From: a virus
IMG/VR virus record: IMGVR_UViG_3300028549_003662
Coordinates: 64,001 to 128,000 of that record
Length of the DNA: 64,000 nt
Strand: one strand, 5' to 3'
Part shown: positions 1-64,000 of the stretch, piece after piece
Layout of the letters: every line of letters starts with the position of its first letter
Numbering within the stretch: position 1 is the stretch's first letter
Program-made: the position numbers and the translations under genes
The notes under the pieces: generated by a model
What the model saw: the letters and a program-made list of their open reading frames with translations, nothing else
Told to the model about the DNA's origin: nothing
Databases searched by the model: none

Positions 1-74
1 CTTTCGATTTCGAACGGCCCTTCGCTCTTGCACTTCGGGCACGACATCCCTATAAGCAGTCCTTTGTTTGACAT
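1..74 (-). CDS. Hypothetical protein with CxxC, 5' part only (runs off window)
   Basis: Hand translation MSNKGLLIGMSCPKCKSEGPFEIE; GAGGAGG RBS upstream of ATG 74. Confidence 0.6.
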   Translation of the reverse strand, partial: MSNKGLLIGMSCPKCKSEGPFEIE

Positions 75-88
75 ATCGTCCTCCTCGG

Positions 89-796
89 TTAGAACATGCG
101 GGCAATTTCTGCCATGTGCTCCACGCCTTCACGCCCCACGAGGCGCAGCATGTCAGGCAGATAGTTGCGGCAGGTGTTGTAAATGGCCTCGGCCTTGCGG
201 CTGTCGCTGTCGTAGCCGAAGTTGCCCGCCCAATCCTCGAACGTGCTCTCAATGGCCTCCAGGGCGTCACCGCACACCGTGGCGAGCACTTCTGCGGGTT
301 GCGCCCCCAGGGGCTTCTTGTACCCCTGCTTGACGCTCTGCGAGGCGTTGAAGATGTTTACGATCTTCGCGGCCAACTCGGCTTGGTTGTGCAGGTGGCG
401 TTGTTTACCGTTGAGCATGTTGCGGGCGGTGTAGCTGTCGCTCTCGGTGTACTTGCACCCCACCGGCCAATGGTTCAGCGCTTCTATGGGGCGCAGGAAG
501 CTGTGTAGGACACAGCCGATGCCCATCTTGTAGGGCAGTTCGACTGTGACGAGTTCGCCACTTTTGTAGGTGACAACGTATGCGGTATGCGGCCACGGCC
601 TCTTGGCGTGATCGCCGGTTTCGTCCACCGCACCTAGCGCAGCGCTCACCTTCGCGGTGACACCTGCTGCGGTCATGAGGCGTAGCGCTTCTTGCTGCGC
701 TTCTTCGGGTGTGAGGTCTTCGTAGGAGCCGTTGATGGGGTTCTTGGTGATGCTCAATGCGTCCTCCGTTTCCATAGTGCTTTTCGTTTTGACCAC
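89..796 (-). CDS. Hypothetical phage protein
   Basis: 235-aa ORF in a minus-strand gene run; start may be ATG 775. Confidence 0.75.
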   Translation of the reverse strand: MVKTKSTMETEDALSITKNPINGSYEDLTPEEAQQEALRLMTAAGVTAKVSAALGAVDETGDHAKRPWPHTAYVVTYKSGELVTVELPYKMGIGCVLHSFLRPIEALNHWPVGCKYTESDSYTARNMLNGKQRHLHNQAELAAKIVNIFNASQSVKQGYKKPLGAQPAEVLATVCGDALEAIESTFEDWAGNFGYDSDSRKAEAIYNTCRNYLPDMLRLVGREGVEHMAEIARMF

Positions 797-810
797 CCAA
801 CAGTGCTGTA

Positions 811-999
811 TTACGCGAAGTTCCTGTAGTAGGCCCAGGCGTGACCGCGCTGGACACGGACGTTCAGGCCGTTGCTGAATCCGCCGGTGTCGTAGAAGGT
901 ACGCTTGGTGATTCGCATCATGCCGAACATACTGCGCTTGTAAAGGTGCGGGTTGTTATCCATGCCGCCAAGGACGGTACGCCTTCTCTTTCTACGCAT
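811..999 (-). CDS. Small basic hypothetical protein
   Basis: AGGAGG RBS before ATG 999 (MRRKRRR...). Confidence 0.6.
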   Translation of the reverse strand: MRRKRRRTVLGGMDNNPHLYKRSMFGMMRITKRTFYDTGGFSNGLNVRVQRGHAWAYYRNFA

Positions 1000-1113
1000 G
1001 GTGCCTCCTGGTGGTTGTGGCGGGCACACCGGTGCCCGCCAGGTCTATGATGCGGTTATCTCTACTTCATAACGCCTCCACGGGGTTGCAGTTGAAAATA
1101 CCGTACACAAATG

Positions 1114-1152
1114 AAAAAGCCCGCATCCTACACAATGGCGGGATGCGGGCTT
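1114..1152 (-). terminator. Rho-independent terminator
   Basis: Stem AAGCCCGCATCC/GGATGCGGGCTT followed by a U-tract on the minus strand, just after the 1156 stop. Confidence 0.75.
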
Positions 1153-1155
1153 CTA

Positions 1156-1395
1156 TTATGCGCGGTCGGTGTTGATGCGGAATTGCTGTGTCTGCCGGTT
1201 GACGATGATGCTCCCGCGCCTCTCAAGCCCCTCAATGGCGCGCAGGTTAGGCTTGTCGTTCTTGTAGGTGTGCCACGTTTGGAACTTGAAGGCGAAGTCG
1301 AGCAGGTTGATTTGGTTGCTCCCCCTGGCGGTGAAGGGCTGTGCGCGCCCTGTGTAGATGCGCATCGCCCCTGCGGACTCGATGATGGTTGTCAT
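1156..1395 (-). CDS. Small hypothetical protein, possibly winged-helix-like
   Basis: AAGGGG RBS; C-terminal AIEGLERRGSIIV pattern. Confidence 0.6.
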   Translation of the reverse strand: MTTIIESAGAMRIYTGRAQPFTARGSNQINLLDFAFKFQTWHTYKNDKPNLRAIEGLERRGSIIVNRQTQQFRINTDRA

Positions 1396-1414
1396 GTCTG
1401 CCCCCTTGTTTTTT

Positions 1415-1810
1415 TTAGGTGAAGGCCGCGTCATTTTCATAGACGGGGAAGATGCTCCCCACATAGGCCCGCATGGCGGCTTCAAGCGGTGTACCGCCCT
1501 TGTAGCGGCATACGCGGTTGTGGACCTGATAGGAGAGATTGCCGTACCGCTTGCCGCCCGTGAAGGTAAACCTGCTCCAGCGCGCTATCTCGCCGCTGCC
1601 GACATCGCGTCCATGCATGGCGTACCATGTGCCGCCGTTCTCACGCAGTGCTATGCGGTATGCGGTGATGATGGGTCCGCCGTCCTCCCAGCGCGTCACG
1701 GGGTCGTACACCCCCTCCCGCTCTGCGGCTGCTGCTGCGGCATTGACATACCCCTGGCAGCGCGCAACGGCTTCCGTGAGTTCCGCGAGCGACATCGTGT
1801 ATGCGTTCAC
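1415..1810 (-). CDS. Hypothetical protein
   Basis: GTGA-coupled to upstream gene; GGAGG RBS. Confidence 0.7.
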   Translation of the reverse strand: MNAYTMSLAELTEAVARCQGYVNAAAAAAEREGVYDPVTRWEDGGPIITAYRIALRENGGTWYAMHGRDVGSGEIARWSRFTFTGGKRYGNLSYQVHNRVCRYKGGTPLEAAMRAYVGSIFPVYENDAAFT

Positions 1811-2199
1811 GCCGCCTCCCTGTTGCGGGCCTCGACGGTGTATGCGATGCCGTCAAAGCTGCTGCTGCCGTATGTGCGTGCCTCATCGGCGCGCTTGGCG
1901 TAGTCTTCTTCCGCGCTATCCGTGGCCTCCCCGGCTTCGTATAGGGCATCACCGATGCAGCGATTGGCCTCTTCGGCGGTGTGGAAGGTTCCCACCACCT
2001 TGTCGTCTATGAGGGCGACATAGACGATATCGACACGCGGCCCATGCACCCAGAAGGCTTCATTGCAGGACGTGCAGATGTAGGTTTCGGCGTCGCCTTC
2101 TATGGCATAGCCGTTGTTGTCGGTGTACGCGCCCATTTCGATAAACGCGCCGATGCTCTTCTTGACCTCGTTGCACAGACAGTACGGGCACCTCAGCAT
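1807..2199 (-). CDS. Zn-ribbon hypothetical protein
   Basis: CPYC...CTSC; GGAGGAGG RBS. Confidence 0.7.
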   Translation of the reverse strand: MLRCPYCLCNEVKKSIGAFIEMGAYTDNNGYAIEGDAETYICTSCNEAFWVHGPRVDIVYVALIDDKVVGTFHTAEEANRCIGDALYEAGEATDSAEEDYAKRADEARTYGSSSFDGIAYTVEARNREAA

Positions 2200-2456
2200 G
2201 TCGCCTCCTCCTGCCGCATGTAGCGGCATTGCTTTCTGTATTCCTTACGTGCGTTGCCGAGTTCGTTTCCGGGGAAGACCTCCCAGGCTATGCGGGTGTG
2301 CGTCTTGAAGTCGTGTGTGCGGACGTGGAAGTGTCCGTGTTCCAGCCAGAACGTTGTCCAGATGTCGTCCCTTTCCGTGCGCTGTATGTATCCGCATCCC
2401 AGCGCATACAGGGAGAGGTCAACGCCGTTCTTGAGCCTGAAGCGAAGTTCGGCCAT
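2193..2456 (-). CDS. Hypothetical protein
   Basis: GGGAGGA RBS; fits the tightly packed operon. Confidence 0.7.
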   Translation of the reverse strand: MAELRFRLKNGVDLSLYALGCGYIQRTERDDIWTTFWLEHGHFHVRTHDFKTHTRIAWEVFPGNELGNARKEYRKQCRYMRQEEATC

Positions 2457-2468
2457 GTCGTCCTCCCT

Positions 2469-3197
2469 TTATGCTATGACGCGCATCTGGCGCAGTATGG
2501 CGGTTGCGGTCATTGTGGCGGCCTCACGAGGGACGCCAAGGTGTGCGAGGTCCATCGCGTAGTCGGTGATGCGCGCCTTGCCCTCAAGGCTATCAGCGCC
2601 GTATGGCGTTGCGGGCACATTCTGCATCGACACCGGGAGCTTCGTGGGACTCATGGTCTTGTCTATGCAGCGCGGCTTCTTGGTGCGCTGTTCGTGTGTG
2701 CCCTGTGTTTCGCAGTCCACGACGGTATCGAACACCTTGACGGCCTGTTCGCTCCCCACCTTGCCGTTACCGCGCTTCTCTATGCGCTCCGCGGTCTGTA
2801 TGGCATCAGCGACGCTTTCAACGACGACACCGGCCTTCATAGCCTCTGTGCTGATCTCGTCAACGTACAGCGGCGCCTTCGCCCCCATGAGCACCGCACA
2901 CGGGTATCCGGTTTCTGCCGTATACCCCAGCCCCTCCATGTGCTCAACGCTCACCGCCAGCGTACCGTGATCGCCGTGGTAGAGCAGCCGCCCCGTGCTA
3001 TCCTGCATGTGTTGGCCGTCCATGTTGAGCACGGCGTACATCATGCCGGCCATGCAGACCATCTTGCACGTGGTGGCGTATTCGCGGACTTGCAGAGCGG
3101 TTTCGAGTTCAACGCTCTTGCGCGTTTCTGCGATGCTCATGCGGTTCTTGATCTCGACGACATTCGTGGCCTTCTGCTGCTTACGTGCGGTATTCAT
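2469..3197 (-). CDS. Hypothetical protein
   Basis: 242-aa ORF with GAGGAG RBS. Confidence 0.75.
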   Translation of the reverse strand: MNTARKQQKATNVVEIKNRMSIAETRKSVELETALQVREYATTCKMVCMAGMMYAVLNMDGQHMQDSTGRLLYHGDHGTLAVSVEHMEGLGYTAETGYPCAVLMGAKAPLYVDEISTEAMKAGVVVESVADAIQTAERIEKRGNGKVGSEQAVKVFDTVVDCETQGTHEQRTKKPRCIDKTMSPTKLPVSMQNVPATPYGADSLEGKARITDYAMDLAHLGVPREAATMTATAILRQMRVIA

Positions 3198-3262
3198 AGT
3201 GCGCTCCTCTGGCTTTTATTTCTACACGTCTATACATTTTTACCACCGTCAAAGGCTGTATG

Positions 3263-3385
3263 CTATGTGCGGGGCATCCAGATCATCATCGCTGCTACCT
3301 GCATCAGCATTCCGACCATCAGCGCGGCCAGTATGCGCTCACGCCGCTCCCAGACCGCAACCCTCACCATACGTCCTATGTACAT
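3263..3385 (-). CDS. Small membrane peptide (40 aa)
   Basis: TAATG-coupled to the 3385 stop; one hydrophobic helix. Confidence 0.5.
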   Translation of the reverse strand: MYIGRMVRVAVWERRERILAALMVGMLMQVAAMMIWMPRT

Positions 3386-3672
3386 TACTCCGACACCTCC
3401 AGCGTGTAGTCCATAGAGGGGATGAACCCGGTTTCTTCCATCGCATCTTCCAGCCCGCCCATGATACGCACAAGGGCTTTCTGCGCGTTGTTGCAATTCA
3501 GCACCTCGTCGAGTGCCTTCTTCCGCGTCCACACGTTGGCGTCTTTGTCTGCCAGGATAAACGCGCTCTTCTCTCTGCGCGCTTCTATGAGGCGGTAGAT
3601 GGTGTTGAAGTCCTTCACGAGTTCGTCCTGGGCGCATTCATAGGGGCTTTTTCTACGGGGTTCCTTCGCCAC
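3385..3672 (-). CDS. Hypothetical protein
   Basis: GTG start 3672 with AGGAGA RBS, downstream of a predicted promoter. Confidence 0.65.
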   Translation of the reverse strand: MAKEPRRKSPYECAQDELVKDFNTIYRLIEARREKSAFILADKDANVWTRKKALDEVLNCNNAQKALVRIMGGLEDAMEETGFIPSMDYTLEVSE

Positions 3673-3745
3673 AATCGTTCTCCTATCGCGTCTATATGTC
3701 GCGGTTTTTGTGTTTTTGTTGGCCTTTCTCAACCAACTGGCAAAC

Positions 3746-3774
3746 ATTCTCTCACACTTTTTCACCTTTGTCAA
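3746..3774 (-). promoter_or_regulatory. Sigma70-like promoter
   Basis: TTGACA-17 bp-GAGAAT upstream of the early gene run. Confidence 0.55.
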
Positions 3775-4030
3775 GAGGCTGAAATGATTGACTTTCTTTT
3801 CCAAGTCACTAATATAGCATAGATAATTACTATGTAGCTTAATAGATTATAGAATGTCTACAACACGATACTATCATAGAGGGGTAAAGGGGGAGTACTA
3901 TGCATAGGCCGCAAGGGGCGTCATAGATGCATAGGTTTGATCTTTGAAGAAGGGGAAGAACACGGATAGATGGATAGTTGATTAGGAGGCTATCATAGGA
4001 GGCCTTCCACGTGGTATTATCTGGTACCTC

Positions 4031-4177
4031 CCTCGCGCCACCCGCACACCCGCACACCCGCACACCCGCACCCGCACACCCGCACACCCGCACACCCGCA
4101 CCTCCCGCACACCCGCACCCGCACACCCGCACCCGCACACCTCGCACACCTCGCGCCACCCGCACCCGCACACCCGC
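4031..4177. repeat. (CACACCCG/CACCCG)n tandem array; G-rich on the minus strand
   Basis: About 16 CCCG-containing units read directly. Confidence 0.95.
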
Positions 4178-4196
4178 TACTATGCGCGCGTACACG

Positions 4197-4561
4197 TCTA
4201 TAGCGGAGTCATTTCCATAGCTTACTACGTTCTGACGGCAGATGTGGGCCTCTATAGAGGGGCTATTTCCATAGCCGTTTAGAACCCGACCACAGATGCG
4301 GGCTTCAATAGCAGGCCTCTATAGACCTCGGCCCGCTATAGACGCGGAATGACACGCGCATGCCCCCTCTATAGAGGCGCGTGCCCGTATGTGCGCGTCC
4401 TCTATAGATCGCGGGCGTATTGCGCCTCTATAGAGGGGATCTCCCCTGTCGGGATAGCAGGTATGCGGGCACTTCTGGTAGCAGGAAACGCCCCTATTGC
4501 GTGACCTGGCCGGCGTTTCTATGGCCGCACAAGGCCATATAGGGCGTAAAGCCCCTATAGG
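4197..4561. repeat. Cluster of CTATAG palindromes (CCTCTATAGAGG x3 plus partial copies)
   Basis: Full copies at 4249, 4366, 4425; CCTCTATAGA at 4316, 4399; core also near 4198, 4336, 4555. Confidence 0.85.
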
Positions 4562-4790
4562 AGAGATACGCATAGCTGTGAATATCGGCGTTTTTCGTGG
4601 ATTATGTTGGTATCAGGGGCTTACAAGGCAAGCCCCCCTTTCGGGCCGATACTGCCCTACAGGGGAAAAGGGGAAGGATAAGAAGAGGGTATGAAGAGGC
4701 GATTATGGGCGATTATGGCCGATTATAGGCGAAAAGCAGGGCACAAGGGCTTTTTATGATGCCCTTGTGCCCTATATGGCGCGGCCCCTC

Positions 4791-5087
4791 CTATTCGAGT
4801 TCAAAGGCCATGCTACGGGTAATGCGCTCAATCTCCTGATACGGCACCTCCTCCTGTTCCGTCACGAATTCAATTACGCCGGAGTACCGAGACAACGGCT
4901 GGCGCAATTCCGCGCCTATGTCCATTGCCCGGAGTTCGTCCAATGCAGAGCGGCGCAACAATGCGGCGCTTTTGTCGTTTCCCTTGTCATATGGCGCGCG
5001 TCTTGGCGTTCTGGCCTTTGCGGATGCATCGGCGCAAAAAGCATCTAAAGCACGCTCAATCTTTGCGATATCGGTAGCAGAAAGCAT
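4791..5087 (-). CDS. Hypothetical protein
   Basis: AAGGGG RBS; flanked by hairpins at about 4738-4773 and 5111-5144. Confidence 0.65.
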   Translation of the reverse strand: MLSATDIAKIERALDAFCADASAKARTPRRAPYDKGNDKSAALLRRSALDELRAMDIGAELRQPLSRYSGVIEFVTEQEEVPYQEIERITRSMAFELE

Positions 5088-5154
5088 GATTTTTTCCCCT
5101 TTACGTTTACAGGGCAGGAAAGGCTTTTATGCCTTCCCTGCCCCGTATGGTGGA

Positions 5155-5769
5155 TTAAGCGCCTATCTTCTTGGCAATCTTCAGCATCATTGCGGCCAAT
5201 TGGTCAATGGCCGCGCCTTGCGAGTTCACCTTATCTGCCAGGGAAGCAGCTTCGCCATGCTCGGACTTGGCAGGCACCTTGTCCCCAGCGGCCATGCGCG
5301 AGGTCTTGGCAGGTGCCTTGTCTCCTGCGGCCATGCGCGAGGTCTTGGGCGTTTCCGTCAAGAGTTCCGTCATATGCTCGGAAACGCTCTTTCCGTAAAT
5401 GTCCTCAAAGTCGGCCTTGCCCTCCTCAAAACGGTTTTGCATGGTACGCGGCACCACTGCGAGGACATTGGAAGCGGCCTTTCCCTTTGGGGTGATAACC
5501 ATTTGCACGTCCACACCTTCAGGCAGGTAGCCGAACGCCCGCGCCATATCGGCAAGGTTGACGTAAAGGTCCGGGCCGCCTTCTTTGCGTCCGTCGAAAA
5601 CGGCAAGATGTCCACTTGTGCTGATATGCTTCACGCTCGCCGTGAAATTAACCGTCATTGGCTTTGTTTCGCTCTTGCGCGAAGTGGAAGCGGCCTTTGT
5701 TTCGCTCTTGCGCGAAGTGGAAGCGGCGGGAACGGCCTTTGTCGTGTTGGGCTTTGTCAATCTCGGCAT
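5155..5769 (-). CDS. Basic hypothetical protein with internal tandem repeats
   Basis: AAGGA RBS at MPRLTK; AASTSRKSETK x2 and KTSRMAAGDK x2. Confidence 0.75.
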   Translation of the reverse strand: MPRLTKPNTTKAVPAASTSRKSETKAASTSRKSETKPMTVNFTASVKHISTSGHLAVFDGRKEGGPDLYVNLADMARAFGYLPEGVDVQMVITPKGKAASNVLAVVPRTMQNRFEEGKADFEDIYGKSVSEHMTELLTETPKTSRMAAGDKAPAKTSRMAAGDKVPAKSEHGEAASLADKVNSQGAAIDQLAAMMLKIAKKIGA

Positions 5770-5854
5770 GTTGAATTCCTTTGCCCTTTCGGGCGGGGTT
5801 TTGCGGGTAGTGCGGGCTTGCACCGTTCCGCGAAAATTCATCTTATCCGGTTTT

Positions 5855-5904
5855 CTTGTCTCACGCCACAAAAGACGTGTCAAACATTATTTTCACTTTT
5901 TCAC
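5855..5904 (-). promoter_or_regulatory. Putative promoter with AT-rich upstream element
   Basis: TTGACA at 5878-5883 with a weak -10; shares CACTTTTTCAC with the 3.75 kb promoter. Confidence 0.4.
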
Positions 5905-6007
5905 AAAATAGATTGTTAACAATTACAAGGCACTGTTAAGCAAGTATGCGGAATGATAAAGAGAACATAGGCAAGGAAATTTTAGCAGGGGGGGGGTGGG
6001 CTGTTTG

Positions 6008-6156
6008 ACACCTCTCGCAGCGCACTACAAAATTTAGGCATACTGCCCTTTACAAAATGTGTACACCTCCATCGCAGCGCACTACAAAATTTAGGCATAC
6101 AAAATGTGTACACCTCCATCGCAGCGCACTACAAAATTTAGCTATACAAAATGTGT
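6008..6156. repeat. Three direct repeats of about 47 bp
   Basis: ACACCTC(CA)TCGCAGCGCACTACAAAATTTAG...ACAAAATGTGT x3, preceded by a G-run at about 5988-6000. Confidence 0.9.
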
Positions 6157-6167
6157 CGAGCGTAGGC

Positions 6168-6196
6168 AAAAAGAAAAGGGAGGCCTGACCTCCCTT
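6168..6196 (-). terminator. Rho-independent terminator
   Basis: AAGGGAGG/CCTCCCTT stem with a U-rich tail, after the 6200 stop. Confidence 0.7.
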
Positions 6197-6199
6197 CTA

Positions 6200-6436
6200 T
6201 CACAAGCAAGCACGCTGCTTACTTCGTGGCAGACCTGATCGCTCCCTCCCTGCTATCGTTGGCCGGTACGCTGATACACGCGCAGAGCATGCCACGTAGC
6301 CGAGACCGCGCAACTCCTCCAAAACCTCAATGGTGCGCACTGGGTCGATGTACGTCCACTCCACGGCCTCGTAGTCCGGCCGCCACATCCCCTGCGTTAC
6401 CAACAGAACGAGTACAGCGTGCTGGGCGTCTGTCAT
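6200..6436 (-). CDS. Small winged-helix-like protein (paralog of 7431-7691)
   Basis: LEELRGLGYV...YRPTIAGRE pattern; ATGA overlap with the purZ stop. Confidence 0.7.
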   Translation of the reverse strand: MTDAQHAVLVLLVTQGMWRPDYEAVEWTYIDPVRTIEVLEELRGLGYVACSARVSAYRPTIAGRERSGLPRSKQRACL

Positions 6437-7434
6437 TTCAGTAGCCCTGTGAATGTGAGGAGGCCGCTACTCCCCCTTATGGACGTGATATCCTCCAGGC
6501 ATGGACCCGTACCTACCAGGATACGCTTCCCACGCAGCAGGCGGGCAAACTCCTTCATCTCCTCCCAGGTGCGGACGTAGTTGTAGAAGTTCAGGAACAC
6601 CACGTCGGGGCGGCACAGCTTGAGGGCGTCGCGGAGTTGCTGCGCAGAGAAGGTGGCGACGCGGCGGATGCGCTGCGTTACCGTCGTGCGCTCAGCGGGC
6701 TGACCCAGCGCCTCCCATGACGTCTCCGTGCTGTCGGGGTAGAATGGGCCTGATGGCCCGCCTACACGGATCGGATACGTGCGCAGCGACAGATACACCC
6801 GGCCGAGATGACAGGGATGGAGACGGGCGTCGGATAACGCCTGGGAGGGGCTGATGTCGCGTGAGGTGCAGTGGGGGTAGAAACCGGCGTTGATGCCAAG
6901 CGACACCCCCTGTGCGGTCTCCATCAATGCCGTGCATCCGTCGTCGAGATGACCAGCCAGGTCAAAGGGCGCGCACATCGACCGCAGAAGCGGATGCTGG
7001 CCCGCCAATACGGCCTCACGGAGGATCTTGCGCGACAATGCATGGCCGGTGCCGGATGCCGTCGTTGATATGGCGGCAACAGCAGATGCGGGGTCGCGCT
7101 CGAATGCGACGTCGGTGTCCTCCACAACAGCAGCAGCGGGGTGGATGCGCACACGGTCGGCGTCGACATCATACGCGTCCATCTCCGCAAGCAGCGCCGC
7201 AGGAGCAATGATGCTCCCCGCGGTGAGGTAGATCTGCGCGCGCTTGTTGATGACACCACCAACCGGCAACTGCTTCACCATCACGCGGTAGCCGTCGCGC
7301 TCACGATATGTGTGCCCGGCATTCGGCGACAACGATGATGCGAAGATGTCGTAGTGGCGCGTGTTCGCGATGTACCCCGCCAGCGCACCCTTGCCGGTGC
7401 TGCCGAACTGCCCGTCTATGATGATGTCCATCAC
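6433..7434 (-). CDS. purZ: PurZ, 2-amino-2'-deoxyadenylosuccinate synthase (PurA paralog)
   Basis: DGQFGSTGKG (Ser where PurA has the Asp of GDEGKG), PNAGHT, AQG.SL, FYPHCTSRD, YPIRVGG, RTTVT..RRV, and FLNFYNY in place of the PurA TKLD; short 333-aa length. Confidence 0.88.
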   Translation of the reverse strand: MMDIIIDGQFGSTGKGALAGYIANTRHYDIFASSLSPNAGHTYRERDGYRVMVKQLPVGGVINKRAQIYLTAGSIIAPAALLAEMDAYDVDADRVRIHPAAAVVEDTDVAFERDPASAVAAISTTASGTGHALSRKILREAVLAGQHPLLRSMCAPFDLAGHLDDGCTALMETAQGVSLGINAGFYPHCTSRDISPSQALSDARLHPCHLGRVYLSLRTYPIRVGGPSGPFYPDSTETSWEALGQPAERTTVTQRIRRVATFSAQQLRDALKLCRPDVVFLNFYNYVRTWEEMKEFARLLRGKRILVGTGPCLEDITSIRGSSGLLTFTGLLK

Positions 7435-7691
7435 ACCACCGGGACGAGGTAGCCGTGCCGCTCGGCAGGAACGCCGGAAGCCTCACGTCCCTCTGCTGTC
7501 GGTGTATATGCGGTGCGATACGGGGCCACGACAGCGCATGTCGCGAGACCACGCCGCACAAGACTGTTCATGATGCGCGTGGTGTGCGAGCAGTTGCCGT
7601 ACGTCCACCCACAGGTGAAGTGCACCTCCCAGTACCCGTACTCGCACAACCCGCGCAGGCACGATAGCTGGTCACTCCCCAGGGCGCGCAT
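7431..7691 (-). CDS. Small winged-helix-like protein
   Basis: MNSLVRRGLA...YTPTAEGRE; coupled to the purZ start. Confidence 0.7.
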   Translation of the reverse strand: MRALGSDQLSCLRGLCEYGYWEVHFTCGWTYGNCSHTTRIMNSLVRRGLATCAVVAPYRTAYTPTAEGREASGVPAERHGYLVPVV

Positions 7692-7884
7692 CCGCGGGCT
7701 CCATCGTGAACTCGGCGACCACACGCACATCCACCTCCACGACTACGAGGTGGAATCCGAGCTCATATATGCGCTCCAGGCACATGTTGGTGCGGTCCTG
7801 CATCTTCGTAATAGCCTCTATGATGTCGTTGTAGCGCGCATCCTGCAGATCACCGGCGGGGTTCCGCCACCCCCAGCACCTCAT
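7672..7884 (-). CDS. Hypothetical protein
   Basis: ATGA coupling; GGGAGG RBS. Confidence 0.6.
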   Translation of the reverse strand: MRCWGWRNPAGDLQDARYNDIIEAITKMQDRTNMCLERIYELGFHLVVVEVDVRVVAEFTMEPADARPGE

Positions 7885-8618
7885 GACGCCTCCCCCACGA
7901 ACTTCAGCATCTCACGCAGCAGCTCGGTGCCGACAACGGTCTCGTCACCCCTGTGCTCCGAGCGCTGTATCTGCTCCAGCACCTGCGCGCGTATGATGCG
8001 CTCCCTGTCGCCGCACTGCGCGATGGGGCGCAGAGCACCCACGGAGGCGTAGAAGTCCATCAGGAGGTTCCGCGGCAGCGCGATGTGCGACTCCGGGTAC
8101 TCATGCAGCCTGTTGCGGACCTTACCCACCACAGCGTAGTCGCAGACGGGCTCCTCAATGAGCTTCAGCATGTCACGCAACAGCACCACCGGTGCGATGA
8201 CGGCATCGGCGTCGTCAGGGTTGTAGATGCACTTCTCCACCGCATCGAGGATGTCGAACTCGCGCTGCAGCAATGGACGCTTCGCACGCAGAGTGTGCTC
8301 CACCTCATGGTGGGCGTCCAGGAGCATCTGGCGCGGGAGCCCGATGAGGCGCTCCACGACACCATATAAGGCCCGGTGGAGTTGCGTGATGGCGTCAGGG
8401 GGTGCTGGGACGGCGCGCGCAAGAACCCGCAGGAGCACGATGAGGTCGCCGACGTCGACATGCGCATGCAGTGTACCCTGCTGCCGCGTGAGGCCCTCCA
8501 CGCGCAGAAACGCCGCATGCTCCTTCGGCGTCAGCTTGTGCGCGCAGAACGGGCACGGCTCCGCGACATCGTTGCTGCGCCACTCACGGCCGCATGTTCC
8601 GCAGTTGATTTCCATCAC
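7881..8618 (-). CDS. Hypothetical protein with N-terminal Zn ribbon
   Basis: CGTC..W...EPCPFC. Confidence 0.7.
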   Translation of the reverse strand: MMEINCGTCGREWRSNDVAEPCPFCAHKLTPKEHAAFLRVEGLTRQQGTLHAHVDVGDLIVLLRVLARAVPAPPDAITQLHRALYGVVERLIGLPRQMLLDAHHEVEHTLRAKRPLLQREFDILDAVEKCIYNPDDADAVIAPVVLLRDMLKLIEEPVCDYAVVGKVRNRLHEYPESHIALPRNLLMDFYASVGALRPIAQCGDRERIIRAQVLEQIQRSEHRGDETVVGTELLREMLKFVGEAS

Positions 8619-8959
8619 AGCGCTCCTTCACCGAGCGCTGTGAGCTCGTACTTGCCGTTTTCGCGGAAGACGAGACCGAGATCCGTCGCTTCGCGCAGCA
8701 GCGTCGCCGTGATGGCGCGCACGTCGCCGTTCTTCACGGCATGCAGCGCCCGCACCAGCGCGGCGTCCATAGCGGGCGGGGCGTCTTCCACGAAGCGGAC
8801 GAAGTTCGGGTACGCGATCTCGACATTGCCGTCATCGCGTTCCACCACAATACCGGCTGTGTGGCTCCCCAGGACGACCCCGGTGTACCTCACGCTTTGC
8901 TTGGTGTAATCGGTGTGGACCTCACAGCGGCGCCCGGAAATACGTGTATTATCCAACAT
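8615..8959 (-). CDS. Hypothetical protein with C-terminal winged-helix-like segment
   Basis: AGGAGG RBS; DLGLVFRENGKYELTALG. Confidence 0.65.
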   Translation of the reverse strand: MLDNTRISGRRCEVHTDYTKQSVRYTGVVLGSHTAGIVVERDDGNVEIAYPNFVRFVEDAPPAMDAALVRALHAVKNGDVRAITATLLREATDLGLVFRENGKYELTALGEGAL

Positions 8960-9464
8960 CTCGTCCTCCTGTGCGCGCCCGGCATTCGAGCGCGGTTTTT
9001 TCGATGTGACACTTCGTGCAGAGCGTCTGCAGGTTGCTCGGCAGCCACGCCGCATACCACTCGATGACATTAGCCTGCGTGAGCTCCTGCAGGTCCAGCA
9101 GCGGCCACCTGTGCAGCGGTATGATGTGGTCGACCTCCGTCGCGGTCTCGTACGCTGTGAGCCCGCATGTCGCGCACGTCCAGTTGTCACGCTTCTTGAT
9201 GAGCTTGCGCATGTACTTCCAGTCGAAGAGCATGCGGTACTCGTTCACGCACTCCAGGTGCCAGGTCGCGCGCGTCGGCGACTTCCGCTGCCCCTTCAGG
9301 ATGGGCTGGTCGCACCACTCACACCAGCCGCGGCGGTCGGTGCCGTGACGCTTGTAGTGGGCGTACATCCACGGCGGCTTCGGCGGGCAGCGGTGGAGGT
9401 GCGGAACCACGATACCCGCGCGCACCGGCGGCGTCCGATCCCCTGCGCTCTTCAGGAGCTTCAT
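8949..9464 (-). CDS. HNH endonuclease
   Basis: RDNWTCATCG...EVDHIIP...NLQTLCTKCHIEKT. Confidence 0.9.
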   Translation of the reverse strand: MKLLKSAGDRTPPVRAGIVVPHLHRCPPKPPWMYAHYKRHGTDRRGWCEWCDQPILKGQRKSPTRATWHLECVNEYRMLFDWKYMRKLIKKRDNWTCATCGLTAYETATEVDHIIPLHRWPLLDLQELTQANVIEWYAAWLPSNLQTLCTKCHIEKTALECRARTGGRDVG

Positions 9465-9805
9465 CCCTTCCGCGCCTCCGCGATAGCGAAGCGCAGCGCG
9501 TCCGCGATCTCATCGCGCCGCAAACCCCCGATGACGACCGTCTGGGCGTCAAGGCCGTCCACAAGCAGCAGAAGGCGTTCCAGAATCTCGAATTGGCGCG
9601 CGTAGAAGATGCGGTGCAGTGTGCACTCTTCGCCCTTCAGGGGGTAGTTGTGGTCCATCCCCATGTCGTAGGTGTCGCGGAGGCCGCCGCAGGTCTTGCA
9701 CGTCCAGGGATTGCTGCGATGACCACCACGGATGGGGCAGTCGAGCGGGCACTCGTCGCTTTCCACCATCTCCTTCGTGATGACAAACTCCTTAGAATAT
9801 GCCAT
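9461..9805 (-). CDS. Cys-rich hypothetical protein
   Basis: GGGAGG RBS at MAYSKEF; CPLDC, CKTC. Confidence 0.65.
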   Translation of the reverse strand: MAYSKEFVITKEMVESDECPLDCPIRGGHRSNPWTCKTCGGLRDTYDMGMDHNYPLKGEECTLHRIFYARQFEILERLLLLVDGLDAQTVVIGGLRRDEIADALRFAIAEARKG

Positions 9806-10712
9806 GACCGCCTCCCTGCAGGAAGCGCTCGACGTCGTCCCAACGTGTGGCGGCGATGGCGAGGTTGGCGCGATGCTGCTCCTCTTTGACCGCAACAGCA
9901 TCCCAGGCGTCGGCGTCGATGAGGTTGTCGATCTCGTCCGCGATGAGGGCGTCGATGACAGTGGGTTCCAGGGCATCAAGCTCCCAGGAACTGTCGCCGT
10001 AGAGGGTGCGGTAGCCGTCGGAGCGGCTGTCGCTGTCCTTGGCGGGGTTGGGCGGCGGACGGTACTGCTCGATCTGGTCGAAATTGAGGGCAAGGCGGCG
10101 CACCTCCACCTCCTCACCGGCGAACATGGCCAGCCGGTCGGTGTTGTCGCGTGTCATGTCGATCCCAGAGGGGTCGTGGTCGCCAAGGTGGAACACGATG
10201 GGGGTGAGGCCGCGCTGCAGCAGTGCTGCGAACCTGCTGCCCGCGCGCCACTGCTCGCTCTGGCTGGTGTAGCCGCGGCAGGCGAAGAAGGGGACACGGA
10301 AACGGCGGCACGCGGGTTCGATGACACCCACGAGGGCGTCCTTCTCGATCCACACTTCGGGGCGGTAGCGCTGCCCCTCCCAGAGGTCGAGGCAGAACTG
10401 ATCGGCAAGGGCGTGCATGACCTCGCTGGGGCTCTCCCAGGACGGTGAGGTGCGGACGTTGCGCGTGCGGTCCTCAATGGCCTCCCAGTCGATGAGACCC
10501 GCGAGGCGGCCGTCGTTGATGATGCCGCCGAGGCGCTTGTACTCGCTCTGTCGGTTCGGGACGATGTCGCGGGCCACGAACTGGTAGTAGAGCTGGCGCA
10601 GCGTCAGTGTGAAGCCCTGGCGGCGGTACTCCTCAATGATGATGTTCGCCGTCTCAATGACGGCCATGCTGCCGGGGTGGAAGCGCTTGGGGACGTACAA
10701 CTCACAGGCCAT
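9792..10712 (-). CDS. Toprim-domain protein (Topo VI-A/Spo11-like, wHTH plus Toprim)
   Basis: TLRQLYY (putative catalytic Tyr), EVWIEKDAL, CRGYTS, HLGDHDPSG (DxD), WELDAL. Confidence 0.8.
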   Translation of the reverse strand: MACELYVPKRFHPGSMAVIETANIIIEEYRRQGFTLTLRQLYYQFVARDIVPNRQSEYKRLGGIINDGRLAGLIDWEAIEDRTRNVRTSPSWESPSEVMHALADQFCLDLWEGQRYRPEVWIEKDALVGVIEPACRRFRVPFFACRGYTSQSEQWRAGSRFAALLQRGLTPIVFHLGDHDPSGIDMTRDNTDRLAMFAGEEVEVRRLALNFDQIEQYRPPPNPAKDSDSRSDGYRTLYGDSSWELDALEPTVIDALIADEIDNLIDADAWDAVAVKEEQHRANLAIAATRWDDVERFLQGGGHGIF

Positions 10713-11076
10713 GACCGGTTTCCTCCATGTCATCGACGAACTCAGCGAGGCTCGTCCACATGTTCTTCCCCTCGGAGTGTCCCTTTCCGGTGCTGTAGCA
10801 GCACTCCTTGGCGTTCGGGCAGGGGTCTTTGCGCGTGGGGCGGTTCAGGCAGGTCGCGCAGGCCAAGTTGTTCTTCAAGGTCGCGATGGCGCCGTCCTTG
10901 AGCCGGATCTCTTTGCCCAGGTCGGATATGACGACAAGGAGATCAGGGAAAACAACGAAAAGGCGCTCGCAGAGGTAGCGGTACGCGGTGACGTCCTTGT
11001 CAGGGAATGTGGCGCGGTCATGACAGGTGGCTTCGTAGCACCGGCAGAGATCCGCAAGTTCGATGTCGGTAATCAT
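10702..11076 (-). CDS. Hypothetical protein, Cys-rich C-terminus
   Basis: GGAGG RBS; CATC...CP...CC. Confidence 0.6.
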   Translation of the reverse strand: MITDIELADLCRCYEATCHDRATFPDKDVTAYRYLCERLFVVFPDLLVVISDLGKEIRLKDGAIATLKNNLACATCLNRPTRKDPCPNAKECCYSTGKGHSEGKNMWTSLAEFVDDMEETGHGL

Positions 11077-11174
11077 GGTGGGGTGCGCCTCCGGCCACGG
11101 TGTGGCCAATCAGGGTTAGGGTCGGGCTTCGAAACGGCCGGGAGGAAGGGGCTCCCGGCCGTACATATTTTGGT

Positions 11175-11203
11175 CTTTTACGCGGAATTTTACGGCCTGT
11201 CAA
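11175..11203 (-). promoter_or_regulatory. Sigma70-like promoter for the Toprim-HNH-purZ operon
   Basis: TTGACA-17 bp-TAAAAG. Confidence 0.5.
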
Positions 11204-11516
11204 GGACGTTTTTGCTGATTTTCCACCTTCCATACCATATATGGCCGTCCCAGGTGTGCGGGCCGCTCTCGACCACTACCGGGCCGTCGAAGAGGGCGTC
11301 GCACGTCCATTGCAGCACGCATTCGATGGCGCGGCGCAGGGCGTGGTCGTGCATCTTCTTTCCGGCGAGCCGCATGCAGTACATCTCAAAGAAGAGGCGG
11401 CTCAGTGCCTGGATGAGAGCTCGCGCCGGAGCGGCAATGACGAAGTGCACGATGAGGGCGGTGATTACCACCCACACCGCGATGCCTGACCATTGTAGAA
11501 ACGCCGCCAGCGTCAT
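11190..11516 (-). CDS. Membrane-anchored hypothetical protein
   Basis: N-terminal TM helix. Confidence 0.6.
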   Translation of the reverse strand: MTLAAFLQWSGIAVWVVITALIVHFVIAAPARALIQALSRLFFEMYCMRLAGKKMHDHALRRAIECVLQWTCDALFDGPVVVESGPHTWDGHIWYGRWKISKNVLDRP

Positions 11517-11520
11517 TTCA

Positions 11521-12219
11521 TTACTCCACAGGGCACTTGAAGGTGAGGTGCGACATCAGCGGAGCATACGCCGCCACGGCGGCAATCCACTGCACGTGCT
11601 TGTTCGCGCCGTTGATGACCCCGCCGAGGATGTTTTCGAGGACATTGACGTGCACGCTTCCTTCGCCATTCGGGCACACCATCGAAGCGTCGAAGATGTT
11701 GCGGTGGTAGGCACGCACGTAGACGGTGTTGGTGCCCTCGTCGTAGGCGAAGATCTCCCAATGCGGGACGCTGATGCCGGCGTACTCAAACAGGACGTCG
11801 TTGGCGGCCTTCTCGACGCCGGCGGCGTCGGTGCGCGAGATCGCAGCAGTCTTCGAGGGGAAGCGCATGCGGCCGTCCTTGGTGCGATGCAGCATGTACA
11901 TCTTCCCCTGGGGGTCGGCGAGCACGACGGCAATGGTCATATCGCCGGGTTTGGGCAGCATGCTGTCCTCGGCAATCAAGCTCGACGTGTACACGACGGG
12001 CTCGGTCGTCCCCGCCATAGCCACAGCGGCGCTGGTGAGGGTTTCGCGCAACACATCGGACTGGTCGCCGACACTGAGGACGGAGGGCGAGATGGTGACG
12101 TCGTCAGTGATCTCTTCGTCGCCGATGAACTCCAGGCCATAGGTGTCAAGGCTGGCGAGACTCGGAGCCTCCGTGGTGTCCTTGCTTTTGCTTTCTTCAG
12201 GACGGCGTATCTTGGCCAT
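11521..12219 (-). CDS. Hypothetical protein, possible degenerate Nudix fold
   Basis: AVVLADPQGKMYMLHR...RFP...EKAANDVLFEYAGI follows Nudix topology but lacks REUxEE. Confidence 0.5.
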   Translation of the reverse strand: MAKIRRPEESKSKDTTEAPSLASLDTYGLEFIGDEEITDDVTISPSVLSVGDQSDVLRETLTSAAVAMAGTTEPVVYTSSLIAEDSMLPKPGDMTIAVVLADPQGKMYMLHRTKDGRMRFPSKTAAISRTDAAGVEKAANDVLFEYAGISVPHWEIFAYDEGTNTVYVRAYHRNIFDASMVCPNGEGSVHVNVLENILGGVINGANKHVQWIAAVAAYAPLMSHLTFKCPVE

Positions 12220-12487
12220 TTTCGTACTCCTCGATGGCCGCAAGTCCGGCCGGTTTGATGGTGACTAAAGGGTTCCCGTATTCGTCACTGCCATGCCACA
12301 CCAGCCCCTTGTTGTGCAAGCGGGTGCTCCACCGGCTCGCGAGCATCCCCAGGCCCTGGGCGTTGCTGCCTCTGCTGCCGCCTCTGAGGTTGAACACGAC
12401 GCCTCCGAGTGCTGAGTTGCCGCGTACGCCGCGGATGCCACCGGTGGCGACGTGCTTCAGGAACTTGTACACGAAAGGGGAGATCAT
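12197..12487 (-). CDS. Small winged-helix-like protein
   Basis: RLHNKGLV...TIKPAGLAAI; AGGAG RBS. Confidence 0.65.
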   Translation of the reverse strand: MISPFVYKFLKHVATGGIRGVRGNSALGGVVFNLRGGSRGSNAQGLGMLASRWSTRLHNKGLVWHGSDEYGNPLVTIKPAGLAAIEEYENGQDTPS

Positions 12488-12993
12488 GGCTTCTCCTGCG
12501 GCGCGACGAGCTCCCCTACCTCAGTGAGGTGGTAGAGCTTGCGGCTGTCGCGGTAGACGTAGCCCTTGCTTTCCAGAAACAGCAGCGTCTGCCGCACGTT
12601 TGTCCGGGACACGCGGCTGATCTCCGCGATTGTCGCCGCTATGCCACGCCTCTTCAGCTCAGCCATGATCCGCAACGTGGCGATGGAGCGCTTCCGCAGC
12701 GCCCCTGCATCTTTGCGCGCGGGCTTCGGGGGGATATCCAACGGCGCGCCCCCGAAGTTCAACGCCTGCAACTCCGCTATCCGCCCCTGCAGCTTCAACA
12801 GCAGACGCGCTCGTTTGGCGTACGCATCCGCAACGGCGGCCTCATGGTTGTCGAGGCAGTCGTACTTGCGGACCTTGCGCGCTTTCCCGCGCACGTACAC
12901 CTCGTAGTACATCGTGCCGTTCACTATCCGCAGCAACGGCGCCTGGATGATGCCGTGGGTGCGCCACCACGTGGTTACGAAGACGTCAGGCAT
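12484..12993 (-). CDS. DNA-binding protein with C-terminal wHTH
   Basis: TIAEISRVSRTNVRQTLLFLESKGYV...YHLTEVG. Confidence 0.7.
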   Translation of the reverse strand: MPDVFVTTWWRTHGIIQAPLLRIVNGTMYYEVYVRGKARKVRKYDCLDNHEAAVADAYAKRARLLLKLQGRIAELQALNFGGAPLDIPPKPARKDAGALRKRSIATLRIMAELKRRGIAATIAEISRVSRTNVRQTLLFLESKGYVYRDSRKLYHLTEVGELVAPQEKP

Positions 12994-13559
12994 AGCATCT
13001 CATCCAACTCGACACGTTCTTCATTGCGCGCATTCTCGGCCTCGTACTCGATGTCCAGGCAGCGTTGGCAGCGCATGATCGCAGGGTTGCGGGTCATCTC
13101 CTGCACGCCGCGCTCCAGGACTTGGAAGGTCAGCGTGCAGGCGTAGTTGAAGGGCTTGTCCTTCTCGTACATGAAGGGGCAGTTGCTGGCGCAGCACTGG
13201 CTGTAGTACCGTGGGAGGACGTAGCCGAGATCCTCATACGCGCTTTGCTGCGCCGCGAAATGCGCGATGTCGTCCTTCTTGCCCTCCAGCCACGCCTTGA
13301 CCTTCTTGATATTGGCGCGTTCTTCGGGCTTGCACGTGCACTGCGCGGTGATGCAGCCGCAGATGCTGCAGATCGGGGCGCTCGCCGACAGATCCGCTAC
13401 GGTGGCCTGTGCGGAGTTGTACTGATGGATGAGCCGATGCAGCAGCCGCACCGGCACCACGATGCGCTCCAGGCTCTTGGCGAGCGCAATCTGTGTCTTG
13501 ACCTGCAGATCCTCTACCTCAGTGGGGCTGATGCCCATTCCGAAGCTCATACCAACCAC
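12975..13559 (-). CDS. Cys-rich hypothetical protein
   Basis: CSICGCITAQCTC and further Cys clusters. Confidence 0.65.
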   Translation of the reverse strand: MVGMSFGMGISPTEVEDLQVKTQIALAKSLERIVVPVRLLHRLIHQYNSAQATVADLSASAPICSICGCITAQCTCKPEERANIKKVKAWLEGKKDDIAHFAAQQSAYEDLGYVLPRYYSQCCASNCPFMYEKDKPFNYACTLTFQVLERGVQEMTRNPAIMRCQRCLDIEYEAENARNEERVELDEMLCLTSS

Positions 13560-13855
13560 CCCTCGTAGGCGCGCGACCTGGCGTCGAAGCGCTTCTGTAC
13601 GATGTCACCGGCATTGATGCGGCCGTCGTTGAGTGCCGCCACGATGCGCTTGGCCAAGTCCTCGGCGCGCTTAGGGTCCGCAGCGTCACCGACGACACGG
13701 AAGAGCACCTTGCCGCGCTTCTTCGCGTGCGGGTTCCCATTCACGGCCACCCAGGGGAACACCCCCAGGCTGAACGTGCCCTGGTTGGGGGTGATAGTCC
13801 TTCCGCCACGCGGCGCCCAGGCCCCGGCGTACCCGAACTGAATGTCATCAACCAT
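13547..13855 (-). CDS. Hypothetical protein
   Basis: AAGGAG RBS; operon packing. Confidence 0.7.
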   Translation of the reverse strand: MVDDIQFGYAGAWAPRGGRTITPNQGTFSLGVFPWVAVNGNPHAKKRGKVLFRVVGDAADPKRAEDLAKRIVAALNDGRINAGDIVQKRFDARSRAYEGWLV

Positions 13856-14648
13856 GCCGGAACTCCTTCAAGCGTTCGTAGCGCGCGCGGAGTTCTTCCA
13901 GTTCCGACACGGTCGCTTTGACCGCAAACGCGGTCATATTCTGCTCGCGCTCATTGGTGCGCAGGGTGTGCTCGCGCTTGTAGATCTCGCGCAGCAGCAC
14001 AAGCTCGGCGGTGACGGCAGTCAAGTCCTGGCGCACGTCAGCAGTGCCACCGAATGCTGCAGACGCCGCCACTTTGTCGTGCACGTGCACGACAGGCGTT
14101 TCCGCCAGGACGTCGCGCAGCAGTTCAACATGCTTGATGATGGTGTCGCAGTCCGTGCTGCGCTGCAGCCACCCCCAAAGCATCGCGCATTCGCTCATCT
14201 GGCTGTGCATCATGCTCTTCAACCACTCCACGCGCCCCAGAGGGCCGCTGTCGCGCCAATCCTTGGACGGGCTGAAGTCGTCGGGTAGCGCGGCGGCGAT
14301 ATTACCGAGCAGGGTGTTGGTGTTGTTGTGGACGTAGCGGTACTCGACACCGCGGTTGCCCCAACTGATGAGGAACTCCAGGAGCTCTACAACCTGGCGC
14401 GAGGACTCCTCAACAGGCATGTTCGCCCCCAGGGGAACGCCCTGCAAGATCTCCGCGAAGACATCGCGGTTGCTCTCGGTGACGTCGGTGTGCGCGCCCA
14501 GGCAGAAATTGTGCTTCTCGAACTGCGCTTTCGGGCACCACGAGGTGTAGCCGTCGGGGTAGACGACGGTGTAGCCGGGCTGACCATCTTTGCTTTCGTG
14601 GAACGCGCTGACGCACTTCACGCCGATGTAAAACTGTGTCTGGCTCAT
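13848..14648 (-). CDS. Phage protein with conserved YIGxK...GY.VVYPDGY.SW.PK..FE N-terminal module
   Basis: N-terminal motif common in phage DUF2829/Gp49-associated proteins. Confidence 0.65.
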   Translation of the reverse strand: MSQTQFYIGVKCVSAFHESKDGQPGYTVVYPDGYTSWCPKAQFEKHNFCLGAHTDVTESNRDVFAEILQGVPLGANMPVEESSRQVVELLEFLISWGNRGVEYRYVHNNTNTLLGNIAAALPDDFSPSKDWRDSGPLGRVEWLKSMMHSQMSECAMLWGWLQRSTDCDTIIKHVELLRDVLAETPVVHVHDKVAASAAFGGTADVRQDLTAVTAELVLLREIYKREHTLRTNEREQNMTAFAVKATVSELEELRARYERLKEFRHG

Positions 14649-14669
14649 GTCGGTCTCCTTCTTCAGGGG

Positions 14670-15134
14670 TTAGTAGGTGATGTTGGGCTTCACGAGGCGC
14701 GCGCCTTTGAGGCCCACTTCGAGCAGTTTCGAGTACCCGTAGTCGTGGCAGACCCATCTTCCGTCCAGGATGCCCCAGTTGCGGTAGAAGACGTCGGTGA
14801 AGAAGTTGGGGATGCTCTTCGGGAACGGCGGATCGTTCTTTCCGGGCTCGCGCGTGCGCGTCATCACCAGGGCGCGGCCCAGCGGGGAGATGAAGTGCAC
14901 CGGTGCGAACCACTTCGCCCAGATGCTGTCTCTCGCGGTGAGCCAGATGCTGTGCTCGTAGCAGTTGTGGAAGGTGGACGCACATTCTATCTTTACCACC
15001 CACTTCTCGTTGGGGCGGTAGACGTAGACCTCACGCGTCCCGCCTTCCCCGATGCGGTCGGAGAAGAGGAGCTGGTTGATGTCGGCCTGCAGGTCAGGCT
15101 TCCAGTTCAGGTATTCCTGGTGGCTCACTGGCAT
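14670..15134 (-). CDS. Minimal protein-kinase-like (PKL fold) protein
   Basis: IGEGGTREVY, VVK, N..E, DVFYRNWG (catalytic loop), HDYG. Confidence 0.7.
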   Translation of the reverse strand: MPVSHQEYLNWKPDLQADINQLLFSDRIGEGGTREVYVYRPNEKWVVKIECASTFHNCYEHSIWLTARDSIWAKWFAPVHFISPLGRALVMTRTREPGKNDPPFPKSIPNFFTDVFYRNWGILDGRWVCHDYGYSKLLEVGLKGARLVKPNITY

Positions 15135-15478
15135 ATGCAAGCCGCCTCTGCAGCACACTTCCCCACGTAGGAGGAGGTGATGTAGCAGGCCAGTCCGACG
15201 GCCACCGGGTACCCCATCATGGGGCCGATGACGTAGAAGCCGTAGAGACCACATCCGAGACTGAACAGCAGGATGGTGACGAACACCATGAACTGGCACA
15301 GCGAGGGCTGCGCGCGCAGGACATTCACCAAGTTGAAGTGCCCCTCGACGACGAATGCCTGCGGGCACTCTACGCGCGTGGAGCGCACTCTGGCCTCGTG
15401 GACGATGGGGCGGCGGGTACCGCGGCAGAGCTTGCGCCGGCGGATATGCGCGCAGCAAAAGACGTTCAAGTTCTTCAT
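15125..15478 (-). CDS. Membrane protein
   Basis: Two C-terminal TM segments; GAGGAG RBS. Confidence 0.55.
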   Translation of the reverse strand: MKNLNVFCCAHIRRRKLCRGTRRPIVHEARVRSTRVECPQAFVVEGHFNLVNVLRAQPSLCQFMVFVTILLFSLGCGLYGFYVIGPMMGYPVAVGLACYITSSYVGKCAAEAACICQ

Positions 15479-15663
15479 CAGATGCGCTCCTCGATGACGT
15501 AGCCGGAGAGGCCACCAATCATGGCTCCAAAAAATACAACAACGGCGAACACGAGCTGGGTTGCATGCGGTGCGAGGAGCAGCACGAAGCCACCAAAAAT
15601 AACGCCATCGAGGACAGTCCCGATAAGGCAGAAGAAGTCGCCGCGCAGGCTGACCTTGCTCAT
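15478..15663 (-). CDS. Small two-TM membrane protein
   Basis: Hydrophobic 61 aa; coupled on both sides. Confidence 0.6.
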   Translation of the reverse strand: MSKVSLRGDFFCLIGTVLDGVIFGGFVLLLAPHATQLVFAVVVFFGAMIGGLSGYVIEERI

Positions 15664-16217
15664 TCCGCGACCTTCTTTCTGCAGATTTCCTCGTAAGCGA
15701 AGCGCACGACGTCCTCCACGGTGGCTGCCTCGAAGATGCTACGGTCGCCGCTGTCAGAGGTCAGGAACACGCCCCATCCCTTCCCGTAAGGCGCCAAGTG
15801 CATATGTGTGGTGCCGTCCGTCGCTTTGTCGAGCTTCTCCTTGATATCCTCCAGCATGTTGTGGATGTAGGAGGTGGGGGTGCGCTGCGCCTGCGGAGGG
15901 TTGGCGAATATGACGGTGCACGGCGTCGGGAACTCTTCCAAGTCCTGGTGGCGCGTGAAGTGGCGCATCTTCGCCGCCTTGTTCTGCATGGCCCGGCACA
16001 GCAGGTCCACCTGCAGGTCGCCGCAGGCCACCATGAGCTCGACGACGTAGAGGGCGTCGCCGACCTCCTTATGCAGCAGCATGTGGTTGGTGGTGTGCGC
16101 GGGGTCGTTGGCATCAAAGGCGTCCGGCCCGAAGCGGTGGATCTTCTGAACGATATGGCCGACCTCACACGCTTCTTCGGTGAGGTAGTGCAAGCGTTCG
16201 TCGCTGGAAGCGCTCAT
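15660..16217 (-). CDS. MazG-like nucleotide pyrophosphohydrolase
   Basis: LTEEACEV...QKIHRFG...KEVGD (EExxE...ExxD). Confidence 0.75.
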   Translation of the reverse strand: MSASSDERLHYLTEEACEVGHIVQKIHRFGPDAFDANDPAHTTNHMLLHKEVGDALYVVELMVACGDLQVDLLCRAMQNKAAKMRHFTRHQDLEEFPTPCTVIFANPPQAQRTPTSYIHNMLEDIKEKLDKATDGTTHMHLAPYGKGWGVFLTSDSGDRSIFEAATVEDVVRFAYEEICRKKVAE

Positions 16218-16495
16218 TTCGTGTGCTCCTTCAGGGCCTTCGCGCCCATGTCAGAAATGATGATGTCGCATTTTCCGCAGCCAAACTCGCTCTTGATATT
16301 CATCCGCTTGGCGAGGCCGACACGGATCAGGCTATCGAAGATGCGTTTCGCGAACACGCCATATTTGTGAGGCGGCTTGACGTGGTAGACCTCCGTGGTG
16401 TTGCGCCGGAACGGTGTCGGGTACCACTCGCAGATTACGAGACCAGCATCCACGACCTTCAGGGCGTCAATGGCGCGCTTGGTGAGTGCGCTCAT
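16214..16495 (-). CDS. Small winged-helix-like protein
   Basis: AAGGAG RBS; FDSLIRVGLA...ISDMGAKAL. Confidence 0.6.
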   Translation of the reverse strand: MSALTKRAIDALKVVDAGLVICEWYPTPFRRNTTEVYHVKPPHKYGVFAKRIFDSLIRVGLAKRMNIKSEFGCGKCDIIISDMGAKALKEHTK

Positions 16496-16785
16496 AACGG
16501 CAACTCCTTGAGGATCATGCCCTCTTCGGGCGCCGCTGCGACTTCCAATGCACGCTGCTTCGCCGAGAACGCTTCCGCGCGCTTCTTGAACGCACCCAGG
16601 AAGCTCTCCATGATGGGGACTTCGCCGCGCTCCCAGGCCTGCACGAACCCGAAACGCTCTTCGACAGGTGCCAGCAGCTCCGGCACGCAGCACGAGAAGT
16701 CGGGGCAGCACTCGTCGCTGTCGGGGTTGTGGGTGGGAGTGCCATCCAGCCACAGTTTAAGCTGTTCGCCGCCGTTCATCGTCAT
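16492..16785 (-). CDS. Hypothetical protein (ECCPDFSCC motif)
   Basis: GGGAG RBS; distinctive Cys motif. Confidence 0.65.
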   Translation of the reverse strand: MTMNGGEQLKLWLDGTPTHNPDSDECCPDFSCCVPELLAPVEERFGFVQAWERGEVPIMESFLGAFKKRAEAFSAKQRALEVAAAPEEGMILKELPL

Positions 16786-17210
16786 GCTTGTTCTCCCGCG
16801 GCGGTGAAGCCGCATTCGTAGAGGAAGTGTTGTCCGACGGGTGAACCCAGCCATATCATGACTTGGCGCACAACGGCCGCATCACGGGCGGTCATTTCTC
16901 CGTTGGGGAAATTGAACCTGTTGGCGAGCAGGACCGGGAGCACACCGGCGTATTCGGGGTTCTCCCACGTCTCGCAGACCTTCTTCTCCATCTTCGTTGT
17001 GGGCTTGCGCCGCAATGCCGCTGTGGCGGCATTGCCGTACCGGGCTTCGATCATCGCTTCCAGAGTGCCACGATGCATCAGCGGCGTGCCGCCGTTGTGG
17101 AGGATGTCGACGCGCTTCCCGCATGTTGGGCAGCACACGATGTACTCCCGCTCTTCTACGTACGCTTTCGAGCTCCCGCACCACACACAGATGTTGATGA
17201 CCTTGCTCAT
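16782..17210 (-). CDS. Zn-ribbon hypothetical protein
   Basis: CVWC...CPTC; WLGSPVGQ.FL C-terminal motif. Confidence 0.7.
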   Translation of the reverse strand: MSKVINICVWCGSSKAYVEEREYIVCCPTCGKRVDILHNGGTPLMHRGTLEAMIEARYGNAATAALRRKPTTKMEKKVCETWENPEYAGVLPVLLANRFNFPNGEMTARDAAVVRQVMIWLGSPVGQHFLYECGFTAAGEQA

Positions 17211-17212
17211 GT

Positions 17213-17836
17213 TTAAGCTCCGTGGCGGTTCGCGGCTTCCCACAGCGGCTGCATGTTCTCCGTCGGCCCCTCAGCGGGTGTGGCTTCGCGCTTGTCCGCA
17301 GCGATGCGGTAGTGCTTGCGCTCCAGCGCCATGATGCGCCCGCTGTCGAACACCACCGCTCCGTACCCTGTAGCGACCGCATAGACGTTGCCAATCTTGT
17401 AGCCGAGCTCCAGGATCGAAGCGTAGATGGTGTCCCAGTTGGGGTCGAAGGCTGCGATCCTGGGAAAGGTTTCCGCGGGGTACATGAAGTTCGCTGCACC
17501 CACCGGGGACTGGCTGAACTCACACACCAGCCGGATGTTGGCCTCGCGCAGGAGGTTGTAAGCGACGGTGTTGTCGCCACCTCCGAGGGCCTCATCGAGG
17601 TGCTTGGAATACACGTTGTTCCAGAACGGCGGACGGTGCCGCGCCAAGATGATGATGGCGTTGCTCTTCCAGTTCTTCTTGTCGTGTATCGCGATGAGGT
17701 GGGTCTCGGCGTCGAACTTGGTGAACGCGGCGCCGACAAGCGTCAGCACGCGCTCCTGCGTGGGGTGCTGCGCCATCTCGGCGTAGAACTCCTTGCAGTA
17801 GAAGAATTGCTCGTAAAAGCGTTCAAAGCGCATCAT
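17213..17836 (-). CDS. Hypothetical protein
   Basis: AGGAG RBS at MMRFERF. Confidence 0.7.
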   Translation of the reverse strand: MMRFERFYEQFFYCKEFYAEMAQHPTQERVLTLVGAAFTKFDAETHLIAIHDKKNWKSNAIIILARHRPPFWNNVYSKHLDEALGGGDNTVAYNLLREANIRLVCEFSQSPVGAANFMYPAETFPRIAAFDPNWDTIYASILELGYKIGNVYAVATGYGAVVFDSGRIMALERKHYRIAADKREATPAEGPTENMQPLWEAANRHGA

Positions 17837-18108
17837 TTCTTGATCTCCTGTACGGCTTGCTCGCCCTTCGCTGTAAGGGCGATGTAATGGAAGGAAAAGC
17901 GGTAGTGCAGCGGCAGCATGATCCCCCCGGCGGCGATGAAGCCACGCTGGTTGAGAATGCTCAGCGTGCGGTGGCGGAACGGGAACCCCAACCAAAGCGG
18001 CTCCTTCCACTCCGCGCACAACATCACCGTGGCGGCATGCGTCTGCAAGTTGCGCGCGATGAAGCGCAAGGCGCGCAACTGCGTCACGGAGAACGACTTG
18101 GCGGTCAC
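17833..18108 (-). CDS. Small winged-helix-like protein
   Basis: TQLRAL...LSILNQRGFI...ALTAKGEQAV. Confidence 0.6.
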   Translation of the reverse strand: MTAKSFSVTQLRALRFIARNLQTHAATVMLCAEWKEPLWLGFPFRHRTLSILNQRGFIAAGGIMLPLHYRFSFHYIALTAKGEQAVQEIKK

Positions 18109-18554
18109 GTCCGCACCATATCCTTCAAGTTTATGGCGGCCGTCTGCTTCACACAGGGGAGGATGAGCTTGGCGAAGCTGCGGCCGGTCTTCGTGCACAC
18201 CTTCGCCGTCATCGTGGCGTGGTTGCCCTCCATGTCCTCGACACCGATCTCCAACTCCTGCAGCGCAGGGTAGAAGACGCAAGAAAGGAGGAACTCAGGC
18301 CGCGTGTGGCGGTCAGTGAGCGCCAGGGCGTCTTCGAGGTCGATTTGCGCGTTGGACAGCGCGTCCATGCGCGCCCTGGGGACGCCCATGCCGTGCCGGT
18401 GCCGCGCCGTGACCTGCGTGAGCCGCGGAAGGAAGCGGTCGACCGCGTTCTCCAAGCTCTCTACGCGGCAGAACGGGCAGGGCTCGGCAGAACTCAGCGG
18501 CGTCCACGCGCGCGAGCACCGCGTGCAAGTAGTGTTCTTGCGGGTGGCAGTCAT
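18105..18554 (-). CDS. Hypothetical protein with N-terminal Zn ribbon
   Basis: CTRC..W...EPCPFC, same module as 7881-8618. Confidence 0.7.
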   Translation of the reverse strand: MTATRKNTTCTRCSRAWTPLSSAEPCPFCRVESLENAVDRFLPRLTQVTARHRHGMGVPRARMDALSNAQIDLEDALALTDRHTRPEFLLSCVFYPALQELEIGVEDMEGNHATMTAKVCTKTGRSFAKLILPCVKQTAAINLKDMVRT

Positions 18555-18566
18555 TGTAGAGCGCCC

Positions 18567-18881
18567 TCACTGCTTGTCGCCGGTGTTGTAGACCCGGCCT
18601 TCAATGAGGGACAGGCGAAACTCAAGTTCCTTGACGGTCTCGGTGTTGGCAGCCGTGGCGTTGACGGCTGTGGTGAGCATCTGCACGGACTGCATGTTGT
18701 TCGCAGACATGTGCTCCACCATAATTATGGAGCGGTAGCTGACCCAGATGGACAAGATAAAGGCGACCATAAACAACATGCCCAGGATGGTGCTCCATGA
18801 AGCATTCAGCTCACGCTTTGCGGCCATAACTCCCTCTCTGAATTTGATTGCTCTTACAAGGTACTTGCGCACATCGCGCAC
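18567..18881 (-). CDS. Single-TM membrane protein with coiled coil
   Basis: TM ILGMLFMVAFILSIWV; start may be at MAAKR. Confidence 0.6.
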   Translation of the reverse strand: MRDVRKYLVRAIKFREGVMAAKRELNASWSTILGMLFMVAFILSIWVSYRSIIMVEHMSANNMQSVQMLTTAVNATAANTETVKELEFRLSLIEGRVYNTGDKQ

Positions 18882-18884
18882 ACA

Positions 18885-19238
18885 TCAGGTTCGCTTTACA
18901 ATCACGTACGAACCGTCTTCAATCTCTAAAATTCGCCGTATACATACGTCGGCTTTTGAGATGTCAACATGCACGTTACAGCAGAAGATGTCAACCGTCA
19001 GTCGCTCAAATTCTGGAAAAGAATGGATGGAAATGTGTGATTCGCTGATGATGGCGATGGAGGTGACACCAATGGGCGTGAATTTGTGGGAGAAGACCTT
19101 GATGATCTTGCTTCCGATGGCATCGGAAATACGTTCGACAAGATATTCGAGAGCGGCGACGTTGTCGAGGGCGCGCAAGCTGCGCTGCGAGGCCGTGCTG
19201 ATGCGGTAGCTGCCGAGGAGGTTGTTTCCGATGGTCAT
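18885..19238 (-). CDS. speD: S-adenosylmethionine decarboxylase proenzyme (class 1b)
   Basis: HKFTPIGVT...ISESHISIHSFPE...VDIFCC; ES autocleavage site. Confidence 0.9.
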   Translation of the reverse strand: MTIGNNLLGSYRISTASQRSLRALDNVAALEYLVERISDAIGSKIIKVFSHKFTPIGVTSIAIISESHISIHSFPEFERLTVDIFCCNVHVDISKADVCIRRILEIEDGSYVIVKRT

Positions 19239-19250
19239 GTTGTTTCCGTG

Positions 19251-19322
19251 CTGGCGGGCAATAGGGAGTTGGATTGGGAAGGGGCTGACTTCTTTGTTTC
19301 TGCCGCGCCCATTGCCCGCCAG
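19251..19322 (-). promoter_or_regulatory. Long hairpin in the speD leader
   Basis: Perfect inverted repeat CTGGCGGGCAAT (19251-62) / ATTGCCCGCCAG (19311-22). Confidence 0.55.
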
Positions 19323-19327
19323 GTCGT

Positions 19328-19462
19328 TTAACCGAAGGCAGCGATGCCCAGGGCGGGGGTGAGGACGCGGTCCTTGTGCTCCTGCTGCTTGCCCTGGTTC
19401 CAGGCCCCTACGGGGCGGTAGTACCCGGTGACGCGAGCATAGGTGCCGGTGGTGCGAATCAT
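19328..19462 (-). CDS. Stand-alone NrdD glycyl-radical peptide (44 aa, not in the ORF track)
   Basis: Hand translation MIRTTGTYARVTGYYRPVGAWNQGKQQEHKDRVLTPALGIAAFG; GAGGT RBS. Confidence 0.88.
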   Translation of the reverse strand: MIRTTGTYARVTGYYRPVGAWNQGKQQEHKDRVLTPALGIAAFG

Positions 19463-19497
19463 CTTTTTACCTCTGACCATGATTGTAATCCCCTCCT

Positions 19498-19941
19498 TTA
19501 GACGGTTTTGCCAGTGCTGCCGAGGCCGCCAGCACCACGAGCAGTTGCGGGAAGCTCATCGACCTCTTCGAAGACACCCTGGGCGACGGGGACGATCATC
19601 ATCTGAGCAACGCGTTCGCCGTGCTCGACGCGGCAGCCGTTGGGGCGGTCGGTCCACAAACCAAGGGTGATTTCGCCACGGAAATCATAGTCAATGACGC
19701 CGATCTGGTTGCTCAGCTTGAGGCCTTCGTTGATCCCCTTGCCGCTGCGCACGGCGATGATGCCGACGTAGCCTTCAGGTATGGCGACGGCGATGCCGGT
19801 GCTGACCTTGATGGGGGAGCCCGGCATGATGTTCTCGCAGCAGCGGGTGAGGATGGCCTGCAGGTCGAAGGCGGCGCTGCCATCGGTCTTGTAGGTGGGG
19901 ATGACGGCATCGGCGTGCATGAGCTTGATTTGGATGTTCAC
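19498..19941 (-). CDS. dut: Trimeric dUTPase
   Basis: GSAAFDL, RSG, GVIDYDFRGE, RVAQ, RGAGGLGSTG. Confidence 0.92.
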   Translation of the reverse strand: MNIQIKLMHADAVIPTYKTDGSAAFDLQAILTRCCENIMPGSPIKVSTGIAVAIPEGYVGIIAVRSGKGINEGLKLSNQIGVIDYDFRGEITLGLWTDRPNGCRVEHGERVAQMMIVPVAQGVFEEVDELPATARGAGGLGSTGKTV

Positions 19942-20516
19942 TATTTGTCTCCTTCAATGGGTTTGATGACGTTGAGCCGCCATCCGTCGATGGCGAACTT
20001 GTCCTTGAGGAAGTCGAGGGTTCCGAAGCGTTCCGCGCGCGCCCCCATGTAGTCAACGACGCGAAGCTCCTTGTAGGTGGCGCTCTTGCAGCCGAACAGC
20101 ATGATGTCGAGCAAGCGCTGCCGGTACTGGCCAAGATTGCGGACGCCGTCATTGGTGGTCTTCACAGACAGCACGACGCTGTCGAAGACATCGCGGAATC
20201 CATTCAGGCCGTTCGTGTGCAGCGCCATGCTACGCCCCTCGGCCATGAAGTGGTCAGTGGCGGCTTGGAACCCTACAAGGTTCGCTGTGGGCTCGCCCCC
20301 GGAGAAGACGACGGCCACGCGGTTGCCCATCATGGCGGCGTCGGTCTTCTTCAGGGCGGCACTCACATCCTCAAGGTCGTACACGGGGCGCCCACCCACG
20401 ACGCGCTGGTTGTAGCAGTACGGGCAACTCAGGTTGCAGCCGTTGAAGAACAACGTGGCGGCCAAGCGGTTCGGGTAATCGACAAACCCGAAAACGAAGT
20501 CGTGGATGAACTTCAC
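19941..20516 (-). CDS. nrdG: Anaerobic RNR activase (radical SAM)
   Basis: GCNLSCPYCYN, FSGGEPT, LHTNG; adjacent to nrdD. Confidence 0.9.
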   Translation of the reverse strand: MKFIHDFVFGFVDYPNRLAATLFFNGCNLSCPYCYNQRVVGGRPVYDLEDVSAALKKTDAAMMGNRVAVVFSGGEPTANLVGFQAATDHFMAEGRSMALHTNGLNGFRDVFDSVVLSVKTTNDGVRNLGQYRQRLLDIMLFGCKSATYKELRVVDYMGARAERFGTLDFLKDKFAIDGWRLNVIKPIEGDK

Positions 20517-20518
20517 GG

Positions 20519-22900
20519 CTAGCCCTCCACGTGGTCGGGGTAGCGGAGGCGGAACGCTTCCACCTGTTCGTCACTGTGCTCGAAGGGGCAGAACTCGTGC
20601 GTGCCGGGTATGATGCGGCCGCAGCACTCGCACTTCGTGTACACGGGGCTCACAGAGAAGTACGGGATGGGGGTGCTGCACATCGCCACCACCATCGCCT
20701 CCACTCCGACGCCGTCCAGTTCCTCACCGGTGTGGAGGTGCACAACGGTACCTCCGCTCAGGATGGGCTGCAGCACGGACTGCGTGCGCAGCAGAAGGTC
20801 CACCTGTCCCTGCAGCTCCACCGGGATGTGGCAGGAGTTGGTGAGATAGGGGGCATCAGAGGTTCCGCGATGCGGGGCCTGGGGGAACACCTTCAACATC
20901 TTGATGGCGAGCTTGTGGGCGGCGGACTCCGCAGGTGTGGCTTCGAGGTTGAAGAGCTTGCCCGTCTTCTCCGTCCACTCCTCAGTCGTGGTGCGCATGT
21001 GCTCCAGGATCTTCGCCGCCACAGCCAGGTTGGCCTCTTCAAGGAAGGAGTTGTCGTCGCCGCAGATGTACTCCACGGCCTCCCAGAGACCCACGAAGCC
21101 GACAGTGGTGAAGAAGGTGCTGAAGCCGCGCTTGAAGTTGGCCTTGGCCATGCTGAAGAAGCCGTCGTCGAAGGCCTTCTCCACGATTCCGCGCTTCCAA
21201 AGCTGCTCGTCGCGCACCAGACCCATGACGCGGTCAAGCTGCTGGTAGAAGTGCGCGAGCCGTTTCTCGGTGGTGTTGTGGTTCTCGAACACGCTGCTCA
21301 GCATGGCCAGCATGGGGAGGTTGAGCGTCACCACCTGCAGGGAGCCGGTCTGGTCGGCGTTGCCGAAGAGGCCGCCCACGTGCTTTCTTATATTCTTTTC
21401 CGATATTTGCAAACGACAGCACATACTCCTTACATCTGCGGGGTTTATCTTCTCCCCGGCGCTGTGGCCGTTGATGTAGTTCTGGAAGTAGGGGTTGCCG
21501 AACTTCGCGCTCAGCGAGAAGACGAGATCCTTGAGGGGGTGGCGGAAGAAGGCCTCGGTGACAGAGATGGTGAGGACGGGGAAGGTGAAGCCGGTCCCCT
21601 TGCTGTCGCCGCGCATGAAGTTCTTGAGGATGGCTTCGGCGACGATGTTCTGCCACATCTCGATATCGCCGTAGGTGAGGTACTCGCCCTTGCAGGAGCA
21701 TTCGAAGGTGTTGGCACCCCAGCGTTCTTCGAAGGTCTGGCCGCCGACGAGGGGGCGACGATCACGCATGTCTTCAGGAATTGTCAATGATAACGTGATA
21801 TTACTGAAGGGGCTGTTTCCGGTAACGAACATTTTGCGTGTGCTGCCGGGGACATTGCGACGCGCAATGAATGTTCCGGTGTTCGTCGTGGGACACCAAA
21901 CTTTCCCTTTGTAGTGCTTACGCCGAACTTCCGTAACGGCGAACTCCCCGATAACATTGGGCGTGTAACGGGTGTCCGGGCGCTTAATCTTCGGAATGTA
22001 ATATGCGCCTCCGGCGCTTTCCAACTCTGCAGCTTCACGCACATACAGTTTAGTCAGGCCAGAATCGGTGTACACGACACGATGCTTTTCGGTCACAACA
22101 GATTCGTAGCCCTCTCCTGAGAAATGCAAAAGGTCGCCATCGTGGTCGTAGATGTTCACATGCGTGAGCTTGTCTGACGTGACAGTTCTTGTTTCGAGGT
22201 CGACAACATATATGGAGTCGCCAACACTGAGCTCGTCGTAGCGCTTCCACCCCTTGTGCGTCAGGCACTCGGTTTTCTCATCGACGCACTGGCCGCCATA
22301 GCGGGTATTGTAATTGAGATGAAAAATCATCTCCTGCATGGATTGATCGACTTCTTCGAGAGTCATCTTCATGGCCATCTCAGGAGTCATATCGAAGGTA
22401 TTGATGCGGGAGAGGAAGAAATCCAGGGCGTAGGGGCCGAGGAAGAGGTCAACATCGTTGAAGGCCTGGGCACCGGCGAACTCGTTGCTGCAGGCTCCGA
22501 TGTGATTGATGATGTGGTTGACGGCGCTGCGCAGGCGCTTGGCGGGGCCGCTGATGATGTTCCCGGCCGATATGCCGTCATGGAGGAGATTCTCTAGGCT
22601 GTGGCCGCTGCAGTATGGGGTCTTCACGCCCAGGCCGAGATCGTGGATGTGCACGGCGCCGAGCTCATGCAGGTCAGCGAGACCATCATGTCCGGCCTTG
22701 CGCATCTCCGAGAGGTAGTTGCGCTTCAGCGCCTCTTCACCGATCACCAGCAGCAGTCCCGCCGGGGAGAGATGGCTCATGTTGGCGTTTTCCTTGGCCA
22801 GCAGACCCTCGCCGAGGTAGTTGGCGATAATGGGGTCGATGTCGAGAGTTGGGCCTTGGGGTGAGGCCGTGCCTGTGGCCGAGCTTTGAAGCTGGTCCAT
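20519..22900 (-). CDS. nrdD: Class III ribonucleoside-triphosphate reductase, intein-containing and lacking the glycyl-radical tail
   Basis: HIHDL, PYC, AGAQA, FTFP, RSMCCRL, TGS..VVTLNLP, EATPAES, SGG; ends at the CECC...CP Zn site. Confidence 0.92.
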   Translation of the reverse strand: MDQLQSSATGTASPQGPTLDIDPIIANYLGEGLLAKENANMSHLSPAGLLLVIGEEALKRNYLSEMRKAGHDGLADLHELGAVHIHDLGLGVKTPYCSGHSLENLLHDGISAGNIISGPAKRLRSAVNHIINHIGACSNEFAGAQAFNDVDLFLGPYALDFFLSRINTFDMTPEMAMKMTLEEVDQSMQEMIFHLNYNTRYGGQCVDEKTECLTHKGWKRYDELSVGDSIYVVDLETRTVTSDKLTHVNIYDHDGDLLHFSGEGYESVVTEKHRVVYTDSGLTKLYVREAAELESAGGAYYIPKIKRPDTRYTPNVIGEFAVTEVRRKHYKGKVWCPTTNTGTFIARRNVPGSTRKMFVTGNSPFSNITLSLTIPEDMRDRRPLVGGQTFEERWGANTFECSCKGEYLTYGDIEMWQNIVAEAILKNFMRGDSKGTGFTFPVLTISVTEAFFRHPLKDLVFSLSAKFGNPYFQNYINGHSAGEKINPADVRSMCCRLQISEKNIRKHVGGLFGNADQTGSLQVVTLNLPMLAMLSSVFENHNTTEKRLAHFYQQLDRVMGLVRDEQLWKRGIVEKAFDDGFFSMAKANFKRGFSTFFTTVGFVGLWEAVEYICGDDNSFLEEANLAVAAKILEHMRTTTEEWTEKTGKLFNLEATPAESAAHKLAIKMLKVFPQAPHRGTSDAPYLTNSCHIPVELQGQVDLLLRTQSVLQPILSGGTVVHLHTGEELDGVGVEAMVVAMCSTPIPYFSVSPVYTKCECCGRIIPGTHEFCPFEHSDEQVEAFRLRYPDHVEG
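21815..22288 (-). mobile_element. Mini-intein (158 aa) in NrdD
   Basis: GGQ|CVDEKTECLTHKGWK...VTEKHRV...KVWCPTT...FIARR...VTGN|SPF; no endonuclease domain. Confidence 0.88.
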
Positions 22901-22972
22901 GTCGTGATGCTCCTTGTTGGGTTTACTGGGATACTTCCTGCCGTTTCAAGGTGGAATGGCAGGCACCGCTCA

Positions 22973-23001
22973 CTTATGTCTGTCGAAGGGAAAGAAGTCA
23001 A
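22973..23001 (-). promoter_or_regulatory. Putative promoter of the nrdD operon
   Basis: TTGACT-17 bp-CATAAG in the intergenic gap. Confidence 0.4.
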
Positions 23002-23021
23002 GTACGAAAAACGCCGAATGT

Positions 23022-23399
23022 TTACGCCTTGTCGGAGGTATTCGGTCTTTTACCATCACGGCGCTGCTGCGCCACTTCGGCCTCCTTGATCTCGCCATCC
23101 GTGGCACCAAGGTTCTCGCGCGCCATCTTCTTATACAGAATGTGCAGCGTCACCGGGCCGCCGAAGCCAGCCATGCCGACAACAAACTCCTTGAAGTGCG
23201 GAGCCAGGGGGCTGACGTCCATGAGCTTTCCCGCCATCAGGCCAGCGAACCCGCTGACGAAGAAACAGGAGAGGAGGGCGTAAAAGCTAGGGCGCCGGCC
23301 GCTGACGAAGAGATTCGCCAACCCACCAGTAACGCCCCAGAGCAATACGTCCAGGGCGTTCGTCAGTTCCTTTAACGGATTTGTGGTAAAGTCGATCAT
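23022..23399 (-). CDS. Holin-like protein (LydA-like)
   Basis: GGLA...SGFAGLMAG...GMAGFGG small-residue TM pattern with a charged C-tail. Confidence 0.65.
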   Translation of the reverse strand: MIDFTTNPLKELTNALDVLLWGVTGGLANLFVSGRRPSFYALLSCFFVSGFAGLMAGKLMDVSPLAPHFKEFVVGMAGFGGPVTLHILYKKMARENLGATDGEIKEAEVAQQRRDGKRPNTSDKA

Positions 23400-24025
23400 C
23401 AGCGTGCCTTCGCTAGCAGGTACAACCATGTACCGATGTACGCGAACCATGTGAAATTGAACAACCTTACTTTGTTGTACCGCGTTCTGATGTAGATGAT
23501 CTCAAGCAGCGAAATCGCAACCGCTGTACCGAACAGTATCCGCAAAACCAGCATTCCATCAAGGTCAAAAAAGGGTATGACGTGGTCGTAAACTACGTAA
23601 TTGAACCCGATTCCCAAAGCCGCGGCGTACCCCGCCAGCACCAGCTTGGGCTGCGCGTCGATATTCTCCTTCGGGACGTCCATGTCACAGGTGATGCAGG
23701 AGCTCACCATGTGGGACATGTACAGCCAGAGCAGCACGACTGTGGCCATTGGGCTCCACATGAAATTGATGTACGCATCCACTGGGTTGGCGAGCTTGAA
23801 GCCGATCTGACTCGCCACGTGCAGGCGCACGACAGTGATGGGGATCTGCGAGGCTACGTAGCACACGCCGAGGAGCATCACGGTGTGTGAGGAGTGTCCC
23901 TTGTTGAGGCTGGGGCGAATCCCCAGGGCGAGGGTGGCGGCAACGAGGACAGCGACACCCAGGAGGTGCACCGTCAGGAGGTACTGGTAGGTGTACGCAC
24001 AGATCATAATGCCAGGAGGGCACAT
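23399..24025 (-). CDS. Multi-pass membrane protein
   Basis: About 6 hydrophobic helices. Confidence 0.65.
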   Translation of the reverse strand: MCPPGIMICAYTYQYLLTVHLLGVAVLVAATLALGIRPSLNKGHSSHTVMLLGVCYVASQIPITVVRLHVASQIGFKLANPVDAYINFMWSPMATVVLLWLYMSHMVSSCITCDMDVPKENIDAQPKLVLAGYAAALGIGFNYVVYDHVIPFFDLDGMLVLRILFGTAVAISLLEIIYIRTRYNKVRLFNFTWFAYIGTWLYLLAKAR

Positions 24026-24336
24026 CGTCCGGTCTCCGCTGCTTTGCACTTTCGAATGCAGTTCAGGATGGCGATGTAGACGAGGAGAGATATGTGCTTG
24101 CAGACGAAGGGTACCCACCACTGCGCGTTGACTGGCATGATGAGGAGTTCCAGGCATTGCTTGACCTGGACGAGTGAGAGCAGGAACACAAGGCAGTAGG
24201 AGTAGTAGATGTGCGCGCCGGTGAAACGCAGCCTGTTGATGACCGGCCCGACGTACATCGCGAAAGCAAGCGTTACAACAGACAAAAATAGCAGATATGT
24301 CTGAACGGCTCTCGCCACTGCTTCTACGGTGTTCAT
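24004..24336 (-). CDS. Three-TM membrane protein
   Basis: GAGGA RBS at MNTVEAV; hydrophobic. Confidence 0.6.
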   Translation of the reverse strand: MNTVEAVARAVQTYLLFLSVVTLAFAMYVGPVINRLRFTGAHIYYSYCLVFLLSLVQVKQCLELLIMPVNAQWWVPFVCKHISLLVYIAILNCIRKCKAAETGRCALLAL

Positions 24337-24418
24337 AAGGTAGTCCTCTGATATGGCGTTTGGATGCTCACGAACGTACAGGCCCTCACCATAAAAAGCA
24401 AGGGCCTGCACGTGTCGT

Positions 24419-25045
24419 TTAGGCTTCGACGGTGGAGGCGCGGACGATCCACCCATAGCAGAAGTCTTCCTGCGTGGGGTCGTCGCGCATGATCTTCTTG
24501 TAGTGCTGCACGGCCTCGGAGCGCATCAGCGCCATGATGACGGTCTGTCCGTCGCCGCGCCTCAACACCACATCGAGGGCGCGCGCGGTTGCGGGACCGG
24601 GGTGGCCGTCAACAACCAGATCCGGGAACATCTGGCCATTCTTGTTCATGAAGTTCAACTGCTCCTGCAGGAAGCGCCCGGCGGTCTGCGCGGTCCCGGT
24701 GTTCACCGCGTACTGGAAGAGGTAGTAGGCGATCTCGTAGGGGATGTTGTCGCCCCCGAAGCCGTCCCAATACGAGGTCTTGTAGAAGCCGCGCACAGCG
24801 GCCATGAACGCAGGATCTGCAGCCAGCGCTGCCGACATCGCCTTGCACTGCGCGGGGGTGGGGTTCTCGTTGGGTACGCCGAGACGTGCCTTGAGGGTGT
24901 CAACGACGGCCCAGCCCGGCCAGTCCGGGTAGAAGCGGCGGGAGATGCCGAAGGCGGTCTCCTTGCCGCGGTCAGTGGGCCTGTTGCCGTACGCGCCCTC
25001 GGCGCCCATCAGCTTCGCATACGCGCGCTCGTAGTTTGCAGCCAT
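24419..25045 (-). CDS. Endolysin, glycoside hydrolase family 108 plus peptidoglycan-binding domain
   Basis: EGAYGNRPTDRGKETAFGI, FYK..YW, AVNTG, LVVDG..GPAT, GW..R. Confidence 0.9.
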   Translation of the reverse strand: MAANYERAYAKLMGAEGAYGNRPTDRGKETAFGISRRFYPDWPGWAVVDTLKARLGVPNENPTPAQCKAMSAALAADPAFMAAVRGFYKTSYWDGFGGDNIPYEIAYYLFQYAVNTGTAQTAGRFLQEQLNFMNKNGQMFPDLVVDGHPGPATARALDVVLRRGDGQTVIMALMRSEAVQHYKKIMRDDPTQEDFCYGWIVRASTVEA

Positions 25046-25049
25046 TGGT

Positions 25050-25343
25050 CTACTTCTCCTTGGGTTGCGCCTGCGCGGTGTAGCAGTTCAGCGCGCTGTC
25101 CTGGCGGGTTAGGAAGAGCTCAATTTCCGCCAGGTCGGCGGTGAGGGCAGCCACGTTCTCCTTGCTCCCGATGTGCCTGTTCTCGGAGAGATCAGTGAGG
25201 TTGAGCGTTGCCGGCCGCGGGCACAGCGTGTACGCCTGTTGCACCTCTATATGCGTCACCGGCGGGACTGTCGGTGTGGAAACGCACGCGGAGAGCATGA
25301 AGAATACGATTGATGTAAGCGACAGCGCGAATACTGCTTTCAT
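25050..25343 (-). CDS. o-spanin lipoprotein (Rz1-like)
   Basis: Lipobox LSAC, Pro-rich; overlaps the 3' end of the i-spanin. Confidence 0.75.
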   Translation of the reverse strand: MKAVFALSLTSIVFFMLSACVSTPTVPPVTHIEVQQAYTLCPRPATLNLTDLSENRHIGSKENVAALTADLAEIELFLTRQDSALNCYTAQAQPKEK

Positions 25344-25710
25344 TGTCCAGAACCTCCCCTTTTTGCTGCAGCGGCGCTGCTGGTGTCGATGTCATGCCCG
25401 CGATGAGCGCCTGCTGTTCGCCAATGCGCTCGCGGTAGGTGTTGATGTCGTGCTCCTGGTCCTTGACCTGCTTCTCCAAGGCCGCCAGCGCAATCTTCTT
25501 CTTGCCCTGGTCGTCCTGCAGGAGCCCGATCTGCGTCTCCTGCATAGTGCAGTTCTCCTGCATGTTGGCAATGGTGGCGTTCTGGCTGGAGATGATGGTG
25601 TCGCGGTTGGCGATCTGGATGTACTGCACGCCAATGTACGCCAGCATACCGAGCACGAGGAGCGCGGCAGCAATGTAGGGGATGTTCTTGACAGTCAAGA
25701 AGCCGAACAT
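25192..25710 (-). CDS. i-spanin (Rz-like)
   Basis: N-terminal TM followed by a long coiled coil. Confidence 0.75.
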   Translation of the reverse strand: MFGFLTVKNIPYIAAALLVLGMLAYIGVQYIQIANRDTIISSQNATIANMQENCTMQETQIGLLQDDQGKKKIALAALEKQVKDQEHDINTYRERIGEQQALIAGMTSTPAAPLQQKGEVLDNESSIRAVAYINRILHALRVRFHTDSPAGDAYRGATGVHAVPAAGNAQPH

Positions 25711-25714
25711 GGCG

Positions 25715-25810
25715 TCACCTCGCACCCGTGGCTTTGTCGCACAGCCAGTTCCACACCGTCACAGGGAACAGGACGATCTTCAGCCACAGTGGAAATTCCA
25801 TACCGGACAT
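25715..25810 (-). CDS. 31-aa hydrophobic peptide (not in the ORF track)
   Basis: MSGMEFPLWLKIVLFPVTVWNWLCDKATGAR with AAGGAGG RBS; fills the gap exactly. Confidence 0.6.
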   Translation of the reverse strand: MSGMEFPLWLKIVLFPVTVWNWLCDKATGAR

Positions 25811-25819
25811 GATTCCTCC

Positions 25820-26149
25820 TTAGAATGCTTTCGGGCAAGGCTCTTCGATTTGCGCAGTGGCCACTTCCTCAGAGATGCTTTCGGCAGAGGAGTGCCACTT
25901 CCGCTCGACGTATTTCTGGGCCACCTTGCCCACGATTACGGAGCCCACAATGTACCCGGCGTTGTCAGGGAAGTCGACCATCACACCCGCAGCGGCCTGG
26001 ATGTTCTTCCACACAAAGACGCCGAGGACCGTCGTAACGGCCATGAACCCGCAGATCCGCATCTGCGACAGTCGCTTCGTGTCGTCACCATTGATCTCGC
26101 GCATGATCGCGCAGAAGCTGCGAAACGCTTTTTTCAGCCATGCCATCAT
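25820..26149 (-). CDS. Two-TM holin-like protein
   Basis: S..R..GF...TM...GKVAQKYVE pattern. Confidence 0.6.
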   Translation of the reverse strand: MMAWLKKAFRSFCAIMREINGDDTKRLSQMRICGFMAVTTVLGVFVWKNIQAAAGVMVDFPDNAGYIVGSVIVGKVAQKYVERKWHSSAESISEEVATAQIEEPCPKAF

Positions 26150-26925
26150 CGCCGCACCGCTACCTTGATGTACCCGCTGTTGACCCAGGCCGCTGTGTTG
26201 TTGTCCCAAAACAGCGCGTCTTTCTGAATGTCAAGTCCGATGGTCTTGTTCGAGATGGCTCGCGGACGCACCCCGTAGAACTTGTTGCTGGGGTCGGCGT
26301 ACGACACCGTCGTCAGCACATTATTGCTGTTTGTGGCCGTTGTCGAGTACATGAAGCGCACGTCCTGGGGGACAGCTCCCCAGCCGTGTTCGAGCGTCAT
26401 GTCGACATTGCGTGTCGCTGCCGTCCACGCGCCCTCCCAGTACAGCGGGGTGCACACCGTGAATGGAAGGATGCTGCCGGCGCTGCGGTACAAGACCTGG
26501 CCGATGTAGCGCCATGTTGTGTGTGCGGGGTGATAGAGCGGCACAGCGCGATGATCGGGTTTGAGCGTCGTGTCTACGACACCAGGAGCGGTAGGAGAGG
26601 ACGAAGAGAAATAGAGATTCAGTACGTCCCCTTCAATGGTGGCGTAGAGGTAGTAGATGGTGTTGGTGACAGGCGTTCCGGCGTCACCGAGGTCGTTGTG
26701 GATGTCCACCACGAACGGCGTCTCCACGGCAGCGAAAACCCCACTGATGATAATGTGGCCGGGTTGCACGGTAACGGTGCGCGTGGAGGTGTAGGTGAGC
26801 CACATCCCCGACAGGGTGTCGGCGGGAGAGAGCGAGGCCAAAACATCGTCCAAGGACGCGCCGGTGTCACCGTACGGAAGCAGCGCGGCGTTGATCTCCA
26901 AGAAGCGTTGCGGTGCACGCGCCAT
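26146..26925 (-). CDS. Tail fibre/receptor-binding module, paralog of the C-terminus of 29079-31397
   Basis: Shared VQPG.I.I.G, NTIYY.YA, HP....R.IGQV, ILP, HG.G, WV.SGY.K. Confidence 0.7.
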   Translation of the reverse strand: MARAPQRFLEINAALLPYGDTGASLDDVLASLSPADTLSGMWLTYTSTRTVTVQPGHIIISGVFAAVETPFVVDIHNDLGDAGTPVTNTIYYLYATIEGDVLNLYFSSSSPTAPGVVDTTLKPDHRAVPLYHPAHTTWRYIGQVLYRSAGSILPFTVCTPLYWEGAWTAATRNVDMTLEHGWGAVPQDVRFMYSTTATNSNNVLTTVSYADPSNKFYGVRPRAISNKTIGLDIQKDALFWDNNTAAWVNSGYIKVAVRR

Positions 26926-26928
26926 CGT

Positions 26929-27276
26929 CTAACCCTTTATTTGGCAGTCGTGCCAGTGGCTCTTGATGAGCTTAGCGCCGACATGGCAGCACCATGCGAC
27001 GTACCCAAGGAACCCCGCTTCAAGGCAGTTCCACATAATATCGTCGATGCTTGGGATTTTCGTATCGAGTCCCGTGATGAGCCAGCGAACTTCAGCTATG
27101 GCATACGCCGCAGAAAGAAACATGGCGCCGTGCGCGGCCCGGTAGAGGTCGGTCTTGTGCGCGAGGCAAGTTGCGTTGGCCTCTGTGATGCGGCGCGCGA
27201 TGCTGAAGTGGAGGCGCACACCGCACACAAACACAGCTATCGACAGCAGGAGCAGGATGAAACTCAGAATGTTCAT
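26929..27276 (-). CDS. Three-TM membrane protein
   Basis: Hydrophobic helices; ATGA-coupled. Confidence 0.6.
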   Translation of the reverse strand: MNILSFILLLLSIAVFVCGVRLHFSIARRITEANATCLAHKTDLYRAAHGAMFLSAAYAIAEVRWLITGLDTKIPSIDDIMWNCLEAGFLGYVAWCCHVGAKLIKSHWHDCQIKG

Positions 27277-27569
27277 TTGTTCTCCGGTGGGTACTTGCGG
27301 GATTCTCCGACGACCCAATTTTCAATTATCGGGAGGAGGGCGCCTGAACTGTACCCGGATGCACCGACGAAAGCCACCTTCATGCCTTCAGGGATGTTCC
27401 AATCCTGAATGAACAGGTAGGCGAGTACGCCGACAAACACTGCTGCCACTAGCGCGCCAAGAACCTGACTCATGCTGCGCTCTTGTCCCTTACGGAGTAT
27501 GCGCGCGAGCCCACCGAGGAGGGCCAGGGAGATCGGGAGGAGCAGCTTCGAGGTGATGATGTCATCCAC
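27273..27569 (-). CDS. Holin-like protein (LydA-like), second copy
   Basis: GGLAR...AVFVGVL...GASGYSS; AAGGAGG RBS. Confidence 0.7.
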   Translation of the reverse strand: MDDIITSKLLLPISLALLGGLARILRKGQERSMSQVLGALVAAVFVGVLAYLFIQDWNIPEGMKVAFVGASGYSSGALLPIIENWVVGESRKYPPENK

Positions 27570-27629
27570 GCCGCACCTCCTTGTTTTAATATTGCGAGAG
27601 ACGGTTTCCCGCCTCCCGCTACGTAGTCC

Positions 27630-28217
27630 CTAATGTATGTAGGAGGCCAAGTCCACCACATCGTACGGCGCGGCTGCCATCAACTCCGCGTACTGCGCGA
27701 CGCAAACACCTTCGGTACCGCCAACCAACGCCGCGAGGGCCTCAGCATCAACAGCGGCGGCAATGGCGGTCTTGAGCACGTAGTGCTTGGCCAGCATGCT
27801 CTTGTGCCAGTCGAAGTAGGTCTTGGCGCGCGCTTTGTCAGTGGTGCTCATGTTGTTGTAGATGAGGCTGAGCGAGTTCTGGCGGTCGGTGTCGGCGACG
27901 CTTTTGATGAGCGCCTGTGTGGTGGCTTCAAGCCCTGGGATCGCGGATGCTTTAGCGTCCACGAGGAGCTCCGCAGCGCCCTTCGGCCGCACCACAGCGA
28001 CAGGTGTGTCGGGGTCGCCCTCAATGCGCCCATCGGTGTCGATCACCAGGGCTGTCGGGCAACCCCAGATGTTGTCGACAGGCATGTCGGCGCTGACAAC
28101 ATGCGCGTAGTTGGCTTGCAGCCCCGGCAGCAACACCTCGGCGTCGGGGTAGATGGCTTCCACGACGAACACGGACTCCCCATACGTCTTCGACTCGTCA
28201 TTGCTCACATATATCAT
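27630..28217 (-). CDS. Tail-fibre assembly-like protein
   Basis: N-terminus paralogous to 28482-29069; IAAA.D.EAL end motif. Confidence 0.6.
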   Translation of the reverse strand: MIYVSNDESKTYGESVFVVEAIYPDAEVLLPGLQANYAHVVSADMPVDNIWGCPTALVIDTDGRIEGDPDTPVAVVRPKGAAELLVDAKASAIPGLEATTQALIKSVADTDRQNSLSLIYNNMSTTDKARAKTYFDWHKSMLAKHYVLKTAIAAAVDAEALAALVGGTEGVCVAQYAELMAAAPYDVVDLASYIH

Positions 28218-28492
28218 TGCAGGTCTCCCTTACGATTGTTCTTGAGAAGGATAGACAGCCACCCGAAGTAGCGCACAGCAACCATGAAGACGAATCCCAA
28301 GGTAGGGTACCCGTTTGCCGCCATGCAGCGCTGCAGGTGCTGGTCCGCCCACTTCCTGTCCTCTTCCGTCACGACCTGCTCATACGCGAGGTCGTGTTCA
28401 TCACAGCATCGCTCGAAGGGCGGAAGCTGCCGCGTGCACAGCTTCCACACCTTCGAACACAATCCAGTCATTCCACAGCCATTACTGGCCAT
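28214..28492 (-). CDS. Small phospholipase A2-like/DUF1353-like protein
   Basis: NGCG...CCDEHDLAY...ADQHLQRC...AVRYFG. Confidence 0.55.
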   Translation of the reverse strand: MASNGCGMTGLCSKVWKLCTRQLPPFERCCDEHDLAYEQVVTEEDRKWADQHLQRCMAANGYPTLGFVFMVAVRYFGWLSILLKNNRKGDLQ

Positions 28493-29069
28493 AGGTGGTG
28501 CTCACCGCGTCAAGTTCTTCTTGCGTGGTCGCGGCCAGGACAAGCTGCTCCTGACCCTGCTGCCACGTGAAGGCTGCGGACTCATTGGCCAGCCCAGCCG
28601 GGATGAGCTTCTGCAGGAGCGCATACGTCATCTCCACCCATACGCCCTCGGAGGCCTTCCATTGCGGGATGACGGCTGCAGGGTTGGCCTGGAAGACGAA
28701 CACGGCCGTGCGCGTGTAGGCGTCCATCGCGCTCTTGTCGGTGTCGAAAAGGATGCCGTCGACGAGGATGCCCCCGTCGCGCACGCGCGCCTTCTCAAGC
28801 TGCAGGGCGTCGAGTTTGGCAGGCTTCTTGTCCGCGAGGAGCTCCGCGGCCCCTTTCTCGCGGACGATGGTGGGCTCGACGGAGGCGTCGATCACCAGGG
28901 CCGAAGGGCAGCCGAAGACGGTTGTCTCGTCGACTTCCATCTCGACGATGTGCGCGTAGCGGGCTTCCAGGCCGGTCTTGTCCTCGTAAGAGAGGAGTCC
29001 CGCCTCTACGGCGAACACCTTGTCACCGTAGAGCTTGCTGATGTCGTTGCTGCAGTATGTGATGAGCAT
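28482..29069 (-). CDS. DUF4376-like tail-fibre assembly protein
   Basis: GGILVDG..FDTD..., WK..., AATTQEELDAV; follows the tail fibre. Confidence 0.7.
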   Translation of the reverse strand: MLITYCSNDISKLYGDKVFAVEAGLLSYEDKTGLEARYAHIVEMEVDETTVFGCPSALVIDASVEPTIVREKGAAELLADKKPAKLDALQLEKARVRDGGILVDGILFDTDKSAMDAYTRTAVFVFQANPAAVIPQWKASEGVWVEMTYALLQKLIPAGLANESAAFTWQQGQEQLVLAATTQEELDAVSTTYGQ

Positions 29070-29078
29070 GCTGTTCTC

Positions 29079-31397
29079 CTATCCCTCGGTGAGGATGAGT
29101 TTGTAGTAACCGGATTTCACCCACGTGCCCGCCACATTGCGGTACATGTACGGCGAGACGCGCATGCTGAGCGAATTAGCGAGCTTGGGAGCGTAGCCGG
29201 AGACGGCTATGGTGCTCAACAACACACCGTAAGATTCCGTTTCGTAGTAGTAGAGCCCCGTGCACTCGTAGAGTGCGCCGCTGATTGCTTCGCTTGCGAC
29301 AATGCGCGGGTTGAACTTGGTACGCCCGAAGCCATGTGCGACATTGAAGTCGCCCGCTGCCGGAATAACGGCCGGAGCGCTTTCCCACAACCCAGGCATG
29401 CACTTGTCGTACGGCAGGATGTTGCTGCTCGCGTCGTTGCGGACCTGGCCAATCCAGCGCACGCCCGTTCCCAGCGTCGGGTGGAACCACGCGCGCGCTG
29501 CAGTGCAGTCATCGAAGCTCGCTACGAGGTTGCCGTAGCGGTCCATGAGCGGGGCCTGGGTGTCGAACATGAACGTCGGGGCGTTACCGGACTCCGGCCG
29601 CACCGCGTACATGTAGTAGATGGTGTTCGCGGCCTCGGTGAGCCCCGCACGCAGATTGCCAGAGAGCGTCACATTCTTAGCCTTCGTGACTTTCATGATG
29701 GCGCCATTGATCTCAATCTCGCCCGGCTGCACCTGCACGGTGTTGGCGTCGATGTACTTCGACCATACCGTGCAGATATTGGGGTTCGTGGTGGCGAGTT
29801 GCGACTTCACCTTCTTGTATATGCGGATGCGGCAGCTTACGGCGACACCGGCAGAGTGCACGTTAAGCGCCGTCACGGGACTCGTCGTGTTCGACCAAGA
29901 TGTTGTGAGAAGCGCGTTGTTTGCAGAGTTGCCGCCAACACAGATGCAGTTGCGTGGGGTGTTTGCTACTTTGAGGAATATGTCGGATACCGCAGACCTG
30001 CGCCCACCGACATAACCGATGTACAGACCAGGACGCGCGGAGCCAGACGAAGCCGCTACGGCTGAGCCCGTTCCTGTAAGCGACTGGTTCGGGTAATTCG
30101 CGGTCGCCTTATCTCCGTTGAGCGCGATATACACAGGCGTCGCGGCGTCAGAAAGCCCTTCGAACAGCACATGCGCGGTATCATCGAGTTCACCATCCCA
30201 GGGCAGCGTAACGTCGAGGACTTCGTTGTTGAGGTTCCACTCCTTGACGAGCTCTTCGCTCACGACCTCAACAGGCCGCACACCATCCACCCACTTGTAG
30301 ACCCTGATGGTTCCTGTGAAGGTATACGCTGTGGGGTTGACAACAACGGTATCCATGTTCGCGGTTCCGAGGTAGACGAAACCATCACTGCTGACGATCT
30401 GCCCGGCTGCTCCGGTGTGTCTGGCAGCGCCGCGCCACGTCCCTACCTTGGTGCGTTTGTTGAATTCCAAAACGTAGCTGCCTTGCGCGTATGCGGGCAC
30501 GAGGCGGAATCCGTTCAAATTAGTCAATCCCGCGCCAGCGGTGCTGGCCTGTCCGTAGAAGACCTGGTTGGCGTAGTTGGCAGCGGTGTCACTACTGAAT
30601 GTGGCGTTGAGGTGGCCGGTAATGCCCGCTCCGGGGTAGTCGACCTCGATGCGAAACTTCTCACAGTTGCTGACGTCAATGTTCTTGCCCGACAGCGACG
30701 CTGCATTGCTGCTGAATTCCGTGGTGAGCACCCAGCCAGATTGTGCAGTGGGGTCGATGAGGGCATTGAAGGCACTCACCCACGCGCCATCGTGGTACTG
30801 CATGGTCATGCCGGTGTCGACCACTACAGCCATGTCGCCCTCTTCCATTCCCGTGACCGCGTAGAGCTCAGCCATCGTGGCGTACTTGGTGATACCGCCA
30901 CCACCGCTGCCGCTGGTGAACTCCACCCAGGCCGTGTTGGTGTAGCGGTAGAGCTTGTCGGTATCGAGGACAGTGGCGAAGTCGCCGTCCGTCATCCCTG
31001 TGGCGGCCTGCAGGTCCGCCAAGGTGGCGAACTTCGGAATGCCCCCACCGGTAGAGGTGATCGCCACCCACTCCGCTGCAGTGGCGTCCCAGGAGTAGAG
31101 CTTGCGCGTCTCCAGGACGTGCACGACGAGACCGTCGTAGCGCTCGTCTGCCGCAATGGCATCGCGCTCCGTGATATCAGTGGCGATGCGAATGCCCGAC
31201 ACCTCCACCCAGGAGTCACCGTCCCAGGAGTACGTCTTGCGGGGCTGCGCCAGCACCTGCACGAGAAGGCCGTTGTAGCGCTCTCCTGCAGGAATGGCGT
31301 TGCGTGCGGCGATGTCAGCTACCACACGAACTGTTTTGCCGGTTCGCTCTTGGTAGAGGCCCTCGGCGAGTGCTTTAGTCCTTGGATCGTATGTCAT
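29079..31397 (-). CDS. Tail fibre protein
   Basis: Four N-terminal repeats (ARNAIP..ERY.GL.V.V / FAT.ADL.A.TGM..GD.A.V.DT), duplicated beta domains, C-terminal module. Confidence 0.75.
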   Translation of the reverse strand: MTYDPRTKALAEGLYQERTGKTVRVVADIAARNAIPAGERYNGLLVQVLAQPRKTYSWDGDSWVEVSGIRIATDITERDAIAADERYDGLVVHVLETRKLYSWDATAAEWVAITSTGGGIPKFATLADLQAATGMTDGDFATVLDTDKLYRYTNTAWVEFTSGSGGGGITKYATMAELYAVTGMEEGDMAVVVDTGMTMQYHDGAWVSAFNALIDPTAQSGWVLTTEFSSNAASLSGKNIDVSNCEKFRIEVDYPGAGITGHLNATFSSDTAANYANQVFYGQASTAGAGLTNLNGFRLVPAYAQGSYVLEFNKRTKVGTWRGAARHTGAAGQIVSSDGFVYLGTANMDTVVVNPTAYTFTGTIRVYKWVDGVRPVEVVSEELVKEWNLNNEVLDVTLPWDGELDDTAHVLFEGLSDAATPVYIALNGDKATANYPNQSLTGTGSAVAASSGSARPGLYIGYVGGRRSAVSDIFLKVANTPRNCICVGGNSANNALLTTSWSNTTSPVTALNVHSAGVAVSCRIRIYKKVKSQLATTNPNICTVWSKYIDANTVQVQPGEIEINGAIMKVTKAKNVTLSGNLRAGLTEAANTIYYMYAVRPESGNAPTFMFDTQAPLMDRYGNLVASFDDCTAARAWFHPTLGTGVRWIGQVRNDASSNILPYDKCMPGLWESAPAVIPAAGDFNVAHGFGRTKFNPRIVASEAISGALYECTGLYYYETESYGVLLSTIAVSGYAPKLANSLSMRVSPYMYRNVAGTWVKSGYYKLILTEG

Positions 31398-31411
31398 GTG
31401 TGCTCCCCTTT

Positions 31412-31744
31412 TTACATCACGTGCCAAGTAGCGCCGTCGCTGTACAACGTGTACGCAGCCATGAGTTCTGTTATCTCAAGAAGGCTTCCGCCGTCCACAA
31501 CATCTGTGCCCTTTGGCACAATACGAACTTTGTATACGCCAAAAACCTTTTTCACGCGTACAACGTCTTTTTCACACTCGGAGGCCGCAGGAAGTGTCAC
31601 CGTAACATCCGCAGCAGTGGCGGATACGAAGACCATTGCACTCGCCAACAACGTCGTATTGACACTGATGAAGAGGTTGTCGGCGTTGCTGCCGCCAAGC
31701 TCTTGGCTAGCGAGGCCGGACCCTGAAGCGAAGCGGTGCGCCAC
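31412..31744 (-). CDS. Virion fibre-associated beta module
   Basis: VTLP...VKK...VDG...L.SDGATW module. Confidence 0.65.
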   Translation of the reverse strand: MAHRFASGSGLASQELGGSNADNLFISVNTTLLASAMVFVSATAADVTVTLPAASECEKDVVRVKKVFGVYKVRIVPKGTDVVDGGSLLEITELMAAYTLYSDGATWHVM

Positions 31745-31747
31745 CGC

Positions 31748-32455
31748 CTACACCACGAACCACCCCAGCCCATCACAGACCAGGGAGTAGGAGGCGCCGA
31801 CCTCGTTGATTACAAGCTCTTCGTTGTGCTGGTCGACGAGCTCAGATCCGGTTGGGGCGATGGTGGCGTCGTTGCCGCCCTGCAGGAGCTTCACCAGCAC
31901 CGTCATGTCCTTGCTTGTCGCCACCGGAGGGAGCTGCACGAACACCGCGCGCGCCGTGGTGTCCACGAGCAGCGTGACGGACTTCGTGACGGTGTAGTTG
32001 TCGCTGACGCGCACCGTGGCCGGCATCCCTGCAGGAGCAGGGTCGGGGCTGCTGCCGCCCTCGGTGAACGTCCCCAGGACTACGTTCTCGACCTCGTAGA
32101 TGACGAAGATCTGGTCGCCCTCTGCGAGGTGGTCCTGCATCGCCAGCCCATCCCAATACACGAAGTTCGGGCTGTCCTCGCTGACGATGAAGTCTACGCC
32201 GTAACGCTGGTTGGGTCCGTGGCAGATACCGACGACAGCGCTTTCACGCCGTGCGCACGTCAGCGTGAGGCGGACGCGCTTGGCTGCGATGTCAGATGCG
32301 CTCAGCGTGAAGTACTCCGTGCTCAGCCCTGGGGTGTTCAACCCGTCGATGGCTTGGCTGACAGAGAGGCTGCTGCTGTACGCGATATCCGCCGATCCCA
32401 GGTGCGTCGAGCTGTTGGGATCGAGATTAAGCCATTGTTTTCCTACTTTTGCCAT
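31748..32455 (-). CDS. Virion fibre/decoration protein
   Basis: Two modules shared with neighbouring genes; N-terminal KQWLN. Confidence 0.7.
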   Translation of the reverse strand: MAKVGKQWLNLDPNSSTHLGSADIAYSSSLSVSQAIDGLNTPGLSTEYFTLSASDIAAKRVRLTLTCARRESAVVGICHGPNQRYGVDFIVSEDSPNFVYWDGLAMQDHLAEGDQIFVIYEVENVVLGTFTEGGSSPDPAPAGMPATVRVSDNYTVTKSVTLLVDTTARAVFVQLPPVATSKDMTVLVKLLQGGNDATIAPTGSELVDQHNEELVINEVGASYSLVCDGLGWFVV

Positions 32456-32473
32456 GTCCGGGCTCCTTGCCGC

Positions 32474-33001
32474 TTATATCACCCACCAGTCCACGCCATC
32501 GCACACAAACGTGGCGGACGTGTACTGGCTGGTGAGGCTGTAGTTGGCCATGCCGTCTATCGTGCCCGATTCCGGCAGCACGACCACTTGCTCGCTCTCG
32601 CTCCCATTTTTCACGACAATGGTGGCGTTGATTTCGTTTTTGAGTGTGATGTACACAGCGGCGATACCGATGACGACCTCGTGGTCGGCAGCCGTGTAGT
32701 TGGCGCTCTTCTTCATGACAACGAAGCTAGGAGCCTCGCTGCTCATGACGCGCACAGCGCCGGTAGCATCTTTGTGCTTGCGTCGTACGAGGTGGCTTGC
32801 GGTGTCGTACCAAAGCACGGTTTCCTGCAGCGCAAGAGAAGCGTCTGCGGGTTCGGCTTCAGGCAGCTTGTTGACACCGCCGTAAATTTGGGTGGTTTTC
32901 TCTTTGATGGTGGACGCCGCGTCGAACGGTAGCGTCTCTGCCCCGACGTGATCGGGGTCTGCGACATCGCGATTAAGCCATTTGGCCTTGGTCTTGCCCA
33001 C
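32474..33001 (-). CDS. Virion fibre/decoration protein
   Basis: KAKWLN start; C-terminal TIDG...FVCDG.DW. Confidence 0.65.
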   Translation of the reverse strand: MGKTKAKWLNRDVADPDHVGAETLPFDAASTIKEKTTQIYGGVNKLPEAEPADASLALQETVLWYDTASHLVRRKHKDATGAVRVMSSEAPSFVVMKKSANYTAADHEVVIGIAAVYITLKNEINATIVVKNGSESEQVVVLPESGTIDGMANYSLTSQYTSATFVCDGVDWWVI

Positions 33002-33112
33002 TATTTCTTCTCCCAGGTTTTTGCCGGGTCAAGCCCGGATATATCCCGCCAGGAGGAAAGAAGGCGGCGAGAGGCGGGCAGAACACCTCATCCCCTCGCC
33101 GCCTAGAATCCT

Positions 33113-34366
33113 TTACTCGTCGTAGGTCACGGTGAACTTGTCACCGGCGACCAGCAGGCCGTCGAGACCCATGCCGGCCCAGGTGAGGCGGCGCACGGAG
33201 GTGCCGTCGGTGATGACCTGGAAGTCGTCGCCGTAGAACTGGCCGGGGGCGCCCTTCACGTTCAGCACCACGCAGGTGGGCTCGGCAGGGGTGACGGCCA
33301 GGTCCACGTAGCCGGCAGTGATGTCGCCAGCGGCCAGGGTGAAGCGGTCAACCTTGCGGTTGTTGGCGGCGGCGATGGCGTCGTCAACGTACTGCTTGTT
33401 GGCCACGTCGCTGGACAGCACGGGAGCCTTGACACCGGTGATGGTGAAGCCGGAACCGATGCTCCAGTCGGCGGTCAGGGCCGCCAGGGCGATGACAGCG
33501 CCGCTGCCGCCAGCGAGGCCGTTGCCGAAGGAGTCAGCCTTGATTTCGGCCTCGGTCACGCCGTCAGCGGCGATCTTGAGGCCAGCAGCGCCGAGAGCCA
33601 GGGAGGCGCCGTCGAGCACCAGGGTGATGCTGCCGCCGGCCTTGCTGACGCCGTTGCCGACGATGAGCTGCAGTTCGGTACCGACCTTGGTGAGGCCCAG
33701 GCCGTCGGTGGTGATCTCACCCACGGTGGAGGTCTGCACGAATTCGAGCTCGGTGGTGCCGAGGACGATGGCGCCCTCAGTGGCCAGGGACCAACCGGTG
33801 CTCTTGTTCTTGGTGCCGGACTCCACGAAGGTGAACATGCCGGTGGTGACTTCACCTTCCGGGGTGCCGTCGCAGTCTTCGGCGCGCGCCCACGCACCGG
33901 AAGCGGCCACGTAGACGCCGTTCTCCTTGGCGTCGGTGTTGTTCTTCACCAGCACACGGTCGCCAGCGCTGAGAGCAACGCCGTCGATGGTCTGCAGGCC
34001 GGTCAGGGAGGTGTTGCCGCCAGCGGCCGTGGAAGCGGCGCGCACGGAAGCCTTGCGGTCGATGCCATTGACGCGGTCGTCGACGTAGCGCTTGGTGGCG
34101 GCGTCGGCGTCAGCGGTGGGGACGGCCATGTTGGTGATCTTGAAGGCGCCCATGTTCAGGGCAGCGCCCATCGAACGAGTGCCGTCGGCCTTGATGTAGG
34201 CGTCGAACAACATCTCGTCGGTGACGCCGTCGGCCTTGATCTGGACGCCGCCAGCGACGGCCTCCAGCGCACCGGCTGCAGCCATCTTCAGCATCAGGTC
34301 GCCGCCAGCGCCGACCTCGAACATGCTCCCGCTCTTATTGAGCCATTTCGCGTTCATCAGAGACAT
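33113..34366 (-). CDS. Fibre/head-decoration protein
   Basis: DAATKRYVD, K.SVRAAST, GLQTIDGV.L.AGDRVLVK...ENGVY module; strong codon bias. Confidence 0.8.
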   Translation of the reverse strand: MSLMNAKWLNKSGSMFEVGAGGDLMLKMAAAGALEAVAGGVQIKADGVTDEMLFDAYIKADGTRSMGAALNMGAFKITNMAVPTADADAATKRYVDDRVNGIDRKASVRAASTAAGGNTSLTGLQTIDGVALSAGDRVLVKNNTDAKENGVYVAASGAWARAEDCDGTPEGEVTTGMFTFVESGTKNKSTGWSLATEGAIVLGTTELEFVQTSTVGEITTDGLGLTKVGTELQLIVGNGVSKAGGSITLVLDGASLALGAAGLKIAADGVTEAEIKADSFGNGLAGGSGAVIALAALTADWSIGSGFTITGVKAPVLSSDVANKQYVDDAIAAANNRKVDRFTLAAGDITAGYVDLAVTPAEPTCVVLNVKGAPGQFYGDDFQVITDGTSVRRLTWAGMGLDGLLVAGDKFTVTYDE

Positions 34367-34394
34367 AGTTGCTTCCTCCTTCAGGAATGCGTGG

Positions 34395-35117
34395 TTAGGA
34401 ATCGGCCTCCTCGTACAGCACGAGGAGCCTATCACCGACAGAAAGCAAGCCGTCCAACGACAGACCGGCCCACCCGATGACAGTAGGGTTGGTTGCACTC
34501 ACGACATAGTCCATGCCGTTCTCCTGCGCGCCCGCGTTCACGACGAACACGACAACACCGGAAACCGACTTGACCGCCGTGGGTAAGGTGATCGACTTCG
34601 CGTCAATATGCGCTTGGGTCACTTCCACGACACCCTGTGCGAGGTCGCCTTCATTGACGCGCTCAGCCAGGGTGCGCAAGCGGAACTCAATGGAGTTCGC
34701 GTCTGTGCTTCCTGTGATGCCGATGCGGGCCTGAGTGGCTTCCACCGCAGCCTGGATGGCGCCGAGGTGTTCGTTGGTAAGCATCCACAGCACCTGAGTG
34801 CCGATGTTGTAGGCTGCGGGTTCCGTGTTGGCGTACCCACGCAGCGCCACATTGTCGATGTAGAGTTCGTTCAGCGCCGGATCTGCGCTGGTGTAACGGA
34901 TGAGTTCGTCCTTGATCGTCACCAGCCCCTGGGCGGGGACGCGGAAAAGGTCGATGCCGATGACCTTGATTGTCAGCGACGTTGGGCTCATCCCTACAGC
35001 GAGCCGTCCTGCAGGGATGAAGGACGGGCTGGCGTTGGGGGCTTCGAGAAAGGTGCCGCCTGCGCCGCGCCCGTCCAGCGCCTGCGGGAATACGGATTTG
35101 GGAATTTCGTTGCCCAT
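34395..35117 (-). CDS. Virion structural protein
   Basis: FPQALD N-terminus, ELIRY, AVEATQARIG; C-terminal module shared with 33113. Confidence 0.7.
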   Translation of the reverse strand: MGNEIPKSVFPQALDGRGAGGTFLEAPNASPSFIPAGRLAVGMSPTSLTIKVIGIDLFRVPAQGLVTIKDELIRYTSADPALNELYIDNVALRGYANTEPAAYNIGTQVLWMLTNEHLGAIQAAVEATQARIGITGSTDANSIEFRLRTLAERVNEGDLAQGVVEVTQAHIDAKSITLPTAVKSVSGVVVFVVNAGAQENGMDYVVSATNPTVIGWAGLSLDGLLSVGDRLLVLYEEADS

Positions 35118-35126
35118 GTCGCGCTC

Positions 35127-35372
35127 CTACGCCTTCAGTTCAGACGCGTCTTTGCGGCCCTTCAGTACGGCCAGTACATCTTCCAAAGGCAGCGTCGCCG
35201 TGTTGGCGTTCTGCGCGATCTCAGCCAGCAACAGTTCTTGTACCGTCGGGACATGCCCGGATGCGCAATCCAACCCCTGGTTGGCGAAGAACGCCCCGGC
35301 AAAAGCACCGCTGGCGTTCTCCTGGCGATCAACCGTTTCGGTGTCGCGGGGCAAGTTCGGTATCGCGCTCAT
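35127..35372 (-). CDS. Hypothetical protein
   Basis: ATG at MSAIPNL, between structural genes. Confidence 0.6.
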   Translation of the reverse strand: MSAIPNLPRDTETVDRQENASGAFAGAFFANQGLDCASGHVPTVQELLLAEIAQNANTATLPLEDVLAVLKGRKDASELKA

Positions 35373-35376
35373 GGCG

Positions 35377-35955
35377 TTACAGCAACAGCTTGGAGTTGTC
35401 GATGAGAACTTCTTCCGTACCGGAAACGACGTCCAGCACCTGCGTGGTGACGTCGATGGCAGGGTAGGCGTCTTCGACCACAACATTGTACTGCACCGTC
35501 CCTGTGGTGCTCTCGGTGATTGTCAGCCTGTAATTTCCAGTGGCTCCGCTTTCCGTGATAACGGTACCCGCTGGAACATCCGCGCGCAGCGGCAGCGCCA
35601 GGTCGAGATGGCCGTCACCGTTGACATCGAGATCCAGAGCAAGGACGGCGTAAGCGGACCCTGCGAGGTTGATGATATCGCCGGTGCTGATCTCCTTGCC
35701 GGGGTCATGGATGCCGATGCGTTCCGCCTTTGCAAAGCCCTGCACGGAAACGCTGGGGGACTGCGTGTACCCGCCGATGACAGCAACCGTGAACTCGTCG
35801 ATCTCGACGTTGGCGGTGATGTCCGTCGGGGGCTGCAGTTCACCGGCCGCGTTGAGGACGCAGCGCGTCACGCGAAAGTCGGTGAGGCCGTATTGGCGCG
35901 GCCGGGTGTTCAGGGATATCGGAAAGGGGATGCCCTTGCGCTTGCTCTCAGCCAT
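35377..35955 (-). CDS. Putative virion protein
   Basis: AGGAG RBS; beta-rich. Confidence 0.7.
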   Translation of the reverse strand: MAESKRKGIPFPISLNTRPRQYGLTDFRVTRCVLNAAGELQPPTDITANVEIDEFTVAVIGGYTQSPSVSVQGFAKAERIGIHDPGKEISTGDIINLAGSAYAVLALDLDVNGDGHLDLALPLRADVPAGTVITESGATGNYRLTITESTTGTVQYNVVVEDAYPAIDVTTQVLDVVSGTEEVLIDNSKLLL

Positions 35956-35965
35956 GTCAGGTCTC

Positions 35966-36313
35966 CTACAGATTGTGCAAGCCTTCGAGCACTATGGCAG
36001 TGCCCGCAACAGGCGTGCTGACTTCAGTCCCGAAGTAGAGGTGCAACGCGAATGGCCAGCGCCCCAAGGGAAGGACTTTGGTTTCAGCAGAGGACATTCT
36101 GAAGGCGACAATACCTTTAGCGAGATCGCTGTCAGGATCGTTGTTCGCTGCCACGACATCGAAGTCACTTTCATCAGTACGTAGCGTGAGTTCTATTTTG
36201 TCGAATGTACTGAGGTCGTACGGAACGCTGTCGAGATCGGCTCCGATCTCGAAGCACTGAAGGGTGTAGTCGCCTTTCACGATTGTGATTCGCGATTTCA
36301 AAGGGCGTGCCAC
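35966..36313 (-). CDS. BppU N-terminal-like baseplate protein
   Basis: PYDLS...D.AKG.V.F..S..ET..L..G pattern. Confidence 0.55.
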   Translation of the reverse strand: MARPLKSRITIVKGDYTLQCFEIGADLDSVPYDLSTFDKIELTLRTDESDFDVVAANNDPDSDLAKGIVAFRMSSAETKVLPLGRWPFALHLYFGTEVSTPVAGTAIVLEGLHNL

Positions 36314-36362
36314 GTTCCAACCTCCATGATTTAGGCTGTTATGGCGCACAACAAAAGCGAAG

Positions 36363-36887
36363 TCAACGGTGGTCTTTCACCCTTTTCGATACCTTATTGA
36401 ATTCTCCGATGATCTTGATGGACTCTATGACGGGGAGGTTGCCCTGGCGCAGAGGTAGCATCACCGAAGCACCTTCGCGTTTTCCGGCAATGACTTGGAT
36501 GGTGCCATCAAGTGTTGTCGTGATTACGTACAAATTGTGGCCGAGCGCGAACATGTCACCCTGCTGCAGTACAGCGAGAGTTTTAGGATCGCGGAGCTCG
36601 TAACGGATGCTTTCAGGGTCGCTGTCGTAGTAGAAGAGCTTCGTCACCTTCGGGTACCCGACCACTACAGTCCCGCCCTCAGCGCCGACTAGCGCGACGA
36701 GATAGCAGTCTTTGTTCGGTGCCGTGACATCGAAGGTGTAGAGACCATCCCTGATGTGCGGCATCACGCCGCTCGCGTACACGCCGCCATCCTGGTTGAA
36801 GATCGTAATGAGCGGCGTCAGGGTCTGATCTTGCTCATGCGCCTTGTAGGTGATGACGAAGGCTTCCTTTTTGTTGACGAACCGCAT
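36363..36887 (-). CDS. Putative virion protein
   Basis: Operon packing; beta-rich. Confidence 0.65.
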   Translation of the reverse strand: MRFVNKKEAFVITYKAHEQDQTLTPLITIFNQDGGVYASGVMPHIRDGLYTFDVTAPNKDCYLVALVGAEGGTVVVGYPKVTKLFYYDSDPESIRYELRDPKTLAVLQQGDMFALGHNLYVITTTLDGTIQVIAGKREGASVMLPLRQGNLPVIESIKIIGEFNKVSKRVKDHR

Positions 36888-37198
36888 TACTTCGCGACCT
36901 CCTGGCCGGTGAGCGTGAACACGACGGCGCCGTTCTGAGATTCCACGTGCACGCTTTCACCGGCGTCGAGATGTAGCGGCGTGAAGGTGAACGTATCGTT
37001 GCACGGGATCTTCAACTTGCTGTAAATCTCGGTGTCGGTGATATCGGTCTCACCCGCTTTGAGGATGTAGACGTAGATGTAGTCGACAGCGGTCTCTGAT
37101 TTGTTGCACGCCCAGCCCGTGAGGTAGCACTCCTTTCCTTGCTGGACCTGCGCGAGTACTCCGACGGTTGCGGCAACGGGTTTCAGTCTGTAGATCAT
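36887..37198 (-). CDS. Putative virion protein
   Basis: Coupled on both sides. Confidence 0.65.
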   Translation of the reverse strand: MIYRLKPVAATVGVLAQVQQGKECYLTGWACNKSETAVDYIYVYILKAGETDITDTEIYSKLKIPCNDTFTFTPLHLDAGESVHVESQNGAVVFTLTGQEVAK

Positions 37199-39981
37199 GG
37201 CGTCCCCATCATGAGCGGGTTGATGTACGGTCGTGTGGTGACAACACCGTCACCGGCAACGAGGAGCCGCGGCCCCTCCCAGGTGAGGTCATCAGGGGTG
37301 TCAGCGAGGTCAGTGAACAACGCCGCCCCCAGGGCCTGTTGCGCAGCTTGGCCGGAAACAATGATGCGAAGAGTGCGCGTGCCGGCGGCGTTGTTGACGA
37401 GCTTCCACGCCTTCGACTCCTCCACCCAGGTGAGGGAGAAGTCATCGGGGCTGAGCATCTTCCACGCCTGCAGGCGATCCCCGGCGTATACCGTGGCTGG
37501 GGTGTAGATGCGCGCCACCTCACCCTTGTAGGCGTCCGTGGGGGTGAGGCCAGAAGCTGCGCTCATCTGCGAGATAGCCCAGATGTTCATCGCCGTGCTG
37601 GCGATGCCGTCGAGCTTCCAGTCAGGAATGGCGGCGATCTGGTCTTCAGGGATGCCGAGATCCCAGAGGCTCTCTATGGGCTGCGCGGCGCTAACTGCTG
37701 TGAACGCTCCGGCGGTGAAGTCGTAGACGTACAGCACACCGGCGCTCTCGATGAGGAAGCGCGAGACGTTCGCGCACACCGCCTGCTTCTGCGTGACAGT
37801 GATGCTCTTCACTTGCGGCCACGTAAGGTTGCTGAACATCGCGGCGAGCTTGTAGGTGTAGAAGTGGCGTGCATCATAGGCGCTCTGCCGCGCTGTCGTC
37901 TCCAGGTTGCGCATGTTGTCGAAGGCGGTTGCACCGGGGTTGGCCACCCGCGCGGAGAACGCTGTGTCGACCATGAACGCTCCCGTCGTGGGGATCTGCG
38001 AGGAGCCGTTTCCGATGGCGCCAGGGATAGCGGCGTTGCGGTCGATGAAGCTCGTGTTGGAGGACTCCGCGTGGTAGACGTTCACGGCGCTGCCATTGCA
38101 GTATCCCGTGAGCTGCTTATTGTCGTGCACGCCTGCCACCCAGCGCCCCCAGATGGCGTAGATGGCCGCGAACACCCAGGAGCCTTCCGGGTAGTAGATG
38201 TACTTCCACGTGCGGCCGCAGTTGAACCCGACGTAGTTCTTGGCCAGATACGCCGCGCAGTTCTGGTACCAGCCACCGGCCGCAGCGATGTACCCCTGCG
38301 AGCAGTACGGCGTGATGATTGCCGGGTACCCGCTCACCCACTTGAAGAGCCCCCCAACGGCACGGTTGGCGTACCTCAGATCGGAGTAGACGCCGCCCTG
38401 CGAGGCCTCGAAGACCCAGGAGTCGCTGATGCGCAGATGCGACGTGCCGCTCATATACAGCGCGGGGCCGACGAACCCAGGGACGATTGTCTTAGCACCT
38501 CTGTTCACGAATGTGTAATGGCCCAGCTTGTCAGTGAGGCTGCCGTTCTCCAGCGTAAGCAGGGAGTGTAAGCTCGTGTACGCCGTATTGATGTTCTTGG
38601 CCGCAGCGATGAACTGCATCAGCGCGTTCGTCGGTGCGCCCAGGCTGGCTTCGAGCGCGCCATCCACAGACACCCAATCCGCAGGCGCGGTAACGGTGTA
38701 CAACGCTTCCGCTGATGTCTCCAGGCGCTCGTATACCTGCAGCGTGGTCTGCTTTGGCGCGCGCACGGTGAGTTCACCACCGGCGGGGACGTCCTCAAAC
38801 ACCAGCGCATCGCTGCTGCAGCAGATGTCGTCGCGCCCGCTCCCCACAACAACCAGGATGTTCTTCGTGGCTGCGGCGGTGCTGGTGAAGGTCCACTTCC
38901 CGTCCTGCGTGTTCAGCGTGATGTCGACGTAGTTGACCTGCGTGTACCCGCCGCCGCTCTGCCCCTGCAGGTGCAGGTAGCCGTCGAAGGAAGGTGTCGC
39001 CACACCGTTCACAGAAGTCAATGCGACGATGAGCCCGATGGTGTGCCCGACGAGCGCATCAAGCTGCGCGCTGGACAACGCGCTCAGTTCCGCAGGCGTG
39101 CTTCCGTTGGCGACGACATCGGCTGCTGTGTTGGCGGCCGCAGGCACGAACGTATTGGCGGTGACGTGATGCGGGACGCCGTCCACGATCAGCATGGCGC
39201 GCACAGCGGTGTTCGCGGGAATGTTGCATATGAGGTCGATGCCGGTGACGATGTTCCACCCCGCAAGGTCGAGCATGGCGTCCGCGCGCATCGTGCACGT
39301 CACGCCCGCAGCAGGGGCCGCGAGTGCATACACATCGCTGCCGGCTTCCTCGACAACAATGATCCCGCCAGCGGGTTCCATCACCCACTGACCTGGCGCG
39401 ATAGGGCTAGTATCGTTCCTGGGGATGATCTCGTACACGGTGACGACGTCGTTGTTCGCGGCGTCGTAGCTGACCGGCGTGTTCGGAGCCAACTCCATGA
39501 CCAGCATCCTGCAGGCCGACCTGCCGATTGATGGCGCCACGAACTCAAGCCCAGTCTCGGTCTTGTTCACCTGCAGGAAGCTGTAGGCGTTGTTCTCGTA
39601 GGAGTCCGGGGTGTCGAAGAGCCCGCCGAAGGTCTGGTAGGTGGTGAGGCGCTCCCACAGCCAGTTGATCTCGTCAACAGCAGTGAGCGACCCCAGGCCC
39701 TTGTAGGTGGCCTTAACCAGCGCGCCTTCCTGTGAGGTGTGGAAGAACACGCGGCCAGTGGTGTAGTTGACACGGAACTGGTAGCCTGTCGGGGCCGCGT
39801 AGACCTCTGTGTAGCCGGGGATGATGACGCTCTGCGTCGACGTCGAGGACTGCGGAACCTCGCGGAGCTTGATGTAGCCGTCGGCGACATGATGGGCTTC
39901 GCCGGATATTTGTGTGGGTGTGACCGCACCCAGGATATCCCTGCGCGCACCGACAACCGGGAAGGATGGTTTGTACAGCAT
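37195..39981 (-). CDS. Large virion/tail protein with possible lectin-like central domain
   Basis: 929 aa; FRVNY.TG.V.F, L.DTPDSY repeats; aromatic-rich central region. Confidence 0.7.
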   Translation of the reverse strand: MLYKPSFPVVGARRDILGAVTPTQISGEAHHVADGYIKLREVPQSSTSTQSVIIPGYTEVYAAPTGYQFRVNYTTGRVFFHTSQEGALVKATYKGLGSLTAVDEINWLWERLTTYQTFGGLFDTPDSYENNAYSFLQVNKTETGLEFVAPSIGRSACRMLVMELAPNTPVSYDAANNDVVTVYEIIPRNDTSPIAPGQWVMEPAGGIIVVEEAGSDVYALAAPAAGVTCTMRADAMLDLAGWNIVTGIDLICNIPANTAVRAMLIVDGVPHHVTANTFVPAAANTAADVVANGSTPAELSALSSAQLDALVGHTIGLIVALTSVNGVATPSFDGYLHLQGQSGGGYTQVNYVDITLNTQDGKWTFTSTAAATKNILVVVGSGRDDICCSSDALVFEDVPAGGELTVRAPKQTTLQVYERLETSAEALYTVTAPADWVSVDGALEASLGAPTNALMQFIAAAKNINTAYTSLHSLLTLENGSLTDKLGHYTFVNRGAKTIVPGFVGPALYMSGTSHLRISDSWVFEASQGGVYSDLRYANRAVGGLFKWVSGYPAIITPYCSQGYIAAAGGWYQNCAAYLAKNYVGFNCGRTWKYIYYPEGSWVFAAIYAIWGRWVAGVHDNKQLTGYCNGSAVNVYHAESSNTSFIDRNAAIPGAIGNGSSQIPTTGAFMVDTAFSARVANPGATAFDNMRNLETTARQSAYDARHFYTYKLAAMFSNLTWPQVKSITVTQKQAVCANVSRFLIESAGVLYVYDFTAGAFTAVSAAQPIESLWDLGIPEDQIAAIPDWKLDGIASTAMNIWAISQMSAASGLTPTDAYKGEVARIYTPATVYAGDRLQAWKMLSPDDFSLTWVEESKAWKLVNNAAGTRTLRIIVSGQAAQQALGAALFTDLADTPDDLTWEGPRLLVAGDGVVTTRPYINPLMMGTP

Positions 39982-39989
39982 GTATCCCC

Positions 39990-41633
39990 CTAGCCGTTGA
40001 GGTAGCGCAGTCTGAAGGTGCGGTAAGCGCTGAAGAAGCAACCAGAAAAGGAGTCCAGGATGTCGTCGAATGGCGAGCGCGGCCAGTCTTCGAGTTCGTC
40101 GTAGAACCCCTTGAAGCGTCTTCTATCCTCTGGCAGGCGGATAGTCCAGTTGTCAAGATAAGGTTCGAGCATCGCAATGCGCTCTTCCTTCGGGACGCTG
40201 TTCTGCACGCTGCGCGGAACCAGCGTTGTGATGCCGTGCGACTTCAGGTAGGCGCGCAGCGGGGTAATGTAGAATTCGTCGCCACGGTCTTCAATGGTGA
40301 GGCGGTGCACCTTGGCCAGCTTGTCCCACTTCTCCACGACCTTCCTGACCTGCTCGAACTGCTGGCTCTGCCGGTACTGCCCGTACACGCAGTCCACGAG
40401 GAAGAACTGCTTGTTGTCGAGCTTGGCGATGACAGTGATGGCGAAGCGGTCGCTGTCGCCGGTGCGGCGCGTAGCGGCCTTGGTGAGAGACTTTCCGCCG
40501 GTTGGGTCGACGTAGATGTAGATGAGGGGGTTGTAGCGCAGCAGTGTATCGTACTCGGCCTCGGTGTAGTAGCTGTACTGCGCGGGCTTGAAGTAGGCGT
40601 CCTCTTCCTCAACAATCTGGTTCTGCTTCTCCAGCAGGAACGAGCGGCGGCCTTCGAGGTAGTACTCCTTCATCAGGTCTTTGACCGAGTACACCTCTGG
40701 CCAGTTCGACACGCCCCCAATGGCCATCTCGGCTTCGTTGGCATCGTAGAACTCTTCTGCGGCCTCAACGTGCCCTGGCGACATGCGGTCCTTGAGGATC
40801 TCGCCGTAGGTGTCCCAGAGATCCATGCGCTCCGGGAACACCTCAAGGGCCTTGAAGATCTTGCCATCCCAGGCCGCGAAGTCGTCGCTGTTCAAGAGCT
40901 TGTAGCAGAGCGCGGTCTTGCCCAACACGGTCCCGACGACGAAGATGTCAGTGAACTTGTGGCCGCACTTCAAGATGTCGCGTGTGAAGCGCTCTTCGAC
41001 GTCTGCGGAGATCGTCGGGCTGTTCACGCTCTCGATGGAGTCCGGGTCGTCAATGATGATGAGGTCAGGGCGCCTGTTCTTGTAGCGGATACCGCGGATG
41101 CTCGACGTCATGCCCGCCACTGCGATGCAGACATCGTTCTTCGTCACGATCATGTCGCGCCGCCACAAGGAGCCCACACCGGCTGCTTCAGGGAAGAAGC
41201 GGTGCACGTCGTCGTTCTCCTCCAAGATGGTCTTGATGGTGAACAACCTGGCTTCGGCCTGGGCGGACGTATCGGAGATGATGAGGATGAACTTGTAGCG
41301 CTTCTGGATGGGAAGGTACTTGTTTCTGCAGACAATCCAGAGCGTGCCGCCCTCGGTGATCGTCGTGGACTTGCCCCAGCCGCGCGGGCCGCCAGCGACT
41401 TTACGGCGGCCCGTCAACTGATTGCGCTCCACAACGCTCGTGAGGTAGTTGTGGAATTCGGAGAGCGGGTTGAAAAAGGACTCAGGCAGGATGGTGCGCG
41501 CGAACGCTTCGAATCTACTCGCGCAGGCCTCAGCCACCATCTCTGGCGAGAGGTTGGACAGCAGAAGTTCCCTCTGGCGCTCCCAAGAATCCCTGTCCAG
41601 ATAGCAAGTCGGCGAGAGTACGTCTTGATTCAT
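39990..41633 (-). CDS. terL: Terminase large subunit
   Basis: Walker A GPRGWGKST, IRG...RPDLIIIDDPD, VGT, nuclease YVDP...D...DDILDS; start may be ATG 41540. Confidence 0.92.
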   Translation of the reverse strand: MNQDVLSPTCYLDRDSWERQRELLLSNLSPEMVAEACASRFEAFARTILPESFFNPLSEFHNYLTSVVERNQLTGRRKVAGGPRGWGKSTTITEGGTLWIVCRNKYLPIQKRYKFILIISDTSAQAEARLFTIKTILEENDDVHRFFPEAAGVGSLWRRDMIVTKNDVCIAVAGMTSSIRGIRYKNRRPDLIIIDDPDSIESVNSPTISADVEERFTRDILKCGHKFTDIFVVGTVLGKTALCYKLLNSDDFAAWDGKIFKALEVFPERMDLWDTYGEILKDRMSPGHVEAAEEFYDANEAEMAIGGVSNWPEVYSVKDLMKEYYLEGRRSFLLEKQNQIVEEEDAYFKPAQYSYYTEAEYDTLLRYNPLIYIYVDPTGGKSLTKAATRRTGDSDRFAITVIAKLDNKQFFLVDCVYGQYRQSQQFEQVRKVVEKWDKLAKVHRLTIEDRGDEFYITPLRAYLKSHGITTLVPRSVQNSVPKEERIAMLEPYLDNWTIRLPEDRRRFKGFYDELEDWPRSPFDDILDSFSGCFFSAYRTFRLRYLNG

Positions 41634-41982
41634 TTGTGAGCACCAGTGTCTGATTGGTTGTGGTTGTGTTCGACACAGGCTGGCTCAGCTTGCCGCCCTG
41701 CAACTCGAAGTTCATACGAATGGCGTCAAGCTGCAACCGCATGAGGAGGATCTGGTTCTTCTGGAAGGACAGCGCGATCTGCGGCTTTTCCTTCAGATTG
41801 AGATCGTGGCCGTTCTGCGCGTCCCGAATGCCTTTGTTGATGCAGACGATGAGCTTCTTGATTTCGTGGTCCAGCGGTACCGCTTTAGGGGCGCACACCG
41901 CAGGAAGCGTTCCCGGCGCACCATCAGGTAGCGTGTCTGCATCAGTGAACGGAGAGAGTGTCGGATCGAAGTCGTCGTTCAT
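41530..41982 (-). CDS. Putative terminase small subunit
   Basis: Position directly upstream of terL; helical core. Confidence 0.45.
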   Translation of the reverse strand: MNDDFDPTLSPFTDADTLPDGAPGTLPAVCAPKAVPLDHEIKKLIVCINKGIRDAQNGHDLNLKEKPQIALSFQKNQILLMRLQLDAIRMNFELQGGKLSQPVSNTTTTNQTLVLTNESRRTLADLLSGQGFLGAPEGTSAVQPLARDGG

Positions 41983-41987
41983 GCCTA

Positions 41988-42713
41988 CTACAGCCCCTCG
42001 TGCACGATCATAAGTTGCTCAGCCAGCGTGAAGTCGTAAATGGCGTCATCGCGAAATGCAACGCCGTACCGGATGACATACTTACTCATCTTCGTGGGAA
42101 GTTCAATAGGCACGTGCCCGGCCCAGAAGAAGTGCTCTCCAAGTTCGTTCACGAGGATCTGGAAGTCCACAAAGCCAGCGCGCTCGAATGCACGCTGCAG
42201 CACAAGTCCTGTTGCGGTGCCGTAGCTCATGGCGTCAATGAAGCCGGAGACGTACTTCGTGGACTTCTCCGCGAGCAGCTTGATGAACTCCTCGATGGTG
42301 ATACCGCTCTCCAGGGCGTCGAAGCGGCTCATCGCCAAAAGGTCAACGACGATGTGCTCCACCGGAGCGCACTCGCGCAGGTAGGCGAAGGCGTCCCCAA
42401 TGATGACGTTCTTCCCCCACACGTTGCGTCGACGCGGGCAGAAGCGCTCGCAAGCGTTCACGACCATCTCGTCGATCTCCACCATCTTCCAGTCCGTGAT
42501 GCCGTGGCGGACGAGAACCTCAACCGCTGTGAGGTCGCCACCGCCGAGGATGAGGGTGCTCCACCCGTGGTTGGGTCCGAGCATCATCTCGTAGTACTCG
42601 TTGTTCGGCAGCGCGGACTGCGGGTACCCGTCAAGGATGAGCTCCACGAGCGCGCCCTTGCGGTAGATCATGATGTGCTGAAACGGGGTGATGTCTGAGT
42701 AGATGACTTCCAC
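41988..42713 (-). CDS. speE: Spermidine synthase-like aminopropyltransferase
   Basis: TPFQHI, LILDG..Q, YYEMM, LILGGGD, MVEIDEMVV, GDAFAYL, IVVDL. Confidence 0.82.
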   Translation of the reverse strand: MEVIYSDITPFQHIMIYRKGALVELILDGYPQSALPNNEYYEMMLGPNHGWSTLILGGGDLTAVEVLVRHGITDWKMVEIDEMVVNACERFCPRRRNVWGKNVIIGDAFAYLRECAPVEHIVVDLLAMSRFDALESGITIEEFIKLLAEKSTKYVSGFIDAMSYGTATGLVLQRAFERAGFVDFQILVNELGEHFFWAGHVPIELPTKMSKYVIRYGVAFRDDAIYDFTLAEQLMIVHEGL

Positions 42714-42715
42714 AG

Positions 42716-43552
42716 CTAAAGCTCCTGATAGGTGGTGCCATACGCGCGGATGCTGTAGGGCGAGGTGTTCTGAATGCGGGTATCTGACCCCGCGTCGTAG
42801 AAGGCGTAGCGGATGTGGTCGGCGGCGATGTCAACCAGGGACACGTACTTCCCGGTGCCGGACATACCGGCCATGCTGATAGTCGCGACGGGCTTCTTGG
42901 TCAGCGGCACCGTGATGGGGATGCGGTAGGTGACGTCGCCGGGCTCGAACACCGGGGCGCCGAAGCCGTAGTGGTTCACGCCATCGTAGAGCAGCATGAC
43001 GGCAGCGTTGCCGAGCTCGTCGCGGTCTCCCTGGTGGACACCGGTGGGGTTCGTCAGCGCTGCAGCAGGGATGCCGCGCACGCAGTCGATGTTGTGGAAG
43101 ACGTCGAGCAGCACGATGCCGTCCTGCGCCATCACGCCAATTATGTCGCGCGGATCTCCTGTTGCCGCATACCCGGCAAGTGTCGCGTACACGAACTGCC
43201 CCGGCGTGAGGGTGGCGTACAGCGTGCGCGACCACCCATAAACGGTCTGGGTGAGGAAGTCCGACGTGTTGGTGGCGACGTCGTGGCGCTGCGCGGCGAG
43301 CACAGCGGTGGGGTGCGCCATAACGATTGCAGGGACGAACCCGTCGTCGGAGGGCTGCAGGTGCATGCCTACGAGGCCAATCGTCGGTACGAAGTCCAAC
43401 GGCTGGTCGAACACTCCGCACACCACGTTCAGCGCCGCCATAGACAGGCTGTAGGCGGTGAAGTCGAAGAATGCGGACGCACCATCGTCGAAAGAGAACT
43501 CATCACCGTCAGGTACGCTGATGAGCACACCGGCTGTGTAAGATGCGCTCAT
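42716..43552 (-). CDS. Putative virion protein
   Basis: LTPGQFVY....G module; in the tail-gene run. Confidence 0.65.
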   Translation of the reverse strand: MSASYTAGVLISVPDGDEFSFDDGASAFFDFTAYSLSMAALNVVCGVFDQPLDFVPTIGLVGMHLQPSDDGFVPAIVMAHPTAVLAAQRHDVATNTSDFLTQTVYGWSRTLYATLTPGQFVYATLAGYAATGDPRDIIGVMAQDGIVLLDVFHNIDCVRGIPAAALTNPTGVHQGDRDELGNAAVMLLYDGVNHYGFGAPVFEPGDVTYRIPITVPLTKKPVATISMAGMSGTGKYVSLVDIAADHIRYAFYDAGSDTRIQNTSPYSIRAYGTTYQEL

Positions 43553-43553
43553 G

Positions 43554-44507
43554 CTACCCCTCCGTAAGCACGCCAGCTATGGCGACGTGCACTTGCTTCA
43601 CACCCTGGCCCTGCCACGACCCGGCGCCCAATGTGAGCGTCACGATCTGGCCTTGCACATCGCAGGCGATACGAATTCCGGTGCCCCCGTCTTCGGCGGC
43701 GTCCACAATGGAAGCGCTACCGCCCGCTGTAGCGTACCCGCGCTCCAGGTGCAGTGTCATCACCGCACCGGAAGTTCCCTGCACGACATAGCCGCCGGAG
43801 ACTTCGAAGTTGACCGCGCTCTCACAGGAGCCCTGGCCGGTGTTCACACCCGGTGCCGCCACATTGTAGAGCTCAGGGTGGTCTTCGTCGTAGGTTCCGA
43901 GGTAGGTGAAGAAGAGGTGGCTCTCGCTGTACGCGGCCGGACCTGGCTGCACGTCGGCAACCATCGCTGTTGCGGCTATGGGGCCGTGCGCGCGCACATC
44001 GTTCCGCGTGTATGCCGATGACGCCGCGAGGAGATGCTCCCCGAAGTAGCGCAGCAACACCCGCAGCATGCGGGTGCGGGCGACACCAACGACGACGCCA
44101 ACCCAGCGGTCGTACGCGGCCGCGGTGCCGCTGGTGAGTTCCACCATGCCGTCCGTGGTGAGCACGGCGAGCTTCCCTACGTCGGCTGCCGTAACGGCGT
44201 GGTTGCACTCGATGACAGCGCCGCCATAGAGCTTCGTGAGCGTGTAGGCGTTCGCGCTGGTGTGCCCGACAGCGACACCAGCGATTCCGATGCCCTGGAC
44301 GTCCTGGCGCACGCGGTACTGCGTGCCGTCGCGCCCCCATGTGAGCACGCGATTTGGGCGCGCGCCCCCTATGGTGAGCAGCGCCGCCACAGCGGGAGAC
44401 AGCGCGTCGTTGACGAGGCGCATGTTGTCGTTCACCGTGGGGAGCCAGAATACGGAGTCGTCACCTATTGTGGTGAGCCGAGATGGCCATAGTATGCCGA
44501 AGCTCAT
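43554..44507 (-). CDS. Putative virion protein
   Basis: N-terminus L.TIG....W...VN.N.R..D shared with 44504-45337. Confidence 0.7.
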   Translation of the reverse strand: MSFGILWPSRLTTIGDDSVFWLPTVNDNMRLVNDALSPAVAALLTIGGARPNRVLTWGRDGTQYRVRQDVQGIGIAGVAVGHTSANAYTLTKLYGGAVIECNHAVTAADVGKLAVLTTDGMVELTSGTAAAYDRWVGVVVGVARTRMLRVLLRYFGEHLLAASSAYTRNDVRAHGPIAATAMVADVQPGPAAYSESHLFFTYLGTYDEDHPELYNVAAPGVNTGQGSCESAVNFEVSGGYVVQGTSGAVMTLHLERGYATAGGSASIVDAAEDGGTGIRIACDVQGQIVTLTLGAGSWQGQGVKQVHVAIAGVLTEG

Positions 44508-45337
44508 GCCGCAGCTCCTTTGGCAACCATGTGGAGATCGCCGGAGACGCTGCTGAAGTTCATCGCCGCGCCGGTGGCGGCGTAGAGTTTCGCCGTGACG
44601 AACGCCGGGGTGACGTACTTGTTCAGGATGCAGCGCTTGTTGTAGCCGTGCGCGAATTCCACATTGGGGAGCCCGTCGTAGGGATGGAAGAACGTGAAGC
44701 GCATTTTGTTGCCGGACACACTGATCGAGGAGACGTTGTTGGCGCTTTCGCGGGAGTACCCGATAACGCTCAGGCCCCCTACGGTGGCGACAGCCATGCT
44801 GAGCAGGTAGGGCTTCCGCGACACCGCTGTCGGCGCGCAGCAGATGACACCCTCGGCCGCAACTGCCGGGGCATCGGCCAGGGCGCCGTGCCAGCCCTTG
44901 GCGCGCACAGCCACCACACAACTTGTGCTTCCGACTTCCACGCACGTTCCGACGATGCGGCTGTGTGAGAAGTCACCAGTGATGGCACCGGCTGGAGTCA
45001 GCCCCTGCGCGTAGCCGTCATCGCGCGCGTACACGAAGTCCCCCACCATAGCGGGGTTGGTGAGCGTCACCGACACGTTGCCTGCGAGGACCACGAGCGC
45101 GTGCGCATCCACGACAGAAGCTACGACTCCGAGGAACTCCCCGGCGACACAGCCCGGAACCGCCTGCCCGCCGACATAGCTCACAACCATGCCTGCAGCT
45201 ACGTCACTGCGCGCGGGCAACCGCACACCCTGGCCGACGAGGTTCTCGTCGATGTGCCGCAGGTTGCGGTTGACGAGCTGATGCCACAGCAGGTCAAGAT
45301 GGCCAATCGTGGCTAGCTTTGTGCGGTCCAGTATCAT
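44504..45337 (-). CDS. Putative virion protein
   Basis: Paralogous N-terminus; GDFVYARDDG module. Confidence 0.7.
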   Translation of the reverse strand: MILDRTKLATIGHLDLLWHQLVNRNLRHIDENLVGQGVRLPARSDVAAGMVVSYVGGQAVPGCVAGEFLGVVASVVDAHALVVLAGNVSVTLTNPAMVGDFVYARDDGYAQGLTPAGAITGDFSHSRIVGTCVEVGSTSCVVAVRAKGWHGALADAPAVAAEGVICCAPTAVSRKPYLLSMAVATVGGLSVIGYSRESANNVSSISVSGNKMRFTFFHPYDGLPNVEFAHGYNKRCILNKYVTPAFVTAKLYAATGAAMNFSSVSGDLHMVAKGAAA

Positions 45338-45657
45338 CGTCCGAGCTCCTCGTCAGTGTACATCGGCGTGAGGTCGATGTCGATTGGGATGGCTTTGTAG
45401 AGTGTGTGCGCGGCGTTCAGCGCCGTGACGCGCAGCAAGTCTTCCGGCAGCGCGCTCTTGCGGAGCAGCTTGGCCCGCGCCGTGCCCTGCAGGGACAGCG
45501 AAAAGCCATTGGTCTCGGCTTGGTTCTTGAACACGACAACCGTGCTGTGCACGAGCCCCTTCTTGATGCGGCCGATGAGGCGCATCTGCCGCAGCGTGAG
45601 GAGATCCTGCACGCTAATCATGTGGAAGGCTTTGATGGAATGCTGGCCATTAGCCAT
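45334..45657 (-). CDS. Hypothetical protein
   Basis: GGAG RBS at MANGQHS. Confidence 0.6.
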   Translation of the reverse strand: MANGQHSIKAFHMISVQDLLTLRQMRLIGRIKKGLVHSTVVVFKNQAETNGFSLSLQGTARAKLLRKSALPEDLLRVTALNAAHTLYKAIPIDIDLTPMYTDEELGR

Positions 45658-48600
45658 AGGTGATCTCCGGGCCGTTGAAGGTGACACTCTGAATTTGCGT
45701 CTCTTGGTCCAAAGCGGGGTTCGCGGCGATCTTGTACCCCAGGGAGACACGGGTGGCGATGGCGTAGGAGCCATCATACGTGGCGACGATATCTTCCAGC
45801 TTGAAGCGCACGCGGCAGCGCTCACCGAGGAGCGTCATCGTGCGCAGCACGGCGTTTGTGGTGGCGTTTATGAAGCTCAGGACGACGACGGCGTTCTCAG
45901 CCCCAGTTCCTGCAGCCACTGTGGTGTTCGTGGCCGGTGTCTCGGAGGCCCCGGTGTCGAGATCCGGGCCATGACCGGGGAAGGCGCGGGTGATGTCGAG
46001 CAGGTCATGATCGACTGCCAAGACACGGTAGTCGAGCAGGTTCACCCAGAACTCGATGTCCTCACCAAGCGCCGCGTACACGCGCGTGAAGGGGTCGGCG
46101 TACGAGGGCCGCACAAGGTTCTGCGCGTACACCAGCGCCTTCTGCGCTGTCAGCCATGCGTCGTCCGGGGAATAGATGGCGCACATGCAGGATGGCCACG
46201 CAAGCTCATTCAGGCCCTGCGCGGGAACGGTGCGGGCCTTGAAGGTCTGGGAGCCGATCTGGTTGGTGTGCCCGATGGAGGCCGGAACAGGTGCGGCTGT
46301 AAAACCGTAGCCGTAATTGCTGTTCGTCTCCGGCAGCAGCGCCACGTAGTCCCCGGCCACGAAATTAGCGCCGGAGTAGCTGACGTCGCAGGCGTAGAGG
46401 CCGCTGAGCACCACCACTAGATCCGTTCCGGTGTCGTTGACGGAGATGTTGGCGGCGCGCACGTAGAACCCCAGGCCGGCATCATTCGTGGCCGCGTACG
46501 CGGAAGCCTTGGTGAGGATGACGTAGTTGTCCGGCGCGAAGTCAGGCATGAAGAAGCGGTCAATGACACCGCCGTAGATGTCCGCGCGCTGCTGCAGAAA
46601 AGCCAAGATGGGGAGCTTCTCTACTGCGCCATCGAAGGGGACGGTCATCGTCAGCGTTGCGGCGCCGAGGTAGCCGGGCTTGGCGTCTGCGATGTCGAAG
46701 TCGTGCTGCAATATGCCGACGACGGTGAAGTCCCCGGCTTCCTGCGCGAGGAAGTTGTCGTCCTCTTTCGCAGCGTTGATGCAGTCCGTGACGAGGTAGT
46801 AGGATATCGCATCCAAGGCGTGCGAGTTGGCTTGGCAGCAAAACGCCGCCGTCGGGAAGCCGCGCAGCAGCGGGGATATCTGCGTGTTTATCGCCCACAC
46901 CGGCAGCAGCACAGCGCCGCTGTACTCTCCTGGGGTGGCGACAACAACTCCGGGGTTGGTGGAGGTGTTGGGCTCCCCGGTGAGGACGCCATACCACTTC
47001 CCGCTCTCCTTGAACGTGACCTTCATCTTCTCCTCGCCGTACCCCATGATGGTCTTCTCGGCGACTTCAGCGATGAAGCGGTAGTCGAGCGTGGACGCGG
47101 AGTCGACGATCTGCAGCTTAAACAGCGAGCCCACTTCGAGTTCGTTAAACGCGAACGTGGTGGTGATGCTGCCGCTGTTCAGCGGGTTCTCGTACAGGAT
47201 GAGGGCCTCTTCGATGTACGCCTTCGCGTCATCGGGCCAGTTCAGGTAGTCAAGGCTGTACGACTTCTGTCGCCGCACACCAGTGAGGACGATGGACGCC
47301 GCGTTCACAGCGAACACACCGGCCTGGAGGAAATGGCCTTCCTGGCTGCTCTGCGCGAGCGCGTAGGCCTCTGCGGCTGCGCTGTATGCGGACTCCTGGT
47401 CGGCATGCGCGAGTTCCGCTGCCTGCAGCGCGTCATACGCCGCCACAACATCGGGGTGTGTGGGATCGCCGGGGTGCGCCGCCACTGCATCGTCGTAGAC
47501 GGTCTGCGCCACCACGTGGTTGTGCTTCGCCGCATTCAGTGCTTCAGCGGCAGTCACGCCACCTTGAGTGGAGGAGAACACGGTGTAGCCGTCGGCGTCA
47601 TAGCGCGCCGCAAGATACGTGGCGCGGGCCTCGTTTATGACGTCGGCGTTCTCAATGGAGGGCTTCTCCAGCGAGACCTCGATGACGTCCCGGATAACGT
47701 CGATGGTGGGGACGGTTTCGATGCCGCCTGGGGGCGTCTCCCCGTAGAGCTTGAAGCCAATCTTGCCGTCGGCGGTGCGCCGCATGTTGATCTTCGACTT
47801 CGCGGAGAGATCCTTCAGCAGCTCCTTGTACTTCTGCGGCGGCTGCGCGAGGGAGAACCACATGTAGGGGTACTCCGTGATGAGGCGCTTGCCGACGTCG
47901 GCCGCAGACAAGAAGTCGATCTCGTCGTATTTGTAGCGATCCAGAAGGATGTCGAGGATGATGGCGATGGGGTTGATGGCGATGGTGAGCCCGCAGTCAG
48001 CGGTATCACGGTGGCGCACCCACAGCCCCTCGTCGGCGTACTCCACGCCCTGTGCCATCAGCATGTACACGGTTCCGGGGTAGACGCTGAGGATGGCGCG
48101 GTAGTTCCCCACCGTCGCGGCGTTCAGGCCCATGAAGCCCTGGTTGATGTACAGCGCGGCCACGCCGGGCTGGTGTGCGGGGTACTTGGGGTTCGCCGCG
48201 CTGCCGCGAGTGAACGTGGGGAGCTTGCACAGCCGCTGCAACTCGTCGATGTTCTCGAAGTAGTCCATCGGCATCCCGCTGCCGGGGTAGGCCAGCGTGA
48301 AACCATTCACGGCGCCGCTGTTCGTGGCGCGCGCGCCGAAGTCGTAGGTGTCACCGTAGGACTCGGCCATCGGCAAGTAGTCCACCGGGAAGAACTCTTC
48401 CTGGTTGAGGAACATCTGGTTGTACCAGAGCTTCGCCGTGCGTGGAGAGTAGTAGGCGAAGGCCTCTATGTTGTCGCTCCAGTAGCGGTTGCCGATGATG
48501 GGGTCTTGATTGGAGTTCTTGCCTTTGGCCTTCTTGCCCATGAGCAGGCTGAGCACCATCATCGCGATGGATGTGGCGATCATTGCGGCCATCATGGGGT

Positions 48601-48688
48601 CGCAGAGCACAACGTCGGTGGCGTTGGCGCCGCACATCCAGCGCATCGCGCGGCGGCGTGCCTCCTCGTAAAAATCCCGCCACTTCAT
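45650..48688 (-). CDS. Tail tip/central fibre (gpJ-like hub) protein
   Basis: About 1000 aa; NP..II.DIL, ID..S, N...ATY, LEVG; follows L/K/I-like genes. Confidence 0.7.
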   Translation of the reverse strand: MKWRDFYEEARRRAMRWMCGANATDVVLCDPMMAAMIATSIAMMVLSLLMGKKAKGKNSNQDPIIGNRYWSDNIEAFAYYSPRTAKLWYNQMFLNQEEFFPVDYLPMAESYGDTYDFGARATNSGAVNGFTLAYPGSGMPMDYFENIDELQRLCKLPTFTRGSAANPKYPAHQPGVAALYINQGFMGLNAATVGNYRAILSVYPGTVYMLMAQGVEYADEGLWVRHRDTADCGLTIAINPIAIILDILLDRYKYDEIDFLSAADVGKRLITEYPYMWFSLAQPPQKYKELLKDLSAKSKINMRRTADGKIGFKLYGETPPGGIETVPTIDVIRDVIEVSLEKPSIENADVINEARATYLAARYDADGYTVFSSTQGGVTAAEALNAAKHNHVVAQTVYDDAVAAHPGDPTHPDVVAAYDALQAAELAHADQESAYSAAAEAYALAQSSQEGHFLQAGVFAVNAASIVLTGVRRQKSYSLDYLNWPDDAKAYIEEALILYENPLNSGSITTTFAFNELEVGSLFKLQIVDSASTLDYRFIAEVAEKTIMGYGEEKMKVTFKESGKWYGVLTGEPNTSTNPGVVVATPGEYSGAVLLPVWAINTQISPLLRGFPTAAFCCQANSHALDAISYYLVTDCINAAKEDDNFLAQEAGDFTVVGILQHDFDIADAKPGYLGAATLTMTVPFDGAVEKLPILAFLQQRADIYGGVIDRFFMPDFAPDNYVILTKASAYAATNDAGLGFYVRAANISVNDTGTDLVVVLSGLYACDVSYSGANFVAGDYVALLPETNSNYGYGFTAAPVPASIGHTNQIGSQTFKARTVPAQGLNELAWPSCMCAIYSPDDAWLTAQKALVYAQNLVRPSYADPFTRVYAALGEDIEFWVNLLDYRVLAVDHDLLDITRAFPGHGPDLDTGASETPATNTTVAAGTGAENAVVVLSFINATTNAVLRTMTLLGERCRVRFKLEDIVATYDGSYAIATRVSLGYKIAANPALDQETQIQSVTFNGPEITYG

Positions 48689-49011
48689 CAGTACACCCTG
48701 CTCTCGGATTGCGAAGACCTCGTCTGCAAGGAATAGTAGTTGCCGTACCACACCAAGTTTGCGGGAGCCCCTACCGTGCCGTACACGCGCGGTAGGGCCA
48801 CGTTGTCTGATCGCGCTGTGTACTCCTTGAGGGAGTAGTCGGAGGACGAGGACTCGCGCTGTTTCGCTTCCGGGGCCATCAGCATCTGTGCGATGGTCAT
48901 GGCGATCATTCCGGCAGTCATCGCCCACATCAGAGCGTTGGCGCCACCGACAGCAACGAATGTCGCGCCGCCTACCGCCAAGCCTACCGCCAAAGGGATT
49001 GCTGCTGCCAT
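48688..49011 (-). CDS. Tail assembly protein (gpI-like)
   Basis: Hydrophobic Gly/Ala N-terminus; LPRVYGTV...NLVWYG. Confidence 0.65.
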   Translation of the reverse strand: MAAAIPLAVGLAVGGATFVAVGGANALMWAMTAGMIAMTIAQMLMAPEAKQRESSSSDYSLKEYTARSDNVALPRVYGTVGAPANLVWYGNYYSLQTRSSQSESRVY

Positions 49012-49013
49012 CT

Positions 49014-49475
49014 TTACGCCTCCGCGTGTATAAGTACGGTATCTGCGAGGGTTTTGGCAAGGCCGAAGGTGGGGACGCACGTGGCGCTGCACCACTTCAT
49101 GATTCGCATGTCATCGAGCAGGATCGCGGACGTGTGCGTGGGCATCGTCGGGCAATACGCGAACCCCAGGCCGGTGCGTGGAAGCACGCTGCCGTTCTCA
49201 ATGAAGCTCACGTTGGCATCGTACCCGCGCAGCAGGCGCGCGACGGCATGCGGGATCTCGTGGAAGGACTGCGTGAGGACAGCAGTATTCCACACCGAGT
49301 CCAGGCGCTTCGCGGCTTCGGGGTGCCCGACGATGCTCGCGAACACGTGGATGACGGAGAACGCACGGAGGTTGTCCGTGCGCGCGTACAGGCGGCGCAC
49401 GCCTGGGTACTTCGCCGCCACACGCTTCAGATCACCTATCGTGCCTTTGACGAAGAAAAGCTGTGGGTTAATCAT
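49014..49475 (-). CDS. Tail-associated protein in the gpK/NlpC position
   Basis: Synteny only; no catalytic DC motif seen. Confidence 0.45.
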   Translation of the reverse strand: MINPQLFFVKGTIGDLKRVAAKYPGVRRLYARTDNLRAFSVIHVFASIVGHPEAAKRLDSVWNTAVLTQSFHEIPHAVARLLRGYDANVSFIENGSVLPRTGLGFAYCPTMPTHTSAILLDDMRIMKWCSATCVPTFGLAKTLADTVLIHAEA

Positions 49476-50356
49476 CTCGGCCTCCCGATGTTGCCGGAAT
49501 TGCCCTTGCCGATGGCGGTGACGTCCATCGCGGTGTAGTTGCTCCGCGGCATGTCCGGCCACGCGCATGCACGCGGGAGGTTGCCCATCATGGCCTTGCA
49601 ACGACTGAGGTCGAGCAGGCAGTTCGGCGCGATGGTAATATCCGACGTGGTGTCGAGGAACGTCGACAGCGGGTACTTCGTGGTGATGACCGAGCCCTGC
49701 ACGGACTTGAAGGTGTTACCCTGTTCGAGGTCAAAGGAGTACGTGCCGTCATCGACCTTGATCGTCGTCATCAGCAAGCCGTTCGTCCAGTAGTTGAAAT
49801 CGAGCGCGGAGCCGACGTCGATGCTGCGCGGACCCACCTGCGTCCACGAGCCGGCGGGGATGACCTGCTTCAATGCGTCGAAGTCCAGGCCGCAGTAGCG
49901 TCCGTACAGGTCGTGGTTGCAGTAGCGCTGCGTGTAGTAGGTGATGAGTTCGGTGTTCGAGGCTCCAATGGGGGAACCGAAGCTGATGTTGATGATGTTT
50001 TCCGAGAGTGCAGCGCTGAGCATGTTGCCGTAAAAGATGCTCACAGAGGCATTGAGCTCCTCGCGCCAGCGGAAGATCTCCATCTTCAGGCGTGGGGAGT
50101 TCTTGATGACCATCTCAATCCACAGCCGCGATGCCGGCAGGCGAATCTTGGTCTCGGCGTCGACCTCGTCAGACTTGATTTCCTCGTGCGCGCACGGGTA
50201 GGGCTTGAAGATGACACCATCATCCGGCATCTCTTCACGACCAGTACAGTACGGAACGATGCTAGTGATGGAACGCCCCATGAAGGTGAACTTGTAGAAA
50301 TAGCGGATGTGGCCACTGGCTACCGCGCGGTCCCATGCTTTGTTGCTGGCTGCCAT
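49472..50356 (-). CDS. Tail tip protein (gpL/DUF2163-like)
   Basis: CNHDLYGRYCGL...NC......C Fe-S-type cysteines. Confidence 0.7.
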   Translation of the reverse strand: MAASNKAWDRAVASGHIRYFYKFTFMGRSITSIVPYCTGREEMPDDGVIFKPYPCAHEEIKSDEVDAETKIRLPASRLWIEMVIKNSPRLKMEIFRWREELNASVSIFYGNMLSAALSENIINISFGSPIGASNTELITYYTQRYCNHDLYGRYCGLDFDALKQVIPAGSWTQVGPRSIDVGSALDFNYWTNGLLMTTIKVDDGTYSFDLEQGNTFKSVQGSVITTKYPLSTFLDTTSDITIAPNCLLDLSRCKAMMGNLPRACAWPDMPRSNYTAMDVTAIGKGNSGNIGRPR

Positions 50357-51132
50357 TAGATGTCATCCTCCGGGTAAATCCGCGGCTGCTCCGTCCAGGG
50401 GTCGTAGTAGTTGGTGACGTCTTCAACGAGCTCCATCTGGGCTTCCACGATGGCGGAAGTCGTGAAATCGAAACTGACTTCATCTTTGTTCATGCGCATA
50501 TACGCGCATTCCGTGATGAGGTCCACATCACCGTACTCAATCTCAGGGATGTTGTGCGCGCAGTTCACGCGCAGCACGCGGAAGTCCTCAGTCGGGACGA
50601 TGCTGGTGGGGCGCGTCCAGAAGCACTTCTTGAAGCCGTCGTAGAAAATGAGGATGAGCCGCTTGGAGGCGCTCCAATATTTGGTCTGCCCCCAGTTCAG
50701 CGCGTGGAAGTAGTTGCGCGGGTTCCCCTGCTGATCGTTACCGCCGATGACCTCCAGGCCCTCCATGCTGGGGAAGACCTCCGGGCCGTGCCCGACAGGA
50801 AAGAACTGGTGGGAAAGCGTTGTCGTCCAGAACGACATGTAGCGGCCCTCGACGGCGAACGTGAAGTCGAGCAGCTTGTTGTACTGCGACCGCGTATGCG
50901 CGCGCATGTTGAGCTGGCACACCGTCATCGGCTCCGGCGCCAGGAGGAACTCCGCGTAGGTTCCGGTGCCGAAATCAGCTACTGCGCCCTTGTAGGAGAG
51001 CATGAAGCCGGTGTCCTCATAAAGCATCGCATCTGGCCGGGGGAGGCACACGATGTCGTAGTTGGGCGGCAGGTTGATGTGCGCGGGCGTGGTGTCCCCG
51101 ATGACGTACATGGCGTTGTGCAGATAGCTCAC
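50356..51132 (-). CDS. Putative distal tail protein
   Basis: GRY.SFW motif; position. Confidence 0.55.
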   Translation of the reverse strand: MSYLHNAMYVIGDTTPAHINLPPNYDIVCLPRPDAMLYEDTGFMLSYKGAVADFGTGTYAEFLLAPEPMTVCQLNMRAHTRSQYNKLLDFTFAVEGRYMSFWTTTLSHQFFPVGHGPEVFPSMEGLEVIGGNDQQGNPRNYFHALNWGQTKYWSASKRLILIFYDGFKKCFWTRPTSIVPTEDFRVLRVNCAHNIPEIEYGDVDLITECAYMRMNKDEVSFDFTTSAIVEAQMELVEDVTNYYDPWTEQPRIYPEDDI

Positions 51133-51788
51133 AGGATGGCCCTCTTGTTCTCACCGCCGGATACGCGCGCAGTGAGGCTTACTTCGTGCACGCCGTCACC
51201 GGCGTAGAACATGCTGATGTTCATGTCGGCAACGACAATCTCTATGGGGTAATGCAGCACCAGCGAGAACATGTAGTCCACCGTCCACGGGATCTCGTAG
51301 TCGGCCAGCATGTGAATGGTTACAAAGGGGGCGACGTCCGCCACAGCTTCGGCGCGGCAGTACACGGTGTGCACGGTCCTATCGGTGTCCAGCACCAGAG
51401 CGATGGCGAAGTCTGTAGCACTTTGCAAGGTGTCTTCGAGATACTCCGTGAGGAGGTAGTCGAGCACGCGGATGTTCTTGCTGTCGACGATGGTGATGCC
51501 GGGGATCTGCTTCAGGCTGTGCGTGACGTAGACTTTACTGTCCGGTCCAAACAGGCCGCCTGCCATCCCCATGAGGAGGTTGGCGGTGTACATGGCGTAG
51601 TAGTGGTTCATCTGCGTCTTGAGGCTGAAATTCGCGCTGGGATCGAAGTTGATGCTCTTGTTGAACTGCAGCACGACCCGCGATTCGTTCTCTGTGAGTT
51701 GCGCAAGCTCTACACGTTTGTCCAGGTTGGCGGTCTTCTCATCACCGCGCTCCTGGATGTGGACGAACGGCAGCACCAGCTTATCCAT
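51129..51788 (-). CDS. Putative tail protein
   Basis: E.RV.L motif; position. Confidence 0.55.
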   Translation of the reverse strand: MDKLVLPFVHIQERGDEKTANLDKRVELAQLTENESRVVLQFNKSINFDPSANFSLKTQMNHYYAMYTANLLMGMAGGLFGPDSKVYVTHSLKQIPGITIVDSKNIRVLDYLLTEYLEDTLQSATDFAIALVLDTDRTVHTVYCRAEAVADVAPFVTIHMLADYEIPWTVDYMFSLVLHYPIEIVVADMNISMFYAGDGVHEVSLTARVSGGENKRAIL

Positions 51789-52341
51789 ATACCTGCCCCT
51801 TGGTGGTTTCAATTTCCGCTTTCACCACGGAACCGTCCACATTGCAAGACTTGTAGTAGCCCATCACCACCGGGACAAGGTACACGGCTTCGCTCTGCAC
51901 GTTGTTGGAGTAGAAGCGGGATGTGATGATGTTGTGACTGTTCGGGATGCTGATTACTTCAGCACGGCCGCCGTAGGTGTTGCCGGAGACAACGATGATG
52001 GCTTCCTTGACGCGGAACCACGACAAGTACTCGCTGATGGCTTCCTCGGTCTCCCACAGTGTGGTGCCTCCAGAGGTGTCCACTATGCGCGCGCACACCA
52101 TGTCGGGGCGGAACGGTACAGGAACAGGGTTGCCGTCGTTGGCCAAGATTGACTTGGATTCTGCGCTCACGTAGAGCCAATTTCTAGAATACTGCCCGGT
52201 AAATTCAGATTCTACTGAGAGCGTTATCTGCGGTCCTAGTGTACTGGTGCGTAGGGTGCCAGAGCCTACAGTCTCCGCGACGCTGTTGTAATGCAGCACC
52301 GACATCGTCAACTTGGTTTCTTTTTTATCACCGGAGCTCAT
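51781..52341 (-). CDS. Putative tail protein, first gene of the minus-strand unit
   Basis: ORF at the strand switch; start uncertain (52341 or 52305). Confidence 0.55.
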   Translation of the reverse strand: MSSGDKKETKLTMSVLHYNSVAETVGSGTLRTSTLGPQITLSVESEFTGQYSRNWLYVSAESKSILANDGNPVPVPFRPDMVCARIVDTSGGTTLWETEEAISEYLSWFRVKEAIIVVSGNTYGGRAEVISIPNSHNIITSRFYSNNVQSEAVYLVPVVMGYYKSCNVDGSVVKAEIETTKGQVYG

Positions 52342-53280
52342 GTGTACCCCATCACTTCTATTTTCAGGACAGAAAGCGGCTTCATCCCCGGTTACGGCCT
52401 CGCACCCGCGCGGCCAGGTCGCTACGAGTTCCCGACGGCGCTGTTGCTGTTGTCGCGCAACACCCTGCACAGCGTCTCCTGTGTCGAGGTATCCGAGAAC
52501 ATTCCTGGCGTCGTGATCTCAACGCGCCGTGGGTTCTACGGCGTGCAGGAGGACATGTACCAGGGTGCGCCGGTATTCTCAATAGACAACATCCCCCTGC
52601 GCCTGATCGAACCCGCGCGCTCCAGTCTGACTGATGCGCAGGTCGTCGACATGTCCATGCGCGCTACTGTAGCACTATGTGCGCTCCCGCTGCAGGCGGT
52701 AAACCACCGCATACGCGATCTGGTGTTCATGGAGTTCCGTGTGAAGCCCATTTCGGGCCAGGAAGCCAACGCCGCCTACCAGTACATCCTCGACTTCTCG
52801 AAGCTCTCTACCGCACACATCTACATGTGGTTCTACCACTTCCTGGTCTGTATGTTCCGTCTGAACGGCTTGCGCATCAACCGCTCGGAGAACTTCATCC
52901 GGCTGCAGATGGTGAATGTGTGGTGGCGTGACATCGTCCTCATGCTGCTCAAGCACTTCGCGGTCGACTACACGATGCGCTTTTTTAATGCGACATCCGA
53001 AGTGCGCTTTTCCCGTCGGGAGTTCCGCCGCATGCTCAGCCGCATGCTCACCGTGGGGTTCCCTCGTCTTGTAGAGGACTTCGCGCTGGTTGACGCTGTG
53101 ACCACGAAAGATACGGTTATTTTGGGAGATGACGGGGTCGTTGTACTGGACGAGAGCACGGACGCTCCCGGTAAAATTACGAGCACAAAGCTGCGTGGCA
53201 AGTACGTCGAGTACGTCGGGCTCCATATCAGCTTCCCCGAAATCACAGAATTTGTAGAGACCAATGGCTTGATTTTGTAG
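52342..53280 (+). CDS. Free-standing degenerate intein-like (Hint plus LAGLIDADG-like) protein
   Basis: GGAG RBS plus GTG; block A-, E-, H-, F- and G-like segments without Cys1 or terminal His-Asn. Confidence 0.5.
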   Translation: MYPITSIFRTESGFIPGYGLAPARPGRYEFPTALLLLSRNTLHSVSCVEVSENIPGVVISTRRGFYGVQEDMYQGAPVFSIDNIPLRLIEPARSSLTDAQVVDMSMRATVALCALPLQAVNHRIRDLVFMEFRVKPISGQEANAAYQYILDFSKLSTAHIYMWFYHFLVCMFRLNGLRINRSENFIRLQMVNVWWRDIVLMLLKHFAVDYTMRFFNATSEVRFSRREFRRMLSRMLTVGFPRLVEDFALVDAVTTKDTVILGDDGVVVLDESTDAPGKITSTKLRGKYVEYVGLHISFPEITEFVETNGLIL

Positions 53281-53304
53281 AAAGGCGGATGTAATGGTGG
53301 CCTC

Positions 53305-53544
53305 ATGAAATTGAACGTGCGCTGTGAACGCATCGCTGACGGCTCGTTTACATTCGAGTTTTCAGCAGCCGGAGCCCCCTATAGCGGGGTTGTTGTTCCG
53401 ACGCTTGCCGATGGCGCTCCGCGTGTTCTCAACATCAGCTACAAAGTCCCGCGCAACGAGGTCATCACCAAGCTCATGCGCGAGTCCTTCGACCCGTTCG
53501 TTATAGAGACTGTCCTCAGAGAACTTTCCACTCCCCAAGGATAA
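53305..53544 (+). CDS. Hypothetical protein
   Basis: Plus-strand operon packing. Confidence 0.6.
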   Translation: MKLNVRCERIADGSFTFEFSAAGAPYSGVVVPTLADGAPRVLNISYKVPRNEVITKLMRESFDPFVIETVLRELSTPQG

Positions 53545-53549
53545 CGCAC

Positions 53550-54284
53550 ATGGGCAACATCATCCTTCCCGCCGAAGCGCCCTTCGACCTCTACAAGGCC
53601 GCATACGTTTTCTACCATCGGCGGAACCTGCGCCTGTGCCATTTCACCTTCGTTTACCCGAACAAGCAGTTCAGCACCCGCAACGGTGATGTGTTGCTCG
53701 GCATCAACGTCGACACCGGAAACCAAGCGGTGTCGAAATTCGCACGCCTGTCAGAGGTGATGGAGTTCTTCGGGGACAACCTGGAGTTCCGCTTCCTCTA
53801 CCAGATCAGTGACGACGTCATCTGCGGGTTCGCCAATAAGGACCGCACCCGTGTCCTCGACGCCGTCTTCACTTTCTTCGACAACTACCGCCGCAGCATG
53901 GCTGAGCTCATGGGGTACGAGACCATCATCCACAACCACGAGCTCATTGAAGTCAACGGCGTGCGGATCGTTGTGCAGCACGGTGACAAGTTTATCTCGC
54001 CGGATGAACGCATCGTCTTGTTCCGCTCTGGTATCGACTACGTGGTCTGGGCGACGAACAAGGAACCCGGCATTCAGAAAAATCTCTGCTCAAACGCGCC
54101 CACACTATCCGGTTTTGCCAAGAGCTCGCACATGCTGCTCACTGGCGACTGGTTTGTTCCGGCGAAAGGTCACATGCTGGTTTCGAAAGCCGGTGGCCAA
54201 TCCAAGGAACAGCTCGTCAAAGGCTTCACCGCCTATCTTTCAGACACACTGGCACGCGCGACGCCTGGACAGGCGTGCAAGTAA
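53550..54284 (+). CDS. Hypothetical protein
   Basis: AAGGA RBS; 244 aa. Confidence 0.7.
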   Translation: MGNIILPAEAPFDLYKAAYVFYHRRNLRLCHFTFVYPNKQFSTRNGDVLLGINVDTGNQAVSKFARLSEVMEFFGDNLEFRFLYQISDDVICGFANKDRTRVLDAVFTFFDNYRRSMAELMGYETIIHNHELIEVNGVRIVVQHGDKFISPDERIVLFRSGIDYVVWATNKEPGIQKNLCSNAPTLSGFAKSSHMLLTGDWFVPAKGHMLVSKAGGQSKEQLVKGFTAYLSDTLARATPGQACK

Positions 54285-54305
54285 TTCACTTCTAGGAGGA
54301 CTATC

Positions 54306-54824
54306 ATGCCCAACAAGTCTGTTCATCCGCATCGCAAAATGACGTCCATGCTCATCACCGGTGGCGACGCCGGCCGCTGGGTGGACCTCGACCTCCAACT
54401 GACTCTGCCGCCCGAAGGTGGTAAGTTCGTTGGTCGTCTCACCGCCGCTGGCGCCGACCTGAATAAGCTCGGCCTCATCAACGGTGCCAACACTGACGGC
54501 AAGGTCTACGGCTTGCTGCCGGTGTCGCGCAACCCCAACTTCATCCAGCACGACATCCACGAGCGTGCGGCCCACCCGTCGTACGTGTACCCGGCCGGCC
54601 AGTCCGTGTACGTCATCAACGACCTCACCGGCCAGTTCCTCATCAAGGTGAAGGGCGACATCGCCACCGCGAAGTCCGGCCTCTCCTACGCCCTGGTCGT
54701 CGAAAACGGCGTGCAGCTTCTGGATCTCGCCACCCCCGGCGGCCCCGTCATCGTGACGGACGAGATCACGGAATCCGAGCGCGGCTACGTCCGTGTGAAA
54801 CTCAACAGCGCGGCCGTCGCGTAA
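54306..54824 (+). CDS. Putative capsid decoration/cement protein
   Basis: Directly upstream of the MCP; AGGAGG RBS; high codon bias. Confidence 0.6.
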   Translation: MPNKSVHPHRKMTSMLITGGDAGRWVDLDLQLTLPPEGGKFVGRLTAAGADLNKLGLINGANTDGKVYGLLPVSRNPNFIQHDIHERAAHPSYVYPAGQSVYVINDLTGQFLIKVKGDIATAKSGLSYALVVENGVQLLDLATPGGPVIVTDEITESERGYVRVKLNSAAVA

Positions 54825-54845
54825 CAGGGCTAGGAGGGTACTACA

Positions 54846-55823
54846 ATGGCTTTGCAGAGAACTGATTTCACCCAGGCTCTGACCAAGAAAGGTTACGAGA
54901 TTTTCTGGGATAACTACGTCGAAGTCGACAACGTCTGGGAGGGCCTGTTCCGTCAGGAGCCGTTGACCTCCGGCGCCTACATTGAGCGCGCGTCCATGAT
55001 CGGTCTGGGCGACCTGACCGAGAAGGGTGAGAACGAGCCCTTCACCTACGACATCCCCGCCGATGGCTGGCCTGTCCTGGGCAAGGTGCGCACCTTTGCG
55101 AAGGGCTTCGCCTTCAGCATGGAGCTCTACGAGGACACCCAGATCGAGAACCTGTTCTCGCAGTACGTCGCGCAATGGGGCGAAGCCTACATGCGCACGC
55201 GTGACCGCTTCTACAGCAACTTCCTCAACAACGGCGCCCTGCTCACCGGCCACGAAGTGTTCGACAACACCGTGCCCGGCGTGAAGATCGACCCCACCGG
55301 GAAGTTCATCTACGACGGTAAGCCCTTCTTCGCCGATGCCGGCAACGCGCATCCGCTGAAGATGTGCGACAAGACCATCGTGAACTACTTCCCGCTGCCG
55401 CTCACCCACGAGAACTTTGCCACCGTGTGGCAGAGCATGACCATCAACAACGCCTTCGACGAGAAGGGCGACGAGATCAACCTGGCCCCGGACACCCTGG
55501 TCATTCACCCCTCCCTGAAGTTCAAGGTGAAGGAGATCCTCGAAAGCGAGTTCCTCCCCAGCGTTTCCGGCACCCCGTCCATCCGCAACCCGCTCCGCGG
55601 GCTCGTGAGCGCCGTCATCGAATGGCGTCGCCTCGACGATCCCAACGGCTGGTTCCTCATGCAGCGTCAGCGCGGCCTTGTCGCCCTGAACCGCAAGGAG
55701 CTCTCCCTGGACGTTTGGGTGGACCCCGAAACCAAGCAGGTCAAGGCCACCGTCAACTGCCGCTTCGGCGGGTACGTTGACAACTGCCGCTACACCACGG
55801 CCTGCAACATCCGGCAGAGCTAG
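54846..55823 (+). CDS. Major capsid protein (HK97 fold, Mu gpT-like)
   Basis: 325 aa; G.G.L.EK.E, FAKGF.FS.EL.ED, YDGKPFF...HP, PDTLVIHP.L, RFG; followed by a terminator. Confidence 0.85.
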   Translation: MALQRTDFTQALTKKGYEIFWDNYVEVDNVWEGLFRQEPLTSGAYIERASMIGLGDLTEKGENEPFTYDIPADGWPVLGKVRTFAKGFAFSMELYEDTQIENLFSQYVAQWGEAYMRTRDRFYSNFLNNGALLTGHEVFDNTVPGVKIDPTGKFIYDGKPFFADAGNAHPLKMCDKTIVNYFPLPLTHENFATVWQSMTINNAFDEKGDEINLAPDTLVIHPSLKFKVKEILESEFLPSVSGTPSIRNPLRGLVSAVIEWRRLDDPNGWFLMQRQRGLVALNRKELSLDVWVDPETKQVKATVNCRFGGYVDNCRYTTACNIRQS

Positions 55824-55834
55824 ACCACACCATG

Positions 55835-55863
55835 AGGGAGCCGGGCACGTCCCGGCTCCCTTT
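55835..55863 (+). terminator. Rho-independent terminator after the MCP
   Basis: GGGAGCCGGG/CCCGGCTCCC stem plus TTT. Confidence 0.75.
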
Positions 55864-55883
55864 AACATCAGAGGAGACAACTC

Positions 55884-56336
55884 ATGGCTAAGCCCGTTGC
55901 AACCAAAGCTCCCGATACCGCACCTCCCGCCGCCACATCCGTGGCGTCGCCGCCCGTTGACGCCGCCGCTATCGCAGCCGCTGCTGACGCCGCTGTTGCT
56001 GCTGACGCTGCAGCCACGCCTCCTGCGGAGACCCCGGCTGCTGTCGCTCCTGCTGCGGAGATCCCGGCCGCCGTCACCCCTACCGCCACTCCGACTGCAG
56101 CCGCCCTTGCTGTGGAGACCCCGGCTGCTGTGGCCGCCCCCGCGAAGACCGAATCCACGAAGAAGGTCATCTTCACCACCGACGAAGCCGAGGCGCAGGC
56201 CGCATTCAAGAATGGCTACCTCGTTCGCCGCATGTCCCACGACGGTGTGCTCGGCTACAAGATCCACACCAATCAGGTTGTGAACGCTGTGACCGCGCAG
56301 ATCAGCAGCGCGACCGACGAAATGTTCCACCGGTAG
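55884..56336 (+). CDS. Ala/Pro-rich protein
   Basis: GAGGAG RBS; ETPAAV repeats and a small C-terminal domain. Confidence 0.7.
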   Translation: MAKPVATKAPDTAPPAATSVASPPVDAAAIAAAADAAVAADAAATPPAETPAAVAPAAEIPAAVTPTATPTAAALAVETPAAVAAPAKTESTKKVIFTTDEAEAQAAFKNGYLVRRMSHDGVLGYKIHTNQVVNAVTAQISSATDEMFHR

Positions 56337-56345
56337 GGAGTTAAC

Positions 56346-57368
56346 ATGGCCACCGTCAATGCTGTCGTCGCGCATCCCAAAGCGAACTCGTACGTCTCCC
56401 TCGAAGAGATCAGCGATTTCATGCTCGCTGTGGACCCCAACTGGGTGCACACCACACCGAGCGAGGCTGCGCGCTACGCCATCATGACGGCGGCCAAAAT
56501 CAACGCCATACGGTACCTCGGCCAACCGTACTTTGCACGGCAAGGGATGGCTTTTCCGCGGAAGAACGACGCACGTGTGCGCTCCGCGCCGCTGACAGGA
56601 TTGTCTGCGGTTACGCTTGGCGCTGCTGTCGAAGAGCATGTTCCGGCGAACTCCTCGTCGGGGTGCTCATTCACCACGGACAACTTTCCCATTGCCGCTG
56701 CGACGAACACCGTGGAGGTTACGCTGTCTGGACAGACAGTAGTGCTCACGGATAGCGGAGCCGGCGTGCTCACAGGAACTGGCGTTGCTGGAACAATCAA
56801 CTACGAGACCGGTGACGTCACCCTCGACACGCAGGTCGACGAGGGCACGGTGGCACGGGTAGCTGCGAGTTGGTACTCCTCCTCGAAGCTGGTGTCTGCA
56901 GACCTCGTATTTGATGCCGCGGAGTACTTGCCCGGCCACTTCAACGGCGGCGCAGTGCACGTGCCGCATTCGGATGGCCAGCGCGATTACTGCACGATCT
57001 CCGACCACAACATCGTCTCTGGTGTTGTGACCCTGGACGCTCGGATGAACGCCCAGGTCGCAGGTTCCTGCCTGCTCTTTCAGCCCTTCGCGCGCCCGCT
57101 CAAGGACGCGCAGCTCATTCAGCTTCAAGCCGAACGCGGTCTTCTGGATTGGGACCGCAACGCCGGCAGAGGCATCTCCGCTGTGAAGATCGGCGACACC
57201 TCCCGGTCCTACTCTACGACCAACATCCCTGAAAAAGCTCGGATGCTGGCCGGGAAGTACCGGGTGCACGAGATCGTCATGGCACTCCTCGGCCCCTACA
57301 CCATCTACGGGAAGATGGGCATCATCTACGGAGAGTGGGATGCCGCAAGCACTACAAGCACTGAATAA
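56346..57368 (+). CDS. Head-tail adaptor (DnaT-like phage family) with inserted beta domain
   Basis: ANSYVSLEE...YLG.....QGMAFPR; KIGD.S.SY...LL.PY C-terminus. Confidence 0.7.
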   Translation: MATVNAVVAHPKANSYVSLEEISDFMLAVDPNWVHTTPSEAARYAIMTAAKINAIRYLGQPYFARQGMAFPRKNDARVRSAPLTGLSAVTLGAAVEEHVPANSSSGCSFTTDNFPIAAATNTVEVTLSGQTVVLTDSGAGVLTGTGVAGTINYETGDVTLDTQVDEGTVARVAASWYSSSKLVSADLVFDAAEYLPGHFNGGAVHVPHSDGQRDYCTISDHNIVSGVVTLDARMNAQVAGSCLLFQPFARPLKDAQLIQLQAERGLLDWDRNAGRGISAVKIGDTSRSYSTTNIPEKARMLAGKYRVHEIVMALLGPYTIYGKMGIIYGEWDAASTTSTE

Positions 57369-58002
57369 CGCGCAGTACCGCGACGCGCTTTCTGCAGGGA
57401 GCGCGACGTACCCGGATTGGTGGGGCAAGAACGGCGGACGCCTCGTTGCCCTCGAATCCGGCATTGGCACGCGCGTTAAGCTGAATGCCTTCTACCCGCT
57501 GCTGCTCGACACCACGACACGGTGCGACTACTGGCCACAGGAGCGCGACTTCGGCTTCGACCCCACTACGCTCTCGTGGCGGTTGTGGATCTACGGGGCC
57601 TACCACGAAGTCACGCCGAAGCACTGCAGCCTCGCACAGAGCTTCGGGGACTTCCTCTTCTACGCTGTGCGCGGAAGCACGCAGCCTGTCCCTGTGGTGG
57701 ACTTCGGGGAGCTTGTGGGCTCCTCTCCGGCATCTGAGGTGGCGAAGGACTCCGTCACCGTTTACGTGACTCGCGAGATGACCCAGAAAATGAACATCGG
57801 GTTCTTCTACCTCGGTGTGGTTGTCGTCGATGGCGTCAACAACCTGGATGGGTTGTTCCTGCCCCCGAACACGACACCTGCTGACGTGGTGCGCTCCCGG
57901 CCGCGGCTGCCGCCGCTGTGGTTCTACGTGCAGGATGCTTCGCGGAACTACCACGGCCGCTTCGAAGACATCGCGAAAGGACGAGGTGCATTATGTCCGT
58001 AG
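57340..58002 (+). CDS. Hypothetical virion protein
   Basis: Position in the neck cluster. Confidence 0.6.
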   Translation: MPQALQALNNAQYRDALSAGSATYPDWWGKNGGRLVALESGIGTRVKLNAFYPLLLDTTTRCDYWPQERDFGFDPTTLSWRLWIYGAYHEVTPKHCSLAQSFGDFLFYAVRGSTQPVPVVDFGELVGSSPASEVAKDSVTVYVTREMTQKMNIGFFYLGVVVVDGVNNLDGLFLPPNTTPADVVRSRPRLPPLWFYVQDASRNYHGRFEDIAKGRGALCP

Positions 58003-58319
58003 TGCTTGACGGTTTCCTGAACCAGCGCGCGACCATTGTTCGCAAGAACAGCGGCGCGTACGGGAATACCCCACCGGAGACCATCCTGGAGTGGACGCCG
58101 TGCCGCTTTGTGGAGAGCGGCGAAGTGAAGTGGGACAAAACCATCGGCGGCGAGATCACCATCGGTGCCGGGCAGGCGTGGTTCAATGGCGACGTGCGCA
58201 GGATAGCGCGCGGCGACAAGCTGTTGCTCGAAGAGGCGCGGGAGTTCACCATTGTGAAAGTGACACGCCAGCGTGATCTTGACGGACACATCGACCACAC
58301 CAAGGTCGTTGTGTCGTGA
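57993..58319 (+). CDS. Head closure protein
   Basis: 108 aa beta-rich; PCRF, GD, DLDG..DH.KV. Confidence 0.65.
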   Translation: MSVVLDGFLNQRATIVRKNSGAYGNTPPETILEWTPCRFVESGEVKWDKTIGGEITIGAGQAWFNGDVRRIARGDKLLLEEAREFTIVKVTRQRDLDGHIDHTKVVVS

Positions 58320-58948
58320 GGTTCATCCGCAGCGTACGGCGCGCGGCGTTCGCCATCAAGGCCCAGGTCTTTCACTACCAGGACCAAGTCGGGACAATCG
58401 TCGCTGAGGAGTACGCGCGCGCAGCGTTCCGCTATTTTGTCGCCACTATCCCCATCGCCACCGGCTTGCTGCAGCACAGCGCCTCGGTGACACTCGTTGG
58501 CGGCGGGAAGATCAGCGCGGAGGTGCTGCGGGACTCGCGCGGAAACAGCGCACCTGTTACGGCGTGGTCGGGCAACCACTGGAGGACACGTGTCGCATAC
58601 AGCATGCCTGCGCATCCGCATCTGGTCACTGTGCGCCTCATGGTGAAGAAGAGCGCATTCGATCTGAAGCGCACCGGGCTGTCTGCCACCGGCGGCAAAT
58701 TCGGATTGAAGTTTCACTGCAGCCGTAAGGCCTTCGACGAGCCGGAGTTCGTCCAGTTCCTGCAGCGTAAGAACGACGAGCGCGTGTCCAGGGGTGAGCC
58801 CCCGAAGACATACGAGAACATTGACATCTCGCGCGTCCATGCCATAGACATCATCAGGCGCAGTTCTGAAATGCGCGGTGATCTCGACAAGTTCATGGAA
58901 GAGGCGCGCTACAACATCAATGCACGCATAGCCAGGTTGAAAAAGTAA
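58316..58948 (+). CDS. Neck/tail completion protein (HK97 gp10-like)
   Basis: PIATGLLQHS resembles the PVDTG.L..S motif; basic. Confidence 0.55.
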   Translation: MRFIRSVRRAAFAIKAQVFHYQDQVGTIVAEEYARAAFRYFVATIPIATGLLQHSASVTLVGGGKISAEVLRDSRGNSAPVTAWSGNHWRTRVAYSMPAHPHLVTVRLMVKKSAFDLKRTGLSATGGKFGLKFHCSRKAFDEPEFVQFLQRKNDERVSRGEPPKTYENIDISRVHAIDIIRRSSEMRGDLDKFMEEARYNINARIARLKK

Positions 58949-59454
58949 TGCAGCCACACAAGAACATCATCGACTACGTCTGCGAGTACCTGGGGCGTCT
59001 TAAAGTAGGCCACCCCGTGCATGCCGCGTTCGGTGCTGTGCTGCAGTACATACCTGAAGCGGAGCTCGCCGAAGAGAACACAATTTTCGCATTTCGCTTT
59101 CCTGCAAGCGATGACACCGGCAGCACCGCCGATATCATGGGCGACATCGTAGACGTCGTGACCTCGAACCGCACCGGCATCTGTGTTGTTCCTGCCGGTG
59201 GTGGGCCGCCCGACGCGAACATGGGTTGCTACTACCAGTACTTCGTTATACGATGTCGGCACAAGTACCCCGGAGTCGCCTACAACACGCTGCAGGAGAT
59301 CGGGTACGAATTGCAGGACAACGCCAGGGTTTTTCCCCAAAACGGGACTATCAGATGTGTTTCGAGCCAGCCTGGGATGGTGTGGGCCGACCAGCAACTC
59401 ATGTACTGTTTTCAGCTTGAATTCAGAATTTTGGCTGCAGAAAAAGTAATCTAA
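58948..59454 (+). CDS. Tail terminator
   Basis: Position before the tail tube; Q...R and F...F pattern. Confidence 0.6.
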   Translation: MQPHKNIIDYVCEYLGRLKVGHPVHAAFGAVLQYIPEAELAEENTIFAFRFPASDDTGSTADIMGDIVDVVTSNRTGICVVPAGGGPPDANMGCYYQYFVIRCRHKYPGVAYNTLQEIGYELQDNARVFPQNGTIRCVSSQPGMVWADQQLMYCFQLEFRILAAEKVI

Positions 59455-59476
59455 AGACCCGTAGGAGGGCTAACAC

Positions 59477-61081
59477 ATGGGCGCTATCTCGCGCAATCCG
59501 CAGTTCTACACTGTGGGCGTCCCCACCCTGTTCTTCATGCCCGTGGAGAATTGGGATGACGCTCACGTCGTCGACTGGCCCGCGCTGTTCCGCGCGTACT
59601 CCGGTCTCACCGACACCAACGGCCAGGTCCTGAACATGCTCGCCAACACCACCTGCATGACGCCGGAGGACATCCTCTCCAAAGCGTACGTGGGCAACCT
59701 CGCTTCTTGCGAGGCCGGTGGCGAGATCAAGACCGTGGAGCACGTCGCTTCCGTCCTCGGCCGCAAGGAAGTGGACAAGCTCGTCGTGACCCGCCGCAGC
59801 ATCGAATACACCTTGGGCTTCGACGAGCTCAACGTCGGCAACATGCGGAACTTCTTCGCCGCTGACGCCGTCGACTATCCCACGAAGAACAAGGTCGTGG
59901 CCAAGACCACCGCGAAGGCCCCGCAGAGCGCTGCCGCCGACTTCGCGGTCGCTGAGATCGAGATCATCGACAACGCCGCCTCGGCGGTTGGCTCGGATCT
60001 CGACAGCCTGGAAGCCGCGCTGACTGAAAAGCTCATCGCGCAGGGCTGCTCCTTCAACCCCGTCGTCGTGGGTGGCACCGGCTACTACCCCGCTGGCGTC
60101 TACTACTTCGTCGTGGCGGACTCCCAGCGCGCGCAGACCGTGGATGCCGTCCTCGGCAGCTACCGCAACAAGGTCGTCTGTGCCTTCTTCAAGTACGATC
60201 CCGCTGAAGGCAAGATGGTTGCCCAGGCGTGGCCGTCCGGCATGGATGGCGCCGCGTACTCCTACAAGGACACCGGCATCAGCAACCGCGTCAAGCAGCT
60301 CATCACCGACAGCGCCGCCAACATCGGCATCCCCACCAACGACCTGCTCAACGACCGCACCGGTGTTGACGTCTACAACGAGGCCGTGGACTGGGTGCTG
60401 AACGCCACCAGCGCCGTGACCAAGACCAAGACCATTCAGCTTCCCGCGCACATCGCGCGTCAGGCCACTCGCGTCATCCTGAGCGGCAAGAAGTGGGACG
60501 GCACCGCCTGGGTGGACGCCACGGAAGTGCTGTTCGACTACGCGCAGGCCAGTGCCACCACCAACACCGAGACCCCGCTCTCCACTGGTGCGGCCGGCTA
60601 CTTCGCCGACAACACGCTGTCCAAGATCAACCACGACACCGGCCTGCTGACCCTCGTCGCTCCCGACGCCTTCGCGGGCACCGGCGGCGACATGGACGAT
60701 CAGGGCCTCACCGAGCAGACCCTGCGTGTGCAGATCGAGACCTACTCCACCTCCGAAGCCACGATCATCTGGTCGGGCATCGTGTGGGCGAAGAACTCCG
60801 ACGTCTACGGCACGCTGCGCGTCAACCGTGGCAAGCCGGAACTGCAGGGTTGCGGGCTCATCTGCTTCCTGAACAACGTCGGCGTCAGCTTCTTCCACAT
60901 CCTCCCGAAGGTCGTGTTCCGTCCCGACGGCACCATCGACTTCTCCAAGGAAGACTGGCTGAAGGGCGGCTTCGTGCTGAGCCTCCTGAAGGACGACAAC
61001 GCGTACATCCCGTACCTCCCGAACAAGCTCAAGATGCCGTTCGGGTACTTCAACGCGTTCCGCATGGACGCCCAGGTGTAA
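59477..61081 (+). CDS. Major tail tube protein 1 with large insertion
   Basis: Y.VG.P.LFF, Y.GN, FDE.N..N...F, P.V..RPDG..DF...DW; high codon bias. Confidence 0.75.
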   Translation: MGAISRNPQFYTVGVPTLFFMPVENWDDAHVVDWPALFRAYSGLTDTNGQVLNMLANTTCMTPEDILSKAYVGNLASCEAGGEIKTVEHVASVLGRKEVDKLVVTRRSIEYTLGFDELNVGNMRNFFAADAVDYPTKNKVVAKTTAKAPQSAAADFAVAEIEIIDNAASAVGSDLDSLEAALTEKLIAQGCSFNPVVVGGTGYYPAGVYYFVVADSQRAQTVDAVLGSYRNKVVCAFFKYDPAEGKMVAQAWPSGMDGAAYSYKDTGISNRVKQLITDSAANIGIPTNDLLNDRTGVDVYNEAVDWVLNATSAVTKTKTIQLPAHIARQATRVILSGKKWDGTAWVDATEVLFDYAQASATTNTETPLSTGAAGYFADNTLSKINHDTGLLTLVAPDAFAGTGGDMDDQGLTEQTLRVQIETYSTSEATIIWSGIVWAKNSDVYGTLRVNRGKPELQGCGLICFLNNVGVSFFHILPKVVFRPDGTIDFSKEDWLKGGFVLSLLKDDNAYIPYLPNKLKMPFGYFNAFRMDAQV

Positions 61082-61093
61082 GGGGGAAGCACC

Positions 61094-62269
61094 ATGAGTT
61101 CGAATCCTCGCATCGCTGAGCGTCATCCCGATTCCTACACCATCGGGATGCCTCAGATCCTGTTCTCGCCCATGCCGGTCTCTGGCAACTATGCCATGTG
61201 GGTGGACTGGCGCGCGCTTGCCAGCGCCGCGTTCGGCCTCACCAACAGCGACGGCAAAGTCGTGAACTCCTACGGAAACGTGGTGGGCACCCCCGCTGAC
61301 ATCATGACGGCTTGCTACCTCGGTAGCCTGGACGGTGTGAACGTCGGCGGCGACGTGGAAACCCTGGAGCACACCGTGGCCAACCTCGGTTACGAGGAAC
61401 TGGACCGCGTCGTCGTGCTGCAGCGCCCCATCGAGTACGCTCTCAACTTCGACGAGCCCGACATCAAGAACCTCTCCCGCTACTTCGTGTCGCAGGAGAC
61501 CGACCTCGGCCTCTCGTTGAAGATGCTGCAAGTCTCCGGTCAGACCTTCAAGGGATCTGAGACCGCTGCCGTGACCATCGTGGAACGCCGTCTCGGCGAC
61601 CCCTCGAAGGCCCTGGAGAGCATCACCTCCCTGTGGCAGGCCAACGGTGGCACCGGCACGCCTCCCAACGGCGTGTACGGCTTCATCGTCGGCGGAACCA
61701 ACGAAGATGCCTGCATCGGCGCCTGGGAGCACAAGCGGCAGTGGATCGCTTACGCCACCTTCGACTTCGTGCTGGGCACCGTAGGCTCCTGGAGTTACAT
61801 CCGCCCGAAGGGCACCGCCCTCAACGACACCTACGGCGCGGACGCCATCGTCCCCGTCAACGGTGCCGTGCACTCCATCCCCGACTCCAACCCCGTGCTG
61901 AACAAGTGCGGCGGCAGCGTGTCGTGGAACGTGAACGCCAAGATGGCCTGGAACGGGTTCGTCTGGGTGGGTGCTGATGACGGCTTCTTCGGCTACAGCA
62001 TCGTCGGAACCCGCCAGAGCTTCAAGCGCACCTTCGGCGCCGCCCTGGTGTTCTCCTTCACCGAGATCGGCACCTCCATGCTGCACGTCATCCCGAAGTG
62101 CACGCTGATGCCCGACGGCTCCATGAACTTCAACCCCGATTCCTGGATGCAGGGCTCGTTCAAGCTGAACGTCATGCGTGACAACAACGCTGTGTTCCTT
62201 GACCGCACCCCTGCGCTCCCGGTGCCTTTCGGGTACATCCAGACGATGGAACTGCCCTCCGGCATGTAG
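61094..62269 (+). CDS. Tail tube protein 2 (paralog)
   Basis: Colinear with 59477-61081 at both ends. Confidence 0.75.
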   Translation: MSSNPRIAERHPDSYTIGMPQILFSPMPVSGNYAMWVDWRALASAAFGLTNSDGKVVNSYGNVVGTPADIMTACYLGSLDGVNVGGDVETLEHTVANLGYEELDRVVVLQRPIEYALNFDEPDIKNLSRYFVSQETDLGLSLKMLQVSGQTFKGSETAAVTIVERRLGDPSKALESITSLWQANGGTGTPPNGVYGFIVGGTNEDACIGAWEHKRQWIAYATFDFVLGTVGSWSYIRPKGTALNDTYGADAIVPVNGAVHSIPDSNPVLNKCGGSVSWNVNAKMAWNGFVWVGADDGFFGYSIVGTRQSFKRTFGAALVFSFTEIGTSMLHVIPKCTLMPDGSMNFNPDSWMQGSFKLNVMRDNNAVFLDRTPALPVPFGYIQTMELPSGM

Positions 62270-62294
62270 CCCATCAGGTACTGGACAAAATCAT

Positions 62295-62332
62295 AGGGCG
62301 GCGGGTATACGAAACCCGTCGCCCTTTTATTT
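62295..62332 (+). terminator. Rho-independent terminator
   Basis: AGGGCGGCGGGT/ACCCGTCGCCCT stem plus TTTATTT. Confidence 0.8.
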
Positions 62333-62353
62333 CAAACTCAAGGAGTTCCTCAG

Positions 62354-62731
62354 ATGGCTGATAAAGAATTCGACGACGGCTTGCTTTTCACGACAAAGAA
62401 GTTCGGTGATCTCACCATCAAGCAACTCTCGTTCGGCGAGCTCGGAGTGATCTCCGAGGACATCGTGAACCTCTACGACAAGGTTGTGGCCAGGTCGAGC
62501 ACACCCGGCGCCACCATGACGCAGCACGACGTCATGAAAACCATCGTGATGATCCTGCCCGACGTCGCGCCCATCATGGCCAAGGTCTGCAGCGTTCCTC
62601 TGGAGACCATCAACGCCCTCACTGCCGACGAGGGTGTGAAAATCTGCGCCGAGATGTGGCGCCTCAACCAGGACATCATCACAAATTTTTTCGGAATCGC
62701 CAGCAGCCTGAAGCTGGCCGGAAAGGGCTAG
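62354..62731 (+). CDS. Tail assembly chaperone (gpG-like)
   Basis: AAGGAG RBS; between tail tube and tape measure; ends near NFF. Confidence 0.75.
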   Translation: MADKEFDDGLLFTTKKFGDLTIKQLSFGELGVISEDIVNLYDKVVARSSTPGATMTQHDVMKTIVMILPDVAPIMAKVCSVPLETINALTADEGVKICAEMWRLNQDIITNFFGIASSLKLAGKG

Positions 62732-63135
62732 TCAAGGTCAAGCGTTCTCAGGCTGTCACGCTGACCGAAATTTTCAGCTACCTCGTGAGTCAGGGGCACT
62801 CCTATCAGGACTTGATGTGGACGTATCCCATTGACCTCGTGTACAACTTCTACCATACTGCTGTTGCTAACGAGCAACGCAATATGGCATTCGTCAGTGG
62901 ACTCGCCCGCATCGCCAGCTACTCTGCGCGAGATCTGTCCAAGGAAGGCGCGAAGTCCATTGAGAAGCTCTGGTCGGACTACACAAAACCTCTCGTTTCC
63001 GCAAAGTCACGCGGCGCTGCCGCCACTCAGAATAGCACCATGCAGACCGGAAACAAAGCCGCAGACGGCTTGTTCAGTTCCGGCAAGTTCCAGGCTGTCC
63101 AGCTCGCAGAGACCGCCACCACCACGGGAGTGTAG
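62683..63135 (+). CDS. Frameshift extension of the chaperone (gpT-like), -1 frameshift
   Basis: Slippery A AAT TTT TTC at 62683-62692; the -1 frame is open to 63135. Confidence 0.7.
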   Translation, partial: KFFRNRQQPEAGRKGLVKVKRSQAVTLTEIFSYLVSQGHSYQDLMWTYPIDLVYNFYHTAVANEQRNMAFVSGLARIASYSARDLSKEGAKSIEKLWSDYTKPLVSAKSRGAAATQNSTMQTGNKAADGLFSSGKFQAVQLAETATTTGV

Positions 63136-63144
63136 TGAAACACC

Positions 63145-64000
63145 ATGAGCACGGAACTCGAAGGCGTCTCCAGTTCTTTTGAACTCATTCTCAAGAACGC
63201 CGACAAGGTCAGCAAGCAACTCGACGACTTCGTCACTCAGGTCTCCGGGCTGGAGACCATCGAGATTGGCAAGAAGGGCGTCAAGCTCAATATCTCCGAC
63301 ATCAAGAAGCAGGTCACGGCGCTCAAGAAGGACTTGGCGGCCAGCTTCCGCGATATCGGCAGCATGCAGATGGATACCAAAGGTGTCTTCGCCAACGGCC
63401 AGGAGGTCGGGGATGCTCTCGGCGAAGGCATTAAGAAGGCCGCGAAGGAGCGCCTTGCTGACGTTCAGGGCTATCTCGACAACGTCATGCGCTCCCTGGC
63501 TGACGCGCAGAAACTCGCCAGCGGTAAGACCGCAAGCCCGGCCAACATGGAGGCCTTCAAAAGCTCGCTGACCGCGGTTTCTGCCGAGATAGCGAACATG
63601 CGCACGCTCCTTGTCGGTACCGAGAAGGAGATGCAAGCCCTCGCGGGACCGGGGACAGTCAGCGAGTTCACGCGCCTGAAGAAGATTTTCGGTGACGTCA
63701 ACTCTGTTCTGGCAGAATTCAAGGGCGCCAGCGGCAAGGGCGTAATCGACCCCGCCTCTATGACCGCGATTACCTCGCAGGTCGATAAAACGCTTGCGTC
63801 CATGCAGACGCTGGATGTGAAGACCAGCGAGGTCTTCTCGAACATACAAAGCAAGCTGACCAACGTCGACGTGCCGAAGGAGCTCAACTTTGAGGCCGTC
63901 GGTACCGCCATTGTCAGCAACATTCACAGCGCGTTCACCAAGGTCAAGGCCGACACCAAAGAGGCCATGAAGGCGATGACGGATGCTGTGGAACAGATCA
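63145..64000 (+). CDS. Tape measure protein, 5' part (runs off window)
   Basis: MSTELEGVSSSFELILKNADKVSKQLDDF...; helical, Ala/Lys-rich, open to the window end; follows the chaperones. Confidence 0.8.
   Translation, partial: MSTELEGVSSSFELILKNADKVSKQLDDFVTQVSGLETIEIGKKGVKLNISDIKKQVTALKKDLAASFRDIGSMQMDTKGVFANGQEVGDALGEGIKKAAKERLADVQGYLDNVMRSLADAQKLASGKTASPANMEAFKSSLTAVSAEIANMRTLLVGTEKEMQALAGPGTVSEFTRLKKIFGDVNSVLAEFKGASGKGVIDPASMTAITSQVDKTLASMQTLDVKTSEVFSNIQSKLTNVDVPKELNFEAVGTAIVSNIHSAFTKVKADTKEAMKAMTDAVEQI

Follow-up and report, generated by a model that had tools for sequence, protein, structure and literature searches.

What does a purZ gene do in a phage that carries none of its customary partner genes? 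The question is raised by a 64,000-nucleotide stretch of viral DNA (here called the window), which comprises bases 64001–128000 of one 146,098-bp IMG/VR virus record (G000, GC content 60%). The last 409 bases of this record are identical to the first 409, so that the assembly closes on itself, and CheckV rates it 91% complete. PurZ initiates the substitution of 2-aminoadenine (Z) for A in phage DNA. To our knowledge, current models hold that a Z-genome requires PurZ together with a dATP-removing enzyme (DatZ, DutZ, DUF5664 or DUF550). The proven Z phages that we know of are without exception small, ∼38–48 kb.

The gene carries the sequence hallmarks of an ATP-type PurZ

The open reading frame at 6433–7434 on the minus strand translates without internal stops, and its translation contains all the motifs that the initial annotation had named: the GSTGKG P-loop (QFGSTGKG, residues 9–16), STTASG (123–128), ETAQG (172–176), the RTTVT loop (ERTTVTQRIRR, 247–257) and FLNFYNY (280–286). 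As the protein is recorded in the database with 332 aa, ATG 7431 is probably the true start (Table 1). The protein matched Pfam PF00709 (Adenylsucc_synt, 3e-26) and PHROG 1211 ('2-aminooxy adenylosuccinate synthetase', 1e-64). Its top PDB sequence matches were the PurZ proteins of S-2L (6FKO, 1e-55) and phiVC8 (7ODX, 8e-43), followed at lower rank by a 'PurA-like' phage enzyme (7VF6, 3e-37) and an archaeal PurA (2D7U, 2e-28); full-length alignment to the solved 6FKO and 7ODX structures places it in the adenylosuccinate-synthetase fold. Among family models, the NCBIfam PurZ model NF038379 ranked first with 238.5 bits, ahead of an archaeal-type PurA model with 165 bits. The score lies below the curated NF038379 cut-off of 300 bits, which, the model being of the narrow 'exception' type, shows divergence rather than exclusion. 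Identity to cultured phages did not exceed 40.7% in the August 2025 collection. Comparison with relatives that are 85% and 72% identical gave dN/dS of 0.17–0.21 over dS of 0.6–1.7.

For the residue comparison, the window protein was aligned to five characterised PurZ proteins, to two PurZ0 proteins and to E. coli PurA. The PurZ signature residues, whose roles are given in bioRxiv 10.1101/2025.10.22.683976, are all kept: F12, S14, T15, P233, Y244, W252, G256, T262, N294, F295, N297 and Y298 of phiVC8 correspond to F10, S12, T13, P221, Y232, W240, G244, T250, N282, F283, N285 and Y286 of the window protein. Window S12, in the P-loop, aligns with phiVC8 S14 and E. coli D13, that is, a serine stands in place of the catalytic Asp13 of PurA. 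Together with F10 and T250, S12 makes up the residues for the 2-amino group (10.1101/2025.10.22.683976); F10 and T250 are kept both in the window protein and throughout the clade of relatives described below, and the Pro, Tyr, Trp and Gly positions marked out by differential conservation are kept in the window protein as well. The ATP-type nucleotide pocket is present as N282-F283-Y284-N285-Y286 (NFxNY; phiVC8 F295 and Y298), an adenine-stacking motif at the place where E. coli PurA has TKLD. STTASG and ETAQG, which the initial annotation had singled out as variant motifs, are indeed there, but we read them as lineage variation: at these positions, 47 relatives agree throughout only in T125, G128, G130, E172, Q175 and G176.

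Phylogeny gave the same assignment. In a FastTree phylogeny of 92 sequences, the window protein grouped with the PurZ clade and with neither PurZ0 nor PurA (local support 96), and an IQ-TREE maximum-likelihood tree likewise placed it within PurZ and apart from PurZ0 (SH-aLRT 96). The PurZ proteins of S-2L, phiVC8 and Ochrobactrum phage vB_OspP_OH belong to this same PurZ clade and have the fold as well as the catalytic and substrate-defining residues in common with the window protein, at 37–41% identity. The genomic setting differs: in those 38–45 kb phages, purZ lies within a datZ-mazZ-purZ cluster beside replication genes, whereas the 146-kb window phage carries purZ alone, at the tail of a block of nucleotide-metabolism genes. 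Together, the residues, phylogeny, selection and PDB and PHROG matches bear out the reading as PurZ rather than PurA, and by every sequence criterion the window purZ is an intact ATP-type PurZ under selection.

purZ closes a block of nucleotide-metabolism genes

As the initial annotation had it, purZ is the penultimate gene of its operon, followed by a 78-aa ORF and then by a strong terminator-like hairpin (Table 1). The gene is tightly packed between its neighbours. The stop codon of the 99-aa ORF on its 5' side overlaps the purZ ATG (TGATG), and translational coupling of the two is likely; the purZ stop in turn overlaps the ATG of the 78-aa ORF (ATGA). The co-directional block begins with the anaerobic ribonucleotide reductase genes, and the interval from 23500 to 7000 showed no convincing terminator on the minus strand. 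The nearest relative, the syntenic L009, whose PurZ is 72% identical, repeats the NrdG/NrdD gene order and has nrdD, dut, speD and purZ in the same order as the window, with purZ again at the operon end and a 79-aa gene in the place that corresponds to the 78-aa ORF. Because L009 is syntenic from nrdD to purZ, this shows that purZ is stably placed in the window-phage lineage.

Table 1. Features of the purZ block and the phage DNA polymerase (window positions unless marked as genome positions)
Feature	Position	Strand	Details
purZ CDS	6433..7431	(-)	332 aa from ATG 7431; in-frame GTG 7434 gives 333 aa
99-aa ORF, function unassigned	7431..7730	(-)	phrog_14896 (function likewise unassigned), 1e-7; 5' neighbour of purZ
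78-aa ORF, last gene of unit	6200..6436	(-)	no family match; 3' neighbour of purZ
Intrinsic-terminator-like hairpin	6174..6198	(-)	11 pairs, then T-run; closes leftward gene block
HNH endonuclease	8949-9464	(-)	in 7672-11477 run
313-aa protein	9792-10733	(-)	phrog_6247 'DNA topoisomerase', 2e-113; in 7672-11477 run
MazG-superfamily NTP pyrophosphohydrolase, 185 aa	15660..16217	(-)	phrog_4856, 2e-13; 8 kb upstream of purZ
Canonical trimeric dUTPase	19498..19941	(-)	PF00692, 8.5e-21; 12 kb upstream of purZ
NrdG activase (anaerobic ribonucleotide reductase)	19941-20516	(-)	head of purZ co-directional block
NrdD (anaerobic ribonucleotide reductase)	20519-22900	(-)	head of purZ co-directional block
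Family-A DNA polymerase	genome 17964-20651		phrog_17

Several further elements of the region deserve mention. A run of genes at 7672–11477 on the minus strand separates the 99-aa ORF from the rest of the operon. L009 lacks counterparts to the majority of them, though it does have one to ORF 9461–10117, and the run therefore suggests an insertion in the window-phage lineage. A 152-aa protein of unassigned function (14670–15128, minus strand; phrog_4301, 7e-29) is kept in L009; its glycine-rich loop, with VVK after it, recalls a minimal N-lobe of the protein-kinase type. After dut lies a 44-aa micro-ORF (19328–19462, minus strand); at the corresponding position, L009 has a separately called 50-aa gene (L009:1257–1409) with a Pfam NRDD match. 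Just beyond the terminator of the purZ operon, a 47-bp unit is repeated in tandem about three times in intergenic DNA at 6015–6160. The 24-bp core of this repeat occurs at a single location in the window, and the repeat may serve the next leftward unit as a promoter or regulatory array. A second array, at 4036–4177, consists of ∼18 copies of the octamer CACCCGCA (alternatively, three copies of a 47-bp unit), and no confident gene was called there.

Known Z partners were not found anywhere in the genome

The initial annotation had noted that no datZ, mazZ or dpoZ adjoins purZ. This understated the case, as the whole 146-kb genome yielded neither DatZ nor MazZ nor a close DpoZ homologue. Pfam models returned nothing genome-wide for DatZ (PF01966, HD; PF12917, YfbR-like; PF13023, HD_3), DUF550 (PF04447, dATP-dGTP_PPHyd), DUF5664 (PF18909, dGTP_diPhyd_N), NDT/DmtZ (PF05014), PurB (Lyase_1) or Gmk (guanylate kinase). 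PF03819 (MazG) proved too insensitive as a MazZ detector, with the S-2L and OH controls negative, so custom HMMs were used instead, built from 63 DatZ and 67 MazZ sequences that adjoin PurZ on small contigs, PMBT28 seeds included. Custom HMMs for DatZ, MazZ, DUF550, DUF5664 and DmtZ gave no match in G000. BLAST and phmmer searches with the DatZ, MazZ, DpoZ, DUF550-DUF5664, DutZ, DmtZ and PurB proteins of phiVC8, OH, S-2L, SH-Ab 15497, Wayne and Ghobes retrieved only PurZ, a weak PolA match and Dut. The search of the remaining genome that the initial annotation had proposed, for an HD dATPase, DUF550 and the polymerase type, thus gave neither of the former two, and a family-A polymerase that resembles DpoZ only distantly: it is 21–27% identical to DpoZs, and its top phage matches are non-Z phages at 24–28%. 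Nor did G000 yield an enzyme known to act as a dATPase, a dATP pyrophosphatase or a dAMP hydrolase.

The PurZ0 systems of Arthrobacter phage Wayne and Gordonia phage Ghobes, which combine PurZ0, DutZ, DmtZ and DUF5664 (PMC12884076), resemble the window phage in being without DatZ and MazZ and in having a Dut-family gene near the synthetase. The window phage differs from them in that it has neither NDT/DmtZ nor DUF5664 and its Dut is closer to ordinary Duts; its synthetase has NFxNY in place of the PurZ0 form and is separated from PurZ0 in the tree. The window system is outside both described architectures, the datZ-mazZ-purZ cluster and the PurZ0-DutZ-DmtZ set.

A PurZ clade without known flanking partner genes in unrelated large phages

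We scanned IMG/VR with a PurZ alignment and took the best 80 of 349 relatives with at most 10 kb of flank per side. In the 92-sequence tree, the window PurZ belonged to a 13-locus clade with a local support of 97, here called the solo clade; the IQ-TREE tree gave a matching picture. In neither tree is the solo clade basal; in both it arises from among PurZs that have DatZ. Its loci lie mostly on contigs of 67–287 kb, with three on short contigs. DatZ, MazZ, DUF550 and DUF5664 were found in the flanks (≤10 kb per side) of none of its 13 loci; outside the clade, 74 of 76 loci have at least one of them, and the two partner-less loci there have purZ at the extreme contig end.

Whole records were searched as well. 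PF12917 matched in each of the four known DatZ phages and in 26 of 27 small contigs (29–91 kb), but not in the PurZ0 controls. It had no match in any of the eight large records with the PurZ nearest to that of the window, and the custom HMMs agree. Two of the eight are rated 100% and 93% complete; five are incomplete (30–78%), so that only in G000, G001 and G011 can the partners be called absent with confidence. In G011, a weak DUF550/DUF5664-like match lies 123 kb from purZ. Comparison of the eight genomes by tblastn and all-against-all blastp left PurZ itself, at 44–55% identity, as the one protein family that they all share. A dUTPase occurs in five (four of the seven others plus G000) and no further family in more than four. 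GC content is 27–47% in the seven other records versus 60% in G000. Across the solo clade, no conserved purZ neighbour emerged beyond close pairs, and further large contigs from other databases had no HD gene near purZ.

The partner-less arrangement is thus a property of a whole PurZ subclade among unrelated large phages, which goes beyond what a single window could reveal. In the literature, with subscription journals outside the search, we found no link of PurZ to large or jumbo phages and no mention of a partner-less PurZ clade. Judged from sequence, we regard both the identity of the enzyme and this genomic pattern as established. A coherent large-phage clade without the known adenine-removing enzymes shows that PurZ is selectable on its own, and selection of a lone PurZ points to new routes of adenine exclusion or to partial Z substitution as a natural state. 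Counts of Z-DNA viruses from PurZ homology alone may accordingly merge two biologically different groups.

Candidate helper proteins in the purZ block

The 185-aa MazG-like protein shares with the MazZ, DUF550 and DUF5664 proteins of Z phages its superfamily and an acidic metal-binding pattern, retained here as EExxE...ExxD. It differs from them in an added C-terminal domain, has no profile similarity to DUF550 or DUF5664 and is not MazZ-like (hhalign probability 5%). Against PF03819 it scored 19.4 bits, below the cut-off, and 32 of 60 relatives match that model. Its AlphaFold model has a pLDDT of 91.6, and the extra domain (residues 117–180) adopts a confident alpha-beta3-alpha fold. Among the PurZ loci examined, large or small, none but a close relative has a homologue. 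The protein is, on its sequence, the sole candidate for a dNTP-hydrolysing helper in the block, albeit a weak and lineage-specific one rather than a conserved partner. A fold search with the model was discarded, as it returned generic helical matches only (Foldseek E > 0.008; VIA Z ≤8.2, helical hairpins) and nothing beyond sequence. The C-terminal domain gave weak Foldseek matches to dsRBD-type domains and to T7 Gp1.2 (probability 0.89–0.96, E 0.1–0.3), which we take as a lead only; T7 Gp1.2 is an inhibitor of host dGTPase.

Two other proteins were considered and set aside. The window Dut passes the equivalog model NCBIfam NF001862 (129.8 bits, cut-off 103) and is 45–47% identical to ordinary phage Duts versus 30–32% to the DutZ proteins of Ghobes and Wayne; on identity and best hits, its sequence argues against a DutZ. 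In its motif III the conserved sugar-stacking Tyr is replaced by Phe (IDYDFRGE), likewise in the relative, and the four remaining motifs are canonical. A 232-aa protein (11521–12219, minus strand) was dropped as a Nudix-type dATP sink, as its Nudix-box glutamates are not conserved relative to its homologue. In the ESM Atlas its C-terminal 140 residues are Nudix-like (TM by target ≤0.76), and the protein is kept in the syntenic relative; going by the modelled fold, it may be a Nudix protein of an atypical or non-catalytic kind.

A proposed role for the lone PurZ and its alternatives

On balance, we favour a reading in which the product is a working ATP-type PurZ (N6-succino-2-amino-2'-deoxyadenylate synthase) that would feed dZTP. 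Its solo subclade probably reached unrelated large phages by horizontal transfer of the one gene. Z in virion DNA is predicted, its extent being left free. To judge from conserved residues and solved homologues, PurZ would join dGMP and aspartate, with ATP or dATP, into the succino intermediate, from which host PurB would release dZMP. Host guanylate or nucleoside-diphosphate kinases (Ndk) would then yield dZTP, and the phage family-A polymerase would place it opposite T. G000 encodes none of the host-type PurB, guanylate kinase and Ndk functions; in known Z phages, host enzymes complete the dZTP pathway (PMC8342488). The dGMP could come from host-DNA breakdown and/or, as a conjecture, from dGTP hydrolysis by the phage MazG-like enzyme.

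How much A would give way to Z depends, in this proposal, on whether there is a dATP or dAMP sink of a kind not yet recognised; of the local proteins, the MazG-like one is the strongest candidate for such a sink. Because DatZ, DutZ, DUF5664, DUF550 and DmtZ were recruited independently for keeping A out (PMC12884076), a further such exclusion route is plausible, and we consider it and a tolerated mixed A/Z DNA equally plausible. The class III ribonucleotide reductase of the phage itself should make dATP, which counts against the Z reading. For the subclade as a whole, uncultured and widespread, and spread as a single gene among large or jumbo phages without known adenine-exclusion enzymes, we see roughly an even chance that it comprises either the first natural hybrid A/Z genomes or phages that exclude adenine through families not yet tied to Z-DNA, with the MazG-superfamily protein here and an NT5C on another contig (L175, below) as candidates.

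Taken on its own, a natural hybrid DNA, in which a working PurZ without dATP exclusion replaces a fraction of A by Z to give a mosaic A/Z genome, is a possible but doubtful outcome. It would fit the failure to find a known dATP- or dAMP-removing enzyme in G000 and a dATP supply from phage NrdDG. In E. coli, moreover, incomplete Z-clusters with PurZ but without DatZ and MazZ lowered the substitution rate (PMC8342488), and a solo PurZ may for this reason yield little Z. However, complete substitution is the only state reported in nature (PMC13128860), and the ∼200 G000 genes without assigned function could hide a sink. A-containing palindromes also seemed to speak for unmodified A, as palindromes are strongly avoided in G000 (observed/expected: AAGCTT 0/52, CCATGG 0/46, CTCGAG 0/40, CCCGGG 0/38, TGATCA 0/22, CTAG 48/201; TCCGGA does not occur). 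Yet similar avoidance is seen in proven Z phages, with GATC at an observed/expected ratio of 0.01–0.02 in phiVC8 and PMBT28, and we rejected site avoidance as a non-discriminating proxy. In the other large PurZ phages, palindrome avoidance is slight.

The initial annotation had offered, as one option, a PurZ repurposed for partial or different chemistry. Its partial form, incomplete replacement of A by Z, survives as the hybrid DNA just described. Its different form, in which solo-clade enzymes would use IMP, dIMP or GMP as purine-salvage auxiliary proteins and leave no Z in the DNA, we think improbable: although the usual partners are all absent, the score lies under the NCBI PurZ cut-off and auxiliary nucleotide-metabolism genes are common in large phages, every residue that tells PurZ from PurA, including S12, F10 and T250, is kept across the clade, and the clade is nested among DatZ-bearing PurZs.

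The other option, a canonical Z system with its partners dispersed in the genome, has very little left to recommend it. The MazG-superfamily gene and the dUTPase gene do lie in the purZ gene block, but Pfam and custom-HMM searches of the whole of G000, and BLAST searches with known Z-phage proteins, turned up no such partner, hhalign shows no relationship between the MazG-like family and MazZ, the Dut resembles ordinary Duts more closely than DutZ, and the 409-bp end overlap argues against partners in the ∼9% that CheckV estimates to be missing. Equally hard to credit is a recently acquired passenger without current role, which horizontal transfer and an operon-end position near mobile-looking genes such as the HNH endonuclease might suggest, as dN/dS is ∼0.2, the position is conserved in the syntenic relative and the start/stop overlaps with neighbouring ORFs suggest operon integration.

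Genes beside purZ on two further contigs

NT5C was absent from G000 and from the seven other large records. On a 135-kb contig of the solo clade (L175, GCA_015657855.1), an NT5C 5'(3')-deoxyribonucleotidase gene lies directly 3' of purZ, with a second copy 7 kb on (9103–9699 and 16044–16664); this NT5C is a candidate for an alternative dAMP drain. On another solo-clade contig of 167 kb (L173, GCA_017973835.1), purZ comes right after the gene for a 1210-aa intein-containing protein (4372–8004) and 5.5 kb from a gene for GTP cyclohydrolase I (1917–2525). GTP cyclohydrolase I is the first enzyme of the 7-deazaguanine route, and this arrangement hints at a second purine modification alongside PurZ.

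Follow-up and report, generated by a model that had tools for sequence, protein, structure and literature searches.

Can the radical glycine of a class III ribonucleotide reductase (RNR) reside on a different polypeptide from the catalytic barrel that it serves? Like the other glycyl-radical enzymes, class III RNR is a textbook case of a radical enzyme made of one chain. The weakness of these enzymes is oxygen, which breaks the chain at the radical glycine and destroys them irreversibly. The question is raised by a phage record of 146 kb (91% complete), a 64-kb part of which, referred to below as the window, carries an nrdD gene and, two genes away, a very small open reading frame with the motif expected at the NrdD C-terminus. 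The analysis presented here points to a two-subunit class III RNR in which a potentially replaceable radical peptide acts in trans; judged from the sequence, this reading is quite probable.

Organization of the locus

The four genes of interest all lie on the minus strand, and the following positions were confirmed:

20519..22900, minus strand: nrdD body, encoding a class III RNR catalytic subunit as a 793-aa precursor; Pfam NRDD and TIGR02487 matches
19941..20516, minus strand: nrdG, radical-SAM activase of 191 aa with a CxxxCxxC cluster motif
19498..19941, minus strand: dut, dUTP diphosphatase of 147 aa; NF001862 match (E 6e-38), above the cut-off
19328..19480, minus strand: putative glycyl-radical subunit (the "tail"), 50 aa; motif ARVTGYYRPVGAWNQGKQQEHKDR; Pfam NRDD match

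The operon order is nrdD body, nrdG, dut, tail, and the genes are tightly packed, being overlapping or closely spaced: the junction sequence places the GTG start of nrdG 2 nt past the nrdD stop, and the dut start and the nrdG stop share 1 nt. The gap of 1.04 kb between body and tail consists of two intact, conserved genes of cellular type, nrdG and dut, whose position between the two pieces had been claimed in an earlier note on this DNA and is now backed by Pfam/NCBIfam identification of both. The nrdG product matches Pfam Radical_SAM (E 3.9e-12) and also Fer4_12, while its best NCBIfam match, NrdG2 (E 1.9e-18), scores 66.5 bits against a model cut-off of 131 and is thus below it; by sequence, the 191-aa ORF likely belongs to the NrdG family. 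No terminator-like sites were found in 18500-23400, and megablast of the region against GenBank phages gave no match. Additionally, no class I/II RNR large subunit was found in the 91%-complete 146-kb record, where class III RNR is the sole RNR found.

The NrdD body

The body matches Pfam NRDD (PF13597) over positions 1-158 and 156-534 of 562 (E 3e-110), with nothing past position 534, and TIGR02487 with 338.7 bits against a cut-off of 326 (E 6e-101); it has no ATP-cone. The R..GY glycyl-radical motif is absent from its 793 aa, in agreement with the earlier claim that this NrdD ends past its zinc site without RxxGY. Two further sites were located in the body:

20576..20632, minus strand: zinc-site codons, C757-x2-C760 ... 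C771-x3-H775; the whole site lies within the body, with ligands assigned from the sequence
21416..21421, minus strand: finger-loop Cys494-Cys495 codons (MCCRL), the predicted thiyl-radical site

The chain ends ~18 residues beyond the zinc site, in which C757, G761, C771 and P772 are invariant among relatives, position 760 is C or H, and position 775 is H within CPxxH, with CPxC instead in some relatives. The MCCRL segment aligns with SCCRL of Thermotoga maritima NrdD, and 31 relatives all retain C494, C495 and R496; the cysteine pair is assigned as the thiyl-radical site because the glycyl radical must generate a thiyl radical there. In the AF2 model of the body, the exteins are confident, and the best Foldseek matches of this model are the class III RNR structures 8P2S, 4COJ, 4U3E, 9D3X and 1H78 (E 1e-17 to 1e-24); as modeled, the body adopts the class III RNR fold with the homologous 10-stranded α/β-barrel core. 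Its C-terminus carries an extra conserved helix (residues 777-786) that the fused forms are without, and a phmmer search with the last 99 body residues against PDB sequences returned chance-level matches only.

The body also contains an insert:

21815..22288, minus strand: putative mini-intein of 158 residues (aa 205-362), absent from close relatives

The earlier note had spoken in passing of a spliced NrdD, and this fits the finding that residues 205-362 are precisely missing from the relatives P0007 and P0011, which read GGQ-APFSNI across the site. The insert bears the marks of a mini-intein: it opens with C205, contains a TEKH block and closes with GN362, and the C-extein then begins with S363. 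The same insert together with a homing-endonuclease domain is found in P0014, and homologous inserts occupy the identical site in L039, L157 and L164. Its match to Pfam Hint (PF01079) is weak (E 0.0035, 17.4 bits, under the cut-off of 29.7), its AF2 confidence is low, and the residue before the terminal Asn is Gly, which replaces the usual His. In view of this weak Pfam recognition and of the Gly at that position, we only infer that the body loses the insert by protein splicing. When the body alone was used as a locus query, only intein look-alikes in other genes were retrieved, and an alignment of relatives was used instead.

The separate peptide with the radical motif

The tail matches Pfam NRDD at positions 534-560 of 562 (E 1.9e-8, above the Pfam cut-off) and TIGR02487 at positions 553-579 of 581, and it carries RVTGYY, in which Gly19 (codon 19424-19426) is the presumed radical site. 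Since the NRDD profile is covered by the body at 1-534 and by the tail at 534-560, the two products are exactly complementary, and the radical motif R-V-x-G-Y, lacking in the body chain alone, is present in the pair. The gene is preceded by a ribosome-binding site of its own:

19491..19497, minus strand: strong Shine-Dalgarno AGGAGGG just past the dut stop, 9 nt before the ATG at 19480; read from the sequence

A micro-ORF with a ribosome-binding site and the missing motif had been described in the earlier note, and both of these elements hold; its extent, given there as 44 codons (19328-19462), has to be revised to 50 codons (19328-19480). Five tail homologues of 44-50 aa with 70-98% identity keep the N-terminus MVKGxK, and the inner Met is missing in three of them; this conserved upstream start and the missing inner Met are the grounds for the longer reading. 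Purine-rich sites also precede the tail starts of L017, L177 and L182.

Across 30 free tails, residues R16, G19, Y20, P23, N28, G30, K31, E34 and R38 do not vary. The dN/dS ratio of the tail is 0.35 for the window versus L017 and 0.67 for the window versus L182, values limited by the length of 50 codons and by saturation of synonymous sites in three of the six pairs, including the L177 comparisons. The 146-kb record contains one tail copy only. A free-tail profile that included the window tail maps onto residues 612-645 of the 651 in T. maritima NrdD; this placement needed the profile, phmmer of the single tail against PDB sequences having given chance-level matches. In tblastn against GenBank phages, the tail found just two matches, both of them ends of one-piece NrdD. 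PHROGs has no family for the window tail, and other tails match there only the NrdD-family C-terminus or phrog_4132, to which no function is assigned in that resource. Moreover, at E up to 0.1, PF01228 (Gly_radical) has no match anywhere in the 146 kb, and the tail matches PF13597 alone.

Spread and age of the split

The motif is missing in all 52 closest body relatives, and in the tree the window body falls, with 100% local support, within a clade of 45 tail-less bodies, where "split" is defined by absence of the motif in the predicted proteins alone. Synteny was read from IMG/VR and metagenome records: L177, whose body is ~48% identical, has body, nrdG, dut and tail in this same order, L178, L179 and L182 have the order body, nrdG, tail, and L017 has dut, tail, speD, while in other phages the tail precedes the body or lies tens of kb from it. 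The co-occurrence survey suggested in the earlier note had a clear outcome: among 80 phage NrdD loci there are 20 tail-less bodies, and a free tail is present on the same record in 19 of them, the sole exception being a 15%-complete fragment.

The free-tail profile retrieved 5,415 protein clusters; of the top-scoring 150, 149 have lengths of 42-166 residues. Many cellular genomes likewise have tail-less bodies and free tails, and the usual order of the cellular split loci (body, tail, nrdG) differs from the phage order here. A Cys at position -5 occurs in most free tails and is missing from those of the window clade. Taken from these sequence comparisons, the split is native and old, and common to cellular lineages. 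The earlier view of a natively two-part enzyme, as opposed to a frameshift or sequencing artefact, agrees with the deep tail-less clade, the invariant tail motif, the gene order of L177 and the co-occurrence in 19 of 20 records. As to novelty, which had been called uncertain, the doubt is justified insofar as free tails turn up very commonly in sequence data; at the same time, no description of the two-piece NrdD layout or of free tails was found in the literature searched, so that the layout is widespread in sequence data, yet undescribed in that literature.

Alternative explanations

The explanation that survives best is that the small protein serves mainly as a spare part or supplement for the NrdD of the host, in the manner of GrcA/YfiD or of T4 Y06I. 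Three phages of 37-52 kb that are 99-100% complete (L011, L013 and L016) have a tail and neither an NrdD body nor NrdG, and their tails can consequently work with host proteins only. A host partner may exist, as tail-less bodies with free tails are found in many cellular genomes, and it is established for pyruvate formate-lyase (PFL) that the radical can reside on a small free-standing protein, with T4 Y06I as a phage-encoded precedent (PMC8683613). However, the phage has a tail-less body of its own that needs a radical source, it has one tail gene only, and this gene shares an operon with the body and nrdG; the absence of Cys -5 from the tails of the window clade additionally suggests co-adaptation with their own bodies. 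As the main role of the peptide, service to the host enzyme is therefore rather unlikely. It is nevertheless compatible with the two-subunit reading, and given the nearly complete phages with a tail but no body or nrdG, it is plausible that the peptide serves host NrdD too.

Gene decay, in which nrdG and dut would have moved into the 3' end of nrdD, leaving a dead enzyme and a small ORF as a remnant, could draw on the deviation from the cellular order body, tail, nrdG and on the presence of a putative intein in the body whose splicing is only presumed. This explanation is highly improbable and was rejected on the conservation of both tail and body across relatives: the 793-codon frame is intact with invariant catalytic residues, the tail is kept at 70-98% in five relatives and is recognizable in L017, L177 and L182, its motif is invariant and it has its own ribosome-binding site, the split is common to the deep clade of 45 bodies, and class III is the only RNR found in this phage.

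Joining of the parts into one mature chain after transcription or translation (by a group I/II intron, trans-splicing, a split intein or ribosomal bypass) is brought to mind by the group I introns, inteins and homing endonucleases that often interrupt phage nrdD (PMC3653736; PMC12880540) and by the putative intein already contained in the body, but it is extremely improbable, since an Rfam scan of 18500-23500 at E up to 1 gave zero family matches and hence detected no intron, the intervening 1.04 kb is filled by intact nrdG and dut, other phages have the tail ahead of the body or separated from it by tens of kb, and intein junction residues are found at neither end, where the ~18 residues past the zinc site and the ~13 before the tail motif are too short for split-intein halves. 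The intron and split-intein variants were rejected on the Rfam result and these short flanking segments, which speak against the RNA splicing of the two parts that the earlier note had considered.

Proposed mechanism and significance

According to the two-subunit reading, one operon would provide a class III RNR of two polypeptides together with its activase. The 793-aa precursor would splice out the mini-intein and give a 635-aa α/β-barrel subunit possessing the finger-loop cysteine pair and the complete zinc site, the radical glycine being missing. The 50-aa protein would supply the parts that are C-terminal in one-piece enzymes, namely the buried loop with RVTGYY and a short tail on the surface, and we infer that it docks non-covalently into the barrel, facing Cys494/495. 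NrdG would then use S-adenosylmethionine and a reduced electron donor to abstract hydrogen from Gly19 of the small protein, and the resulting glycyl radical would generate the thiyl radical with which nucleotide reduction begins. Oxygen damage would be confined to a cheap 50-residue part, replaceable without resynthesis of the body. The small surface that a 50-residue peptide offers for staying bound counts against the two-part reading, and we know of no precedent for so small a subunit carrying a stable radical.

A further step, to be taken tentatively as possible but short of an even chance, is that the peptide works as an exchangeable radical "fuse": NrdG would activate it away from the enzyme, it would fit any compatible tail-less or oxygen-cleaved NrdD of phage or host, and it would be swapped after oxygen damage. 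If this were true, ribonucleotide reductases would have their first spare-part system, and the small phages that have only the tail would sustain host dNTP synthesis under oxygen stress. The only known remedy of this type is GrcA/YfiD for PFL, and reviewers ask about others (PMC8683613; PMC13450708). The separate radical loop is a candidate repair or turnover mechanism in anaerobic dNTP synthesis; it would moreover give a minimal, synthesizable NrdG substrate and allow direct study of how the loop enters and leaves the barrel. Tail-only phages suggest a new kind of auxiliary metabolic gene. For annotation, thousands of tail-less NrdD are labeled as complete reductases, while the micro-ORF of their apparently essential partner is often uncalled.

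Comparison with known systems

One-piece NrdD with NrdG (T. maritima 4COI/4U3E, phage T4 1H78, P. copri 8P23) has the same fold and catalytic core as the phage system, a zinc site placed before the radical loop, the common motif R-V-x-G-Y ... N-x-G-K-x-x-E ... R and a likewise adjacent nrdG; the T. maritima type additionally shares the finger-loop cysteine pair with the phage body. In known NrdD, the zinc site, the buried loop and the surface tail together make up the glycyl-radical domain, which is highly mobile and sits at the C-terminal end of the one chain (PMC11226230). The phage chain, in contrast, is cut within this domain, so that the zinc site stays on the body and the loop and tail form a separate 50-aa product encoded two genes away.

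GrcA, of ~14 kDa, rescues a one-piece enzyme after oxygen cleavage. Like the phage tail, GrcA/YfiD (Escherichia coli) and Y06I (T4) are small free-standing radical-glycine segments, and GrcA/YfiD is presumably activated by the activase of PFL and complements a large subunit without an intact radical site, as is proposed for the tail. GrcA shares homology with the C-terminus of PFL (Pfam Gly_radical), whereas the tail matches NRDD only, and the partner of the phage peptide is natively tail-less, for which reason the peptide is proposed to be an obligatory subunit. A 2026 review knows spare-part proteins for formate lyases only.

RNR genes in pieces are also represented by nrdA of Aeromonas phage Aeh1 (split by mobE), T4 nrdD (group I intron) and fragmented Jug phage nrdD; there too, a phage gene for the RNR catalytic subunit comes in parts that have to cooperate (PMC3653736; PMC12880540), but it was mobile introns, inteins or homing endonucleases that broke up the gene, at varied positions. 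In the present case, no mobile element or intron was detected between the pieces; the cut lies at one functional boundary with nrdG and dut in between, and the split is ancient.

Gene organization of the split NrdD

The class III RNR encoded by this phage very probably consists of two subunits, with the radical glycine carried on a separately translated protein of 50 aa. Its genes lie in a close-packed run of five on the minus strand, read from 22900 to 18885, within a 146-kb IMG/VR virus record that was judged 91% complete and of which the window covers bases 64001-128000.

Genes of the RNR region and the adjoining lysis cassette
23022-23450 and 24419-25045, minus strand: lysis cassette, LydA-type holin and GH108 endolysin (peptidoglycan-binding domain), directly upstream of nrdD
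20519-22900, minus strand: nrdD body, 793 aa
19941-20516, minus strand: nrdG, 191 aa
19498-19941, minus strand: dut, 147 aa
19328-19480, minus strand: small ORF (the tail), 50 aa
18885-19238, minus strand: S-adenosylmethionine decarboxylase-like gene, 117 aa (Pfam AdoMet_dc, E 2.4e-22)

The nrdD stop is separated from the GTG start of nrdG by 2 nt, the nrdG stop and the GTG start of dut share 1 nt, and 17 nt lie between the dut stop and the tail start. A scan of 18500-23400 returned no terminator-like site and two promoter-like sites, both downstream of the tail gene and none between nrdD and the tail. A gap of 89 nt separates the tail gene from the decarboxylase-like gene behind it, and a related short contig (L017) likewise has dut, tail and speD in this order; a phage polyamine-synthesis gene adjoining an RNR operon is unusual.

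As the earlier note had claimed, NrdD ends after its zinc site and the radical motif (RVTGYY) lies elsewhere, encoded 1.04 kb downstream, past nrdG and dut. The small ORF that carries it matches Pfam NRDD at positions 534-560 of 562 (E 1.9e-8, above the curated cut-off) and TIGR02487 at positions 553-579 of 581. A six-frame search of the whole record recovered three NRDD pieces, namely two body stretches and this tail, and no others, the tail being present in one copy. That note had recognized the small gene; the start given there, for 44 aa, needs correction. Four of five small proteins in public data (44-50 aa, 70-98% identity) reach an upstream start with the conserved MVKGxK, in three of the five the inner ATG has no Met counterpart, and the sequence AGGAGGG stands right behind the dut stop codon, 9 nt ahead of the ATG at 19480. 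Because of these N-termini and the placement of AGGAGGG, the gene was assigned to 19328-19480 (50 codons), with residue 19 as the presumed radical glycine.

The NrdD body and its insert

Pfam NRDD aligns with the large ORF over two segments, profile positions 1-158 and 156-534 of 562 (E 3e-110), and except for the absent tail the body is intact. When 31 relatives are aligned, no variation is seen in the finger loop C494-C495-R496, which aligns with SCCRL of the T. maritima NrdD, or at the zinc-site positions C757, G761, C771 and P772. The zinc motif, C-x2-[CH]-G ... C-P-x-x-H (C-P-x-C in some relatives), falls entirely within the body. Confidence in the AF2 model built from this alignment is high for the exteins and low for the intein. 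Residues 777-786 form a predicted helix at the C-terminal end of the model, and all of its best Foldseek matches are class III RNR structures. Neither a class I or II RNR large subunit nor a glycyl-radical domain of the pyruvate formate-lyase (PFL) type was found in the record.

The tail-less bodies of this clade continue past the zinc site into an extension, H-T-x-E-Q ... P-x-L-V (residues 776-793; window 20522-20575, minus strand), which is absent from one-piece NrdDs and may serve to dock the free tail.

Body residues 205-362 (window 21815-22288, 158 aa) begin with Cys, contain a TEKH block, end in Asn and are followed by Ser at +1, features that mark them as a predicted mini-intein. The insert is precisely absent from the close relatives P0007 and P0011 (GGQ/APFSNI, the slash marking its site), and its Pfam match is weak (Hint, E 0.0035). 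The related protein P0014 (1284 aa) has the same insert at the same NrdD site together with a LAGLIDADG homing-endonuclease domain, and the two look like one intein at different stages of degeneration.

Position of the cut

A profile of 30 free tails aligns with residues 612-645 of 651 in the T. maritima enzyme, RIVGY included, and the alignment of the body with the same enzyme ends at about residue 596. The glycyl-radical domain of P. copri NrdD comprises the zinc site, a buried glycine loop and a surface tail (PMC11226230); by comparison, the cut here falls inside this domain, leaving the zinc site on the body, whereas the loop and surface tail form the small protein. Splicing of body to tail, the alternative that the earlier note had named at the RNA level, is very unlikely: no intron was detected by an Rfam scan of 18500-23500 (no match at E up to 1), the intervening DNA consists of two ordinary genes, and the approximately 18 residues after the zinc site in the body and 13 before the motif in the tail leave no room for split-intein halves. 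In the two-subunit enzyme, the tail would dock onto the body, activation would take place on the peptide, and the peptide would be exchanged after oxygen damage.

Age and distribution of the split

The split is native, old and widespread. The best 120 relatives were taken for the C-terminal two-thirds of the body. None of the nearest 52 (34-77% identity) has the motif, and all of them finish with a common C-P-x-x-H-T-x-E-Q extension. In a FastTree phylogeny of these relatives and the window (121 proteins), the window falls inside a clade made up of 45 bodies without a tail, for which local support is 100%, and the fused/split label changes at least four to six times. The window order of body, nrdG, dut and tail recurs in a 136-kb phage contig (L177; body about 48% identical), and three others (L178, L179, L182) have body, nrdG, tail; a purine-rich site precedes the tail start in each of these contigs and in L017. 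The dN/dS ratio between the window and L017 tails is 0.35; synonymous sites are saturated in all tail comparisons with L177.

The 80 phage NrdD loci comprise 60 one-piece and 20 tail-less forms. A free tail was found in the record of 19 of the tail-less ones, within 8 kb of the body on either side in 16 and farther off in three more; the last is a 15%-complete fragment. The tail-less clade, the recurring gene order and the conserved tail thus uphold a natively split RNR against an artefact.

In some phages the tail gene is tens of kb away from the tail-less nrdD body, as in records G013 (that of L251, 173 kb; tail at 30565-30669) and G010 (that of L202; tail at 1590-1721). The two genes thus need not be linked, and gene callers would miss the connection between them.

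When cellular genomes were recovered with the tail as query, about one-quarter of their loci proved to be split, usually arranged as body, tail, nrdG; Bipolaricaulota, Thermotogae, Anaerolineae, DPANN archaea and a Pseudomonadales MAG are among them. With a cut-off of E 1e-3, a free-tail profile matched 5,415 clusters among the 1.84 billion cluster representatives searched, and with a cut-off of 1e-10 it matched 3,537; 149 of the best 150 matches are 42-166 aa long and 142 start with Met.

Variant tails and phages with a tail only

In 129 of the best 150 free tails (P0126-P0275), a Cys occurs within 8 residues ahead of the motif arginine, mostly at -5 (CEVYSR), whereas tails of the window's clade read TYARV without Cys and the body carries all four zinc ligands. 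In split forms with an incomplete site on the body, this Cys may bind zinc or have a redox role; the window tail would lack it because its body holds a complete site. In three tails (P0126, P0127, P0128), a stretch of 20-30 residues is duplicated internally, so that two tandem copies of the motif are present; the duplication could be an assembly artefact or genuine.

Free-standing radical proteins in other IMG/VR and metagenome loci
L011:6974-7105: tail only, 49-kb phage, 99-100% complete
L013:6962-7120: tail only, 37-kb phage, 99-100% complete
L016:6304-6492: tail only, 52-kb phage, 99-100% complete
L009:851-1339: second class
L010:6749-7120: second class
L014:6758-7159: second class
L015:6764-7114: second class
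L068, L080, L093, L098, L104, L105, L116: second class

The second class (90-170 aa, in phages and Patescibacteria) carries a four-Cys zinc ribbon of its own (CHDCG ... KCxxC) ahead of the radical loop, and therefore represents the entire glycyl-radical domain standing alone; no NrdD body was found in the four phage records of L009, L010, L014 and L015 (33-86% complete).

The tail-only phages encode tails of 43-62 aa, with neither an NrdD body nor NrdG anywhere in their records, so these tails would have to act on host proteins; they are the best support for the suggestion in the earlier note that such peptides may serve host NrdD. That the 50-aa protein of the window phage also acts on host NrdD is possible but rather unlikely; such a role and the two-subunit RNR are not exclusive of each other.

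Comparison with known systems

Particular to the window are that this is the phage's only RNR, the putative mini-intein in the body, the position of the tail behind nrdG and dut, and the tail without Cys. Known cases of split phage RNR genes arise from introns, inteins and homing endonucleases (PMC3653736; PMC12880540). A family-wide RNR phylogeny places the class III radical domain at the C-terminus and leaves separate forms unmentioned. No description of a two-chain NrdD was found in the full-text literature searched, which covers few subscription journals. Spare-part glycyl-radical proteins are known for PFL only, namely YfiD/GrcA and T4 Y06I, and have been raised as a possibility for other enzymes (PMC8683613).
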